DNA of 64,000 nt, from NCBI RefSeq assembly GCF_963921235.1, contig NC_086107.1, positions 104,410,001 through 104,474,000 of the forward strand, read 5' to 3'. The stretch is from Mobula hypostoma. Taxonomy: Eukaryota. Below, piece after piece: positions 1 through 64,000 of the stretch; position 1 is the first letter of the stretch; every line of letters begins with the position of its first letter. The notes below the pieces were generated by a model that made no database searches, was not told the DNA's origin, and was given only the letters and a program-made list of their open reading frames with translations. The position numbers and the translations under genes are program-made.

Positions 1-19
1 AGTTTTCAACCCCTTACCT

Positions 20-680
20 AGCTGACTGAAATCTCACTTAACTTGCCCCACGCCCTGGATTCCTAGCTGAATGAAATCTCACTTAACTTGTCCCACACCC
101 TGAATTCCTCACTGATTGAAATCCCACTTGCCCCACACCCTGAATTCCTCACTGATCGAAATCCCACTTGTCCCACACCGAGTTCCTCACTCATTGAAAT
201 CCCACTTGTCCCACACCCTGAATTCCTCACTGATCGAAATCCCACTTGTCCCACACCGAGTTCCTCACTCATTGAAATCCCACTTGTCCCACACCCTGAA
301 TTCCTCACTGATCGAAATCCCACTTGTCCCACACCCTGAGTTCCTCACTGATTGAAATCCCACTTGTCCCACACCCTGAGTTCCTCACTGATTGAAATCC
401 CACTTGTCCCACACCGAGTTCCTCACTGATTGAAATCCCACTTGTCCCACACCCTGAGTTCCTCACTGATTAAAATCCCACTTGTCCCACACCCTGAGTT
501 CCTCACTGATTGAAATTCCACTTGTCCCACACCCTGAATTCCTCACTGATTGAAATCCCACTTGTCCCACACCCTGAGTTCCTCACTGATTGAAATCCCA
601 CTTGTCCCACACCGAGTTCCTCACTGATTGAAATCCCACTTGTCCCACACCCTGAATTCCTCACTGATCGGAACCCCACT
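20..680. repeat. 40-bp (38-bp variant) minisatellite in PPP1R15 intron 2
   Basis: Tandem CACTTGTCCCACACCCTGAGTTCCTCACTGATTGAAATCC units (period 40 at 361/401); some units lack CT. Confidence 0.95.
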
Positions 681-1189
681 TAACTTTTGATAACCACCTT
701 GAGGAACTCAGTTGGTTGAGGCCGACCGAGGATGTCGCATCCTATCACAGGCCAAGGCAGTACAATAGAGCAAGCTGTTGCCCATGCAGCAGGCTCCCAA
801 CACCCCACCCCTCCCATGTAGCTGATGAAGCGAAAGCAACAACAGTTTGGCACCAGCAGTGTTGTCAGTGATAACCCCCTGCATTGTATGATAACACTTA
901 CTTTAACACATCATGCTTAAACTTACTAATCACGTATATATAACAAAGGTCACAGCCCAGGCCCCTGTGCCAGACCACTATTCAGAAGCCTCCAATGAGG
1001 TATCACATCCTGGAAGTAGAGCTGTCATTCTACTTCCCACTATTATGAATCCAATGAGATATTGAACCCGGATTCCAGGTGACATATGTCCTCAAAGGGG
1101 TGGGAAGGGGATGCGGGAGAAATTCTCCTACAGTGGCACGGTGGGTGGGAGAGCACTCCCAACCAGATGTAGAACTGTGCTGGGGACAG

Positions 1190-1655
1190 GAATACAACAC
1201 CTAAAGGCATTTTCGTGGAATGAAGGGACTCCTGCAGGTTCCAGCAAAACACGAGGACTTCTCCTTCCAGGACAGGGTTTAATAGACTATGGCTTCATTC
1301 CCTGGAGCGCAGGAGAATGAGGGGAGATTTGATAGAGGTAGACAAAAGGTATGAGGGGTATAGATGAGGGAAGTGCAAGCAGGCCGTTTCCACTGAGGTT
1401 GGGTGAGACTAGAACTTGAAGCCATGCTCCAGCCAGGTGCAATGTTTAAGCAGCAGCTGATGGGGAACTTTTGCACTAGATTGTGGTCCAAGTGGCCAGC
1501 AGGAGTGCTGGATGCAGGTTTGATTTCAAAATTTAAGTACATGAATGGGAGAGCTTTGGAAGGCTATGGTCCAGAAGCAGGTCAATAGGACTAGGTGGAA
1601 TAATAGTTTGGCATGGACTAGATGGGCCAAAGGGCCTGTTTCTGTGCTGTTGACT
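1190..1655 (+). mobile_element. Old degenerate CR1 LINE 3' fragment
   Basis: Decayed CR1 C-terminal pattern (SLE.RRMRGDLIEV) and 3' UTR tail gggccaaagggcctgtttctgtgctgt. Confidence 0.7.
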
Positions 1656-1705
1656 ATCTGCTGGGCAAAACATGGCAATCTGAATTCCAGTATGTTGGTT
1701 CCTAC

Positions 1706-2699
1706 CTTTTTGCCAGTTTTCCTCTGGCTCTCACTGGTTTCTTGCTTCAGAGTTAGTGCAGGCTGTTCCCCATTGGGGACGTCAGTGTTGAAATACACAC
1801 CAGAGGTCTCTGGCAGCTTAGTGTTAGAGGCTCCTTCCTTCACTTCCTGGTTACTGGATGCCCGGGTGGTAGTGCAAGCCGAGAAGTTCAAAGGGTTAAA
1901 AGGGTCAGTGTTTTGAAAGAACGAGTCCCACAGCTCGTCATTTGCAGATTCTTCAGAATCAAGCTGATCCACAGAAACATCTTCCTCTGCATCGTCCTTG
2001 CAAGTCGGGTCTTGGTGCCCAGTGGATGCTGAAAAATTCAAGGGATTGTAGGGGTCATTTTGAAAAAAGGAGCCCCACAGATCAGTGTCACTTTCATCAT
2101 ATGAGTCGTCATCTTCATCATAAGAGTCGTCATCATCATCATCTGTGGACCAATCACTGGACTGGGCATCATCCATGTTCTCCTCTGAGTCATCGTCCCA
2201 GTCCAGTGACTGTTCATCGTCCCAGTCCAGTGACCGGGTGTTCTCTTCTGTGTCTGGCCAGATCATGGCTAGAATGAGTGGATTTGTACAGCTGAAGTCC
2301 ATTTCACTTGGTCTTTCAAGCCGAGTTTTCATGTGGCAGGGGCTTGCAGTTGGTGATTTCCCTTCAGCCATTGACCCGCTGCCTCCAGAGGGATTGTACT
2401 GGGGAGGTAAACCAGCGCTGGATTGGAGCAGGTGCCGACACTGAAGTCGAACCTCTGTATTCTCCTCGCCCAACATGTCGTTGCCCAGCTGACGACGCAG
2501 TTGCTGGTAAGCGCCTCTCTTCCCCATCAGTTCTGTTAGCCCAAAGCATGTAGGAGAGAACTCAATGAGCAAGAACAGACAGACCTTCAACAGTTTCCAA
2601 CACATCCCAGAGATCCATGGCAGAAGTGGGTTCTTCTCCTGGAAGGGTCCATCGTGGGAAACCATTTTACACACCTCCATGCCAAGGTGCCCAAGATAA
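1706..2699 (-). CDS. PPP1R15A: PPP1R15-family (GADD34/CReP) PP1 regulatory subunit, large coding exon 2
   Basis: Acidic ORF with two LW.SFFQN.DP[YF]NPLNFSA motifs typical of PPP1R15 and a hydrophobic N-terminal segment (LLPWISGMCWKLLKVCLFLL). Acceptor ttttcttccctttgtgttctcAG|2699; phase-0 donor KK AAG|GTAGGA at 1706/1705, just before the expected V-x-F motif. The family call is strong; A versus B rests on the exon layout and stress-type promoter. Confidence 0.85.
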
Positions 2700-2750
2700 C
2701 TGAGAACACAAAGGGAAGAAAATTTTAGTGTACGACAGTGAGAGGCAGTC

Positions 2751-3030
2751 CACACTGGCACGGCTCTACCCATGCCACCACACTGGCACGGCTCTACCCA
2801 TGCCAGCACACTGGCACGGCTCTACCCATGCCACCACACTGGCACGGCTCTACCCATGCCACCACACTGGCACGGCTCTACCCATGCCACCACACTGGCA
2901 CGGCTCTACCCATGCCACCACACTGGCACGGCTCTACCCATGCCACCACACTGGCACGGCTCTACCCATGTCACCACACTGGCACGGCTCTACTCATGCC
3001 ACCACACTGGCACGGCTCTACCCATGCCAC
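2751..3030. repeat. 28-bp minisatellite x10 in PPP1R15 intron 1
   Basis: CACACTGGCACGGCTCTACCCATGCCAC repeated 10 times nearly perfectly. Confidence 0.97.
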
Positions 3031-3109
3031 CAATCCCACCCCGGACAGGTCCCCGTGGCCCAAGCCCACTCAGTCTCCCCCACCCACACCGTGAAGGCCT
3101 CCCGCGTAC

Positions 3110-3186
3110 CTGCTGCTATGGTCAGCCTCCGTCCAGTGGCCTACGCCCATTGCGAGTGTCTCTGATCTCACAGTGCTTCCGCCCAT
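3110..3186 (-). CDS. PPP1R15A: PPP1R15 putative coding part of exon 1 (MGGSTVRSETLAMGVGHWTEADHSS..)
   Basis: ATG at 3186 in strong context (acgATGg). The 77 nt to donor CAG|GTACGC (3110/3109) splice in frame to exon 2 (AG+T=Ser, then YLGHLGMEV). Alternative in-frame ATGs at 3150 and 2680. Confidence 0.6.
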
Positions 3187-3232
3187 CGTCTCTCGCTCTC
3201 TCGGTGCCGGGACCTGTCCGTCGGGGTTTCAT
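3122..3232 (-). other. uORF2 (36 aa MKPRRTGPG...PLDGG*), overlapping the exon-1 main ATG out of frame
   Basis: Manual translation: ATG 3232 to TGA ending at 3122. Confidence 0.7.
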
Positions 3233-3235
3233 ACT

Positions 3236-3262
3236 CTATCTTCTCTGTTCTGTGTCAGCCAT
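3236..3262 (-). other. uORF1 (MADTEQRR*)
   Basis: ATG 3262 to TAG ending at 3236, about 5 nt from the inferred TSS (3267). Confidence 0.6.
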
Positions 3263-3460
3263 TTGATGACGAGAGCGGCCGCGGCGTCCGCTTATATAGC
3301 AGCGCACTGACGTAATCCGCGGAGGAGTTAGCCAATTAGCGGCGGCGCCAGTTTCCTTACGTCACCCGCGCACGTCGTCAATCGGAACCAGCCCGGTCTG
3401 GAAATGCCGGGGCGCCGCTGGCGAGTGGCCGCTTTGCGCTGGCGGGAGGGCAGGTAATGC
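3262..3460 (-). promoter_or_regulatory. PPP1R15 CpG-rich promoter: TATA, CCAAT, paired CRE/ATF sites
   Basis: TATATAAG (minus) at 3298-3291; Inr-like TCATC about 31 nt downstream; TGACGTAA 3308-3315; CCAAT 3332-3336; TTACGTCA 3357-3364; CGTCA 3376-3380; dense CpG. Confidence 0.85.
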
Positions 3461-3502
3461 TGAGGAAGCAGGGGGCCTGCAAATGCTTACACAGAGTAAG
3501 AG

Positions 3503-4222
3503 AATAGAACATAGAATAGTACAGTACAGGCCCTTCGGCCCACAATATTGTGCCGACCCTCAAACCCTGCCTCCCATATAAGCCCCCACCTTAGATTCCT
3601 CCATATACCTGTCTAGTAGTCTCTTAAACTTCACTAGTGTATCTGCCTCCACCACTGACTCAGGCAGTGCATTCCACGCACCAACCACTCTCTGAGTAAA
3701 AAACCTTCCTCTAATATCCCCCTTGAACTTCCCACCCCTTAGCTTAAAGCCATGTCCTCTTGTATTGAGCAGTGGTGCCCTGGGGAAGAGGCACTGGCTA
3801 TCCACTCTATCTATTCCTCTTATTATCTTGTACACCCCTATCATGTCTCCTGTCATCCTCCTTCTCTCCAAAGAGTAAAGCCCTAGCTCCCTTAATCTCT
3901 GATCATAATGCATACTTTCTAAACCAGGCAGCATGCTGGTAAATCTCCTCTGTACCCTTTCCAATGCTTCCACATCCTTCCTATAGTGAGGTGACCAGAA
4001 CTGGACACAGTACTCCAAGTGTGGCCTAACCAGAGTTTTATAGAGCTGCATCATTACATCGTGACTCTTAAACTCTATCCCTTGACTTATAAAAGCTAAC
4101 ATCCCATAAGCTTTCTTAACTACCCTATCCACCTGTGAGGCAACTTTCAGGGATCTGTGGACATGTACCCCGAGATCCCTCTGCTCCTCCACACTACCAA
4201 ATATCCTGCCATTTACTTTGTA
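3503..4222 (-). mobile_element. Young 5'-truncated CR1 LINE
   Basis: ORF 3560-4231 with LVRPHLEYCVQFWSP and FFTQRVVGAWNALP; near-identical to the copy at 10560-11095; tctatgttcta-type tail. Confidence 0.95.
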
Positions 4223-5186
4223 AATGGGCAAAGGGGTAGATTCAGGAAAGTATCTGGCCCTGCGCCTTGGTGGAAGGAATAAAGGCGTAGACTATTTTTC
4301 TAAATGGGGCAATTTCAGAAATTAGATCGTCATGTGCAAAAGGACTGTGCGGGATTCCCTAAAGGTTAACTTGCAGGCTGAGCAGGTGGTAAGGCAGGTG
4401 AATGCAATGTTGGCATTCATTTCAAGAGGACTAGAATATGAATGCAAGGATGTGAACCCGAGGCTTTACTGGTCAGACCACACTTGACGTAATGTGTATA
4501 TATATATTCTCTCTCTCCTTTTTCTCCCTCTGTCTCTCTCACTATACCCCTTGCCCATCCTCTGGGTTTCCCCCCTCTCCCCCTTTCTTTCTCCCTAGGC
4601 CTCCCTCCCATCCCCTGATCCTCTCATATCCCTTTTGCCAATCACCTGTCCAGCTCTTGGCTCCATCCCTCCCCCTCCTGTCTTCTCCTATCATTTTGGA
4701 TCTCCCCCTCCCCCTCCCACTTTCAAATCTCTTACTAACTCTTCCTTCAGTTAGTCCTGACAGAGGGTCTCGGCCCGAAACGCCGATTGTACCCCTTCCT
4801 AGAGATGCTGCCTGGCCTGCTGCGTTCACCAGCAACTTTTATGTGTGTTGCTTGAAGTTCCAGCATCTGTAGATTTCCTCGTGTTGACTTAATGTGAACG
4901 GTTTGGGCTCCAAGTCTAAGGATGTGCTGTCTTTGGAAAGGGAGATTTACGAAAATGATCCCAGGGATGAAAGGGTGAACAAGTGTTTAATGGTTCTAGC
5001 CCTGTGCTCACTGGAGTTTAGAAGAATGATGGGGGATATCACCGAACCCTAATGGATCTTGAAAGGACGAGATAGAGCCGATGTCGAGAGGATGTTTCCA
5101 AAAGTGGGACAATCTAGATAGGACCAGGGAGTACGGTCTCCAAATAGAAGGATGCCCCTTTACTAAGTCATTGGGTATATTTAAAT
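4223..5186 (+). mobile_element. Old CR1 fragment interrupted by a Penelope 3' tail (~4497-4885)
   Basis: Decayed CR1 ORF2 on both sides; the insert matches the reverse complement of 9202-9560. Confidence 0.8.
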
Positions 5187-5773
5187 AGTCATAGTCATCG
5201 TCATTCTTTATTGATCCTGGGGAAAATTGGTTTTCGCTACAGTTGCACCATAAATAATTAAATAGTAATATATAAATTATGCCAGGAAATAAGTCCAGGA
5301 CCAGCCTATTGGCTCAGGGTGTCTGACCCTCCAAGGGAGGAGTTGTAAAGTTTGATGGCCACAGGCAGGAATGACTTCCTATGACGCTCTGTGTTGCATC
5401 TCGGTGGAATGAGTCTCTGGCTGAATGTACTCCTGTGCCCAGCCAGTACATTATGTAGTGGATGGGAGACATTGTCCAAGATGGCATGCAACTTAGACAG
5501 CATCCTCTTTTCAGACACCACCGTGAGAGAGTCCAGTTCCATCCCCACAACATCACTGGCCTTACGAATGAGTTTGTTGATTCTGTTGGTGTCTGCTACC
5601 CTCAGCCTGCTGCCCCAGCACACAACAGCAAACATGATCGCACTGGCCACCACAGACTCGTAGAACATCCTCAGCATCATCCGGCAGATGTTAAAGAACC
5701 TCAGTCTCCTCAGGCAATAGAGACGGCTCTGACCCTTCTTGTAGACAGCCTCAGTGTTCTTTGACCAGTCCAG
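5187..5773 (-). mobile_element. Rex1/Babar-like LINE 3' fragment
   Basis: ORF FYESVVASAIMFAVVCWGS...TERHRKSFLPVAIKLYN; (GACTAT)n tail; same family at 59205-59505. Confidence 0.85.
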
Positions 5774-7859
5774 CAGAGGTTGGTAGCTTTTTGGTTAATA
5801 AGGGTATAAAATCAGCCATGATCGAATGGCAGAGCAGACTCGATGAGTCTGATGGCCTAATTCTGCTCCTATGATCTATGGCTGCAAACCCACCAGCTGT
5901 TCTTCTGATAATCGGCAAGCCTGCGCCGCGCCCTGCCCTGCCCGTCAGTCCAGGTCCCCTGATCCCCTGAGTGTAGATGTGCTCCTGTCTCGCGTTTCTG
6001 GACATCCCTCCCCCGCCCCAGCTCACTTTCTGCACTGGCAAGTGAAAAAGGCGCTGAACCATCTTGAATTCTGAGCCAACGCCTGCAGCCTTATCAGAGA
6101 TCACACAGCTTCCTGTCAGATGCCTGACTCCACCCCAGTGGAAAGTTACAGTTTGTACTTTCAGATTCAGTTGTACATACGCAAAAAGGAAAAAATAATT
6201 AGTGAAGTTAAGGGTGTATTCCTGACCATCGAAAGTTCAAGAGCTGTTTCTGATAAATAAATCTGAAAGCTGGTGCATTCTCAAAGTCTGAAATACTACA
6301 TTCCAGAGAACTAAAGGAGCTAAACATGACGTTCTGAATATATTGTTTGGCATGTTCCAATCTGGAGCTTGACAAATGAAACTTTGTAAAGGGGTGAGAG
6401 GAGTCAGAATTACTGACTGGCTCAAAAAGAACATAGAAATCTATGGCACAATGTAGGCCCTTCGGCCCACAATGTTGTGCCGACCATGATAACCTACTCT
6501 ACAAACTGTCTAGAATTGCCCTATCTCATAGCCCTCTATTTTCCTAAGTTCCGTGTACCTAAGAGTCTCTCAAAAGACCCTACTGTATCCACCTCCACCA
6601 CTGATGCCAGCAGTAAATTCCACGCACCCGCCACTCTCTGTGTGAGAAACCTACTTCCAAGCACCTTAAAACTATGCCCCCTCATGTCAGCCATTTCAAC
6701 CCTGGGGGAAAAAGCCTCTGGCTATCCACACGATCAAATATTAGGTAAAATGTTAACATTCTTGCTGTTGTTACAAAGGAAGTGATAACACACTTCGAAA
6801 CAGGATTAGAAAGTGTTAATATGGATTTTTGAATGTGCAGATATATTTGATAAAACTAACAGAGCTTTAGATAGATAGACACTTTATCAAAATTACAGTG
6901 TCACCGTAGCATATATACAAATATTAGAAGAGAAGTAAGAAAGAATTTTTAAAAAGTTACCTCAAACAGTCTAACAGGAGGGAGTCATCACTTTCCTGGC
7001 TATAGGTTGATTCATTATAGAGCCTTATGGTCGAGGGTAAGAATGACCTCATGTAGACTCTTTGGAGCAGCACTGTTGTCTTAGTCTATGACTAAACGTG
7101 CTCCTCTGCTCAGCCAAGGTGGCACACAGAGAGTGAGAAACTTTGTGCCAGGATTTTCCGTAGGGTCCTTTGTTCTACCAGAGTGTCCAGTTTGATTCCT
7201 ATAACAGAGCCAGCCTTTCTAATCAGTTTATTGAGCCTGTTGTCATCACCCGTGTTAGTGCCATTGCCCCAGCACACCACCGCAAAGGAGATTGTACCGG
7301 TGACAACAGACTGGCAGAACATGTGAAAGAGAGGCCTGCTTACTCCTAAAGATTTCAGCGTCCTCAGGAAGTAGAGGCAACTCTAGCCCATCTTGTACAC
7401 AGCCTCTTTGTTGGTGCTCCACTCAAGTCTGTCATCCAGGTGAACCCCCAGGTACTTGTAGGTCCTCACCACATCCACGTCCTCACCATCAATAGTAACA
7501 GGGAGTATTCCTGAAGTCCATCACCATCTCCCTTGTCTTACTGACAATGAGTTACAGATGATTCTGTCATAAGGGGGTGTTGGGAGTGGACGCAAATGCA
7601 AGACACAGACACAGAAGTACTAGGAACAGGACTAGGGTTATCGAGATAGCAAGGTGAGTCAGGAAGAAAGGACGCTGGACAGGGACACAGGCCCTGGACG
7701 AGACAAGGACACCAGGCCTGGGCTAGGACTAAGACTAGGAAAGCAGGACCAGGAAATTGGAACTAGGAGCCTGGGCTAGGACTCCGAGCCAGAGACTGGA
7801 CAGGGACCCAGAACCTGGGTCTCGACTCGGGCCTGGATCCCAGATCTAGGCGAGGACAT

Positions 7860-10800
7860 ATAGGGAAGCAAGAAAGGAGCTTAAGAAGGGGCTGAGAAGA
7901 GCAAGAAGGGGGCATGAGAAGGCCTTGGTGAGTAGGGTAAAGGAAAACCCCAAGGCATTCTTCAATTATGTGAAGAAAAAAAAGATGACAGGAGTGAAGG
8001 TAGGACCAATTAGAGATAAAGGTGGGAAGATGTGCCTGGAGGCTGTGGAAGTGAGCGAGGTCCTCAATGAATACTTCTCTTCGGTATTCACCAATGAGAG
8101 GGAACTTGATGATGGTGAGGACAATATGAGTGAGGTTGATGTTCTGGAGCATGTTGATATTAAGGGAGAGGAGGTGTTGGAGTTGTTAAAATACATTAGG
8201 ATGGTTAAGTCCCTGGGGCCTGAACGGAATATTCCCCAGGCTGCTCCACAAGGCGAGGGAGGAGATTGCTGAGCCTCTGGCTAGGATCTTTATGTCCTCG
8301 TTGTCCACGGGAATGGTACCGGAGGATTGGAGGGAGGCGAATGTTGTCCCTTTGTTCAAAAAAGTTAGTAGGGATAGTCCGGGTAATTAAAGACCAGTGA
8401 GCCTTGCGTCTGTGGTGGGAAGGCTGTTGGAAAAGATTCTTAGAGATAGGATCTATGGGCATTTAGAGAATCATGGTCTGATCAGGGACAGTCAGCATGG
8501 CTTTGTCAAGGGCAGATCATGTCTAACAAGCCTAATAGAGTTCTTTGGGGAGGTGACCAGGCATATAGATGAGTGTAGTGCAGTGGATGTGATCTATATA
8601 GATTTTAGTAAGGCATTTGACAAGGTTCCACATGGTAGGCTTATTCAGAAAGTCAGAAGGCATGGGGTCCAGGGAAGTTTGGTCAGGTGGATTCAGAATT
8701 GGCTTGCCTGCAGAAGGCAGAGGGTGGTGGTGGAGGGAGTACATTCAGATTGGAGGATTGTAACTAGTGGTGTCCCACAAGGATCTGTTCTGGGACCTCT
8801 ACTTTTCGTGATTTTTATTAATGACCTGGATGTGGGGGTAGAAGGCTGGGTTGGCAAGTTTGCAGAGGACACAAAGGTTGGTGGTGTTGTAGATAGTGTA
8901 GAGGATTGTCGAGACATTGATAGGATGCAGAAGTGGGCTGAGAAGTGGCAGATGGAGTTCAACCCGGAGAAGTGTGAGGTGGTACACTTTGGAAGGACAA
9001 ACTCCAAGGCAGAGTACAAAGTAAATGGCAGGATACTTGGTAGTGTGGAGGAGCAGAGGGATCTGGGGGTACATGTCCACAGATCCCTGAAAGTTGCCTC
9101 ACAGGTGGATAGGGTAGTTAAGAAAGCTTATGGGGTGTTAGCTTTCATAAGTCAAGGGATAGAGTTTAAGAGTTGCAATGTAATGATGCAGCTCTATAAA
9201 AGCAACACACACCAAAGTTGCTGGTGAACGCAGCAGGCCAGGCAGCATCTCTAGGAAGAGGTACAGTCGATGTTTCAGGCCAAGACTGTTCGTCAGGACT
9301 AACTGAAGGAAGAGTTAGTAAGAGATTTGAAAGTGTGAGGGGGAGGGGGAGATCTAAAATGATAGGAGAAGACAGGAGGGGGAGGGATGGAGCCAAGAGC
9401 TGGACAGGCAATTGGCAAAGGGGATATGAGAGGGTCATGGGACAGGAGGTCCGGGGAGAAAGACAAGGGGGGGGGGGAACCCAGAGGATGGGCAAGGGGT
9501 ATAGTCAGAGGGACAGAGGGAGAAAAAGGAGAGTGAGAGAAAGAATGTGTGTATAAAAATAAATAACGGATGGGGTACGAGGGGGAGGTGGGGCATTAGC
9601 GGAAGTTAGAGAAGTCAATGTTCATGCCATCAGGTTGGAGGCTACCCAGACGGAATATAAGGTGTTGTTCCTCCAACCTGAGTGTGGCTTCATCTTTACA
9701 GTAGAGGAGGCCGTGGATAGACATGTCAGAATGGGAATGGGATGTGGAATTAAAATGTGTGGCCACTGGGAGATCCTGCTTTCTCTGGCGGACAGAGCGT
9801 AGGTGTTCAGCAAAGCGGTCTCCCAGTCTGGGTTGGGTCTCGCCAATATATAGAAGGCCACATCGGGAGCACTGGACGCAGTATATCACCCCAGTCAACT
9901 CACAGGTGAAGTGTCGCCTCACCTGTTTGGGGCCCTGAATGGTGGTAAGGGAGGAAGTGTAAGGGCATGTGTAGCACTTGTTCCGCTTACAAGGATAAGT
10001 GCCAGGAGGGAGATCAGTGGGGAGGGATGGGGGGGAACGAATGGGCAAGGGAGTCGCATAGGGAGCAATCCCTGCGGAAAGCTGGGGGGGGGAAGGGAAA
10101 GATGTGCTTAGTGGTGGGATCCCATTGGAGGTGGTGGAAGTTACGGAGAATAATATGTTGGACCCGGAGGCTGGTGGGGTGGTAGGTGAGGACCAAGGGA
10201 ACCCTATTCCTCGTGGGGTGGCGGGAGGATGGAGTGAGAGCAGATGTATGTGAAATGGGGGAGATGCGTTTGAGAGCAAAGCTGATAGTGGAGAAAGGGA
10301 AGCCCCTTTCTTTAAAAAAGGAGGACATCTCCCTTGTCCTGGAATGAAAAGCCTCATCCTGAGAGCAGATGCGGTGGAGACGGAGGAATTGTGAGAAGGG
10401 GATGGCATTTTTGCAAGAGACAGGGGGAGAAGAGGAATAGTCCAGATAGCTGTGAGAGTCAGTAGGCTTATAGTAGACATTAGTAGATAAGCTGTCTCCA
10501 GAGACAGAGACAGAAAGATCTAGAAAGGGGAGGGAGGTGTCGGAAAAAGCTCTATAAAACTCTGGTTAGGCCACACTTGAAGTACTGTGTCCAGTTCTAG
10601 TCACCTCACTTTAGGAAGGATGTGGAAGTATTGGAAAGGGTACAGAGGAGATTTACCAGGATGCTGCCTGGTTTAGAGAGTATACATTATGATCAGAGAT
10701 TAAGAGAGCTAGGGCTTTACTCTTTGGAGAGAAGGAGGATGAGAGGAGACATGATAGAGGTGTACAAGATATTAAGAGGAATAGATAGAGTGGATAGCCA

Positions 10801-11095
10801 GCGCCTCTTCCCCAGGGCACCACTGCTCAATACAAGAGGACATGGCTTTAAGGTAAGGGGTGGGAAGTTCAAGGGGGATATTAGAGGAAGGTTTTTCACT
10901 CAGAGAGTGGTTGGTGCGTGGAATGCACTGCCTGAGTCAGTGGTGGAGGCAGATACACTAGTGAAATTTAAGAGACTTCTAGACAGGTATATGGAGGAAC
11001 TTAAGGTGGGGGGTGATATAGGAGGCAGTGTTTGAGGGTCGGCACAACATTGTGGGCTGAAGGGCCTGTACTGTGCTGTACTATTCTATGTTCTA
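7860..11095 (+). mobile_element. CR1 LINE ORF2 (RT) fragment, young, split by Penelope
   Basis: RT motifs QHGFVKGRSC, DFSKAFDKVPH, GVPQGSVLGP, FAEDTK; C-terminus in 10622-11035. Confidence 0.95.
9202..10547 (-). mobile_element. Penelope-like element, 5'-truncated, with GIY-YIG endonuclease and 3' tail (pLTR)
   Basis: VIYCVQCSRCGLLYIGET..RLGDRFAEH..PVATHFN..EQHLIFRLGSLQPDGMN; 12-bp TSD AGCTCTATAAAA at 9190-9201 and 10548-10559. Confidence 0.93.
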
Positions 11096-12059
11096 TGAGG
11101 ACAAGACGTAGCTACGGGACTGGATGTGGCTAGGCTACAGGACTGGATAAGGTACTCCAGCACAGGATGAGGAATCTCCAGCACCGGGCTGGACAAGGAA
11201 CTCCTGGGCTGGGCGAGGCACCGGAACTAGATGAGGACACAAAGTCAGATTTGGACAGGGCTGGAACACGGCGCCTGGACTTGGTCTTGGAACATAGGAA
11301 CACAGAGCCTTGGGTGTGGACTGGACGAGGTACTCCAGGGCAGAACTTGGCTCTTGGACTAGGTTTTGCTCGGCTCTTGGACTCAGCTTGGTTAGGCTCT
11401 TGGGTATGGAGCCGGGACTCCTCCTTGGAGCGCAGGGCCGGGATGCTTTCTAGGACGCAGGGCCGGGACCCTTTCTAGGACACAAAGCCAGTATGACTGC
11501 CGAGGGACTCTTGGACTGGACGAGAACACGAAGCCTTGACTTGGACAGGACTGGAACACGGCGCCTGGAACCTGGAACACAGAACACAGAGCCGGGACCC
11601 TTCCTTGGGAACAGGACTTAGGGCCGGGACTCTTCTTTGACACGGACACTAAACACGGGGACACAAGGAGGTAGTTCCAAACTCACCGATAGATAGTTCC
11701 TTATCTTGGTGTGGCAAGGCTCCGGCCTCACTCCGGCAGTTGAACTTGACAGGGATGCAGGCGAAGCTTCAGGTGGAAGGGGAAGGGAACAGTCCAGCCC
11801 AAAACGGGAATCAGGTGCCTCAATTAAGGCACCCCATGGAACAAGGGAAAACAGGAAAACCTGGAATAAGGAATCCACGGACCAGACCATGGCAGATTCA
11901 GCTTGCACCATTTCACAAAGTCCTCCACTAGGTCTCTGTATTCATCCTCCAATCTGCAGATACAACAGTTTTGTATCTAAAGTCCAAGGTATACAGGATG
12001 AACAAGAACGGAGCCAATACAGACCTCAGTGCAGTGGTGGGGGGGGGGGCGGGGGGGGG

Positions 12060-12535
12060 GGAGGCGCTACTGCACAGGACCGAAAGAAGCTACAGAGAGT
12101 CATAAAATTACTTGGCTCCATCATAGGTACTAGCTCCCGTAGTATCCAAGATACCTTCGAGGAGCGGTACCTCAGGAAGGCGGCGTCCATTATTAAAGAC
12201 CCCTATCACCCAGGACATGCCCTCTTTTCATTGTTACCATTGGGAAGGAGGTACAGAAGCCTGAAGGCACACGCTCAGCGATTCAGAAACAGCTTCTTCC
12301 CCTCTGCCATCCAATTGCTAAATGGACATTGAACCCATGAACACTACCTCACTTTTTCATTATTTCTGTTTTTGCACTATTTTTAATCTATTCAATATAC
12401 ATATATATATATACAGTACTTAATGTAATTGATTTATTTATTCCTTTCTATATTATGTATTACATTAAACTGCTGCTGCTAAGTTAACAAATTTCACCAC
12501 ACATTATGGTGATAATAAACCTGATTTTGATTCAG
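12060..12535 (+). mobile_element. Rex1/Babar-like LINE 3' end
   Basis: KAASIIKDPYHPGHALFSLLP.GRRYRS...RFRNSFFPSAI. Many further copies, e.g. ~23670-24630, 26440-26930, 33700-34070, 35530-35830, 52040-52880, 62295-62715. Confidence 0.85.
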
Positions 12536-13547
12536 AGAGTTTTGTAATTAGTAGATCTAATAATAAAGTGCCAGTGGACATGGTGTATTTGAATTTTCAG
12601 AATGCTTTTCTGAATACTATAAGTGTGAAAATTTTTTTTTAAAAAAACAAGAGAATGGGGGCAATTTAGGAGCAAGGTTCCAGATCGGTTGACAGCCAAA
12701 CAGAATAGGAATAAATGGGTCATTTTTGGGATGGCAGGCAGTGCCTAATGAGGCTCTAAAGACCCCAGTGCTGACCCTTGTGGGCAGTGTTTGAGCTCCA
12801 CCTGTTCACAATAGATACCATTTTCGTGGAGGAGCCACAAAAGTGTTACAATGCAACACAAAGACGTAAGATCCTGCAGATGTTAGAAATCCAGAGTAAG
12901 ACACACACACACAAAATGCTGGAGGAACTCAGCAGGCCAGACAGCATCTATGGAGGGGAATAGACAGTCGGCGTTCAGGTTCTTGGCCCGAAATAGTGAC
13001 TGATTATTTTTCTCCATAGATGCTGCCTGACCTGCCGAGTTACTCCAACAAACAACAGAAGCAAGCGAACTATTTCCAGCTTTCCCAGTCAGATATAACC
13101 AGACGGAGTTGTGAGGGCAAATGACAATATTTTTCAAGGCAACGTAGACAAGTTGAGTGGGCAAATGTAGCATAACATTAGCTAGGAAATACAGGTGGGG
13201 GAGCCATTGCACTGGGAAAAAGTTGACATATAAAGGAATTTGGGTATACAACAGTAACTGAAAACAAAGATGCAGAAGCAGAAAAACAGTTTAAAAGGCG
13301 AGAGGACAGGAGTACAAGACAAGGATGTTGCATTACAAATATAAAGATTTGCATGAAAACATTTCTAGAGTATTATGAACAATTTTGGTCTCCTTACCAA
13401 CAAAGTGCTTGCCTCGCATTCAGCAGAATGATTCCTGGGCTGGTGGGATTGCTGTATGTGGAGGGATTGGGTTGGACCAGACTTGATTTCACAAGATGAG
13501 GTTTGAAGAATGTGAGGAGACCTCAATGAAACATGCAAAATCCTTTC

Positions 13548-14467
13548 TTTCTTTTCAAATCTTTTTATTATTATTATTATCCAAAATTAACACGAGTACA
13601 TCTAAGTAAGCAACACTTACAATGTCTCAAGAAAAAAAAACATTATTTTAAAGATTGAAAATTTTTGGTGATAGTTAAAAAAGGAGTAGCGGACCGCATG
13701 ACCCAATTTACATCGGTGGTGCACAAGTGGAACAGGTCAAAAGGTTTAAGTTCCTCGGGGTCAATATTACAAATGACCTGACTTGGTCCAACCAAGCAGA
13801 GTTCACTGCCAAGAAGGCCCACCAGTGCCTTTACTTCCTGAGAAATCTAAAGAAATTTGGCCTGTCCCCTAAAACCTTCACTAATTTTTAAAGATTCACC
13901 GTAGAAAGCATTCTTCTAGGATGCATCACAACCTGGTACGGAAGTTGTCCTGTCCAAGACCAGAAGATCGTGAACACGGCGCAGCACATCACACAAACCA
14001 ATCTTCTGTCCGTGGACTCACTTTACACTGCACGCTGTTGGAGCAGTGCTGCCAGGATAATCAAGGACACGACCCACCCAGCTAACACACCTTTCGTCCC
14101 TCTTCCCTCCGGGAGAAGGCTCAGGAGCTTGAAGACTCGTACGGCCAGATTTGGGAACAGCTTCTTTCCAACTGTGATAAGACTGCTGAACGGATCCCGA
14201 CCCGGATCTGGGCCGTACCCTCCAAATATCCGGATCTGCCTCTCGGTTTTTTTGCACTACCTTACTTTCCATTTATCTATTTTCCATTTATGAATTATAA
14301 TTTAAATTTTTAATATCTACTATCGACTTGTAATCCAGGGAGCGGGAAGCGCAGAATCAAATATCGCTGTGATGATTGTACGTTCTAGTATCAATTCTTT
14401 GGCGACAATAAAGTATATATAAAAAAAAACCCTACTAAGCAACATTTTTGTTGATAGTTAAAATCCC
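13548..14467. mobile_element. Poly-T-led LINE 3' remnant with a nested Rex1/Babar copy (~13690-14415), inserted in an old CR1
   Basis: 14-bp TSD TGCAAAATCCTTTC at 13534-13547 and 14468-14481; internal ORF IIKDTTHPAN..LPSGRR..RFGNSFFP. Confidence 0.75.
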
Positions 14468-15032
14468 TGCAAAATCCTTTCAGCGCATTAATAGGTTGGA
14501 TGCAGAGAGGCTGTTTCCCATGACTAGAGAGAGAGAGGGGATCCAGGACAGGGATGATTCAGCAGAGACCAAACATTCTCTCCTCAACCCTCTCCCACCA
14601 GGCAGAAGGTACAAAAACCTGAAAGCACGTACTGCCAGGTTCAAGGACAGTTCTTATCCCACTGTATCAGGCTCTTGAACTGATCTCCTGCATGATAAGA
14701 TGACTCTTGGCCTCACAATCTGTCTCATTATGATCCTGCAAATCATTGTACCGCACTTTTTCTGTAGTGTTTACACTTTATCCTGCATTGTTATTGTTTT
14801 ACCTCATTCTAGCTCAATGCTCTGTGCAATGATTTGATCTGTTTATTCTGTATGCAAGACAAGCTTTTCACTGTGACAATTATAAACTGATATGGGATAG
14901 GAAATTTTAGACTAGAATGAGGAGAAATTCCTTCGGACAGGATGGTGAACGTGTGGAACTCTCTGACACGGAAGATAGTGGAGGCTAGGTCACTGAATGT
15001 ATTTAAGAGCGAGAAAGAAGGATTCTAGACAC

Positions 15033-16272
15033 AATGAAATGAAATATCTTTATTGTCATTGCATAGTACGATTTGTCATGCACCAATACAGCGAAAATGA
15101 GTTTGCAACTCTCGTACTCAATGCTATAAAACAACAAATAAAATAAATAAACAATAAATAAAATCAATTAACCAGCCAGTACAAGCAATATCCAACAGTA
15201 CAAAAGAGCGACTCAGATAGACAATAGACAATAGGTGCAGGCGTAGGCCATTCGGCCCTTTGAGCCAGCACCGCCATTCAGTGTGATCATGACTGATCAT
15301 CCACAATCAGTATCCACTTCCCGCCTTATCCCCATAACCTTTGATTCCGCTATCTTTAAGAGCTCTATCCATCTCTTTCTTGAAAGTATCCAGAGAATTG
15401 GCCTCCACAGCCTTCTGGGGCAGAGCATTCCATATATCCACCACTCTCTGGGTGAAAAAGTTTTTCCTCAACTCCATTCTAAATGGTCTACCCCTTATTC
15501 TTAAACTGTGGCCTCTAGTTCTGGACTCCCCCAACATCAGGAACATGTTTCCTGCCTCTAGCGTGTCCAATCCCTTAATAATCTTATATGTTTCAATAAG
15601 ATCCCCTCTCAGCCTTCTAAATTCCAGAGTATACAAGCCCAGTCGCTCCCATCTTTCGACATATGACAGTCCCGCCATCCCGGGAATTAACCTTGTGAAC
15701 CTATGCTGCACTCTCTCGATAGCAAGAATGTCCCTCCTCAAATTTGGAGACCAAAACTGCACACAGTACTCCAGGTGTGGTCTCACCAGGGCCCTGTACA
15801 GCTGCAGAAGGATCTCTTTGCTCTTATACTCAATTCCCCCTGTTATGAAGGCCAGCATGACAGCCATAGTATTAAAGTAGCAATATAACAATTTATGGAT
15901 GATGCTTGATTGATTGGTTCAGAGCAATTATAGCCCTGGGGAAAAAGCTATTTTTCAGTGTGGAAGTGCGGGCATAGAAAATCTTATAACGTCTGCCAGA
16001 TGGAAGAAGTTCAAACAGATGATTGCATGGGTGTGTATTGTCCTTACAGATGCTTGTAGCTTTCCTTAGGCAGCGAGAGCTGTAGGTGTCCTCCAGGGCT
16101 GGGAGCTATGTCCCAATGATCTTCTGTACGCTAGAGACGACCCGCTGAAGTGCTTTCCTATCAGCGGCTGTACAACTGAGATACCACACAGAGAGGCAGT
16201 ATGATAAGATGCTCTCTATGGTGCAGCGGTAAATGATCACCAGCGTCTGTTCAGGTAGACCGGCTTTCTTCA
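15033..16272 (-). mobile_element. Rex1/Babar-like 3' fragment interrupted by CR1 (~15213-15858)
   Basis: Flanks match the uninterrupted copy at 31273-32095; the insert encodes LVRPHLEYCVQFWSP and has a (CTATTGT)n tail. Confidence 0.88.
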
Positions 16273-16334
16273 GTGGTATAAGGAGAAGATTGAGAATTTG
16301 TATTGAGATAGAGGATTAGTCGATGGTGTATTGA

Positions 16335-16540
16335 ATTAGCTGGCTGGTGGGGGAATGGCCTCCGCATTGGACTTCGAGGCCAGTGGTCCCGGGTTCGAAT
16401 CCGGCCGGCCTCTTTGCACGCTTTCCAACCGCGCTGGGCTGAGCATCGAGCTGGCAACTCGGCCTCGTCAAAACAGACAACTGTTAAAGAAACGGCAAGG
16501 CTACGGCCCGATGCGGCACAAGGCGCGGAAAGGAATAATG
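16335..16540 (+). mobile_element. tRNA-derived SINE
   Basis: tRNA-like head with B-box GGTTCGAATCC; related copy at ~27260-27420. Confidence 0.7.
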
Positions 16541-16619
16541 TATGTCATTATCTAAACTCATTGTACCAGACAATTGTAAGTGGTTTTTTTTGATGCAATG
16601 CACCAACAGCATAAACCTT

Positions 16620-19600
16620 CATCTTTAAAAATTGCATCAGTCAAATGTTTGAGGGACTCTTACACAGGGATCAGCCCCTCGGTCCGTTAACATCTGTACC
16701 CCTTCTACATGGAGTCTTTGCGGTGGCTGCACTGAGCTTCTGTGCCTGAGAACATCCTCATGCACCTTAGAACCCACAAGAGGCAGTGCATGGGTGAAAA
16801 GACTTTTCCTTATACTGGACAACAAATAAACACTTCCAAAAATAAATGTTATGTTATTTATATAAAATACGCACACGCGTAAAAACCACAGTGGATAACT
16901 CTTTACATTTGTGGAGTTCAGTCTATACACGCACAATGTTATCAGTTCAATATGTGGTAGTGATCCCGAGTTCTGTATACGTGGCACCATTGCCAATCAC
17001 GTGACACCCCTAGTGTGGTACAAACTAGTATTTTAAGGAGCTCCCACACCAAACCCAGCTCCTCAGGCAACACACGTCAAAGTTGCTGGTGAACGCAGCA
17101 GGCCAGGCAGCATCTCTAGGAAGAGGTACAGTCGACGTTTCAGGCCGAGACCCTTCGTCAGTCCTGAAGGGTCTCGGCCCGGAGGTCGACTTTACCTCTT
17201 CCTACAGGTGCTGCGTGTCACCAGCAACTTTTATGTGTGTTCCTCAGAGTTTTGTCTCGGTGCGCAGGTATCACGCGCGAAGACCTGTTCCCGGACATCT
17301 TTCAGTCATTCTCAGCCACCAGTAACGTGTTCTTGACAAACTCGAGGTGCGGGACACCCTCGGATGCCCAGCCAGGTTCGAAGCGTGTCCCCGGTTGAGC
17401 AGGTTCATCGGGGGGAGGGAGGCATTGCCCGGGTCTGCCCCATATTGTTCTGGGTTCAACGCACTATCAAGTCTATGTTCCAGCGGATGGGTGCCACTAC
17501 TCTGGAGCTGGGAATTAGAATTGATGAGCTCTTTTCCTCGGTATATGCTTCGAACTATCGTGAGGGGGCGGCCGGTTTTTGTTTTTTTTTAAATCCTGGG
17601 CGGTAAGTAATAAGGAAGTTGAACGAGAATAGGGATAATCGTGGCCGCATGGAATTCAGCCTCTTCGCGTCCGTGATGTAGGCTAAGTTTTTGTGGTTGG
17701 TCCGTACCACAAACGGACGTTTGGACCCGTCCACCAGTGCCCCCACTCCTCCAGTGGGAGTTTAACGGCCAACAATTCCCGATTCCTGATGGCAAACGAC
17801 ACAGGGAGCTGAACCGGGGGTGAGGCCAGCAACCGTCACTGCCCTCCCTCCGCTGGACGGTCCTGGGAGATTCCCGGCAGTTTGGAACGAGAGATCCGAT
17901 CATGTCCGGCCTCCCCACAGTAGACGCAGCACCTCTCCCTCCTTCTCCCTCTTTTGGCTCGGGAGAGCCGAGTCCGGTCCATTTGCCTCGGCTTCTCGGA
18001 GGCTGGGATCAGCGGCGATCGAGGAGGAGTCCGAGCCCGGGGAATGAGAGAGGACGGAGGAGAGCCGGGGGGAGAGTGTTCTCGGAATAATCCGCATCGT
18101 CTATCTCTTTTCCTTCCCGTTAATCGGTTATCGAGTGGAATCGCCAGGTACCCTAGACTCTCTAGATCCTCCACGGGGTCTCCGTCACTCAATCCCTTAT
18201 GGAACAGAACAGTTAGTGATGCCCTATTCCAACCGCTCTCTGTGGTGAAGGTACGGAATTCTATGGAATCATTGGCCACAGACCGATTCCCCAGCACGAT
18301 GGACAGCTTTACCGCAGACCCATGTCTTCCACCGGGTGATGGAACATCCCCTCCAACGCTTCTGGAAAGAGATCTGCACTGGCACAGGTGGGTGAAGTCT
18401 TCTCCCACAGTGTGCTGGCCCAGCAAGGGTTCTTCCAGTAAGGAGCGAGATGTTATAGGCTGCCTTACCGCGTTCCGATGGGAATTTGGTCGGCTGAAAC
18501 TCTAAGGCCAAGGAACTTTGTACCATGATGAATCCCAGGCGTATTTCGGGGTTACCGTCGAACTTCTCGGGAGCCGGTAGGTGCATCGATCCCTCAAGAG
18601 TACTGGCGGATCTTCAGCTTGAACTGCCCGGAATTGGCAGCCGCTCCGGCCGAACTAGCTCGGACCCCGTCTACCGGCGCCGGAGAGTTCTGGGGAACGG
18701 CAAGGATCTCCTGAGGAACGTTGACGTGTCTGCCCACGGTTGCTCCCTGATAGGACCATGCGGCTCCTGGACAGTCATTGTCTGCGGAGTTCGTAATGCC
18801 TCAATCGTGCTGTAACGAGAGAGATGGTGAACCCAAATGCCGAATAAGGTCTAGAATTAACTCAATATCAGACTCGAAATAAACAAGACGAGATAAACGG
18901 AATCCAAAACAGGAATTCTTACGATTAAGCGCTGACTGCTGCGCACGGGGCCTTTGAGCACAGATCCTCCATGAAGCCATGTGGCATTCTGAGTCTTAAA
19001 GGGACAGCGACAGGCACAGGGGAATTAGAGTGCTGAAACTTGGATGCCTGCCGCAGTTCAGTCGGGACCACGACACCAAGCTGTTCCGATGACCCATGAC
19101 AAGGGACCTTGCATCCTCCTCCAATCTTTTCCAATTCAGCAAAGACTTTTCCAATGCAACGCAAACCGGGACACGAGAGTGGGCACCGCTAGACTTCATG
19201 TGGAAACTGTCTGATTTGAGCTAACTCTGGATACCTGTGTAGAATAGTTGGATTTAATTTCTGCTTCCTACCCAAAGTCCGTTTTGGAGAGGGCATCCAT
19301 GGATGTGATATCCCACAGAAGGCCTTCTCCTGGTTCAAGATGACCTGACAGGGGTTCAGCCGTCTGCCCTGCACAAAGACAGTGATATCTCTTTGCACCT
19401 CAAAGACATCCCTGCCAGGTAATGCACGGGTTTGGTCCAGTGGATCATCTGTCCTAGAGCTGTTTGCAATGATCTTGGAGAGGATGTTGTAATCATCGTT
19501 CAACAGTGAAATGGGTCTCCAATTCCTACCGTCCTCCCTCTCCACTTCTGCTTGAGGGTGACGATACTCTTCATAGATCCTGGGCTCTGCCAATCAGAAG

Positions 19601-20340
19601 CAAAGCCTTCTCCCGGTGATCTTTAGTTCTTTAATGTCCCCTGGGACCAGCAGCTTGACGATCAGCTCCACATCCCCCTGCCTGCATTCCGGTCCTCCTG
19701 TGGGTGACAGGAGGCAGTGGTCAGAGAAGGGGCACGGGTGTGACCGTGACGGGCTCGGATGCGAAGAGGATTTCGGTCCGGGAGCGGGCTGACCCGTCCG
19801 TTCGCGACCAGATGGGTAGCGGCTGCGCTCCACCTGAATGGGTGCCGAAGGCGTCGCCCAGCCGGACAGTTTTGAGCGTTTCCCCCAGGAATCCGGAGTT
19901 GCTATAGATCCTCCAACCGCACTGACGTTGCAGTTGAAGTGTCCGGCCGGGACGTCGCCAGCTACCGCGGGACCCGCTGGAGGACGACCAGCGCTCGCTC
20001 CGCAGGAGCATGGTGTATCCATTGAGAGTGGAGAGTTTCAGTACATTGTGTCGGCCACCAGGAGACGCACTGCAGCTACCTCTGATGGGCGACTGAGAAG
20101 TCGCCTCCCCGCATCAAAGTCCCACGGCCGGAATCGCGATAGACATCGCTCCCAACCACAGCGCACAGACGCGCGGGGCCACCATGGTGACCAACTCCGA
20201 CAGCTGCGGGAGAGTCAAAGTCCGCACTCCCGTGAGCGCGTCACACCGGCCTTGACCTTGGCAAGGTACTGCGAGGCATTCCTTGCAACACTTCACGCTG
20301 AGCACGTTTAGTGATGGCAGGTTTACATCCATGATTGAGT
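16620..20340 (-). mobile_element. Degenerate Tx1/L1-clade LINE ORF2, interrupted by a Gypsy remnant
   Basis: EN start SLNVLSVK (~20320), GHFNC and FSDHCLL, RT NWRPISLLNDDYNILSKIIAN and LNQEKAF, C-terminal SKVHEDVLR (~16760). Confidence 0.7.
17270..18920 (-). mobile_element. Decayed sushi-like Ty3/Gypsy LTR retrotransposon (gag, RNase H, integrase remnants)
   Basis: gag LPAPEKFDGNP..ISLLTG; degenerate CCHC CVYCGEAGH; RNase H TNHKNLAYI..KRLN..ITYRPG; integrase HASNLAGHP..RYWW; LTR end TGTAAC at 18811. Confidence 0.85.
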
Positions 20341-21106
20341 TCTGGATCACAGTTCTCGTCCTGCGGTCCGATCTGTCATGCCCAAAACTTTGGTGAATTG
20401 CCTCACTTTCTGTGGGCCCGGGTACTGAGAACGGTCCTACGCCGGTGGTCGATGGTGCTGTTGAGTCGGGAGGAGGGGCGGTTAATGTCAAGGTGTGCGC
20501 TGGCAACATCGGAACCCGAGTGCAGGTGAAAGCCAGGTTCTTGATGGAGAAACAGCGAGGAGAGTTCATTCATAATAATCTCAGAAGAACACGGGCGGCT
20601 CGGCTTGAGCGACACTGCAAGAAGTAATATTCTCAAACCTAGGACCCCGATTAGCGCTAATCAGGCATCCGCTTGAATAATACGAGTAACACGGAATCCC
20701 TGAGCCTATCAAAATAAACGTAACAAGCTTAAACAGAAAGCACCAGGAGACCACATGACAAAGAGTGAGTCGCTCGAGAAAAAAAAAGACACAGGGGTAC
20801 CCTAAACGATTAATGACTCCCATTAAACTGCGATTAACTAACTCAGGTGCTCTGAAATCCTCGGAGGTCAATGCTGTCCGGTACCTCACAGTTGTTCTGT
20901 ATAAACAGTATTCAAGACAGGCTTTTCACTGTATCTTGGTAAGACAATAAAGGCATGGGAGCAGATTTAGTCCATCCAGCCTACGAGCCTGCTCTGCCAT
21001 TCCATCCTGTCTGATTTATTAACTCTCTCAACCCCTTTTCCTGCCTTCTCCTCGTAACCTTTGACGCCCTTACTAATCATAATCCTATCAAGCTCCGTTT
21101 TAAATA

Positions 21107-21383
21107 CACTCAGTGGCCACTTTATTAGGTACCTGCTGTAGGCCATCCACTTTGAAGTTCAATGTGTTGTGCATTCAGAGATGCTCTTCTGTACACCACT
21201 GTTGTAACGTGTGGTCATTTGAGTTACTGTTGCCTTCCCATCAGCTTAAACCAGTCTGGCCATTCTCCTCTAACCTCTTTCATTAACAAGACATTTCACT
21301 TACAGAACTGATGTACCACATGACTGCCTGGCTAGATATTTGTATTAACTAGCTGGTGTAACTAATAAAGTGGCCAATGTGTG
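21107..21383. mobile_element. Tc1-derived MITE
   Basis: TA + CACTCAGTGGCCACTTTATT left TIR; AATAAAGTGGCCAATGTGTG right TIR; same family as 34749-35315. Confidence 0.85.
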
Positions 21384-21598
21384 TGACCCAATTACTTGGC
21401 TACCAAAGCCATCTGTGGCAATGAATACCATGGATTCATCACCCTCTGGCTATAGAAATTCCTCCTCATCCCCATCCTAAATGGACATCCCTCTATTCTG
21501 AGGCTGTGTCCCCAGTATCAGAATCCCCCACCATAGGAAACATCCGCTCCACATCCACTCTATGAAGGCCTTTCAATAATTAAAAGGCTTCAATGAAA

Positions 21599-22385
21599 TT
21601 CTCCATTCTCCATTCTCATTCTCCATTCTCATTCTCATTCTCATTCTCCATTCTCCATTCTCATTCTCCATTCTCAATCTCCATTCTCATTCTCCATTCT
21701 CATTCTCCATTCTCAATCTCATTCTCATTCTCCATTCTCATTCTCATTCTTATTCTCCATTCTCATTCTTATTCTCCATTCTCAATCTCATTCTCCATTC
21801 TCATTCTCATTCTCCATTTTCCATTCTCATTCTCCATTCTCATTCTCATTCTTATTCTCCATTCTCAATCTCATTCTCCATTCTCATTCCCCATTTTCCA
21901 TTCTCATTCTCCACTCTCATTCTTATTCTCCATTCTCATTCTCCATTCTCAATCTCATTCTCATTCTCCGTTCTCCATTCTCATTCTCCATTCTCAATCT
22001 CATTCTCATTCTCCATTCTCCATTCTCATTCTCCATTCTCCATACTTTTTCTCCATTCTCATTCTCATTCTCCATTCTCATTCTCCATTCTCCATTCTCA
22101 TTCTCCATTCTCATTCTCCATTCTCAATCTCATTCTCATTCTCCATTCTCATTCTTATTCTCCATTCTCATTCTCATTCTCCATTCTCAATCTCATTCTC
22201 ATTCTCCATTCTCAGTCTCATTCTCATTCTCCATTCTCATTCTCATTCTCCATTCTCAATCTCATTCTCATTCTCATTCTCCATTCTCAATCTCATTCTC
22301 ATTCTCCATTCTCATTCTCATTCTCCATTCTCATTCTCATTCTCATTCTCCATTCTCATTCTCATTCTCCATTCTCATTATTCTA
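21599..22385. repeat. (ATTCTC/ATTCTCC)n simple-repeat array inside a CR1 remnant
   Basis: About 790 bp of mixed 6- and 7-mers; CR1 sequence continues on both sides. Confidence 0.97.
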
Positions 22386-24187
22386 AACTCTGGTAAGTAC
22401 AGGTTCAAAGCCAACAAATGCTCCTCATAACCATTTCATTCCTGGGATGATTCTCGTGATCCTCCTCTGGATCCTCTCCAATGCCAGCACATCCTCTCTT
22501 ATATAAAGGTCTCAAAACTCCTCACAATGCTCCAAGTGACACTCACCAATTCATTGAAAGCTGCAATGGGATTCCAGCATCTGCCCCTTTGCCATAGGAA
22601 TAACATGGGATAATTGTTTGCGTTATTGGATATTGGCTTGGTGTTTTGACCATAGCTGTACCCACGAGAGGGACACTAGGGTGGATAAAGAAGCCACTTG
22701 AATAAGCTATCTCCTGGTATTTGGAGGTCGCCTCTCACCCCGGGCCAGTGTATAATCAGGTACTCCAAACACAAAGGAGTCTTGGCAGTCACCCAGTACT
22801 GAGATAGGAAGACTATTTATACAGTCAAGATGCTCTAAAGCATTTTAACAGGAATTAATTACTTTGTAAATGTAGTCACAAGAGAATCTGCAGATAAATC
22901 CAGAGCAACACACACAAAATGCTGGAGGAGCTCAGCAGGTCAGGCAGCATCTATGGAGAGTCTTTAAAAAGTCTAGGTTTCAGGCCAAGTTCTTTCATAA
23001 AGATTCTTTCATCAGGTTTATAATTGTAGTGACTTGTAGTGAAGGAGTCTGCCTACTAACCTGTGCACAGATAAATCCCATTACCATCACCTGAATGATG
23101 AAGTGACCAGAATTGAACACAGTACTTCAAGTGGGGTCTAACTAAGGTCTTTTATAGCTGTAACATTACCTCACGGCTCTTGAACTCAATCCCACAGTTG
23201 ATGAAGGCCAACACACCATACGCCTTCTTAACATCTAATTCTGCTGTTGATTAAAGGGATACCATGAAGAAACTCCTCTGAATTTCTTCAAAGAGCACCT
23301 AATGGAAGATTTTTTTTTACAGTCACCTCTTCACCTAAAAAAAAACAGATAAAAAATAGAGCAGCACCTCAGCTTTGTATGGAGACATCAGCCTGTACCT
23401 TCCCCGTTCCATCTACCACCATGGGCCTTGAACCCACAAATTCTGGGTCAGAGGCACAAACCCCTGAGCCATAGCCGACAGTGACGAGAATCTCACAATG
23501 CCAGCAGGTTGCCGTGGCTGGTGTCTGGGGGTCAGTGTTTGATTTACCTGCTGGGTAGGCTTGATTTCCTATTCCTCTTCCTGGAGGTTTTTCACTCTCA
23601 AGCACGGTGCCATAAAACCTACACGACTGGACAATCTCTAAAGCTAATCATCTGCAAACAAATGTAGAGGATTATCAAGGAATTGGTTGTGGACTTCAGG
23701 AAGGGAAAGTCAAGAGGTCTCATGCCAGCCCTCATCGAGGGATCAGCGGAGGAAAGAGTGGGCAGCTTCGAGTTCCTGGGTGTCAACAGCTCCGAGGATC
23801 TGACCTGGACCCAACACTTTGATACAACCACGGCGAAGGCAGACCTGTGGCTAAATTTCATTAGGAGTTTGAGGAGATTTGGTATGGCACAAGAGACTGC
23901 CAGATTTCTGCAGATGCACTGTGGAGGGGGTTCAGAATGATTGCATGACTGTCTGGTATAGGAGCCCTAATACAAGAGAGTGCAGAGGGCTGTAGCCTCA
24001 ACTATCACAGGCACAACCCTCCCCACCAGTGAGGACATCTTCAAAACACAATATCTCAAGAAGGCAGCATCCACTATTAAGGACCCTTACCATCCAGCAG
24101 ATGACATCTTCTCATTACTGCCATCAGGGAGGAAGTACAGGAGTCTGAAGACCCACACTCAATGTTTTAGGATATCTTCTCCTCTAC

Positions 24188-24428
24188 GTGTGTTGGGCAC
24201 CTGGCCAAGTGGTTAAGGCGTTCGTCTAGTTACCTCAAGATCGCTAGTTCGAGCCTCAGCTGTGGCAGCATGTTTGTGCCCTTGAGCAAGGCACTTAACC
24301 ACACATTGCTCTAGTGTCTGTGCGAGGAGTGGCGCCCCACACAGACTTCCAATCTGCGCCTTGTAAGGCAGGAAAATGCCCGACGCAGGCTTCTCATGGT
24401 CTGAGTCGCCGTTCCCTCCCCTCCCCTC
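24188..24428 (+). mobile_element. tRNA-derived SINE
   Basis: A-box TGGCCAAGTGG, B-box-like AGTTCGAGCC, core TTGAGCAAGGCACTTAACC; related heads at 48288, 57666 and 62272 (minus). Confidence 0.85.
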
Positions 24429-27400
24429 TACCATCATATTTCTGAATGGCCCATGAACCCCTGAGCACTACCTCACTATTCATGTCTTGCACTATTTGTT
24501 TGTTTGTTTGTTTGTTTATTTATGTAACTTACAGTTTTTTTTGTCTTTCGCTGTTCTTTTGCCACAAAACAACAGGTTTCATGACATACAGTATGTTACC
24601 GATTATGAACCCATTTCTGATTCTAAACCTGATGATCTGTTTGCGTGGCCCGAACTTCTGCGTAGACTGGGCATGTGAACTCTGAGGAACTCCTAAGTAA
24701 AGGGAACAAATGTGACAAAGATGAGATTTTATTTATTTCTTATTGAGATAAGGGCAGAGTCAGCCCTTGTGGCCCTTTGAGCCGCACTGCCCATCAACCA
24801 CCGATTTAACCACCGCCTAATCACAGGACAATTTACAAAGACCAATTGACCTATCAACCATTAACTGGAGCTGTTATGACACGTACCCAAAGGCGCCAGT
24901 CTCCGGGGTTTAGGCTCTCTGACTCTCCGGAATATGGATAGCTGGTGCGGCCCCTTTACAAATTCAGGCTAACTGGTGGCCGTGTTTTGGAACCAGGATT
25001 TGAATATTTAAAGAGCACCTGAACTGGGGTTCAGTGCTCAATTGTCAGCTCAAATCAGGATTCTCATCCAGTGTCTAGTCTAGAACCCTGTCTTCGTTTC
25101 AGTCTCGGATACGCGAGAACTTGGGTCCTCACCATCCTCACCTGGGTCTCTCGTCCACAGGAGCACCTGGAAACCCGTGCGGTCACAGGGAGAACGTACA
25201 AACTCCTTACCGGCAGTGGCGGGAATTGAACCTGGGTCACTGGTACTGTAAAGTGTTGTGCTAGCCACTGCGCTACTGAGCTGGCCCACAGTGGAGTGCA
25301 GACCAAGGTGGGATACTTCTCATCAGGGCGTGCTGAAGGCAATGGGGACTTTGAGAAAACACTGGGAAGAGCATTGGAAATTGCTCAGAGCAAGCCAGAG
25401 AGAAAACAAACTAGGACAGTAAGTTACCACCAACAGAACCAGGAAGGGAAAGGGAAAAGCAAAGGTTTGGGGCGAGGCATAGTAAGGGAGCAGAGTGAAA
25501 TCTGAGAGAGTATGAGCAAGGATAAGATATGTATGACTAGCCCAGGGGGCATAAAACAAACTACTAGAGGAACCCAGCAGGCCAGGCAGCATCCAAGAAA
25601 GGAAACGGACATATGGTGTTTGTGATTGGGGTCTTTCATCTGGACGACTGTGGGAACCCAGGATTAGCAACTATTGAAACCAGACTAAAATAGGATGAAA
25701 CAGCTGGTATTGTTAATAAAGCAAGCTGTTTTTATTTAATTATTTATTTAAAGATACATCACGGATCCAAGCCATTCCGTCCCAATAAGCCCATGCCACC
25801 CAATTACAGCCATGTGACCAATTAACCTTTGAACCCGTAGGCCTTTGGAATGTGGGAGGACCCCGCTGCTGCCTGTAAGGAGTTTGTATGTTCTTCCCGT
25901 GACCACGTGGGTTTCCACCGGGTGCTCTGGTTTCCTCCCAAGGTCCAAAGACATATTAATTGGTAATTGTAAATTGTCCGGTGATTAGGCGAGGGTTGTA
26001 TCGGGGGTGGCCGGGCAGGGCAGCTTGTAGGGCCGGAGGGGCCTCCTCCATGCTGTGTCTCAATCAATAAATAAACCCGCTTGGTCACGAGGAGAACGGG
26101 GAGACAGTGGCAGAAGTGAGCGCAGATCACTGGCACTGTAATAGTGTTATGCTAATCATTACACTAACCGCCACGCTGTTATTCTAACCATTACGCTGAC
26201 TGTACTGCTGAACGTTACACTAAACGTTACGCTAACCATCATACTGTTACGCTAACTATTACGCTAACCGTCACGCTGTTACACTAACTATTACGCTAAC
26301 CGTGCTGCATTGTTCACCACCTGACTGAAATTTGCCATCCTTGCCCAACTTGGTCTATGTTTGACTTCACATCTTATCAAAAGTCCGAGTGCTAGTCTGT
26401 AACCAGTGATCTTGACCCAGGATTTTACGCGAAGTACCTTAGTCAGCTCCATCCTGGGCTCTAGCCTCCGTCGTATCCAGAACATCTCCAAGGAGCGATC
26501 CCTCCAAAAGGTAGCGTCCCTCATTAGGGACCTCCCACCACCCAGGACATGTCCTCTTCTCATTGCCCCCATCAGGAAGGAGGTACAGAAGCCTGAAGAC
26601 ACACACTCAACGATTCAGGAACAACTTCTTCCCCTCTGCCATCTGATTTCTGAATGGACATTGAACCCATGAGCACTACCTCACTACCAAAATAGAAAAT
26701 AGAAACACAACAAAAATAGAAAAAATTTCTATTTTTTCATTACTTATTGAATTTAACTATTTTATATATTTACTGTAATTCATGATTTTTTTCTATTGTT
26801 ATCTATTTCATCAGAATCAGGTTTATTATCACCGGCGTGAGTCGTGAGATTTGTTATCTCACTTGTTAACTGCTGCAAAGATACCAAATTTCACGACATT
26901 TGCCGGCAATATTAACCCTGATTCTGACTCTGCAATCAAAAACTTATGACAAAAGATCCTTCATGCCAAATGTCAACTCTTTTTCACTCCCTGAGATGCC
27001 GAGCACCTCCAATATTTTCTGTGGGGGGGTTTTCTGGTTCTTTGGGATTTCTAATTTTACTTCAAAGATTACAGACATGTTTGTACAAACAGAGTGGCTG
27101 AGGAGTAAGGGCTTCTAGCTTGGTGGGTCGGTAACGAAGGGAGATGAACTTGTCACTAACAGGTCAAATAAAGACGGATGCTTTTGTAGAGAGATGGGAA
27201 TGTGGAATTCACTTTCACAAGGAGTGGCTGAAATGCCGTGCATTATTAGCTGTGCGTTAATGGTGGAGTGGCACCCGCACCAGACTTCAAGGCGAGTGGT
27301 CCCGGGTTCAGATCCGGCCTGCTCCTTGCACGCTGGGTTGAGTGTCGAACGAGCAACTCGGCCTCGTAAAAATCAGACAAAAGCGCTAAAGAAACGGCAA

Positions 27401-27894
27401 GGTTGTCGCCCAATGGAACAAAACAACGTGGATGAAAAAGTAGAAAGTGAAAGTTTTGACGGGGGGCAGAGAAAGAGCGGCAGGAGTTGGAGCTGGAGGT
27501 GGCTTTCGTGAAGTTTTAACCCAGGCGGGCTGCTTGTGTTTGCAGATTCTGTGGAATGCTCAGAACGGTTTGAACAGCCTGGCTGCTTCTTCGGAAGCAG
27601 CATGTGAACAGCTACAAATTGTGGTTCCGGCATTCCCCAGGGAATTTGAAACTGCTCTGGAATTTCATGGCTGTTGGACATGGATTGCTGGAATTATGGC
27701 AGCCACCCCAGAGAGTTTCCAGCTGGCCCGCAACAGTACTTGACTCGGGCAAAGGAGATTCCATCTGGGTAGCAGGCTTCAGAATGAGGACAGATCGTGA
27801 ACGCACTCCTTCACGTGGGCAATGGACCATAAGTGGTGTCCATAACAGATCCATACAAGGTCAGACCATGAAAGATGTTCCTAAGACAAATATA

Positions 27895-28257
27895 CCCAGT
27901 GTCAGACCACAAACACTGTCCCTTACACAGTCCTACACAGGATCAGACCACAAGCACTGTCCCTTACACAGTCCTACACAGGATCAGAAAACAAATACTG
28001 TTCCTAACACAGTCCTACACAGGATCAGACCACAAGCACTGTCCCTTACACAGTCCTACACAGGTTCAGAAAACAAATACTGTCCCTAACACAGTCCTAC
28101 ACAAGATCAGACCACAAGCACTGTTCCTAACACAGTCTTACACAGGATCAGACCATAAATGCTGTCCCTTACACAGTCCTACACAGGATCAGAACACAAG
28201 CACTGTTCCAAACACAGTTCTGCACAAGGTCAGATGTTAACACTGTTCCGAACACAG
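27895..28257. repeat. 41-bp minisatellite
   Basis: ACACAGTCCTACACAGGATCAGACCACAAGCACTGTCCCTT units (period 41 at 27921/27962). Confidence 0.9.
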
Positions 28258-30378
28258 ATCTTTCCCGGAGGACTGGAAAATTGCAAATGTCACTCCACTC
28301 TTCAAGAAGGGATGGAGGCCGAAGAAAGGAAATTATAGACCAATTAGTCTGACCTCAGTGGTTGGGAAGATGTTGGAGTCAATTTTTAAAGATGTGATTT
28401 TGGGGTACCTGAAGGCACATGATAATTATGCCAAAGTCAGCGTGGTTTCTTTAAGGGAAAATTTTGCCTGACAAGTCCGTTGGAATTCTTTGAAGAAATA
28501 CACGCATGATAGACAAAGGACAATCAGTGGATGTTGTGTACTTGGATTTTCAGAAGGCCTTTGACAAGGTGCCACACATGAGGCTGCTTAACAAGTTAAG
28601 AGCTCATGGCACTAGAGGAAAGATACCAGCATGAATAAACAGTGGCTGACTGGCAGGAGTTAAAGAGTGGGAATAAAGGGAGCCTTTCCTGGTTGTCAGC
28701 CAGTGACTAGTGCTGTTCCACAGGGGTCTGTGTTGGGACGGCTTCTTTTTACATTATATGTCAATGATTTAGATGATGGAATTGATGGCTTTGTGGTCAA
28801 GTTTGCGGATGACATGAAGATAGGTGGAGGGCAAGTAGTTTTGAGGAAGCAGAGAGGCTACAGAAGGACCTAGACAGATTAGGAGAATGGGCAAAGAAGT
28901 GGCAAATGGAATACAATGTCAAGAAGCGTGCACTTCGGTAGAAGAAATAAAAGGGTAGAAAATTTTCACTATTTTTGAAATGGAGAGAAGTTTCAAAAAT
29001 CTGAGGTGCAGAGGGGCTTGGGAGTCCTCTTGCAGGATTCCCTAAAGGTTAATTTGCAGGGTGAGTTGGTGGTGAGGAAGGCAAATGCAATGTTAGCATT
29101 CATTTCAAAAGAACTAGAGTAAAAAGCAAGGATGTAATGTTGAGGTTTTATAAGGCACTGGTGAGACCCCACTTGGAGTATTGTGAGCAGTTTTAGATTA
29201 TGAGGACACGCAGTCCTCTTTTATTGTCATTTAGTAATGCATGCATTAAGAAATGAAACAATGTTCCTCCAGAATGATATCACAGAAACACAGGACAGAC
29301 CAAGACTGAAAAACTGACAAAAACCACATAATTATAACAGATAGTTACAACAGTGCAAAGCAATACCGTAACTTGATGAAGAACAGGCCATGGGCACGGT
29401 AAAAAAAGTTCAAGGTCTCTTGAAAGTCCCATGATCTCACGCAGACAGGAGAAGGAAGAAAACTCTCCCTGCCATGAGCTTCCAGCGCCGCAAACTTGCC
29501 GATGCAGCACCCTGGAAGCATCCGACCACAGTCTGACTCTGAGTCGTCCAAAAAACTTCGAGCCTCTGACCAGCCCTCTGACACCGAGCACCGAGCACCA
29601 TCTCTGCAGAGTGCTTCGACCCCCAACCCCGGCCGCCAGCAACAGGCAAAGCCGAAGATTTGGGGCCTTCCCCTCCGGAGATTCTCGATCGCACAGTAGC
29701 AGCGGCAGCGAACTGGGCATTTCAGAAATTTCTCCGGATATTCCTCCGTGCTTCTTCACGTCTGTCTCCATCAAATCAGAATTGTGCACGGCCCCTATTT
29801 AACAAATATGATATCATTTCACCGGAGAGGCCGCGCGCGCTGCATCACGCTGCCATCTTCTCCTCCCAATTTTTTCAGCTCCTTATCTAAGAAAGGACGT
29901 GCTGTCATTGGAGAGGGTTCAAAGGAGGTTCAGGAAAATGATTCCGGGCTTGTCATATGAAGAGCGTTTGATGCCTCTGGGCCTGTACTCCCCGAAATTC
30001 AGAAGAATGAAGGGGGATCTCATTGAAACCTATTGAATGGTCATAGGCCTCCAACAGAATGGATGTGGAGAGGATGCGTCCTACAGTGGGAGAGTCTAAG
30101 AAAAGGGGGACGTCCATTTAGAACAGAGATGAGAAGGAATTTCTTTAGGCAGAGAGTGGTGAATCTGTGGAATTCGTTGCCACAGGGACCTGTGGAGGCC
30201 AAGTCATTGGGTATATTTAAGGCAGAGGTTGATAGGTTCTTGATTAGTCAGGGCATGAGGGTTTAGGGAGAGAAAACTGGAGACTGGGCTGAGGGGGAAA
30301 TAGATCAGCCTTGATGAGCTGAATCAATGGGACAAATAACCTAGTTCTGCTCCTTTATCTTCGGGTATTATGGTCTTA
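28258..30378 (+). mobile_element. CR1 LINE fragment with a nested non-autonomous element (~29193-29866)
   Basis: PEDWKIANVTPLFKKG, DFQKAFDKVPH, VPQGSVLG, FADD. The insert matches the reverse complement of 51205-51817. Confidence 0.9.
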
Positions 30379-30616
30379 TATACACAAAGGCAGACCCCAA
30401 ACACAAGATCAGACCACAAGCGCCGTCCCTAACACAGATATACACAGGGCCAGACTGTGAACCCTTGCACTAGTACTATCCGATAGAGTACTAACCCATG
30501 AGTACTGTTCTAGAAGGTCAGATTGTGACCACTATCCCTCAATCTCCTTTACACAGGAAGAGTCCCAGACTGGCTTTATATAGAGTTGGACCATGAACAG
30601 AGTCTAGCATGTTCGC

Positions 30617-30860
30617 AAACAGTGTCAGACTGTGAACAGTCTCCTATATTCATCCCATACTGGGTGAGACTGTAAACACTGTCTCAAACACACTCCCAAA
30701 CAGTGTCAGACTGTGAACAGTCTCCTATATTCATCCCATACTGGGTGAGACTGTAAACACTGTCTCAAACACACTCCCAAACAGTGTCAGACTGTGAACA
30801 GTCTCCGATATTCGTCCCATATTGGGTGAGACTGTGAACACTGTCCTGAACACATCTGCA
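30617..30860. repeat. 81-bp tandem repeat x3 (dimer of a ~40-bp unit)
   Basis: AAACAGTGTCAGACTGTGAACAGTCTCC starts at 30617, 30698 and 30779. Confidence 0.9.
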
Positions 30861-31272
30861 CACAGGATCAAACTGTGATTATTGACCTTAATACTGACCT
30901 ATAGTACTGGTCTATCAAATCCTTCCTAACATCTCCCCTGCACGATTGTCCCCAGTATAGCATCCATCAGATTGGGAACAGTGTCCTTAACACAACGGCG
31001 AATGGAGTTAGACCCCGAGTATAGCCCCAGCTCACGCAGAACATGAACACTGCTGTTAAAAACCTCTGTGAATGGACAGACCACAGCCTCTAGCATGGGC
31101 ATGTACAAGGCTGGGTCACAAGTGCTTTCCCTGCTAAGGCTCTACAAGAGGTCAGACCATGAACACACACCTCCCCAGCATCGTAGCAGGAATACAGTCC
31201 CTGAGACAGCCCTAGAGAAGGACAGGCAGTCTCAGACCAGGAACAGAGTCCTTCACAATGATCCGCACAGCA

Positions 31273-32095
31273 TGAAATGAAATGAAATGAAATATCTTTA
31301 TTGTCATTGCATAGTACAATTTGTCATGCACCAATACAGCGAAAATGAGTTTGCAACTCTCGTACTCAATGCTATAAAACAACAAATGAAATAAATAAAC
31401 AATAAATAAATCAAGAAACCAGCCAGTACAAGCAACGTCCAGCAGTACAAAAGCACAACTCAGATGCATGACAGCCATAAAACCAGTATTAAAGTAGCAA
31501 TATAACAATTTATGGATGATGCTTGATCGATTGGTTCCGAGCAATTATAGCTTTGGGGAAAAAGCTATTTTTCAGTCTAGAAGTGCGGGCATAGGAAATC
31601 TTATGACGTCTGCCAGATGGAAGAAGTTTAAACAGATGATTGCATGGGTGTGTATTGTCCTTACGGATGCTTGTAGCTTTCCGTAGGCAGTGAGAGCTGT
31701 AGGTGTCCTCCAGGGCTGGGAGCTGTGTCCCGATGATCTTCTGTGCGCTAGAGACGACCCGCTGAAGTGCTTTCCTATCAGCTGCTGTACAACTGAGATA
31801 CCACACAAAGATGCAGTATGTTAAGATACTCTCTATGGTGCAGCGGTAAATGGTCACCAGCGTCTGTTCAGGTAGACCAGCTTTCTTCAGCGACCTGAGG
31901 AAAAACAAGCGTTGCTATGCTTTCTTAACTATTGTAGCGGTGTTAGTGGACCATGTAAGGTCTTCTGAGATGTGTATTCCCAGAAACCTGAAACTGGACA
32001 CTGTCTCCACTATGTCTCCGTTAATGTAGACTGGAGCGTACTCATCATCCCATGACTTTCCAAAGTTGATAATTAGCTCCTTGGTCTTTGCTGTA
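31273..32095 (-). mobile_element. Rex1/Babar-like LINE 3' fragment
   Basis: ORF YRCTIESILTYCI.VWY...LLPSGRR...RLKNSFFPKAI; (TTTCA)n tail. Confidence 0.9.
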
Positions 32096-33077
32096 TTTTT
32101 TAAATATACTTTTTATTGAGTTTTCGAAGTGATTACATAGAAAGATAATGTCTACCCTCCCCCCTCCCCTTAACCCTTCCCTCCGATATATACCCCTACC
32201 TGAAAAAAAAGTGGAAACAACTTTCCTGCCTCTATCATATCAATCCCTTGCATAATTTTTTATGTTTCTGTAAGATCTCCTCTCATTCTTCTGAATTCCA
32301 GAGAGTACAGTCCCGGGCGACTCAATCTCTCCTCATTGTCTAACCCTCTCATCTCTGGAATCAACCTGGTGAACCTCCTCTGCATCGCCTCCAAAGCCAG
32401 TATATCCTTCCTCTAGTAGGGAGACCAGAACTGCACACAGTACTCCAGGTGCGGCCTCACCAGTACCTTGTATAGTTGCAGCATAACCTCCCTACTCTTA
32501 AATTCAATCCCTCTAGCAATGAAGGCCAACATTCCATCTACCTTCTTGATAGCCTGCTGCACCTGCAAACCAACCTTCTGTGATTCGTGCACAAGCACTC
32601 CCAAGTCCCTCTGCACAGCAGCATGCTGCTAGGACCAATTGACTCAGAAATGCATTCTCAGTACAAATAAGTCAGCTATAAGGTCTGTGTTTCCACAACT
32701 CTGTGCGTGTATGTGGACCGGGATGGTATATGCAGAAGCTGTTAATGGAGACATGGGTTTTGCATGCCTACATGTATACTAGCATTTGCAGCATATTCAG
32801 CCTGGAGGTCGGTGATCAGTGGTGTTTGGCAGAGATCTGTTCTTTGCTCTTTGCGATTTTAAAAACGACTTGGAGGAGGAAGTGGAAGGGTGGGTTCATA
32901 AGTTTATAGATGGCCCAAAGTTTGGTGGTGGTGTGGATTGTTTAGACGGTTGTTGCAGGTTACAACGGAGCATTGACAGGTTGCAGAGCTGGGCTGAGAA
33001 GAGGCAGATGGAGTTCGATCTGAAAAAATATGGAGTGATAAACTTTGGAAGATTGAACTTGAAGGCAGAGCACAGGG

Positions 33078-33370
33078 TGATTGGCAAAAGGGATATGAGA
33101 GGATCATGATCCTTTCTCCCTAGGCCTCCCGTCCCATGATCCTCTCATATCCCTTTTGCCAATCAACTGTCCAGCTCTTGGCTCCATCCCTCCCCCTCCT
33201 GTCTTCTATCATTTCGGATCTCCCCCTCCCCCTCCCACTTTCAAATCTCTTACTAGCTCTTCCTTCAGTTAGTCCTGACGAAGGGTCTCGACCTGAAACG
33301 TCGACTGCACCTCTTCCTAGAGATGCTGCCTGGCCTGCTGCGTTCACCAGCAACTTTTATGTGTGTTGCT
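33078..33370 (+). mobile_element. Penelope 3' tail with 5' inversion, inserted in CR1 (~32860-33700)
   Basis: Matches the reverse complement of 9202-9450; 31-bp inverted duplication at its 5' end. Confidence 0.85.
33271..33306 (+). ncRNA. Minimal type I hammerhead ribozyme motif (Penelope-associated)
   Basis: AGTC-CTGACGA-AGG(GTCTCGA)CCT-GAAAC-GTC|GACT: full core, stem I AGTC/GACT, stem II AGG/CCT, palindromic ACGT stem III. Confidence 0.75.
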
Positions 33371-34748
33371 ACGATGTTGCCCCGATTAGAGAGCATGTCT
33401 TATGTGGAAAGGTTGAGAGAGTTAGGGCTTTTTTCTTTGGAGTGAAGGAGGATGAGAGGTGACTTCATAGAGATGTACAAGATGATAAGAGGAATAGATC
33501 AAGTGGACAGCCAAAGATTTTTTCCCCCAGGATGGCAAATGGCTAATACGAGAGGGCATCACTTTAAGGCGATTAATGGAAAGTATAGAGAGGATGTAAA
33601 AAGGTTGGTTTTGCCACAGAGAGTGGTGGGTGCGTGGAACGCACTGGTGGGGTAGTGGCAGAGGCAGATACGTCAGGAACATTTGAGAAACTGTTAGATA
33701 GAACCGGAATCAGGTTTAATACTACCAGCATATGTTGTGAAATTTGTTGTTTAGCGGCAGCGGTAACTGCAATATATAGTAATTAAAACTACAAATTACA
33801 ATAAAAGTATATATTAAAAATAAATAAACAAGTAGAGCAAAAAGAGAGGGGGGATAAGTGAGGAAGTGTTCGTGGGTTCAATGTCCATTCAGAAATTTGA
33901 TAGCAGAGGGGAAGAAGCTGTTCCTGAAATGCCGAGTGTGTGCCTTCAGACTCCTGTACCTCCTTCCCGAATGGTAGCAATGAGAACAGAGCACGTCCTG
34001 GGTGGTGGGGCTTCCTAATGATGGGTGCCGCCTATTTGCACCATCGCCTTTTGAAGGTGGTCCTGGCACATGAATGAAATTAGAGGGCTGTGCTGCGGTG
34101 AACGAGTTACGCTGATAGATTAAAAAGGTCAGCACAGCCTTGTGGGCTGAAGGGCCTTGACTGTGCTGTGCTGTTCGAGATTCCAGTTTATTTGTCACGA
34201 GTACATAGAGACATATAGAGAAGTGCAGTGTTCGCGTTAACGGTCAACGCACCCACGTGTGCGCCGGGGGGGGGCGCGGGGGCCAGTCCGCAAGTGTCCA
34301 CACACATTCTGGCATCTGCATAGCAAGCCCACAACAGGCAACAAAACAACAGCAGCAAAAACAAGCTCCATTTCTCCCACCCATCCATGCACGGTCCCTT
34401 ACCCCCCACCCCCAACTCCACTGGCCTCCAGCAAACACAGACTCCGGCTTCAACCTCCCCAGCAGACTCACTGGGATTTGCAGATTCTACGTTCCTTTAC
34501 ACCAGCTTTAGGCCCATTTTAAGGAGTTTGTACAGATTTACTTGTGAAATCCCGCTCAGCGTGAAATTGGACCTGACATTTTTGGATACTGTTGAGCTTA
34601 AGAAACAGGATGCTGTTTTTTGGTGTCATTGATACTGCGGATGTTATTACTAATACATAAATTGTTTATTTGACCCATCAACTTTGTGCTTCTAGACACT
34701 ATTGCAGCTCTGACTGATTATTAACCCCTGATTTTTCAACGGAATATA

Positions 34749-35315
34749 CACTCAATGGCCACTTTATTGGATGCCTCCTGTACCTAATAAAGTGGTCGCA
34801 GGGTGTATGTTCACGGTCTTCTGCTGCTGTAGCCCATCCACTTCAAGTTTTAACATGTTGTGCATTCAGAGATGCTCTTCTGCACACCACTGTTGTAACG
34901 TGTGGTTATTTGAGTTGCTGTCACCTTCCTGTCAGCTTGAACCAGTCCGGCCATTCTCTGACCTCTCTCTTTAGCAAGGCATTTTCTCCCACAGAACTGC
35001 TGCTCACTGCATTTTTTTTTTGATTTTCTCACCATTCTCTGTAAACTCTAGAGGCTTTTGTGCGTGAAGATCCCAGGAGATCAACGGTTCCTGAGATACT
35101 CAAACCACCCCATCTGGCACCAACAATCATTCCACAGTCAAAGTCACTTAGATCACATTTCTTCTCCATTCTGATGTTTGGTCTGAACAACAACGAACCT
35201 CTTGACCATGTCTGCATGCTTTTATGCACTGAATTGCTGACACCTTACTGGCTGATAAGATATTCGCAGTGACGAATGGGCGTACAGGTTTAGTTAATAA
35301 AATGACCACTGAGTA
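34749..35315 (-). mobile_element. Internally deleted Tc1/mariner element
   Basis: TA-flanked TIRs CACTCA.TGGCCACTTTATT; transposase N-terminus DLSDFDCGMIVGAR.GGLSIS.T.DLLG.SR...SRVYREW. Confidence 0.88.
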
Positions 35316-35847
35316 TAGATAGATTGAGTGATTGGGCAAAGTCCTGGGAAACACAGCTTAATGTAGGGCTGTGTGAGGTCATGCATTTTGATTAGAAGAG
35401 TCAAAGTGCACATTATCTAAATGGAGAGAGATTGCAAAGGAACATAGTACACAGGGGTAGATGTACTACATGCATCACACAAAAAAAACTTAGCAGGCAG
35501 GTCCAGCAAGTAGTTTAGAAGGCAAAAATCGAAATGAGCTGCAGAGAGCTGTGAACTCAGTCCGCTCCATCTTGGGCACCAGCCTCTGTAGTTTCCAGGA
35601 CGTCTTCAAGGAGCGATGACTCAAAAAGGTGGTGTCCATCATTAAGGACCCCCATCACCCAAGTCATGCCCTGTTCTCACTGCTACCATGAGAAAGGAGG
35701 TACAGAAGCCTGAAGGCACACACTCAATGATTCAGAAACAGCTCCTGCCATCCGATTTCTGAATGGACATTGAACCCATGAACACTACCTCATTACTTTT
35801 TCATTTCTGTTTTTGCATCACTTATTTAATTGAACACTTTTATATAT

Positions 35848-36345
35848 GGAGCACATAGACGCTCCAACAACAAGCCTCACGCAGTGCCTCCTCACTGTCG
35901 ACACACGGAAATTGAACTCCTTTCGGACTCAGGCTGAACTACAGAGGACGGGGAGGAGGTCTGGCCCCTGCACACGTAGCACACAGGCTCACTGGTGTGT
36001 GGACACGTCCTGAAGTTCATGAACCAGATCCCCAGCTATGGGCAAATAGCCCCACTGCCTTGTGGGCAGCCTCGGGAGAGACAAAGGCTATGGGAGCAAA
36101 CCTGGACAAAAAATCCAGAGTGGCAACTGGACGTCATTGAACATCCTTCCAGCAGCTCCTGCAGCCAAGCTGGTGCCAACGTATTGCTTCATAAGCTTTC
36201 CTTTGGACTACACCAGTGAGGCCGAGAGGGGGATCTTGACAACTGGGCATCTCAGGATCTCCACACTTTCTGCCCAGGCTTGTGATGATCATCATCATCG
36301 CCCATTGGCCTTTGAGACAGACGGATGTCAACCAACCAGCCAGTG
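35848..36345 (+). mobile_element. RTE-related non-autonomous element (5'UTR plus 3' tail)
   Basis: RTE-type 5' UTR motif (gccttgtgggcagcctcgggagag..ggagcaaacc) joined to a 3' tail gagacagacggatgtcaaccaacc. Confidence 0.5.
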
Positions 36346-37789
36346 ATATTAAATCTGATTCTGAAACAGCTTGCTGGCCTTTATTGCAAAATGGTTGGAG
36401 TTTAAGAGTTACGGGGTTTTCTTATCGATGTACATGGTGTTAGTGAGGACACACCTGCAATACTGTGCACAGTTTGGGATATGGTAGTCCAAATGAGATT
36501 CCTCCGTTGAGTGAGTTGTCCTGTCAAGAGAAGCTAGACAGTTTGGGTCTGTGTTATCTGAAGTTTAGAAGAATGAGGGGCGACCTGATTCAAGCCTGTA
36601 AGATCCTCAGGGGCCTTGACAGGGTAGATGTTGAGATGTCTTCACTGGTGGAAGAGTCACAAGTAGACATAGCTACAGAATAAGGGACCGTTCTGAAGTG
36701 CATCGAAACCTCTTCCCTCAAGAGGTGGTGAACCCCTGGAATTCTCTTCCCCTGGAGGTCAGATCATTGGATATATTTAGGGTGGAGATAGACAAGTCAG
36801 CCATAATTGAATGTTGGAACAGACTTGATGGGCAGAATAGCCTACATTCTGATCCTACGTCTTAAAGCAGATAGGAACGCAAATAATATGTTTAATCTGA
36901 ACGTGACAACAAACAGGACTTTGATTTTTATAGCAGGAAGGTTTAAGCACAGGAGTAAATGTCTGGTTGCAGCGTAGACTTTGGTGAGGCCATGCAAGAA
37001 ATATCGTCTACACTTTGGTATCCTTATCTAAAAAGGATTATACTTGTCACTGAGGGAGTGTCACTGACATTCACCAGACTGATTCCTACGATGACAAGCG
37101 TCTACGTGGTGACTGATGATGCAAGCGGGGCCTCTGTTTGCTGGAATTTAAAAGACTGTCGGATGAAACCTACAAAGTTCAGCCTGGAGTTCAGCAGGAA
37201 AAATGGCTCCATTGGTCTGAGGAATCTCAAACAAGGGATTAGATCATAAGACACAGGACCAGAAGTAAGTCATTTGGGTCATTGAGTCTGCCTCACCATT
37301 TGATCACGGCTGATTTATTATCCCTCTCAACCCCATTCTCCTGCCTTCTCCCATAACTTTTGATGCCCTTACTAATCTACTTTAAATATACTCAATGATT
37401 TAGCCTCCGCAGCCATCGATGACAATGAATTCCACAAACTTACCACATCTGGCTGAAGAAATTCCTTCTCATCTCTGTCCTAAAGGGATATCCTTCTATT
37501 CAGAGGCTATGCTCTCTGATCCTAGACCCTCCCACGATTAGAAACATCTTCTCCACGTACACTCTATCTAGACTTTTCAATATTTGATAGGTTTCAGTGA
37601 GATTCCACCCCCACCCCCCACCATTCTTCTAGGAATGATTCGTAGGATTTTTAGACCTGCCAAAGGGTTTTGGCCTGAAACGTCAACTGTACTTTTTTTC
37701 CATAGATAATGCCTGGCCTGCTGAGTTCCTCCAGCATTTTGTGCGTGTGGCTGGGATTTCCAGCGTCTGCAGATTTTCTCTTGTTTGGG

Positions 37790-38180
37790 ACCAGCAACCC
37801 TGTTGTGGGTTGGAGGCTTGCATGCTTCAATGACCTGGAGAGCTATGTTGGCTGGAGTCAGGCTCTTGGTAGGGTCACCCATGCCAAAGAGGTCAAAGGG
37901 CAGAGGCCAGACTAAGGGTGGTCCACCGGTCCTCCAGGTTTGGGGGTTCAGCTTAGGGTTAACAACCCCGACTGGTCAAACAGAATTGTTACAGAAACAG
38001 CAATGAAGAATCCTTCTACATCCGAGTGTGACGGAATTCCTGAGTTTCCACCCGGGACTTGCATGACTGACAGTAATGAAAACCAAGAGGAAGATACTGA
38101 CACGGTGAAGGTAGCCCTGAACACTACCAGAGAAGGAGGATCTTCATTGCAGCCCTGGATGCCAGCGGTATAACAGAATT
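37790..38180 (+). mobile_element. RTE-related bipartite non-autonomous element
   Basis: Expander/RTE-like 5' end (ggaggcttgcatgcttcaatgacctggagagctatg..ggtagggtcacccatgcc) plus a short 3' end. Confidence 0.6.
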
Positions 38181-41100
38181 AGATTTAGAATTTATTTAAA
38201 TCTTACATCCATCCCACAATGTGAGGGAGTGAAAATCTTTGTGTTATGACTTCGTTGCAATATACAGACATGTGAATTTAAAAGTCTAATGGCTTGTAGA
38301 AAGAAGCTGTCCCATAGACTGGTGGGTCCTGGCTTTAATGCTGTGGTACCATTTGCCAGACGGAAGCAGCAGAAACAGTTTATGGTTGGGGTGACTGGTG
38401 TCCCTGATGATTTTCCAGGCCTTCTTTACACACCTGCTGCTATAAATGTCCTCAATGGAGGGATTCACATCCACAGATGCGCTGGGCTGTCCGTACCACT
38501 CTCTGCAGTGCCCAGTGACCAAGGTTGGTGCAGTTCCTGTACCAGGCGGTGATACAGCCAGTCAGGAGGCTTTCAATGATGCCCATGCAGAGGACTTGGG
38601 GGTCCATGCTGAGCTTCTTCAATCAGTAAGAGAGATATTTAGGACTGAACTGAGGAGAAACATCTACAATCAAAGGGTGATGAATTTTTTCTTGTTCTCC
38701 ACCACTCTGAGCTATGGATGGTCGGACAATGAGTTCATTCAAACAGGATTAAATGAGAATCATGTGACTTGGGGATGGTACAAGAAAATGGATTTAAGGT
38801 AGAATATGAACGATGATCTTGAACTTGTCCATCCATTGAGATGTTCCCACAATCAATGATCTCACTTTAAGGACTCTTTATTTCATTATCTCATGTTCTC
38901 ATTATTTATTGCTATTTATTTATATTGGCACTTGCACAGTTTGTTGTCTTCTGCACTCTGGTTGATGTTTCATTGACCCTGGATGGAGAGCGGGGTGTCT
39001 CCCAGTGGAGGTTGGTTGTAGGGGAATCGCAGCCCATTCCTTAGTTAGAGCCCTCAGCATTCTGGGCATCGAGGGAGAGAGGAAGAGGAGAGCCATCCGC
39101 AGTACCACCGATGCGGCAGAGAGGGCCTCAAGATGGCTGTGGCTCAAAAGAGGGGAGCCATGGAGTCATAAGTAGCTAGCCATCTGGACACAAGCCGGGG
39201 TCTGATCAGCCCCGGCTGGGTCACCTGGAGGAGGTTGTATGATGTTGAAAGACCCGAAACACCCGATGATTCCAGGAACATCACTGAAGGTGTGTCCAGA
39301 AGCATCAGTAGATGTATGTACACAGTACTTATTAGTTAATAGATTTGCTGAGTATGCCCTCAGGAAAATGAAACTCAGAATTGTATATATATCCTTCAAT
39401 AATAAAAAATTTACTTTGAACTTTGAAAAACAGACTCAAAGGCCCAGACGGTCTCCTCCTGCTCCTAAATCCTACATGCTTATATTTTGCTGTAGAAGAG
39501 CAATCTCCTCAGGTGTAGCATCTCGTAGTCATGCCTGAGAGAAACGGTCAAGAGCCAGGTCAATGGGACTAGGAACAGTAACAGTTGGTCACAGTCTAGA
39601 TGGGCTGAAGGGCCTGTCTCTGCACTGTAGTGCTCTATGACCCTAACCTGCTAACGTACACAATCTCCCTTTCATTACAGAACAACAAGCTACTTTCTCC
39701 TGGAGAGGAGTGAATCCTGATTGATTGCGTCCCTGGGATCACTCAGAGCTGCGGTCCAGTCTAGAATGGCCTCTCACTTCCCAGGATGGGTTATGGCCCG
39801 AAACGCCGACTGTTTATTCCTCTCCCTTGATACTGCCTGACCTGCTGAGTTCCTCCAGCATTTTTGAGCGAGTTACTCTGAATCTCCAGCATCTGCAGAA
39901 CCTCTTGTCTTCAGGAGAATGATCTGCTCACAAGTAGCTCTTCCCTCTTCTACACGGACTTCAAGTTGACATCAGTACTAGGGAAAATACTGGCATCTAT
40001 AATGACGTAAACGGAACAGATGAAATAACAATGGGATTGAGCCGAGCTGCCAGAGAAATTAGCTTTGAAGTATCTGTTAAGATATTTTAAAGGTTGCATT
40101 GAATGGAATAAGGGCAAACTAATTGATGGTTCTTTTTGGGCCTTCAGATTGTCACTGATAAGGAGATTATCTTAAAAAATAGTGTGCACAGTATGGTGAT
40201 ACTATACTGACAGAATTCAAAGAGTTTTCACTTCAGGAGTTTGTACATTCACTCCCTGTGACTGCATGGGTTTCCTCTGGGTGTTCCGGTTTCCTTCCAC
40301 ATTCCAAAGACGTACGGGGCTGTACGCTATTTGTCCCATGTATGTAATTGGGAGGTGCGTGCTTGTTGAGTGGGAAAGGCACGTCACCATGCAGTATCTC
40401 AAAATAAAATGTTTTTTTTAAAAAGCAAAGTAGGAATAAATGACTTTGATAAGTGGGCCACCCACAGGGACCCAGGTGTTCACAATACACATCCATGACT
40501 TTGAGAGATGATACATGGTCTATCCAGATTGGATGGGTTGTGAGGAGGATGTAGAGAAGCTTCAGGGGAACGTGGACAGTTCAAGTGAATGGGGGAGGAG
40601 ATGGCAGATCAAATGTAACAGTAGAGGAATATAGAAATGTGAAGAACTTTTTAAATGATGAGAGGTTGAACGTTGTTGGTCTTCAGAGAGATCTGAGTGT
40701 TCATGTACACAAATTTCTCTACATTAACATGTAGGGACAGCAGACCTTGAGAAAAACAATAAACATGCTTGCCTTTATTGTAACAAGGTTTAATTACAAG
40801 AAAAGAGGCAGTTTACTCCTTTAATGAAGAACCCTGGTTGGAGTGCATTTGGGACATTATGGAGACTCTGGGCTTCCAACCTAAGGAGATACCTGAGATA
40901 GAGGAGTGTGATGAAAATTCATCAGGTGAATCCCTGGCTTGTCAAGTTTGTCACCTGAGGGGAAACGAGGTAGATTAGTATTAAACTGTCTGGAAGAATA
41001 AAACGTAACCTCACTGAAACATTGAAAGTTGTCACGGGGCTCAGCAATTAAGTTCTGATACTTCCTCAGGCTGGGGTCCAAGGCCATTGTGTGAAAAGTT

Positions 41101-41681
41101 TGGCTGGATGTTCAGGACAGAGAAGGAATTTCTTCACCTGACCTTAGTGACTCTTTGGTATCCTCTAATTCAGAAGGCCATGGGGAAGTGTCAGTTGTTG
41201 AATATATTCCAGTCAGATATGAAAATCTCAAGGAAATCAGAGAATATGAAGTTAATGTAAGAACGTGGCTTGTGAAGTAAAAGGTAGCCTCAAAGTTGCT
41301 GAACAGTGGCTACAAGGAAATGAAGGGCTTACTCTTTTCATGTTTCTTGTGCTAAGCTGTTTCTAGTGCGTTTTTGGCACAGCGTCTCACCTATGCAGCG
41401 AAGGTCAACGTCTAGCTGAATCTGGCTAGGGCTACAATGAAGCAGAATGAGTTCAATTGACGTCTGGCTGTGTCTTCATGGCAGCTGTCGCCCTGTCACA
41501 GAAGAGGCACCAAGTCCCTACAAGGAAGTGCTCCAGGCCTCCATCAAGGTCAAAGGCTCCTAGTTAGAGACTTGGAGTAGCACAGCTCAGAAACAGGCCC
41601 TTCAGCCCAACTCATCCATGCTGTCCATGGTTCTCACCAAACTATTACCAATCCCCACCTTTGGCATACACCCCTCTAAAC

Positions 41682-41764
41682 CAGGGGCTTTCAAACTTGT
41701 TTTTATGCCATGGCCCAATACCATTAATCAAAAAGGTCCATTGATCTCAAGTTGGGAATCCCTG
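41682..41764. mobile_element. hAT MITE
   Basis: CAGGGG...CCCTG termini; imperfect 8-bp TSD CTCTAAAC/CTCTAATT. Confidence 0.75.
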
Positions 41765-41917
41765 CTCTAATTCTTTCCTAGCCACATATTTACCCAAACA
41801 TCTTTTGAACATTGTAGTTGTACTTTTTCTAGTTTCTTATTCCATACATTCACCACCCTCTATGTAAAGAAGTTGTTCCACAGGTCCCTGTTAGGTCTTT
41901 ACCCTCTCACCTTAAAC

Positions 41918-42497
41918 CAGGGGTCCCCAACCTTTTTTTTAATCATCATCATAGCTTGTCACACCAGACAGCCAGCCACTCTAGTGTTGTTTGGTTGATG
42001 TTGAGCAGGTCAGTGTCAGCTAAATCAGGTGAGAGTGGGCAGTTGTGCAGAACGTGCTCGTTGTTCTGCACCCTTTCGCCACGCTCTCAGGGTTGGCTGG
42101 TCTTTAAACCCCACTTCACCATATTGTCTCCCGTCCTACAAACTCCCACTCTCGCTCTGTTGAGAGTGCACCACTTCCGTCTGTCAAGCAGTGCCCCGTC
42201 TGGTAACATTTCTGTGGGGTCTTGCACTGTATTGTTTGGTGGGGTTCTGGCTTCTGTTTGTTGCCAGAGGTCAATCCTGTATGTTTGGGGGGATGTTCCG
42301 TGCGGTAGTTGCTCTACTGTAGCAAAGTTTTTCCTCGGTTTTAGGCGGTTGGAAACTGGCACATGATGATGTAGTGGGTGCCGTGGATCTGACTTCTGTT
42401 TACTTTTTTCAATTTTTGCTGTAGTGTGTACCTTTTTTATGCCATGGACCAATACCATTAAGCAAAGGGTCCATGGACCCCAGATTGGGAACCACTG
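41918..42497. mobile_element. hAT MITE containing a Vingi/Ingi-like LINE 3' fragment (~41943-42430, minus)
   Basis: TSD CCTTAAAC/CCTTAAAA; the insert encodes HPLH..NRLKPRKNF..WCTLNRARVGVCRTGDNMVKWG and has a (TGA)n tail. Confidence 0.75.
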
Positions 42498-42550
42498 CCT
42501 TAAAACTATGCCCTCTAGTCTTTGGTTCCCCTTCCTGGGAAAAAACATTT

Positions 42551-43510
42551 TGTCATGGTCCAGTCCGTGAAGTCCGTATTCCGGTTCACGGTCTGGTCCA
42601 TCGACCCTTGCTCCAGGTTTTCCTGTCTACCCTGTTTCTGTTCTTGTTGAGCTCTAATTGAGGCAGCTGATACTCGTTGGGGCTGGCTGCATAAATGCCT
42701 TCAGAGACCAGGGCATGGCTGCTGGATTGTTCTTGTCCTACTCCTTGTATCCCTTCCTCTGCCTCCTGTTTCCTCGCCTGAAGCCCTGCCTTGTCTTGCC
42801 CGTAACTCTCGCCTCACCTGAAGTTCTCATCTCACCTTGCTTTGCCTGAAGCCTTGACTTGTCTTGCTAGTAACTCTCGCCTCGACTTGCCTGCAGTCTT
42901 GTCCTGGAGCCACCCTGTACCTAGCTCCCTTCCTGTCCCTTGCCTCCACCAGGTAAGCCAGGCTGTCTTGCCATTAACTGCAGTTGGTTCTGTCCCTTCC
43001 TGTCCCTTGCCTCCGTCGGGTAAGCCAGGCTGTCTTGCCGTTTCCTGCAGTTGGTTCTGTCCCTTCTTGTTCCATGCCTCCATTGGGTGGAGTACCGCAC
43101 TCTGCCCAGGAGGAGCCTGCCTAGCCTCAAGCCTGAAGACTCCAGCCTCCTGCCTCCTGCCAAGCCTTGCCTCTAGCCTGAAGACTCCAGCCTGCTGCCT
43201 CCTGCCAAGCCTCACCTCTAGCCTCTAGCCTCAAGCCTGAAGACTCCAGCCTCGTCCTGCCTGCCTGCCAAGCCTCGTCCTTGCCTAGTTCTGGGGTCCG
43301 AGTCAGAGGCAAGACCCAGGTACTGGGTCCTTGTCCAGTCCCATGCTCGGAGTCCAAGCCTGGGCTCCTAGCTCTCTTGTCCAGTCCTGTTCTGGGTTCC
43401 TAGTTTTCATCTCCATGTCCTTGCCCTCAGCCTGTATCCTAGTCCTGTCCCTAGTACTTCAGTGTCTGTGTCTTGCACTTGGGTCCATTCCCAGCCACCT
43501 CCCTGTGACA
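42551..43510 (+). mobile_element. Gypsy-type solo LTR
   Basis: TGTCATG...GTGACA termini; near-perfect TSD CATTT/CATTC; reverse-oriented homolog of 43934-45841. Confidence 0.85.
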
Positions 43511-43933
43511 CATTCACCCTGCCTATACCCTTCATGATTTTATACACCTCTGTACGATCACCCCTCAAACTCCTCCACTCCATGGGTAAAGTCCAACCTC
43601 TCTCTATCGCTCAAGCCCTCGAGGCCTGGCAGCATCCTTGTAAATCTTCCCTTTTTCCAGCTTAATGGCATCTTTCCTTCAACAGGGCAGCCGAAACTGT
43701 ACACAATATCCCAAATGTGGTCTCGCCAACGTCCGGTAACGTCCCGACTCCTATGCTCAATACTCTGACCGATGAGTTCCCCACAGCCTCCTGGAAGAAC
43801 ACGGTGATACATCCTCCAAGCTCCTTGCCATTATCTGTGATCAGTGTGGAAGGTGGAACTTCCCATTCTCAACTTCACCCCAACTGCACTCGTCACCAAG
43901 GCATTCCAAACACAGGTCCCTTTGGAGTGATCT

Positions 43934-45841
43934 TGTCACAGTGAGGTGCTGGGAACAGACCCAAATGCAAGACACAGACACTGAAGTACAAGGAACAGGA
44001 CTTGACTAGAATAGGGACATGACAGGATACAGGCAAGGAGCAGGGACAAGAATGCAGACCTGGGCAAGGGAAAGCAAGACCAGGACAAGAAACCATGGAC
44101 TGGGAGATAAGGCATCGACTCCGAGCCCGAGACTGGATAAGGACCCAGAACCTGGGTCTTGCCTCGGGCTCGGACCCCAGAACCAGGCAAGGACATAACA
44201 TGCCTTCAGGACAGGACGTGGCTGGGGACTAGAGGCCTGAGCTTGGAGACAGGCTGGAGTCTTTGCTCTTGAGGCTTGAGGCTGGGGTCTTGGGTCTAGA
44301 GCTTGGAGGCCGGCTGGGGTCTTGGGTCTTGAGTCTGGAGCTTGGAAGTTGGGGACTTCAGGCTTGTGTTCTTGGAGCTTGGCTCGGGATCCTCGAGGCT
44401 TGGCTTCTTGGAGCTTGGCTGCGGGATCCTCGAGGCTTGGCTTCTTGGAGCTTGGCTGCGGGGTCCTCGAGGCTTGTGTACTTGGAGCTTGGCTCGGGAT
44501 CCTCGAGGCTTGTATACTTGGAGCTTGGCTGCGGGGTCTTCGAGGCTTGGCTTCTTGGAGCTTGGCTGCGGGGTCTTCGAGGCTTGGCTTCTTGGAGCTT
44601 GGCTGCGGGGTCTTCGAGGCTTGGCTTCTTGGAGCTTGGCTGCGGGGTCTTCGAGGCTTGGCTTCTTGGAGCTTGGCTGCGGGGTCTTCGAGGCTTGGCT
44701 TCTTGGAGCTTGGCTGCGGGGTCTTCAAGGCTTGGCTTCTTGGAGCTTGGCTGCGGGGTCTTCGAGGCTTGGCTTCTTGGAGCTTGGCTGCGGGGTCTTC
44801 GAGGCTTGGCTTCTTGGAGCTTGGCTGCGGGGTCTTCGAGACTTGGCTTCTTGGAGCTTGGCTGCAGGATCTTTGAGGCTTGGCTTCTTGGAGCTTGGCT
44901 GCGGGATCTTTGTCTTGAAATGCAGAGGCTGATAACTTGGAGGCTGGAGCTGAGAGACAGACTGGGAACTGAACATCAACATAGAGCCGGGACTTGTCCT
45001 ACGCAAAGCCGGGACTCATCATTAACACAACACCAAGATGAGACAGGATTGTACATAGACAGAGCCAGGACTCAACTTCATCTCCACACCAAGGTGGGAC
45101 AGGTCCACCTGTTGAGTAACAGCAGAATGGCCAGACTTACCCAACAGAGGCAAAGACAAGACAAGACATGTCCCCCCGCAGGGCAACGGCAAAACCGTCT
45201 GACTTACCCCACGGAGGCGAGGACAAGACAAGGCATGAACCCACCCCCACAGGGCAACGGCAGAATGGCCTGACTTACCCCTCGCAGGCGAGGACAAGAC
45301 AAGACAGATTCCCCCCCCCCCGCAGGGCAACAGCAGAACGGCCTGATTTACCCCATGGAGGCATGGACAAGAAGAGACAAACACCTAAGAACGACAGATA
45401 GTTCCATCTCTGCTCCAGGGTAGCTCCAAGTTGCAGTTACAGCCAGCAACCTCTGCTGGCTACAGAAACAGCTGGATCCCTACCTAGCTCGGAGTGGCTG
45501 ACAGCCACTCAGCTGGCCCGGGAAACAGCCTAATCCATACCGCAAAGACTACTCCAACGAGTGGCAACAAGGCTCCATGAAGCGGTGATCCTCCAACCAG
45601 GCCTAGAGATCACAAATGGTTTCACTAGCCTTCCATCAGTAGGTTGCTCTAAGGGGAACTGACAAGACAAACTAGCAGCCCACACTCAACCCCAAGGCTA
45701 CTTATATTCCAAGCCCCAAAATGGGAATCAGGTGCCTATGCTTAACTCAATCAAATGAGGGACAGCTGGAAAACCCGGAGACCTGAGTCCATGGACCGGA
45801 CCGTGAACCAGAATGCAGACTTCACGGACCGGACCATGACA
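43934..45841 (-). mobile_element. Gypsy-type solo LTR with an internal 37-bp tandem array
   Basis: TGTCAC...CATGACA termini; perfect TSD GATCT (43929-43933, 45842-45846). Confidence 0.9.
44370..44910. repeat. 37-bp minisatellite inside the LTR
   Basis: GAGCTTGGCTGCGGGGTCTTCGAGGCTTGGCTTCTTG units (period 37 at 44521/44558). Confidence 0.95.
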
Positions 45842-46350
45842 GATCTGGCTCAGTAGATGTGTGGGTCCCACCTCCACACCAACCTCCTACATCCTAGAGC
45901 CTGCCTAGTGTGTGGTGTATCTCCCTCTGGCACGTATGCCTCCAATCTTCATCCCCTGAGGTGGTGCAAGGGGCAAGAGGCGCATTGATCCCTGATCCTC
46001 ACTGTAAGTTCTTTCTCCCTCCACCGTGGACTCTAATGCCTCCAGTAGCCTCTCTTGCAGCTTCCCTCCCTCCAAATAAGGCCTGCTCCGCCTCCTCTAC
46101 AATGGAGAGGGAACCGGTCAGCCTCCGCTGATACCCTACAAAGACCAAACAGAACAGCAAACACTCCGTTGGCGGAAGTCAGCCGGTTGGGCAACATCTC
46201 TTGACTGAAAGGGACCGTCAACGTATCGGTTCGAGACCCGGTGTCTGAAACCAAAAGTGTCGGCAATTCATCACCGCTCCCACGGATGCCGCTCGACCAG
46301 CCGAGTTCCTCCAGCAGGTTGCTTGCCGCTCCAGCCTCCAGCTCCCGCGG

Positions 46351-46504
46351 TCACAACACGGTGGAAGAACTCAGCAGGTCGGGCAGCATCCGTGGAAACG
46401 ATGAGTCGACGTTTCGGGCCGGAACCCTTCGTCCGGCCCGAAACCTCGACTCATCGTTTCCGCGGATGCTGCCCGACCTGCTGAGTTCCTCCAGCGTGTT
46501 GTGA
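46351..46504. repeat. 73-bp-arm inverted repeat derived from a Penelope tail
   Basis: Arms 46351-46423 and 46432-46504 with 4 mismatches and an 8-nt loop. Confidence 0.92.
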
Positions 46505-48287
46505 GTGTTGCTTTGACCCCAGCATCTGCAGAGTATTTTGTGCTTAGCTCCCGCGGTCTCCGGGATCCTCAAAGTCAACGCAGAAAGTGGTTGCAGTTTT
46601 GAATTTCAGCAGAAATAGTTGCAGGTTGACACAGCGAGACAGATGGCAGGCGGGGGTTGGGGGGGATGCCGTTACTGAAATGCAAACGGGGGTTTTGGTG
46701 GTGTAAGGTCATTGCGATTGGGAACACCAGGCAGAGTGGATCGGCTGGGCTCCGGTAGCCTGTCGCTCCATGAGCCGAGAGACACTGGATACACTTCCTG
46801 TGCAAGTGGTCCCTCTTTGCTGGAAAGAGGACAATGAGCAGCCGTTTTACTGTGCTTGTTCTGGAAGGACGGGCCAGGGGTGGCAGGTCGGCCGTTAGTA
46901 TATGAGTGGGGCAAGGAAGGTGGGGAGGTGGGAGTGGGTACGAGGCGGCGTGTGCACAGCCCGTGGAGCTGAGGATGGAGTGACAGCTGCGTGATAAATA
47001 GTTTAAAGTCAGGGCCGAGATCATTGTCATCGGCACGGGTACACGAACGCACAGGTGCAATGGGGGGGAAAAAAACTTAGAGCGGCGTCGCGTCGAATCG
47101 GAAGTCCGGGTGTGGCGGCCGGCCGGCTAGAATCACTGCGAGACCCGCTGCGATAGCTGAAAGGCCCAGTGTCTGCGAGTCCAAGTCCGAATCCAGGGCT
47201 GAGACGGAAGGAAGACAGGCTGCCTAAGGACTAGAGGTCGGTGTGTGTGTGCGAGGAGGAACGGGGCTTGCCTTGCTGTTGCTTGTTGTGTTCCGTGCCG
47301 CAACGTGTGGCTATATTTGCGGGCTGCCCCCAGCACCCCCTCGGGTGTGTTGGTTGTTAAGGCAGACCACGCATTTCGCTGTACGTGTCCGTGCACACGT
47401 GATAAATAAACTCGAATCTTAAATTTTCACTCTCAGCCTCATTGCATCAGAAATGAAACATTCATAAGAAAAAAAAACATAAATTATATAATGAAGACCA
47501 CAATCAGACCAGAAATAAAAATATTGGTAATGATCGAAGTAGTCACAGTGTTGCTATACTGAGGTAGTGTTTAGAGTTGTGCTGCTTGGTTCAAGAACGG
47601 AATGGTTGAAGGGAGGTAGCTGTTCTTGAACCTTGTGCTGTGGGACTTCAGGCTTCTGTATCTGGTGATAGCTATGAGACAATGGTGTGGTCCAGACAGT
47701 GGAGATCTTTGACGATAGATGTTGCTTTCTTCAGGCCATGTCACATGTAGACACTACCAATGGTGGGGGGGGGGGACTTATTGGGCCGAGTCCTCAGCTC
47801 TCTGCAGCTTCTTACGTCCCTGTACCTTCAGACAGCTGTACCAGACCAGGATGTCACCGGTCGGGACACTTCCAACAGTGCACCTGTAGAAGTTTGTCAA
47901 AATGTTCGGCATCCTGAACCTTCAAAGGAAATAAAGGCGCTGGCGCGCTTTCCTTATGCCGGCATCGACGTGCTGGGCCCAGGACAAGGCATCCTCTGTG
48001 TCAATGCCCAGAAACTTAAAGCTGGGTGACTCCCTCCCCTTCTGATCCCCAGACATAGACTGGCATGCGTGTTTGTTGTTTGTGCATGTATGCGCACACT
48101 TGCGTCATTGACAAGTTCCCACAACCAACGGACTCAGTTTCGAGAATCCTTCATCTCATGTTCTCGATATTTATTGCGACTGATTTGTATTTGCACTTGC
48201 ACAGTCTATTGCCTTCTGCACTCTTCTTGAACGCCCCTAGTCGGGCGGTCTTTCATTGATTCTGTTGTAGTTACTGTTCTACTACAT

Positions 48288-48530
48288 GTGTGGGCACGTG
48301 GCCAAGTGGTTAAGGCGTTGGACTAGCTACCTGAAGGTCGCGAGTTCGAACCTTGAGCAAGGCACTTAATCACACATCTCTGCGACGACACTGGTGCCAA
48401 GCTGTATGGGTCCTAGTGCCCTTCCCTTGGACAACATTGGTGTTGTGGAGGGGGGAGACTTGCAGCATGGGCAACTGCTGGTCTTCCATACAACCTTGCC
48501 CAGGCCTGCGCCCTGGAGAGTGAAGATCCA
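48288..48530 (+). mobile_element. tRNA-derived SINE
   Basis: tRNA-like head and a body shared with 61968-62272 (minus). Confidence 0.85.
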
Positions 48531-48641
48531 AAGACTATTCTACAGATTTATTGAGTATGCCCACAAGAAAATGAATCACAGTGTTATAGTGACATAAATG
48601 TACTTTGTTTAAGACTTCACTTTCTGCTTTGTACATTGTAC

Positions 48642-48642
<1 letters not shown>

Positions 48643-48685
<43 letters not shown>
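48643..48685. repeat. (TG)n microsatellite
   Basis: Pure TG run. Confidence 0.97.
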
Positions 48686-48687
<2 letters not shown>

Positions 48688-50084
48688 GAATCAACAGGAA
48701 GGCATAGTATTGGACTGCTATAGAGTTCACATTGATACATGTCATGAATTCTGGAAATGTCTACGCTTTCTCCTCCATCACTGCTTGAGCTGGCCACCAC
48801 CTGCCAGGCTTCTTGTCAGGGGCAGGGGCTGGTTGGTGAAACCCGGAGTGTCTCCTAGCCCTCCTGGTACAGAACACATTTTCCTGACCTCTGTCACTGC
48901 CGCCAGCACCCCAAGAACCCTAATATAAATAAGGAGCATTATCCCTCTTAAAAGAAAGCCACTCTTCTCCACATCAGTCCCGTATGTCCTGTGGTGAGTG
49001 TCACTATACGATGGGGAATGTGCCTTTAAGAGCAGCTCGTGTAATTGTGAGCTGATGCACTAAACTGGACCCAGTCCCTGCTTTAATGCACGACTCAGTC
49101 TGCAAATCACCAACAGAGTGTCCTAACTGGATATTTGACCGATTTTGTGGGAATCTTCACAAATTCTTCAGTTTTCTACAGGGCAAATCATAGCATTCAT
49201 TTATGGGGTTGACCATGACGAAATTGAAAAGTTCTGGGATAGGGAGCCGGGTGTATTTAATGGGCTGGATCTGTATGCAATGTGGGTATTTATGCACACT
49301 GGGTACACTGGGTATTTATGCAGGCTGGGATATTACAGCCTGTGTGAATTTATGGAGCGGATGGTTACACGGACTGAAGGCATTGAACATTAAAACCAAC
49401 CACTGTTACATGGGATATTACTCTGGACAGATAATTGATGGCCAGTATGGATATAATGCGCTGAAGACCCTGTTTCCGAGCTGTGTGACTCTCTGAATCT
49501 AGGGTGTGCTGGAAACCACTGCTCTTTTAAAAATAATACTTTTTATAAGATTTGTACTTTTTAACAAACTCATGTATTTTTTCCACTCACTGGCAGAAAG
49601 CGGTATAGCAGCTAAACTAACGGTTTGTCACCTTTCTCATTTTTCATTGGCTAAGTATTAGCACATGACCCACGTGATGTAATTGTTTTTATTATGCAGC
49701 CTATTAATTCATTCATTCCCATCCAAGGAATTTCTCTTATCTATAAGAGCAAAAAATTTTTCAGAAGCGCCACCTTTTATTCCTTTGTCTTACACCCCTC
49801 AGCATCGTTTCTCAGCTCTTTATTTAGTCTGATTAGTATTTGTATGTTTGTTTGCACTCTAAACTAAAATTTTGGAATTAAGACTGCTCATCGTTCTTGA
49901 CTCCTGGAAGAACCTGAAGGATCAGAAATTAAAGAGAGATCCAACAGGTGGTTGGAGTCTGGTGTACATTGCCTGCCTGAGAGGTGGAAGCAGCTAATCT
50001 CAGAGTTCTGAGACTGGAATTTAATTATTATTGTCACCTGTACCAAGATACAGAGAAACCATTAAGAAATGCCTTGAATGGCTG

Positions 50085-51162
50085 GACACAGAGCACATTA
50101 AAGCCTTTCTTCCAGCTACACCGGACCCTTTCCAATCCAATTATTGCTCAAATCAATCCACTGATGATGCAATAGTCTCTGCCCTCCACCCTGTCCCGTC
50201 CCACCTGGAAAATGGGGTCTCATATGCCAGATTGCTCTTTATAGACTCCAGTTCAGCATTCAACACCATCATGCCCCAGTAGCTGGTGAGGAAACTGTCC
50301 TCGCTGTGCCTCAACACCCCTGCAATTGGGTCTTGGACATCTTTAACAGTAAGGCCACAGTCGCCTGTGTAGGCAGCAAGCTCTCTCGTCCCACTACGCT
50401 GAGCACTGGTACTCCCCAAGGCTGTGTGCTCAGCCCATGGCTGTTCACACTGCCGACGCACAACTACGTCACATGACCTCACCTGGTCCCTTAATATCGC
50501 CACCCTGAACAAGAAGACACAGCAGTGTCTCCACTTCCTTAGAAGATTGAGGCAAGCAAGACTCCCACACCTCATTCCCCCACCCCCCCCCCCGGCCATC
50601 TTAACTGTGTTTTGCAGGAGCACCATTGACAGCATCCTGACAAGTTGCATCTCCATCTGGTATGGGAGCAATCGAGCATCAGACCGGAAGTCCCTACAAG
50701 GGACTCTGAGAACAGCTGAGAAGATGATAGGGTCCTCCCTACCATCCACCGGGGACATTTATCAAGAGCACTACATCGCAAGGCCCTTAATATTATTAAG
50801 GATCCCACCCATCCATCCAGCATCCTCTTTGACTTTCTACCATCAGGCAGGAGAATCCGATCCATAAAGACAAGAACGGTCAGGGTGAGAAACAGTTTCT
50901 TCCTCCAGGCCATTAGGCTTCTGAACTCCCTGTCGCATCGTATTCAGAGTGTCACTGGTTAATCTGTTCTGTACCTTACTATATTTAATATTAATGCACT
51001 TTAGTTTGTTATTTATGTGTGATTCATCTGTAGAGCTTATCCTTACCTTCATAAGTTATCGTGTATTATGGGTGTTATGTGCTTTACACCCTGGTTCAGA
51101 GAAACATTGCCTTGATTCTATATACATTATATACATTAATGTAGTTAAATGACAATAAACTT
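50085..51162 (+). mobile_element. Rex1/Babar-like LINE RT fragment (deleted)
   Basis: STDDAI, YARLLFIDSSSAFNTI, GTPQGCVLSP, and the C-terminal STIDSILTSCISIWYG. Confidence 0.88.
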
Positions 51163-51204
51163 CACTGAGTCCTGCTGAAGAGTCTCGGCCCAAAATGTTA
51201 ACTG

Positions 51205-51817
51205 TAGAAGGCGGAAGGAGAGAGGCAGCGCATCGCGTGCGTGCGCAGCCCTCCGGTGAAAAATTATATCGTATCTGTTAAATAGGGGCCGTGGACAATT
51301 CTGATTTGATGGAGACGGACGTGAAAGCACAGAGGAACATCTGGAGAAATTTCTGAAACGCTCGTTCGCTGCTGTCGTTACTGCCTGGTCGGGAATCTTT
51401 CGGAGGATAGGCCTCAAAATCCCCGGCTTTGCCTGCTGCTAGCGACCGAGGCTGAGGTCGAATCATTCGGATAGAGATGGCACTCAGTACTCGGTGTTGG
51501 AGAGCTGATCAGAGCTCGAAGTTTTCGGATGACTCGGAGTGGGACTGTGGTCGGCATGGCAGGGAGAGTTTTCTTCCTTCTCCCATCTGCGTGAGATGTG
51601 GGACTTTCGAGAGACTTTGAACTTTTTACTGTGATCATGGGCTGTTCTTCATCAAATTACGGTATTGTTGCACTGTTGTAACTATATGTTATGATTATGT
51701 GGTTTTGTCAGTTTTTTCAGTCTTGGTGATATCACACCGGAGGAAATATTGTATCATTTCTTAATGCATGCATTACTAAATGACAATAAAAGAGGACTGC
51801 GTGTCTTCATAATCTAA
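51205..51817 (+). mobile_element. Non-autonomous element (LINE-like 5' region plus AATAAA tail) inserted in a Penelope tail
   Basis: Homologous to 29193-29866 (reverse); Penelope tail sequence resumes on both sides. Confidence 0.75.
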
Positions 51818-54399
51818 TACTCTTTTCCATAGATGCTGCCTGGCTGCTGAGTTCCTCCAGTATTTTGTGGGTGTTGCTGGGATCCTTGGATTTCCAGCAT
51901 CTTCAGATTTTCTCTTGTTTGTGTAAACTTGACTTGACTTGAAAATCTCGTCTTGCATCCAGTTGTATCCAGATCTGATCATTACATAGTGCATTGAGGC
52001 AGAACAAGATAAAACAATAACATTAAAATGTAACAGTTACAGTGAAACTAACAGATGATACAACTGTTGTTGGCAGAATTTCAGATGGTGACGGGAGGGC
52101 ATACAGGAGCGAGATTTATCAGCTAGTTGAGTGGTGGTGGAGCAACAACCTGGCATTCAACGTCAGTAAGACCAAACAACTGATTGTGGACTTCAGAAAG
52201 GGTAAGATGAGGGAACACACACCAGTCCTCATAGAGGGATCAGACGTGGAAACAGGGAGCAATTTCGAGTTCCTGGGTGTCTACTTCTCTGAGGATCACA
52301 CCCAGACATATCAATGCAGCTTCAAAAAAGACACAGCAGCGGCTACATCTCATTAGGAGCTTGAGGAGATTTGGTATGTCACTGAAGACACTCAGATGTA
52401 CCATAGAGAGTATTTTAACTGGCTGCAACATTGTCTGGTATGGGGAGGTGACCGCACAGGATCGATGTAAGCTGCAAAGAGTTATAAACGCAGTCAGCTC
52501 CATCATGGGCAGTAGCCTCCTTAGTAACCAACGCATCTTCACAGAGAGATGCCTCAGAAAGGCAGCATCCATCATTAAGGACCCCCATCACCCAGGTCCA
52601 TCAGAATGGGGGTACAGGAGCCCAAGGGCACAAACACAGCGATTCAGGAACAGTTTCTTCCCCTCTGCCATCCGATTTCTGAATGGACATTGAACCCATG
52701 AACACTACCTCACTGTTTTTTAAAATTTCCATTTTTGCACAATTCATTTAATTTAACTATTTTACATAATTACTGCAATTCACAGTTTTCTCTATTATTA
52801 TGTATTGCATTGAACCGCTGCCACAAAGACAACAGGTTTCATGACATGTGCTGGTGATATTAAACCTGATTCTGATTCTGAAAGTGCAGCGCAGACGGAC
52901 ATGAGCTGCAAGATAATGAGATCGATTATGAAGTTTGTGCTCCTTCCCTTCTACACCCACTCACATTCTTATTTTGGCTTCTGCCCTCTTCCAGTCCTGA
53001 TGAAGGGTCTTGGCCTGAAACGTTAACTGTTGATTCCCCTCCATGGATGCTGCCTGACTTGCTGAGTTCCTCCAGCATTTTGTGTGCGTTGCTCAAGATT
53101 CCCAGCATCTGCAGCATCTCTTGTGTTGAAGACTGTGAGGCCAAGGGTCCATTTTATCATTTAGAAGCATCTGGACAAGTACTTAAATTGCCAAGGCATT
53201 GAAAGCAATGGACAAGGTGCCGGCCAATGGGACTAGATGAGCCAGCATTGTCTCTGTGGGCCGAGTGGCCTTCCTCCGTACTGTGTGTTTCTCAGATGCT
53301 TGATGTGGATAAGGTCTGTGAGTGGGGAATGACTCATGAGGTTAATATAGCTCTTCTGAGAAATATTGTTTGAAACAATTCTATTTTTGCCAGTAGGCTC
53401 TGAGGAATTGTGGAATCAGTTTTAAATTATTTGAAATTCTCCAAAACTACAAAAACTAAAGGGAGACAGACAAGGACTCCAACTCTCAAAGCCAGCCCTC
53501 AACACAGCAGAACAGAGGCTTTGTACTAGGAGTGGGAAATGTGCTTCAAGGCACATATCATGTAAAAAAAATGATTCTGCATTTTATTTGATGAGGAAGA
53601 GCAGAAAAACTGGAGATATGAAAGGATATTAAATATGGCATTGGAACTGTCTTAAGCATAAAGCAAACCCTGGGGAGAGTCAGTACCTTCAGAAAGAATG
53701 GTCACCCTCAGGGACAAAACCCTACTCAGCACCATCAAGAACTGTACCCTGAACAGAGTCAGCTTCTTCTAAAAGTGCACCCCAGATAGAGTCTGTGTCT
53801 TCAGAAACCACGCCCCTAGTTCACACCGCAGAGTAACGGAAGCCCGTGGAGAGATAGTGGGATCTGTACCCCAAGGAGAGACAGCAGGAACTGTACCCCA
53901 GGGAGAGACAACACCTTCAAGAAATTAGCCCAAATGCTTCTGCAGCCTTTGTTTCCTCCTGCTCTTCACTCAAAGAAGGTCTCAAAATGCAAGAGGGTAA
54001 AACTGGAGAATAAAATTAATTGAGATGTAGAAATCTGCTTCACTGTCCATATACAACAATAAAAGTCTTTGATTCCATTTTTTTTTTGAGCAATTATGAT
54101 TCAGTGCTTTTGTGCATTGTAGCGTGACTTGACCGGGCGCGGTGACTCCTGCCCCGAGCTGTCTCGAGCCTCACTCACTCTGTGTGTGCACTGGCCTTTG
54201 TATTTCAGTGAGTGCCGGACTGGATGTTGAACCTGGGCTTCGCGGGCTCCCCAACCCCAGCCCACCCCACCGGTTCTCCAGCGTTCACTTGCACTGCATT
54301 GCCATTTAATACAGAGCCGCTGGGCAGGAGCTGTAACGCCCCCCGAAGATGCATCACGTCAAAGGACTTGAACCTCAGTATCAACGTTAGGTCAGAGGT

Positions 54400-54955
54400 C
54401 AAGACCATGAGACATAGGAGCAGAATTAGGCCATTCAGCCCATCAAGTCTGCTGCACCATTCCATCATGGCTAATCCCGAATCGCACTCAACCCCGTACA
54501 CCTGCCTTTTCGCCATATCCTCTGATGCTCTGACCAATCAGGAAACTATCAATTTCCGCCTTAAATATACCCACGGACTAGGCCTCCACGGCAGTCTGTG
54601 GCGGAGCATTCCACAGTTCCACCACTCTCTGGCTATAATATTCCTCCTTACCTCTGTTCTAAACGGTCGCCCCTCAATTTCGAGGCTGTGCCCTCTAGTT
54701 CTGGATACCCCCCACCAGAGGAAACATCCTCTCCACATCCACCCTAGCTAGTCCTTTCGATATTTGTTAGATTTCAATGACATCCCCTCTGCATTCTTCT
54801 AAATTCCAGTGAGTACAGGCCCAAAGCTGCCAAGTGCTCCTCGTATGTTAACCCCTTCATTCCCAGAATCATCCTCATGAACCTCCTCTGGACTCTCTCC
54901 AACGACAACACATTCTTTCTGAGGTATGGGGCCCAAAAATGTTGACAATACTCCG
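54400..54955 (-). mobile_element. CR1 3' fragment
   Basis: RTRGHSLEIEGRPFRTEVRRN pattern and CR1 3' UTR. Confidence 0.85.
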
Positions 54956-57665
54956 AGGATGCAGGACATGGAAATGATTGAAGGGAAAAAAAACTGGAAT
55001 TGGCAGTCTGCGAGATCTGGTGGTGAGACCGAGGACATCAATCATGCCTGTCCCACCCCAACACCTTCGGGAAATTGTGGTACAACTGCCCCAATACCAA
55101 CGTTGCAGGACGGTTACACAGGAAATTCTTCAGAGGTGGAGGAGGGTAAGGGGAGGCATAGGGGTGTGAGGAAAGGAGAGGGAGAGGAAAAAGTGTGGAG
55201 CACAGATTGGGAAGTAGGAGTGAGAGGTTGAGGTTATGAGTAACAGGAATGATCCCAGGTGAGGGAGATTAACCTTTAAGGGAAGGTGAAATATAGAGTC
55301 CAAGAGGAAGGAAATGTTGAAGGGGTGGGTCATCAAAATTAATCAATTTGGTAAATAAATTGATAAATTGGTTTTCTTTTGTCACATGTACTGAGGTACA
55401 GTGAAAACTTTGTTTTGCATGCTATCCCTTCAGATCATTTCATTACAACAGTGCGCTGAGGGGGATAATCAAAAGCAAAACAATAAAGTCAAGGTCATGA
55501 TGAGGTAGACCGTGAGGTCAAGAGTCCATCTTTTTCAAAGATTCAAAGTACATTTATTCTCAAAGTATGTGTGCAGTACACAACCCTGAGATTTGTCTTC
55601 CCCACAGACAGCCGAGAAACAAAGAAACATCATGTAACCGGTTCAAAGAAAAGATCAAACTCCCAACATGGACCAAAAAAAAAACAAATTGCGCGAATGG
55701 CAAAAACTGAGTGAAAACCACAGAATATAAAACATCAAACCGCAGAGTCATTGAAACAGTCCAGGAACGTTTAGTTCAGTTCAGTGCAATTTAGTGCGGT
55801 GTCATTCGTCGACTGCAGCCACAGAACCCGCCTGCCCCAACCTACATCGCACAAAATAGCAACTTAAAAAGGAGCAGAAACCAGAAACACATTGTAACAT
55901 GAACAGCAGCGTCCAATGCATAACCGTATTGATTAAACCTTGCCCTAGCCCCAGAACTCCAGCACCATACGACACGAGAGGGGGAGAGAGAGGGAGAGAG
56001 ACAAGTCAACCCCAGGCACCTTCCTCAGGCAACAGCGAGCGAAAGGGAGAGTGAGAGACTGGTCAAACGCAGGCAGACGGCGCTGCTCGCCTTCCACTCT
56101 CGTCGTCGTTGATTTCAATCTTGCTCGGTGCTTGAATCGGAGAGAAATGGGGTCAGTCACTGGCTCACACCCGGCCTCCAGGCCGCACACTCTGCTCGAG
56201 ACCTCACCGAACTCCCTCGGAGATGGCAAAGCACCAGATCTCTCAATTGGCCTGAAAACACACCATCAGAATGCTTCCAGCTGAGGCAGAATCGTACCTG
56301 AGAGAAGAAGAAGTAAAAGCAGTAGTTTTATGAACTGTCTGCAGGACATCACCTCTGGTCGCGTTGTTCGTTCGCGCCAACTTCTTCAGACCTTACTTAT
56401 CACACTAGTTCAACAGCAGGGTAGGAACTGTTCTGATGTGCTTTCAGGCTTTTGCATTGTCTGCCCAATGGGAGAGTGGAGAACGGTGAATGTCCATGCC
56501 AGCCTGGTGTTCTGCCTGGTCCCATTCACCTCCACGCTGTCTTTGATCATGTTGGCAGTGGGAAGTGTAGACAGAGCACAAGGAGGGGAGGCTGGTGCCC
56601 TTGCTGTGCCGAGCTGTGTCCACAACCCTCTGCGGTTTATTGTGGTCACGGTTAGAGCAGTTGCCGTGTCAAGCTGTCGTGCATCCAGATATAGGATGCT
56701 TCCGCTTGTGCATCAGTAAAACTTGGTGTGGGTCAACGGGGACATCCCAAATATTTTTTTAGCCTCCTGAGGAAGTGAAGGAACTGCTGTGTTTTCTTGG
56801 CTGTGGTGTCTACGTGATATTGCTCAATAAATTCAGAATATTACTTAACATAAACCAGGTCAAACATTGATTGAAATGAAGAGTGAACTTAAGTCAGGAT
56901 CAATGCTTTGGTGTAGGCTTTGAAGGAGGGAGGGCGGCAGGGGGTGAGCGATGAGAACTATGAGGCAAGACGGGGTCAGGGTGGGTATTTGGAGAATCGA
57001 AGCGAGCAGCACAGATGCTCCGAGTTATGCGTGACTGGAATCCCTGGCCCGGCTGATCCACGGGGACGCATTCCACATACCAGTCGCATTTCCCTGCCCC
57101 CTGCACTCACCCCCTCCCCTCCAGCCCATTACACTGGGACAGGGCAAGGCCAGTCAGCCCTTCAAATTTGTTTTATAGGAGGCAAACATTCACACCCTTA
57201 ATCTCAGAGCACCAGCGCACTACAGCTAGGAAGATGGCCCTTCGGCCCATCTAGTCCTTGCCAGCCTGGTCTTCTGCTGAGGCACCTGGACCACAGCCCC
57301 CCACACCTCTCTCATCCATGTTCCCATACAAACTTAGATGCTACAACTGAACCTACATCTCCCACTTCTGCTGGCACTTCACTCCACACTCTGAGTGAAG
57401 AAGTTTCCCCTCAGATTCCCTTTAAATATCTCACCTTTCATCCTAAACTTAAGACCTCTAGTTCTAGACTCACCCAACCTGAGGGGAAAAAGCTTGCCTG
57501 CATTTAACCTGTCTATACACCTTGCAATTTTGTATAAAATCTCCCATCACTCTCCTGTGTCCTAATGAATAAAATTCTAACCTGTTCAGCCCATCCCTCT
57601 AACGCAAGTCCTCAAATCCCGCAACATCCTTGTAAATTTTCTCCTTGTACAGTACTTCCTTCATT

Positions 57666-57958
57666 GTGTGGGGCGTGGCCAAGTGGTTAGGGCGTTGGGC
57701 TCACGATCTGAAGGTCGTGGGTTCGAGTCTCAGCCAAGGCAGCGTGTGGTGTCTTTGAGCAAGGCACTTAACCACACAATGCTCCAGTCCACCCAGCTGA
57801 AAATGGGTACCGGCAAATGCTGGGGGTCAACCTCACGATAGACTGGCGTCCTCTGCGGGAGGGAGTCTCATACTCTCAGTCGCTTCACGCCACAGAAACC
57901 GGCATAAGCACCAGCTTGATGGGCCACAAGGCTCGAGACAGACTTTAACTTTTTTTTA
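57666..57958 (+). mobile_element. Full-length tRNA-derived SINE
   Basis: A/B boxes (TGGCCAAGTGG, GGTTCGAGTC); 12-bp TSD ACTTCCTTCATT at 57654-57665 and 57959-57970. Confidence 0.9.
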
Positions 57959-57973
57959 ACTTCCTTCATTATA

Positions 57974-58750
57974 CAGGGGACTCCAGTTAATTGGGCCATC
58001 TCATAATCGAGGCAGCCCTTTATTTGGTGCAACTCTTAAAGAACGAAAACTAAATCAGGGAAATAGCTGATATAGGCTTCATTTATTTGGGACACCATGC
58101 TGCTTAGTTGGAGACTGTTGCCAGACAGCTTCTCACTGGCATCAGTCACGTGCACTTGGGTGGCTAATAGACACTACTGCTCAAGTGAACAGTTTTTAAG
58201 TAGCATCAGTTGTGCATTTGTGTTCAAAAAGCAGCAATTTTTGTCACAGATGGTTGGCGAGGAATAAGCAATAAGACAATTCAGAACTGCTTTGCTCACT
58301 GCGGTTTCCAGCATTCAGGCTTGGAGATGCCAGAAACAGCCGGGAGTGAAGATGAAACAATTTCACTACTTCAACAAGTTATGGACAATCATCTTGACTG
58401 TCACAATGAAAATGAAGAAGGATGCAGTCATCTAAAGCATTGTGTGGAGGCAGTCCATTATCTGCACTGGGTGTCTGCACTGATTTTATCGATCACAGTC
58501 AATCAAAAGAATACAGGAGATGAATTCCTCTGTCGATAACTAGGAACTAATACAGAGTTTTATAGGACTGTAGAGGTACTAGTAGTGCTCTGATTTGCTC
58601 TCTATTTCATTTAAATACATAAATTGTTAATCAGTTAAATCCTTTTTATACCTTTTTAACCATTTCCATGAAACTTTGGCTAATTGGGACAGCTGCATAA
58701 TTGGGCCAAAAATGTACTGGCCATGTGACCCAATTAACAGGAATCCACTG
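57974..58750 (+). mobile_element. pogo/Tigger-type deleted DNA transposon
   Basis: TA-flanked TIRs CAG.GGA.TCC.GTTAATTGGG; remnant W..IS.KTIQNCFAHCGF. Confidence 0.88.
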
Positions 58751-59994
58751 TAGGTCTTTGACTCTTTGGAATCAAGGGCTGAAGTCTGCCTCCCCAGTCT
58801 CCTCTCGATGATTTTCAGGCCTGTTTGCCTGTTTGCCTGTGTCCCAACCCAGTCAGTGAAGTCGTTGCTAAGGCTGGGAGGGGAAAGGTCCATGGGTGAG
58901 ACAGTAAAGGGGTAAAGGGAGGGAGTGCCGATGGAGGAGTGGGAATTGTGACTATCTCAGATTCAGATTGAGATTTATTTATCATGGGTACGTCATCACA
59001 CAGTGAAATGCACCTAAGGGTGTGCTGAGTGGGTGGGTGGGTGATGCCCACAAGTGTCACCACACATTCTAGCGTAAACATAGCGTGCCCACAATGCTCA
59101 GATAAACAACACAAGCAACAACAGCAAAAGTAGCCCCTTTCTTCCTGCCCACCCGCCCTCACAGACAGTCCTCCAGCACCAGGTCTCCAGTGGACTTACG
59201 GACAATAACGTACTGGGTGGGCACAGGAGTACATTCAGCCAGAGACTCATTCCACCGAGATGCAGCACAGAGCGTCATAGGAAGTCATTCCTGCCTGTGG
59301 CCATCAAACTTTACAACTCCTCCCTTGGAGGGTCAGACACCCTGAGCCAATAGGGTGGTCCTGGATTTATTTCCTGGCATAATTTACATATTACTATTTA
59401 ACTATTCATGGTTTTACAGTATTACTATTTAATTATTTATGGTGCAACTGTAACGAACACCAATTTCCCCCAGGATCAATAAAGTATGACTATGACTATG
59501 ACTATAATAGGCCTTTGACTTCCCCATGGACTTCGGACACTTATTCCATCGGGTTTCAATCTCCAGACTTCCAATCGATCTTCGGTACTGCCCCCTCACT
59601 CCACTGGCCCATGATCCACAGATGCCCTGTGCTCCCTATCTCAATGAGCAGGTCTGGGAATCTAATCTGGGTTTAGGGATCGCATCCCGAATGGATTTGG
59701 TTCCCAAGGTTTGCTTGTCAACCATCCAGAGCGTCAGGCCGCTGGCTGCTGGATTTGAAAGATCCACGTAATTGGTGGATTTGTGCTGTGTTTTGTGGAG
59801 ACCAGCTCAGCCCTGCCTTAAAAGAGTCTGACTGCCCCTAGTGAATCACCGCCCCTGGTAGAGCCTCCACTTCACCTCTCCAGAGACCCTGGCTCACCCC
59901 TGACCTCGGCTGCTGTCTGCGAGGAGCCTCCACATTCTCCCTGCTCCGGTTTCCGGCCACACCAAAGATGTGTGGGTAGGTAGATCCAATTCTT

Positions 59995-60205
59995 CTCCTT
60001 GACCTTCGGCCCCTCACCCCTACAGGAGCATAGGTCATAGGTCACCAATAGCCCTCTGTCCTGGGCCAGTCTTTCACGTTGTCCCGGGGTGCAGCCCATC
60101 TTCTGGCGTTTCGGAGGTTCTGAGCTTTTACGGGGCGAGGTTGCTAGCCCTACACCCAACCCTCCTCCGTCTGCCGCCGGGCTTGGGGCCGTCCATGGCC
60201 GAGTT
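59995..60205 (-). mobile_element. RTE-related bipartite SINE-like element
   Basis: 5' ggagggttgggtgtagggctagcaacc motif fused to an RTE-type 3' end (ERLAQDRG). Confidence 0.6.
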
Positions 60206-61967
60206 AGGCAGGTCAAATGGCCGTTGTAAATTTGCCCCTAGTGTGTAAGTGAGGGGTAAAAACCAGGAGTAAGGCGGGGAAAACCATGGATTTTTGTTCT
60301 CTGTGATTCTCTGCATCGCTGTCCACTCCTCTACCCTGACAGCTCCCCACACATGGCCTCCAAGGGATCAGATTCCCTTCCCGTTGTTGACAACCGTCAG
60401 AACAGAACAGTAGCCTGTGTCATGCCAAAGGAATTCTGACGCCCACCTCTCACACTCATAGCCTTTGCAATCAAACTCAGCCAATACTCCATCTCACTGC
60501 AGCTGAACCTCACCACAAGCCACCCCCAAGTCCCTCGGAGTACCCTTCACTACCCTCTCAGCTCTGCCTCTTGTTCTCTGTCTCTCAGCTCCTCATGCCC
60601 TCACTCTATCTCCCTCTCAGGCTCTTTCTCAATCCTCCCTTCATCTCTCCTTCCACCCTTCACTCAGGCTGTCTTTATCTTTCACAGACTTCCTCCCAGC
60701 CTCTCTTCATTAACTATTAACCCACTGATGGCCCCTGCTCACAATTAAAATCTGTCCTCTATGCTTGTCATTATGTTTGACTCCTGGTTCTTGACAGTTG
60801 CAACAACCAACAAACAAAGCAAGAATGATTCTAACCGCAGCGTTAACCTGGAATCTGACTGAAGTTCCTGGGGTGGGATTTGAACCGGGCACCTTCGGAC
60901 CAGGGCCTGATGGTCCGCCAGCTGATCACTGCGATCAATGCCACTGGTCTGGGATGGAGGGAGCCACTGCAGTTGAAGGTGGGACTTGGAGCCTAGACAG
61001 AACACTGGGACCTCGATCCGTTCCGAACCCCCTCCTCCCCTTGCCTGAGACGGAAGTTGATGAAGTCTGAGGATTGGCTTGGAGGCTCCGGGAACACGGA
61101 CTGGGAGGGAACAGGGTGTAAGGTGTGAGGGAAGGGGGATAGGGGCAGAGAAGGCAAGGAGAGTGGGAAGGGAAAATAAAAGGAGGGTGGGTGAGGGAGG
61201 AGCGGGAAGGAAGAGGTCTCCAAAGTCAGCCTTTGGAGACCAGAACTGCTGCTATGAGCTGGAGGGTTGCCCAGCCTGAGGACAAGGATCTGCCACTGCA
61301 AACAAAACCCTGGTGCAAATTGTACACAAAACCATGAATCTGTATCTAATCAGTGCTGCCCCGCTGCTGGGAGAGTTTGCTGAGTTAGCAAACACTGAAT
61401 TAACTTTGCTGTCTGTATCCAAACCATATCTGAACACAGACCAGTACAGGCCCTTCGGCCCTTGATGTTTTGCCAACCTTTTAACCTACTCTAAGATCAA
61501 TCTAACCCTTCCCTCCCACAAAATCCTCCAGTTTTCTGTCATCCATCTGCCTATCTAATTGTCTCTTAAATGTCTCTAACTTATCTGCCCCTACCACCCC
61601 AGACAGCGCATTCCACGCATTCAGCACTCTCCGTGTAAAAAACTTACCTCTGATATCCCCCTGCACTTTCCCCCAATCATCTTAAAGTTATGCCCCCGCA
61701 TTTCTGCCCTGGGAAAAGTCTCCGGATGTCCACTCAACTGTGTCTCTTCTCATCTTGTTCAAAATTCAAAATAAATTTATTATCAAAGTACATATATGTC
61801 ACCATATACAACCTTGAGATTCATTTTCTTGCGGGCATACTCAGTAAATCCATAACAGAATAATGACCATAATAGAATCAATGCAAGACCGCACTAACTC
61901 GGCCGTTCAAGCAACATGCAAAACACATCAAACTGTGCAAATGCAAAAAGATAGAACTAATAATTTA

Positions 61968-62272
61968 TAGGCATCCGTTAGTCTCATGAGACCATGGATT
62001 TGCGCCTTGGAAGGTTTCCAGGGCGCAGGCCTGGGCAAGGTTGTGAGAAAGACAAGCAGTTGCCCATGCTGCAAGTCTCCCCTCTCCACGACACCAATGT
62101 TGTCCAAGGGAAGGGCATTAGGACCCATACAGCTTGGCACCGGTGTCGTCGCAGAGAAATGTGTGGTTAAGTGCCTTGCTCAAGGACACAACACGCTGCC
62201 TCAGCCAAGGCTCAAACTAGCGATCTTCAGATCACTAGATGAATGCCCTAACCACTTGGCCACGTGCCAACA
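61968..62272 (-). mobile_element. tRNA-derived SINE
   Basis: Reverse-complement homolog of 48288-48530. Confidence 0.85.
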
Positions 62273-64000
62273 CAAGAAATAATAATATAAATAAATAGTT
62301 AAGCAATAAATATTGAGAACATGAGATGAAGAGTCCTTGAAAGTGAGCCCATAGGTTGTGGGAATATTTCAATGATGGGCCAAGTGAAGTTGAGTGAAGT
62401 TATTCCCTTTGGTTCAAGAGCCTGATGGTTGAGGGGTAATAACTGTTGCTGAACCTGGTGGTGTGAGTCCGGAGGCTTCTGCACCTTCTTCCTGATGGCA
62501 GCGGTGAGAAGAGAGTGTGACCTGGGTGGTGGGGGTGGGGGGGTCCCTGATGTTGGATGCTGCTTTCCTGTGACAATGCTCCGTGTAGAAGTGCTGAACG
62601 GTGGGGAGGGCTTTACCTGTAATGGACCGGGCCGTATCTACTGGCTTTTCCATTCAAGGGCTTTGGTGTTTCCATACCAGGCCGTGATGAAACCAGTCAG
62701 CACACTCACCACTATCAAGTCACCTCTTCACCTCTCATCTTCCTTCACTCAGGAGAGAAAAGCCCGAGTTTGCTCATTATCCTCAGAAGGCACATTCTCC
62801 AGTTCACCCAGCGTCCTAGTAAATCTCGTCTGCATTCCCTCTAAAGCTTAAATATTTGAACAGCCTTTATACCCAGTCCTCAGTTGTGCATGTTTAATTT
62901 TGTTTTGGAGTAACTGCATTAAAAACAACAGTAGAGGCCTTTAATTAAAATGTCATCTGTGCCCAGCACATCTGGCAAAAAAAGATCTCCAGTGAAGCAA
63001 TTGACGTCCCCCTTATTGAATCCATACGATAACCCCCTGACCGGGTAAGAGGACTTTTACTCTGTGTCTAACTCAGTATTTCTTTCCTTAAACCATTTTT
63101 AAAACGTGTTTGAACATTTTATTACAGACTGGTTTCACATTTTGGTTTTAAAATTGTGTGTGATGTCTGCCTGCGCCCTCCCTGGACATGATTGGTGCCC
63201 CTTGAGGTGGGGGTATTTGATGGGGCAGTGTAGAGGGAGTTGGACTTTGTGTCTGACCTACCCTGTGGCTGCCGAATGAAGTATTGGTTGTCTAAGTTGG
63301 CTTATTGCTGCCACTGTACCCAGATACAGCAGTCAGCTTGTCTTGCATACTGTTCGCACAGATCAGACCATTACATGGTGCACTGAGGTAGAACAAGATC
63401 ATTATGATGGACGGAAACACAAGAGATTCTGCAGATGCTGGAAATCCAGAGCGACGCACACAAAATGCTGGAGGAAACCGGCAGGTCGGGCAGCATCTAT
63501 GGAGAGGAATAAACAGTGAGCGTTCCCCGGCCGAGACCCTTCATCGCGGAAGAGTGAGGGCTTTGTGCCTACCCTGGGAGTACTTGATGGGAAAGGCTGG
63601 AGGGAGCTTAACTCTGTATCTGAAACGCGTTTCTAGCTGTGAATGTGTGAAAGATGTGAGTGAGGGAGTTTGAATAGACATCCGACTCATGGTTTGCCTC
63701 CCCCGGGAGTGTGTGATGGCACGTTCTGCTTGATACGGGATATATCCTCAATAAAATTACCTCTTGCCAGTGAACAGATCTCCCGTTTTATTCCTTAAAT
63801 TCAGAGGCTGTGAATTCAGAGCGGAGGTGCCGTCAGTTGCTTGCGGCCTGCGCTGGCGTGGAACTCAGAGTGTTAAAGTATTGTGGGAGGTAGCGGATAA
63901 TTATAATATATTTAGCAGGCGAGCTGGGGATAGGGTACAGTTGCCATGTGTGTGGCTGTGGATTGTCTGCTCCTGAAATAGTTATGCAGAGTAAATGAAA

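Follow-up and report, generated by a model that had tools for sequence, protein, structure and literature searches.

How might the translation of a GADD34-like gene be controlled when its likely start codon lies inside one of its own upstream open reading frames (uORFs)? The question is raised by a PPP1R15 gene on the minus strand of a 64,000 nt stretch of Mobula hypostoma DNA (NC_086107.1, positions 104,410,001 to 104,474,000), hereafter the window, whose coordinates are used throughout. The control of GADD34 through uORFs completes the feedback loop of the integrated stress response, and the bypass of a lone uORF under stress is a still-open question on which the ray leader bears. The original prediction, made from the sequence alone, had described an ATF4-like leader with two uORFs, the second overlapping the main start.

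The leader and the beginning of the coding region are laid out as follows.

3110..3267, minus strand: exon 1, with a predicted 5' end; 3110-3244 is covered by a spliced contig
3236..3262, minus strand: uORF1, putative in the mRNA, 8 codons (MADTEQRR-stop), with C at −3 and G at +4 and its ATG 5 nt from the predicted cap
3122..3232, minus strand: uORF2, 36 codons, A at −3, A at +4, out of frame, spanning the ATGs at 3186 and 3150
3184..3186, minus strand: in-frame ATG, strong context, annotated start of the protein P0001; no difference listed in 4/4 runs
3148..3150, minus strand: second in-frame ATG, strong context; Met in 7/7 batoid rows, ACG in run X16
2700..3109, minus strand: intron 1, GT-AG, with a 28-nt minisatellite of about 10 copies at 2750-3032
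1706..2699, minus strand: exon 2, coding; the VRF of KVRF comes right after its end, in exon 3, which lies outside the window
2678..2680, minus strand: third in-frame ATG, level with the point where two shark proteins are annotated to start; hardnose skates have Val here
2663..2665, minus strand: fourth in-frame ATG, strong context; Met in 7/7 batoid and 1/2 shark rows
2564..2617, minus strand: hydrophobic segment (P0001 residues 54-71), located past each of the four starts

Read on the minus strand, every coordinate predicted for the uORFs, ATGs and splice sites proved right; uORF2 does cross 3186 and 3150 out of frame, with the in-frame ATG at 2680 further down, and the ATG at 2665 had been overlooked. 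The two uORFs share one frame and are separated by a single stop, with a gap of 3 nt between the uORF1 stop and the uORF2 ATG, and each of the four main-frame ATGs (3186, 3150, 2680 and 2665) combines a −3 purine with a +4 G. In the spliced mRNA, 49, 85 and 145 nt lie between the uORF1 stop and 3186, 3150 and 2680, respectively, while the uORF2 stop is followed after 31 and 46 nt by 2680 and 2665. The C-terminal end of uORF2 reads RRPLDGG-stop, without a Pro-Pro-Gly-stop. By analogy with the membrane helix of PPP1R15 (described in PMC10743859), the hydrophobic segment is likely the counterpart of this membrane-targeting element.

When the 81 nt before 3186 were submitted to 5000 dinucleotide shuffles, an out-of-frame ORF overlapping that ATG appeared in 51.5% of them, and a uORF followed by an overlapping out-of-frame ORF in 7.6%. 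The layout by itself is thus only weakly beyond chance; the case leans on the gene family and on the relatives. A comparison of the leader fold with shuffles revealed no stable structure (z 0.88; 166/200 shuffles as good), and a Pfam scan of the uORF2 peptide gave no match.

Regarding the gene family, exon 2 matches at 100% the M. hypostoma RefSeq protein XP_062918834.1 (P0001), which is named PPP1R15B-like and annotated to start at 3186. P0001 has the C-terminal PP1-binding domain PF10488 (67.4 bits against a cut-off of 26.1). We rejected a PPP1R15B identity on four features of the protein: its motif is KKVRF (KVRF, not KVTF), located in exon 3 and so outside the window; its best PDB match is human PPP1R15A (E 2e-14 versus 4e-11 for 15B); the CReP_N domain (PF10472) is absent, as in 4/4 chondrichthyan proteins scanned, P0001 among them; and it falls outside the CReP clade. 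The tree comprised 42 C-terminal stretches under a midpoint root (43 rows picked from 67 stored proteins, less P0059, in which the anchor motif was missing; P0038 and P0039 were cut at an earlier motif). In this set, which is devoid of true shark or ray PPP1R15B and of full-length mammalian proteins, the CReP rows group apart at 100/99, and the 17 chondrichthyan rows stand beside the reptile PPP1R15A rows. The motif, Pfam and tree results bear out the PPP1R15/GADD34-like identity first proposed, and the gene is likely the GADD34 (PPP1R15A) orthologue of the ray.

Many shark and ray proteins, and some from teleosts, that bear the name PPP1R15B or 15B-like (P0001-P0011, P0024-P0033 and P0036) have KVRF and fall outside the CReP clade; they are likely misnamed PPP1R15A. 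By this evidence, the RefSeq name PPP1R15B-like seems wrong for this shark and ray gene group. Intron 2 splits the PP1-binding KVRF motif at window position 1706, and the exon-2 frame reads on for 60 codons into that intron; a skate record (P0020) ends with an unspliced tail of the intron-2 type, which would lack KVRF. A metagenome scan returned 2 loci out of 93 candidates. One (L002) is a bird-like PPP1R15B fragment without a leader, probably host DNA, and the other is a distant AT-rich relative; neither was of help for the leader.

Upstream of exon 1 we observed the following elements.

3291..3298, minus strand: TATA box, predicting a start near 3267
3308..3315, plus strand: second ATF/CRE-like octamer, 10 nt upstream of the TATA box, putative function
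3357..3364, minus strand: ATF/CRE-like octamer, putative upstream promoter site

The start near 3267 was predicted from the TATA-to-start distance. The window contains 4 ATF/CRE-like octamers where 0.64 are expected, and the CpG observed/expected ratio reaches 1.0-1.4 over 3101-3500, compared with 0.42 for the window. By motif, the TATA box, the two octamers and the CpG-rich patch mark a putative promoter. An open frame at 3560-4291 on the minus strand, which we take by resemblance to be LINE-like and for which no Pfam match was found, ends about 290 nt above the predicted start and leaves a very short CpG-rich promoter.

Transcript evidence came from 4 of 18 listed runs, which we aligned to 3040-3480, all of them as contigs guessed but not recorded as RNA. 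The X4 contig covers 3110-3244 with 0 differences and then continues into exon 2, as the X16 contig does from 3110; those of X9 and X11 align from 3122, with loose ends that enter exon 2 without a shift. Congruently, P0001 (100% identical) reads across the 3110-to-2699 junction from 3186, and the sequence has a GT donor after 3110 and an AG acceptor before 2699. The predicted junction was thereby confirmed by the transcript-like contigs, in which the loose ends of X4 and X16 are the start of exon 2, and by P0001. The uORF2 ATG is present in a spliced contig (X4).

The 5' end of the transcript is where a first alternative arises. None of the contigs (0/4) reaches the uORF1 ATG at 3262, and contigs cannot reveal a start; those of X16 and X11, from two studies, both end at a place that aligns by hand with 3250, that of X4 ends at 3244 and that of X9 at 3224. 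These ends are a weak hint that transcription starts between 3262 and 3232, leaving uORF1 outside the mRNA and a single overlapping uORF in it. We hold this to be unlikely, if by no means negligible, given the TATA box at 3298, from which a start near 3267 is predicted, and given that assembled contigs commonly end short of the cap. In 3/3 organisms covered, the uORF1 frame is closed by a stop at roughly one position, which also speaks for uORF1, though weakly, as an ATG followed by A gives a stop in one frame anyway. A start below uORF1 would be compatible with the bypass of uORF2 that we favor below.

Next, we compared the window leader with those of X16 and X11 by reading the alignment tables by hand; X9 stops at 3224 and is uninformative on the uORF2 start. 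In both, the position of the window uORF2 ATG (3232) reads GTG, and two codons before it stands an in-frame ATG that has A at −3 (M-N-V-K-P and M-I-V-K-P), with no gaps downstream. The uORF2 frame is kept, via this different ATG, in 2/2 relatives whose contigs reach its start, its stop sitting in a zone with unlisted differences (1/5 unlisted in X16, 2/4 in X9 and 3/6 in X11). The X11 organism shares 0.05 of its words with the window, versus 0.24 for the X16 organism, and since it is the more distant of the two the window state is likely derived: a one-base insertion likely destroyed the old uORF2 ATG and created the uORF1 stop, and the uORF2 frame acquired another ATG. The 2/2 relatives and this one apparent turnover provide modest evidence that uORF2 is kept. 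In both relatives the stop that closes the uORF1 frame shares bases with the uORF2 ATG, so that no gap is left; by this comparison the 3-nt gap is local to the window and the common trait is that there is no room between the uORFs. In X16, at the equivalent of 3228-3232, a start codon followed by an immediate stop lies out of frame, nested in the first uORF2 codons. Of the five listed run differences, 3/5 alter the uORF2 peptide (2/5 silent) and 4/5 the main-frame extension (1/5 silent), and they carry no information on selection for either frame.

At the protein level we used an alignment (A1) of 9 rows, from 7 batoids (rays, skates, sawfish and electric ray, in four orders) and 2 sharks; annotated N-termini are longest-frame calls, so the Met pattern of the batoids is partly ascertained. 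A Met at the 3150 level is present in 7/7 batoid and 0/2 shark rows, and the frame from it is open across the junction in 7/7 batoid rows. Asp/Glu occupies residue 22 in 7/7 batoid rows, and a kept uORF2 stop requires Asp/Glu there. Met at the 2665 level is found in 7/7 batoid and 1/2 shark rows. The annotated start falls at the 3186 level in four batoid rows and at the 2680 level in both shark rows. Column 1 of A1 also has a Met of P0005, which we discarded as a homologue of 3186, since it is an alignment artefact across an 18-residue gap. What is likely new here is the in-frame Met inside uORF2 in rays and skates, so that uORF2 overlaps the likely main start. Our search, which missed most subscription papers, found no published account of the GADD34 leader in sharks or rays.

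The shark starts are also what would be expected if the ray had an ordinary GADD34 leader, in which the working start is in exon 2 (2680/2665), the exon-1 ATGs are minor or an annotation effect, and no uORF overlaps the real start. We consider this improbable. Under the scanning model, upstream ATGs in strong context capture most scanning ribosomes, and the two in-frame ATGs of exon 1 should do so; moreover, ATG 3186 shows no difference in 4/4 runs, the frame from the 3150-level Met is open in all the batoid rows, and the 2680-level Met is lost in hardnose skates. On the other hand, ATG 3150 is lost in X16, 4/5 of the listed differences alter the extension, and the human PPP1R15A uORFs do not overlap the coding frame or its start (PMC11510332, preprint 10.64898/2026.08.25.746704).

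In our best reading, to which we assign a probability of about 0.6, the leader would act by GADD34-type leaky bypass of one inhibitory overlapping frame, uORF2. The two-uORF GADD34 leader (Lee 2009, Young 2015) is known to us as described in PMC5720466, PMC9971878, PMC11510332 and PMC5666893; in mammals uORF1 is often bypassed, and uORF2 is inhibitory and passed under stress (PMC5720466, PMC11510332, PMC9971878). The ray shares with it the gene, by motif, Pfam and tree, and the two uORFs, the first (putative in the mRNA) weak and in poor context and the second longer and in better context. The two uORFs abut or overlap, uORF1 ending where uORF2 begins, and in mouse the GADD34 uORFs likewise overlap each other (PMC5666893). 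In contrast to mammalian GADD34, uORF2 of the ray overlaps the likely main start out of frame, and would end before the coding start only if that start were 2680/2665; it has 36 codons, it lacks the Pro-Pro-Gly-stop that blocks restart at the end of the mammalian uORF2 (PMC9971878), and it is accompanied by four in-frame ATGs. Drosophila dPPP1R15 is likewise a PPP1R15 gene under uORF control, which makes such control old in animals, but has seven uORFs by that paper's count (PMC6070289, PMC10743859).

The label ATF4-like did not hold. Delayed reinitiation of the ATF4 type would have uORF1 translated and ribosomes restarting at uORF2 at rest and missing it under stress, and the ray does have the ATF4 outline, a short uORF and then a longer out-of-frame uORF over the main start, provided this is 3186/3150 (Lu et al. 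2004, PMC2172506). However, the gap is 3 nt in the ray versus 87 nt in mouse ATF4, and when the ATF4 gap was cut from 87 to 3 nt basal output went up and induction was nearly eliminated (PMC2172506). In X16 and X11 there is no gap at all, and the uORF1 of the ray is weak, cap-proximal and possibly not transcribed, unlike the efficiently translated one of ATF4; the ray also keeps in-frame starts downstream of the uORF2 stop (PMC2172506). We therefore regard this mechanism as very improbable, in agreement with the caveat of the original prediction that with a 3-nt gap the mechanism would differ from that of ATF4; the uORF pair is the known GADD34 pair. The ray leader lacks the ATF4 spacing and fits a GADD34-type bypass with the overlap in place of the stall motif.

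Under the GADD34-type bypass, uORF1 would either be missing from the mRNA or be passed over by most ribosomes, having C at −3 and lying 5 nt from the predicted cap; initiation is less frequent at uORFs close to the cap (preprint 10.1101/2025.07.28.667205). Those few ribosomes that translate uORF1 to its end would be unable to restart 3 nt later and would pass uORF2. At rest, uORF2 would take most ribosomes, which would terminate 63 and 27 nt past 3186 and 3150; these would be lost to the long protein, with little restart at 2680/2665, while those that got past uORF2 would supply a basal level of protein by starting at 3186 or 3150, 49 and 85 nt after the uORF1 stop. Upon eIF2-alpha phosphorylation under stress, more ribosomes would bypass the uORF2 ATG and start 45 nt on at 3186, which, judging from mammals, would raise the amount of the long form. 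As to its history, the main start may have shifted from exon 2 to exon 1 in the ancestor of rays and skates, a shift that would have turned the old uORF2 into an overlapping frame; the overlap would now block restart, as Pro-Pro-Gly-stop does in mammals. The leader is likely a known kind of control element with one twist, a likely main start inside uORF2 in rays. This extends the two-uORF GADD34 leader to a cartilaginous fish, with an effect limited to one fish lineage and no new mechanism needed, and without Pro-Pro-Gly-stop the ray leader offers a natural test of whether the stall motif serves induction or only repression.

Single overlapping frames have kept some stress induction (PMC2172506, preprint 10.64898/2026.08.25.746704). 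In the latter source, however, the presence of a uORF or overlapping frame predicts induction poorly, most are not inducible, and those that are seem to need an inhibitory 3' element. The leader of DCP2 and other single overlapping-ORF leaders resemble that of the ray in that the overlapping frame is passable only by leaky scanning, but DCP2 needs a conserved stalling 3' end (preprint 10.64898/2026.08.25.746704). In uORF2 of the ray no inhibitory 3' element was found among the features inspected: it has no Pro-Pro-Gly end and no stable fold, and its peptide tolerates changes. This result counts against the bypass reading, as do the ACG at 3150 in X16, the different leader of the hardnose skates, and the occurrence of the layout in 7.6% of the shuffles.

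Another arrangement would make the leader a C/EBP-like isoform switch: at rest, ribosomes would restart at 2680/2665 after uORF2 and produce a short form, and bypass under stress would yield a long form from 3186/3150, the forms differing in location or stability. The two strong ATGs 31 and 46 nt after the uORF2 stop would serve such restarts, and the 2665-level Met is kept beside the exon-1 Met in 7/7 batoid rows, although a kept internal Met needs no second start. CEBPA and CEBPB are precedents (PMC11109482), with in-frame downstream starts and a uORF stop 7 and 4 nt before the next ATG that makes it unreachable, compared with 3 nt in the ray. Yet in the ray reinitiation would follow 36 codons, where the C/EBP uORFs have 6 and 12, and lengthening the CEBPA uORF to 30 nt lowered its short form by 40% (PMC11109482). 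The ray forms would differ by 12-37 residues that include no hydrophobic segment and no known domain, and all of them keep the hydrophobic segment 54-71. In sawfish (21/26 vs 66/125) and stingrays (23/26 vs about 102/128), exon-1 residues are conserved better than residues 33-160, but this greater similarity among close relatives may stem from constraint on the leader RNA, and the N-terminal extension is poorly kept in skates (4/14) and electric ray (5/14), with a length that differs between orders. Besides, 2680 is no special rescue start, as it aligns with the annotated start of two shark rows, and hardnose skates carry Val at that level in 14/15 rows (15 of 47 members listed). On balance we deem an isoform switch doubtful.

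The same 15 listed members of the 47 in the hardnose-skate cluster show an in-frame Met 26-32 codons above the 3150-level Met in 13/15 rows, and because of this Met further up their leader differs, as read from the proteins, from that of the window. Part of their extension resembles the window uORF2 frame (RHDGH vs RDDGR), which suggests that the uORF2 region was fused to the protein in hardnose skates. We rejected the idea that the skate N-terminal Met stands in exact register with the start of uORF2, since the distance of this Met varies over 26-32 codons with a dipeptide repeat. This repeat, Ala-Ser/Ala-Leu, is variable in the extension of P0005 and P0010-P0023 and changes in two-residue steps between records.

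A bolder and rather improbable view is that the ray and skate GADD34 start invaded its own inhibitory uORF, the leader being a stress switch between a short basal subunit (exon-2 restart) and an N-terminally extended stress form that lineages keep rewiring. If this were true, the rewirings would comprise the loss and regain of the uORF2 start in devil rays, the loss of the second start in another ray, and the apparent hardnose-skate fusion, and together they would form a natural series for how a uORF becomes coding sequence.

Finally, we looked at other features of the window. Both introns of the gene carry minisatellites, that of intron 2 at 17-686 with a 40-nt unit in about 16 copies. The long window frames scanned are repeat-derived, 4/6 with Pfam matches. 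A 307-codon frame at 9599-10519 on the minus strand gave a weak GIY-YIG match (E 0.00086) and is likely a piece of a Penelope-type retroelement.
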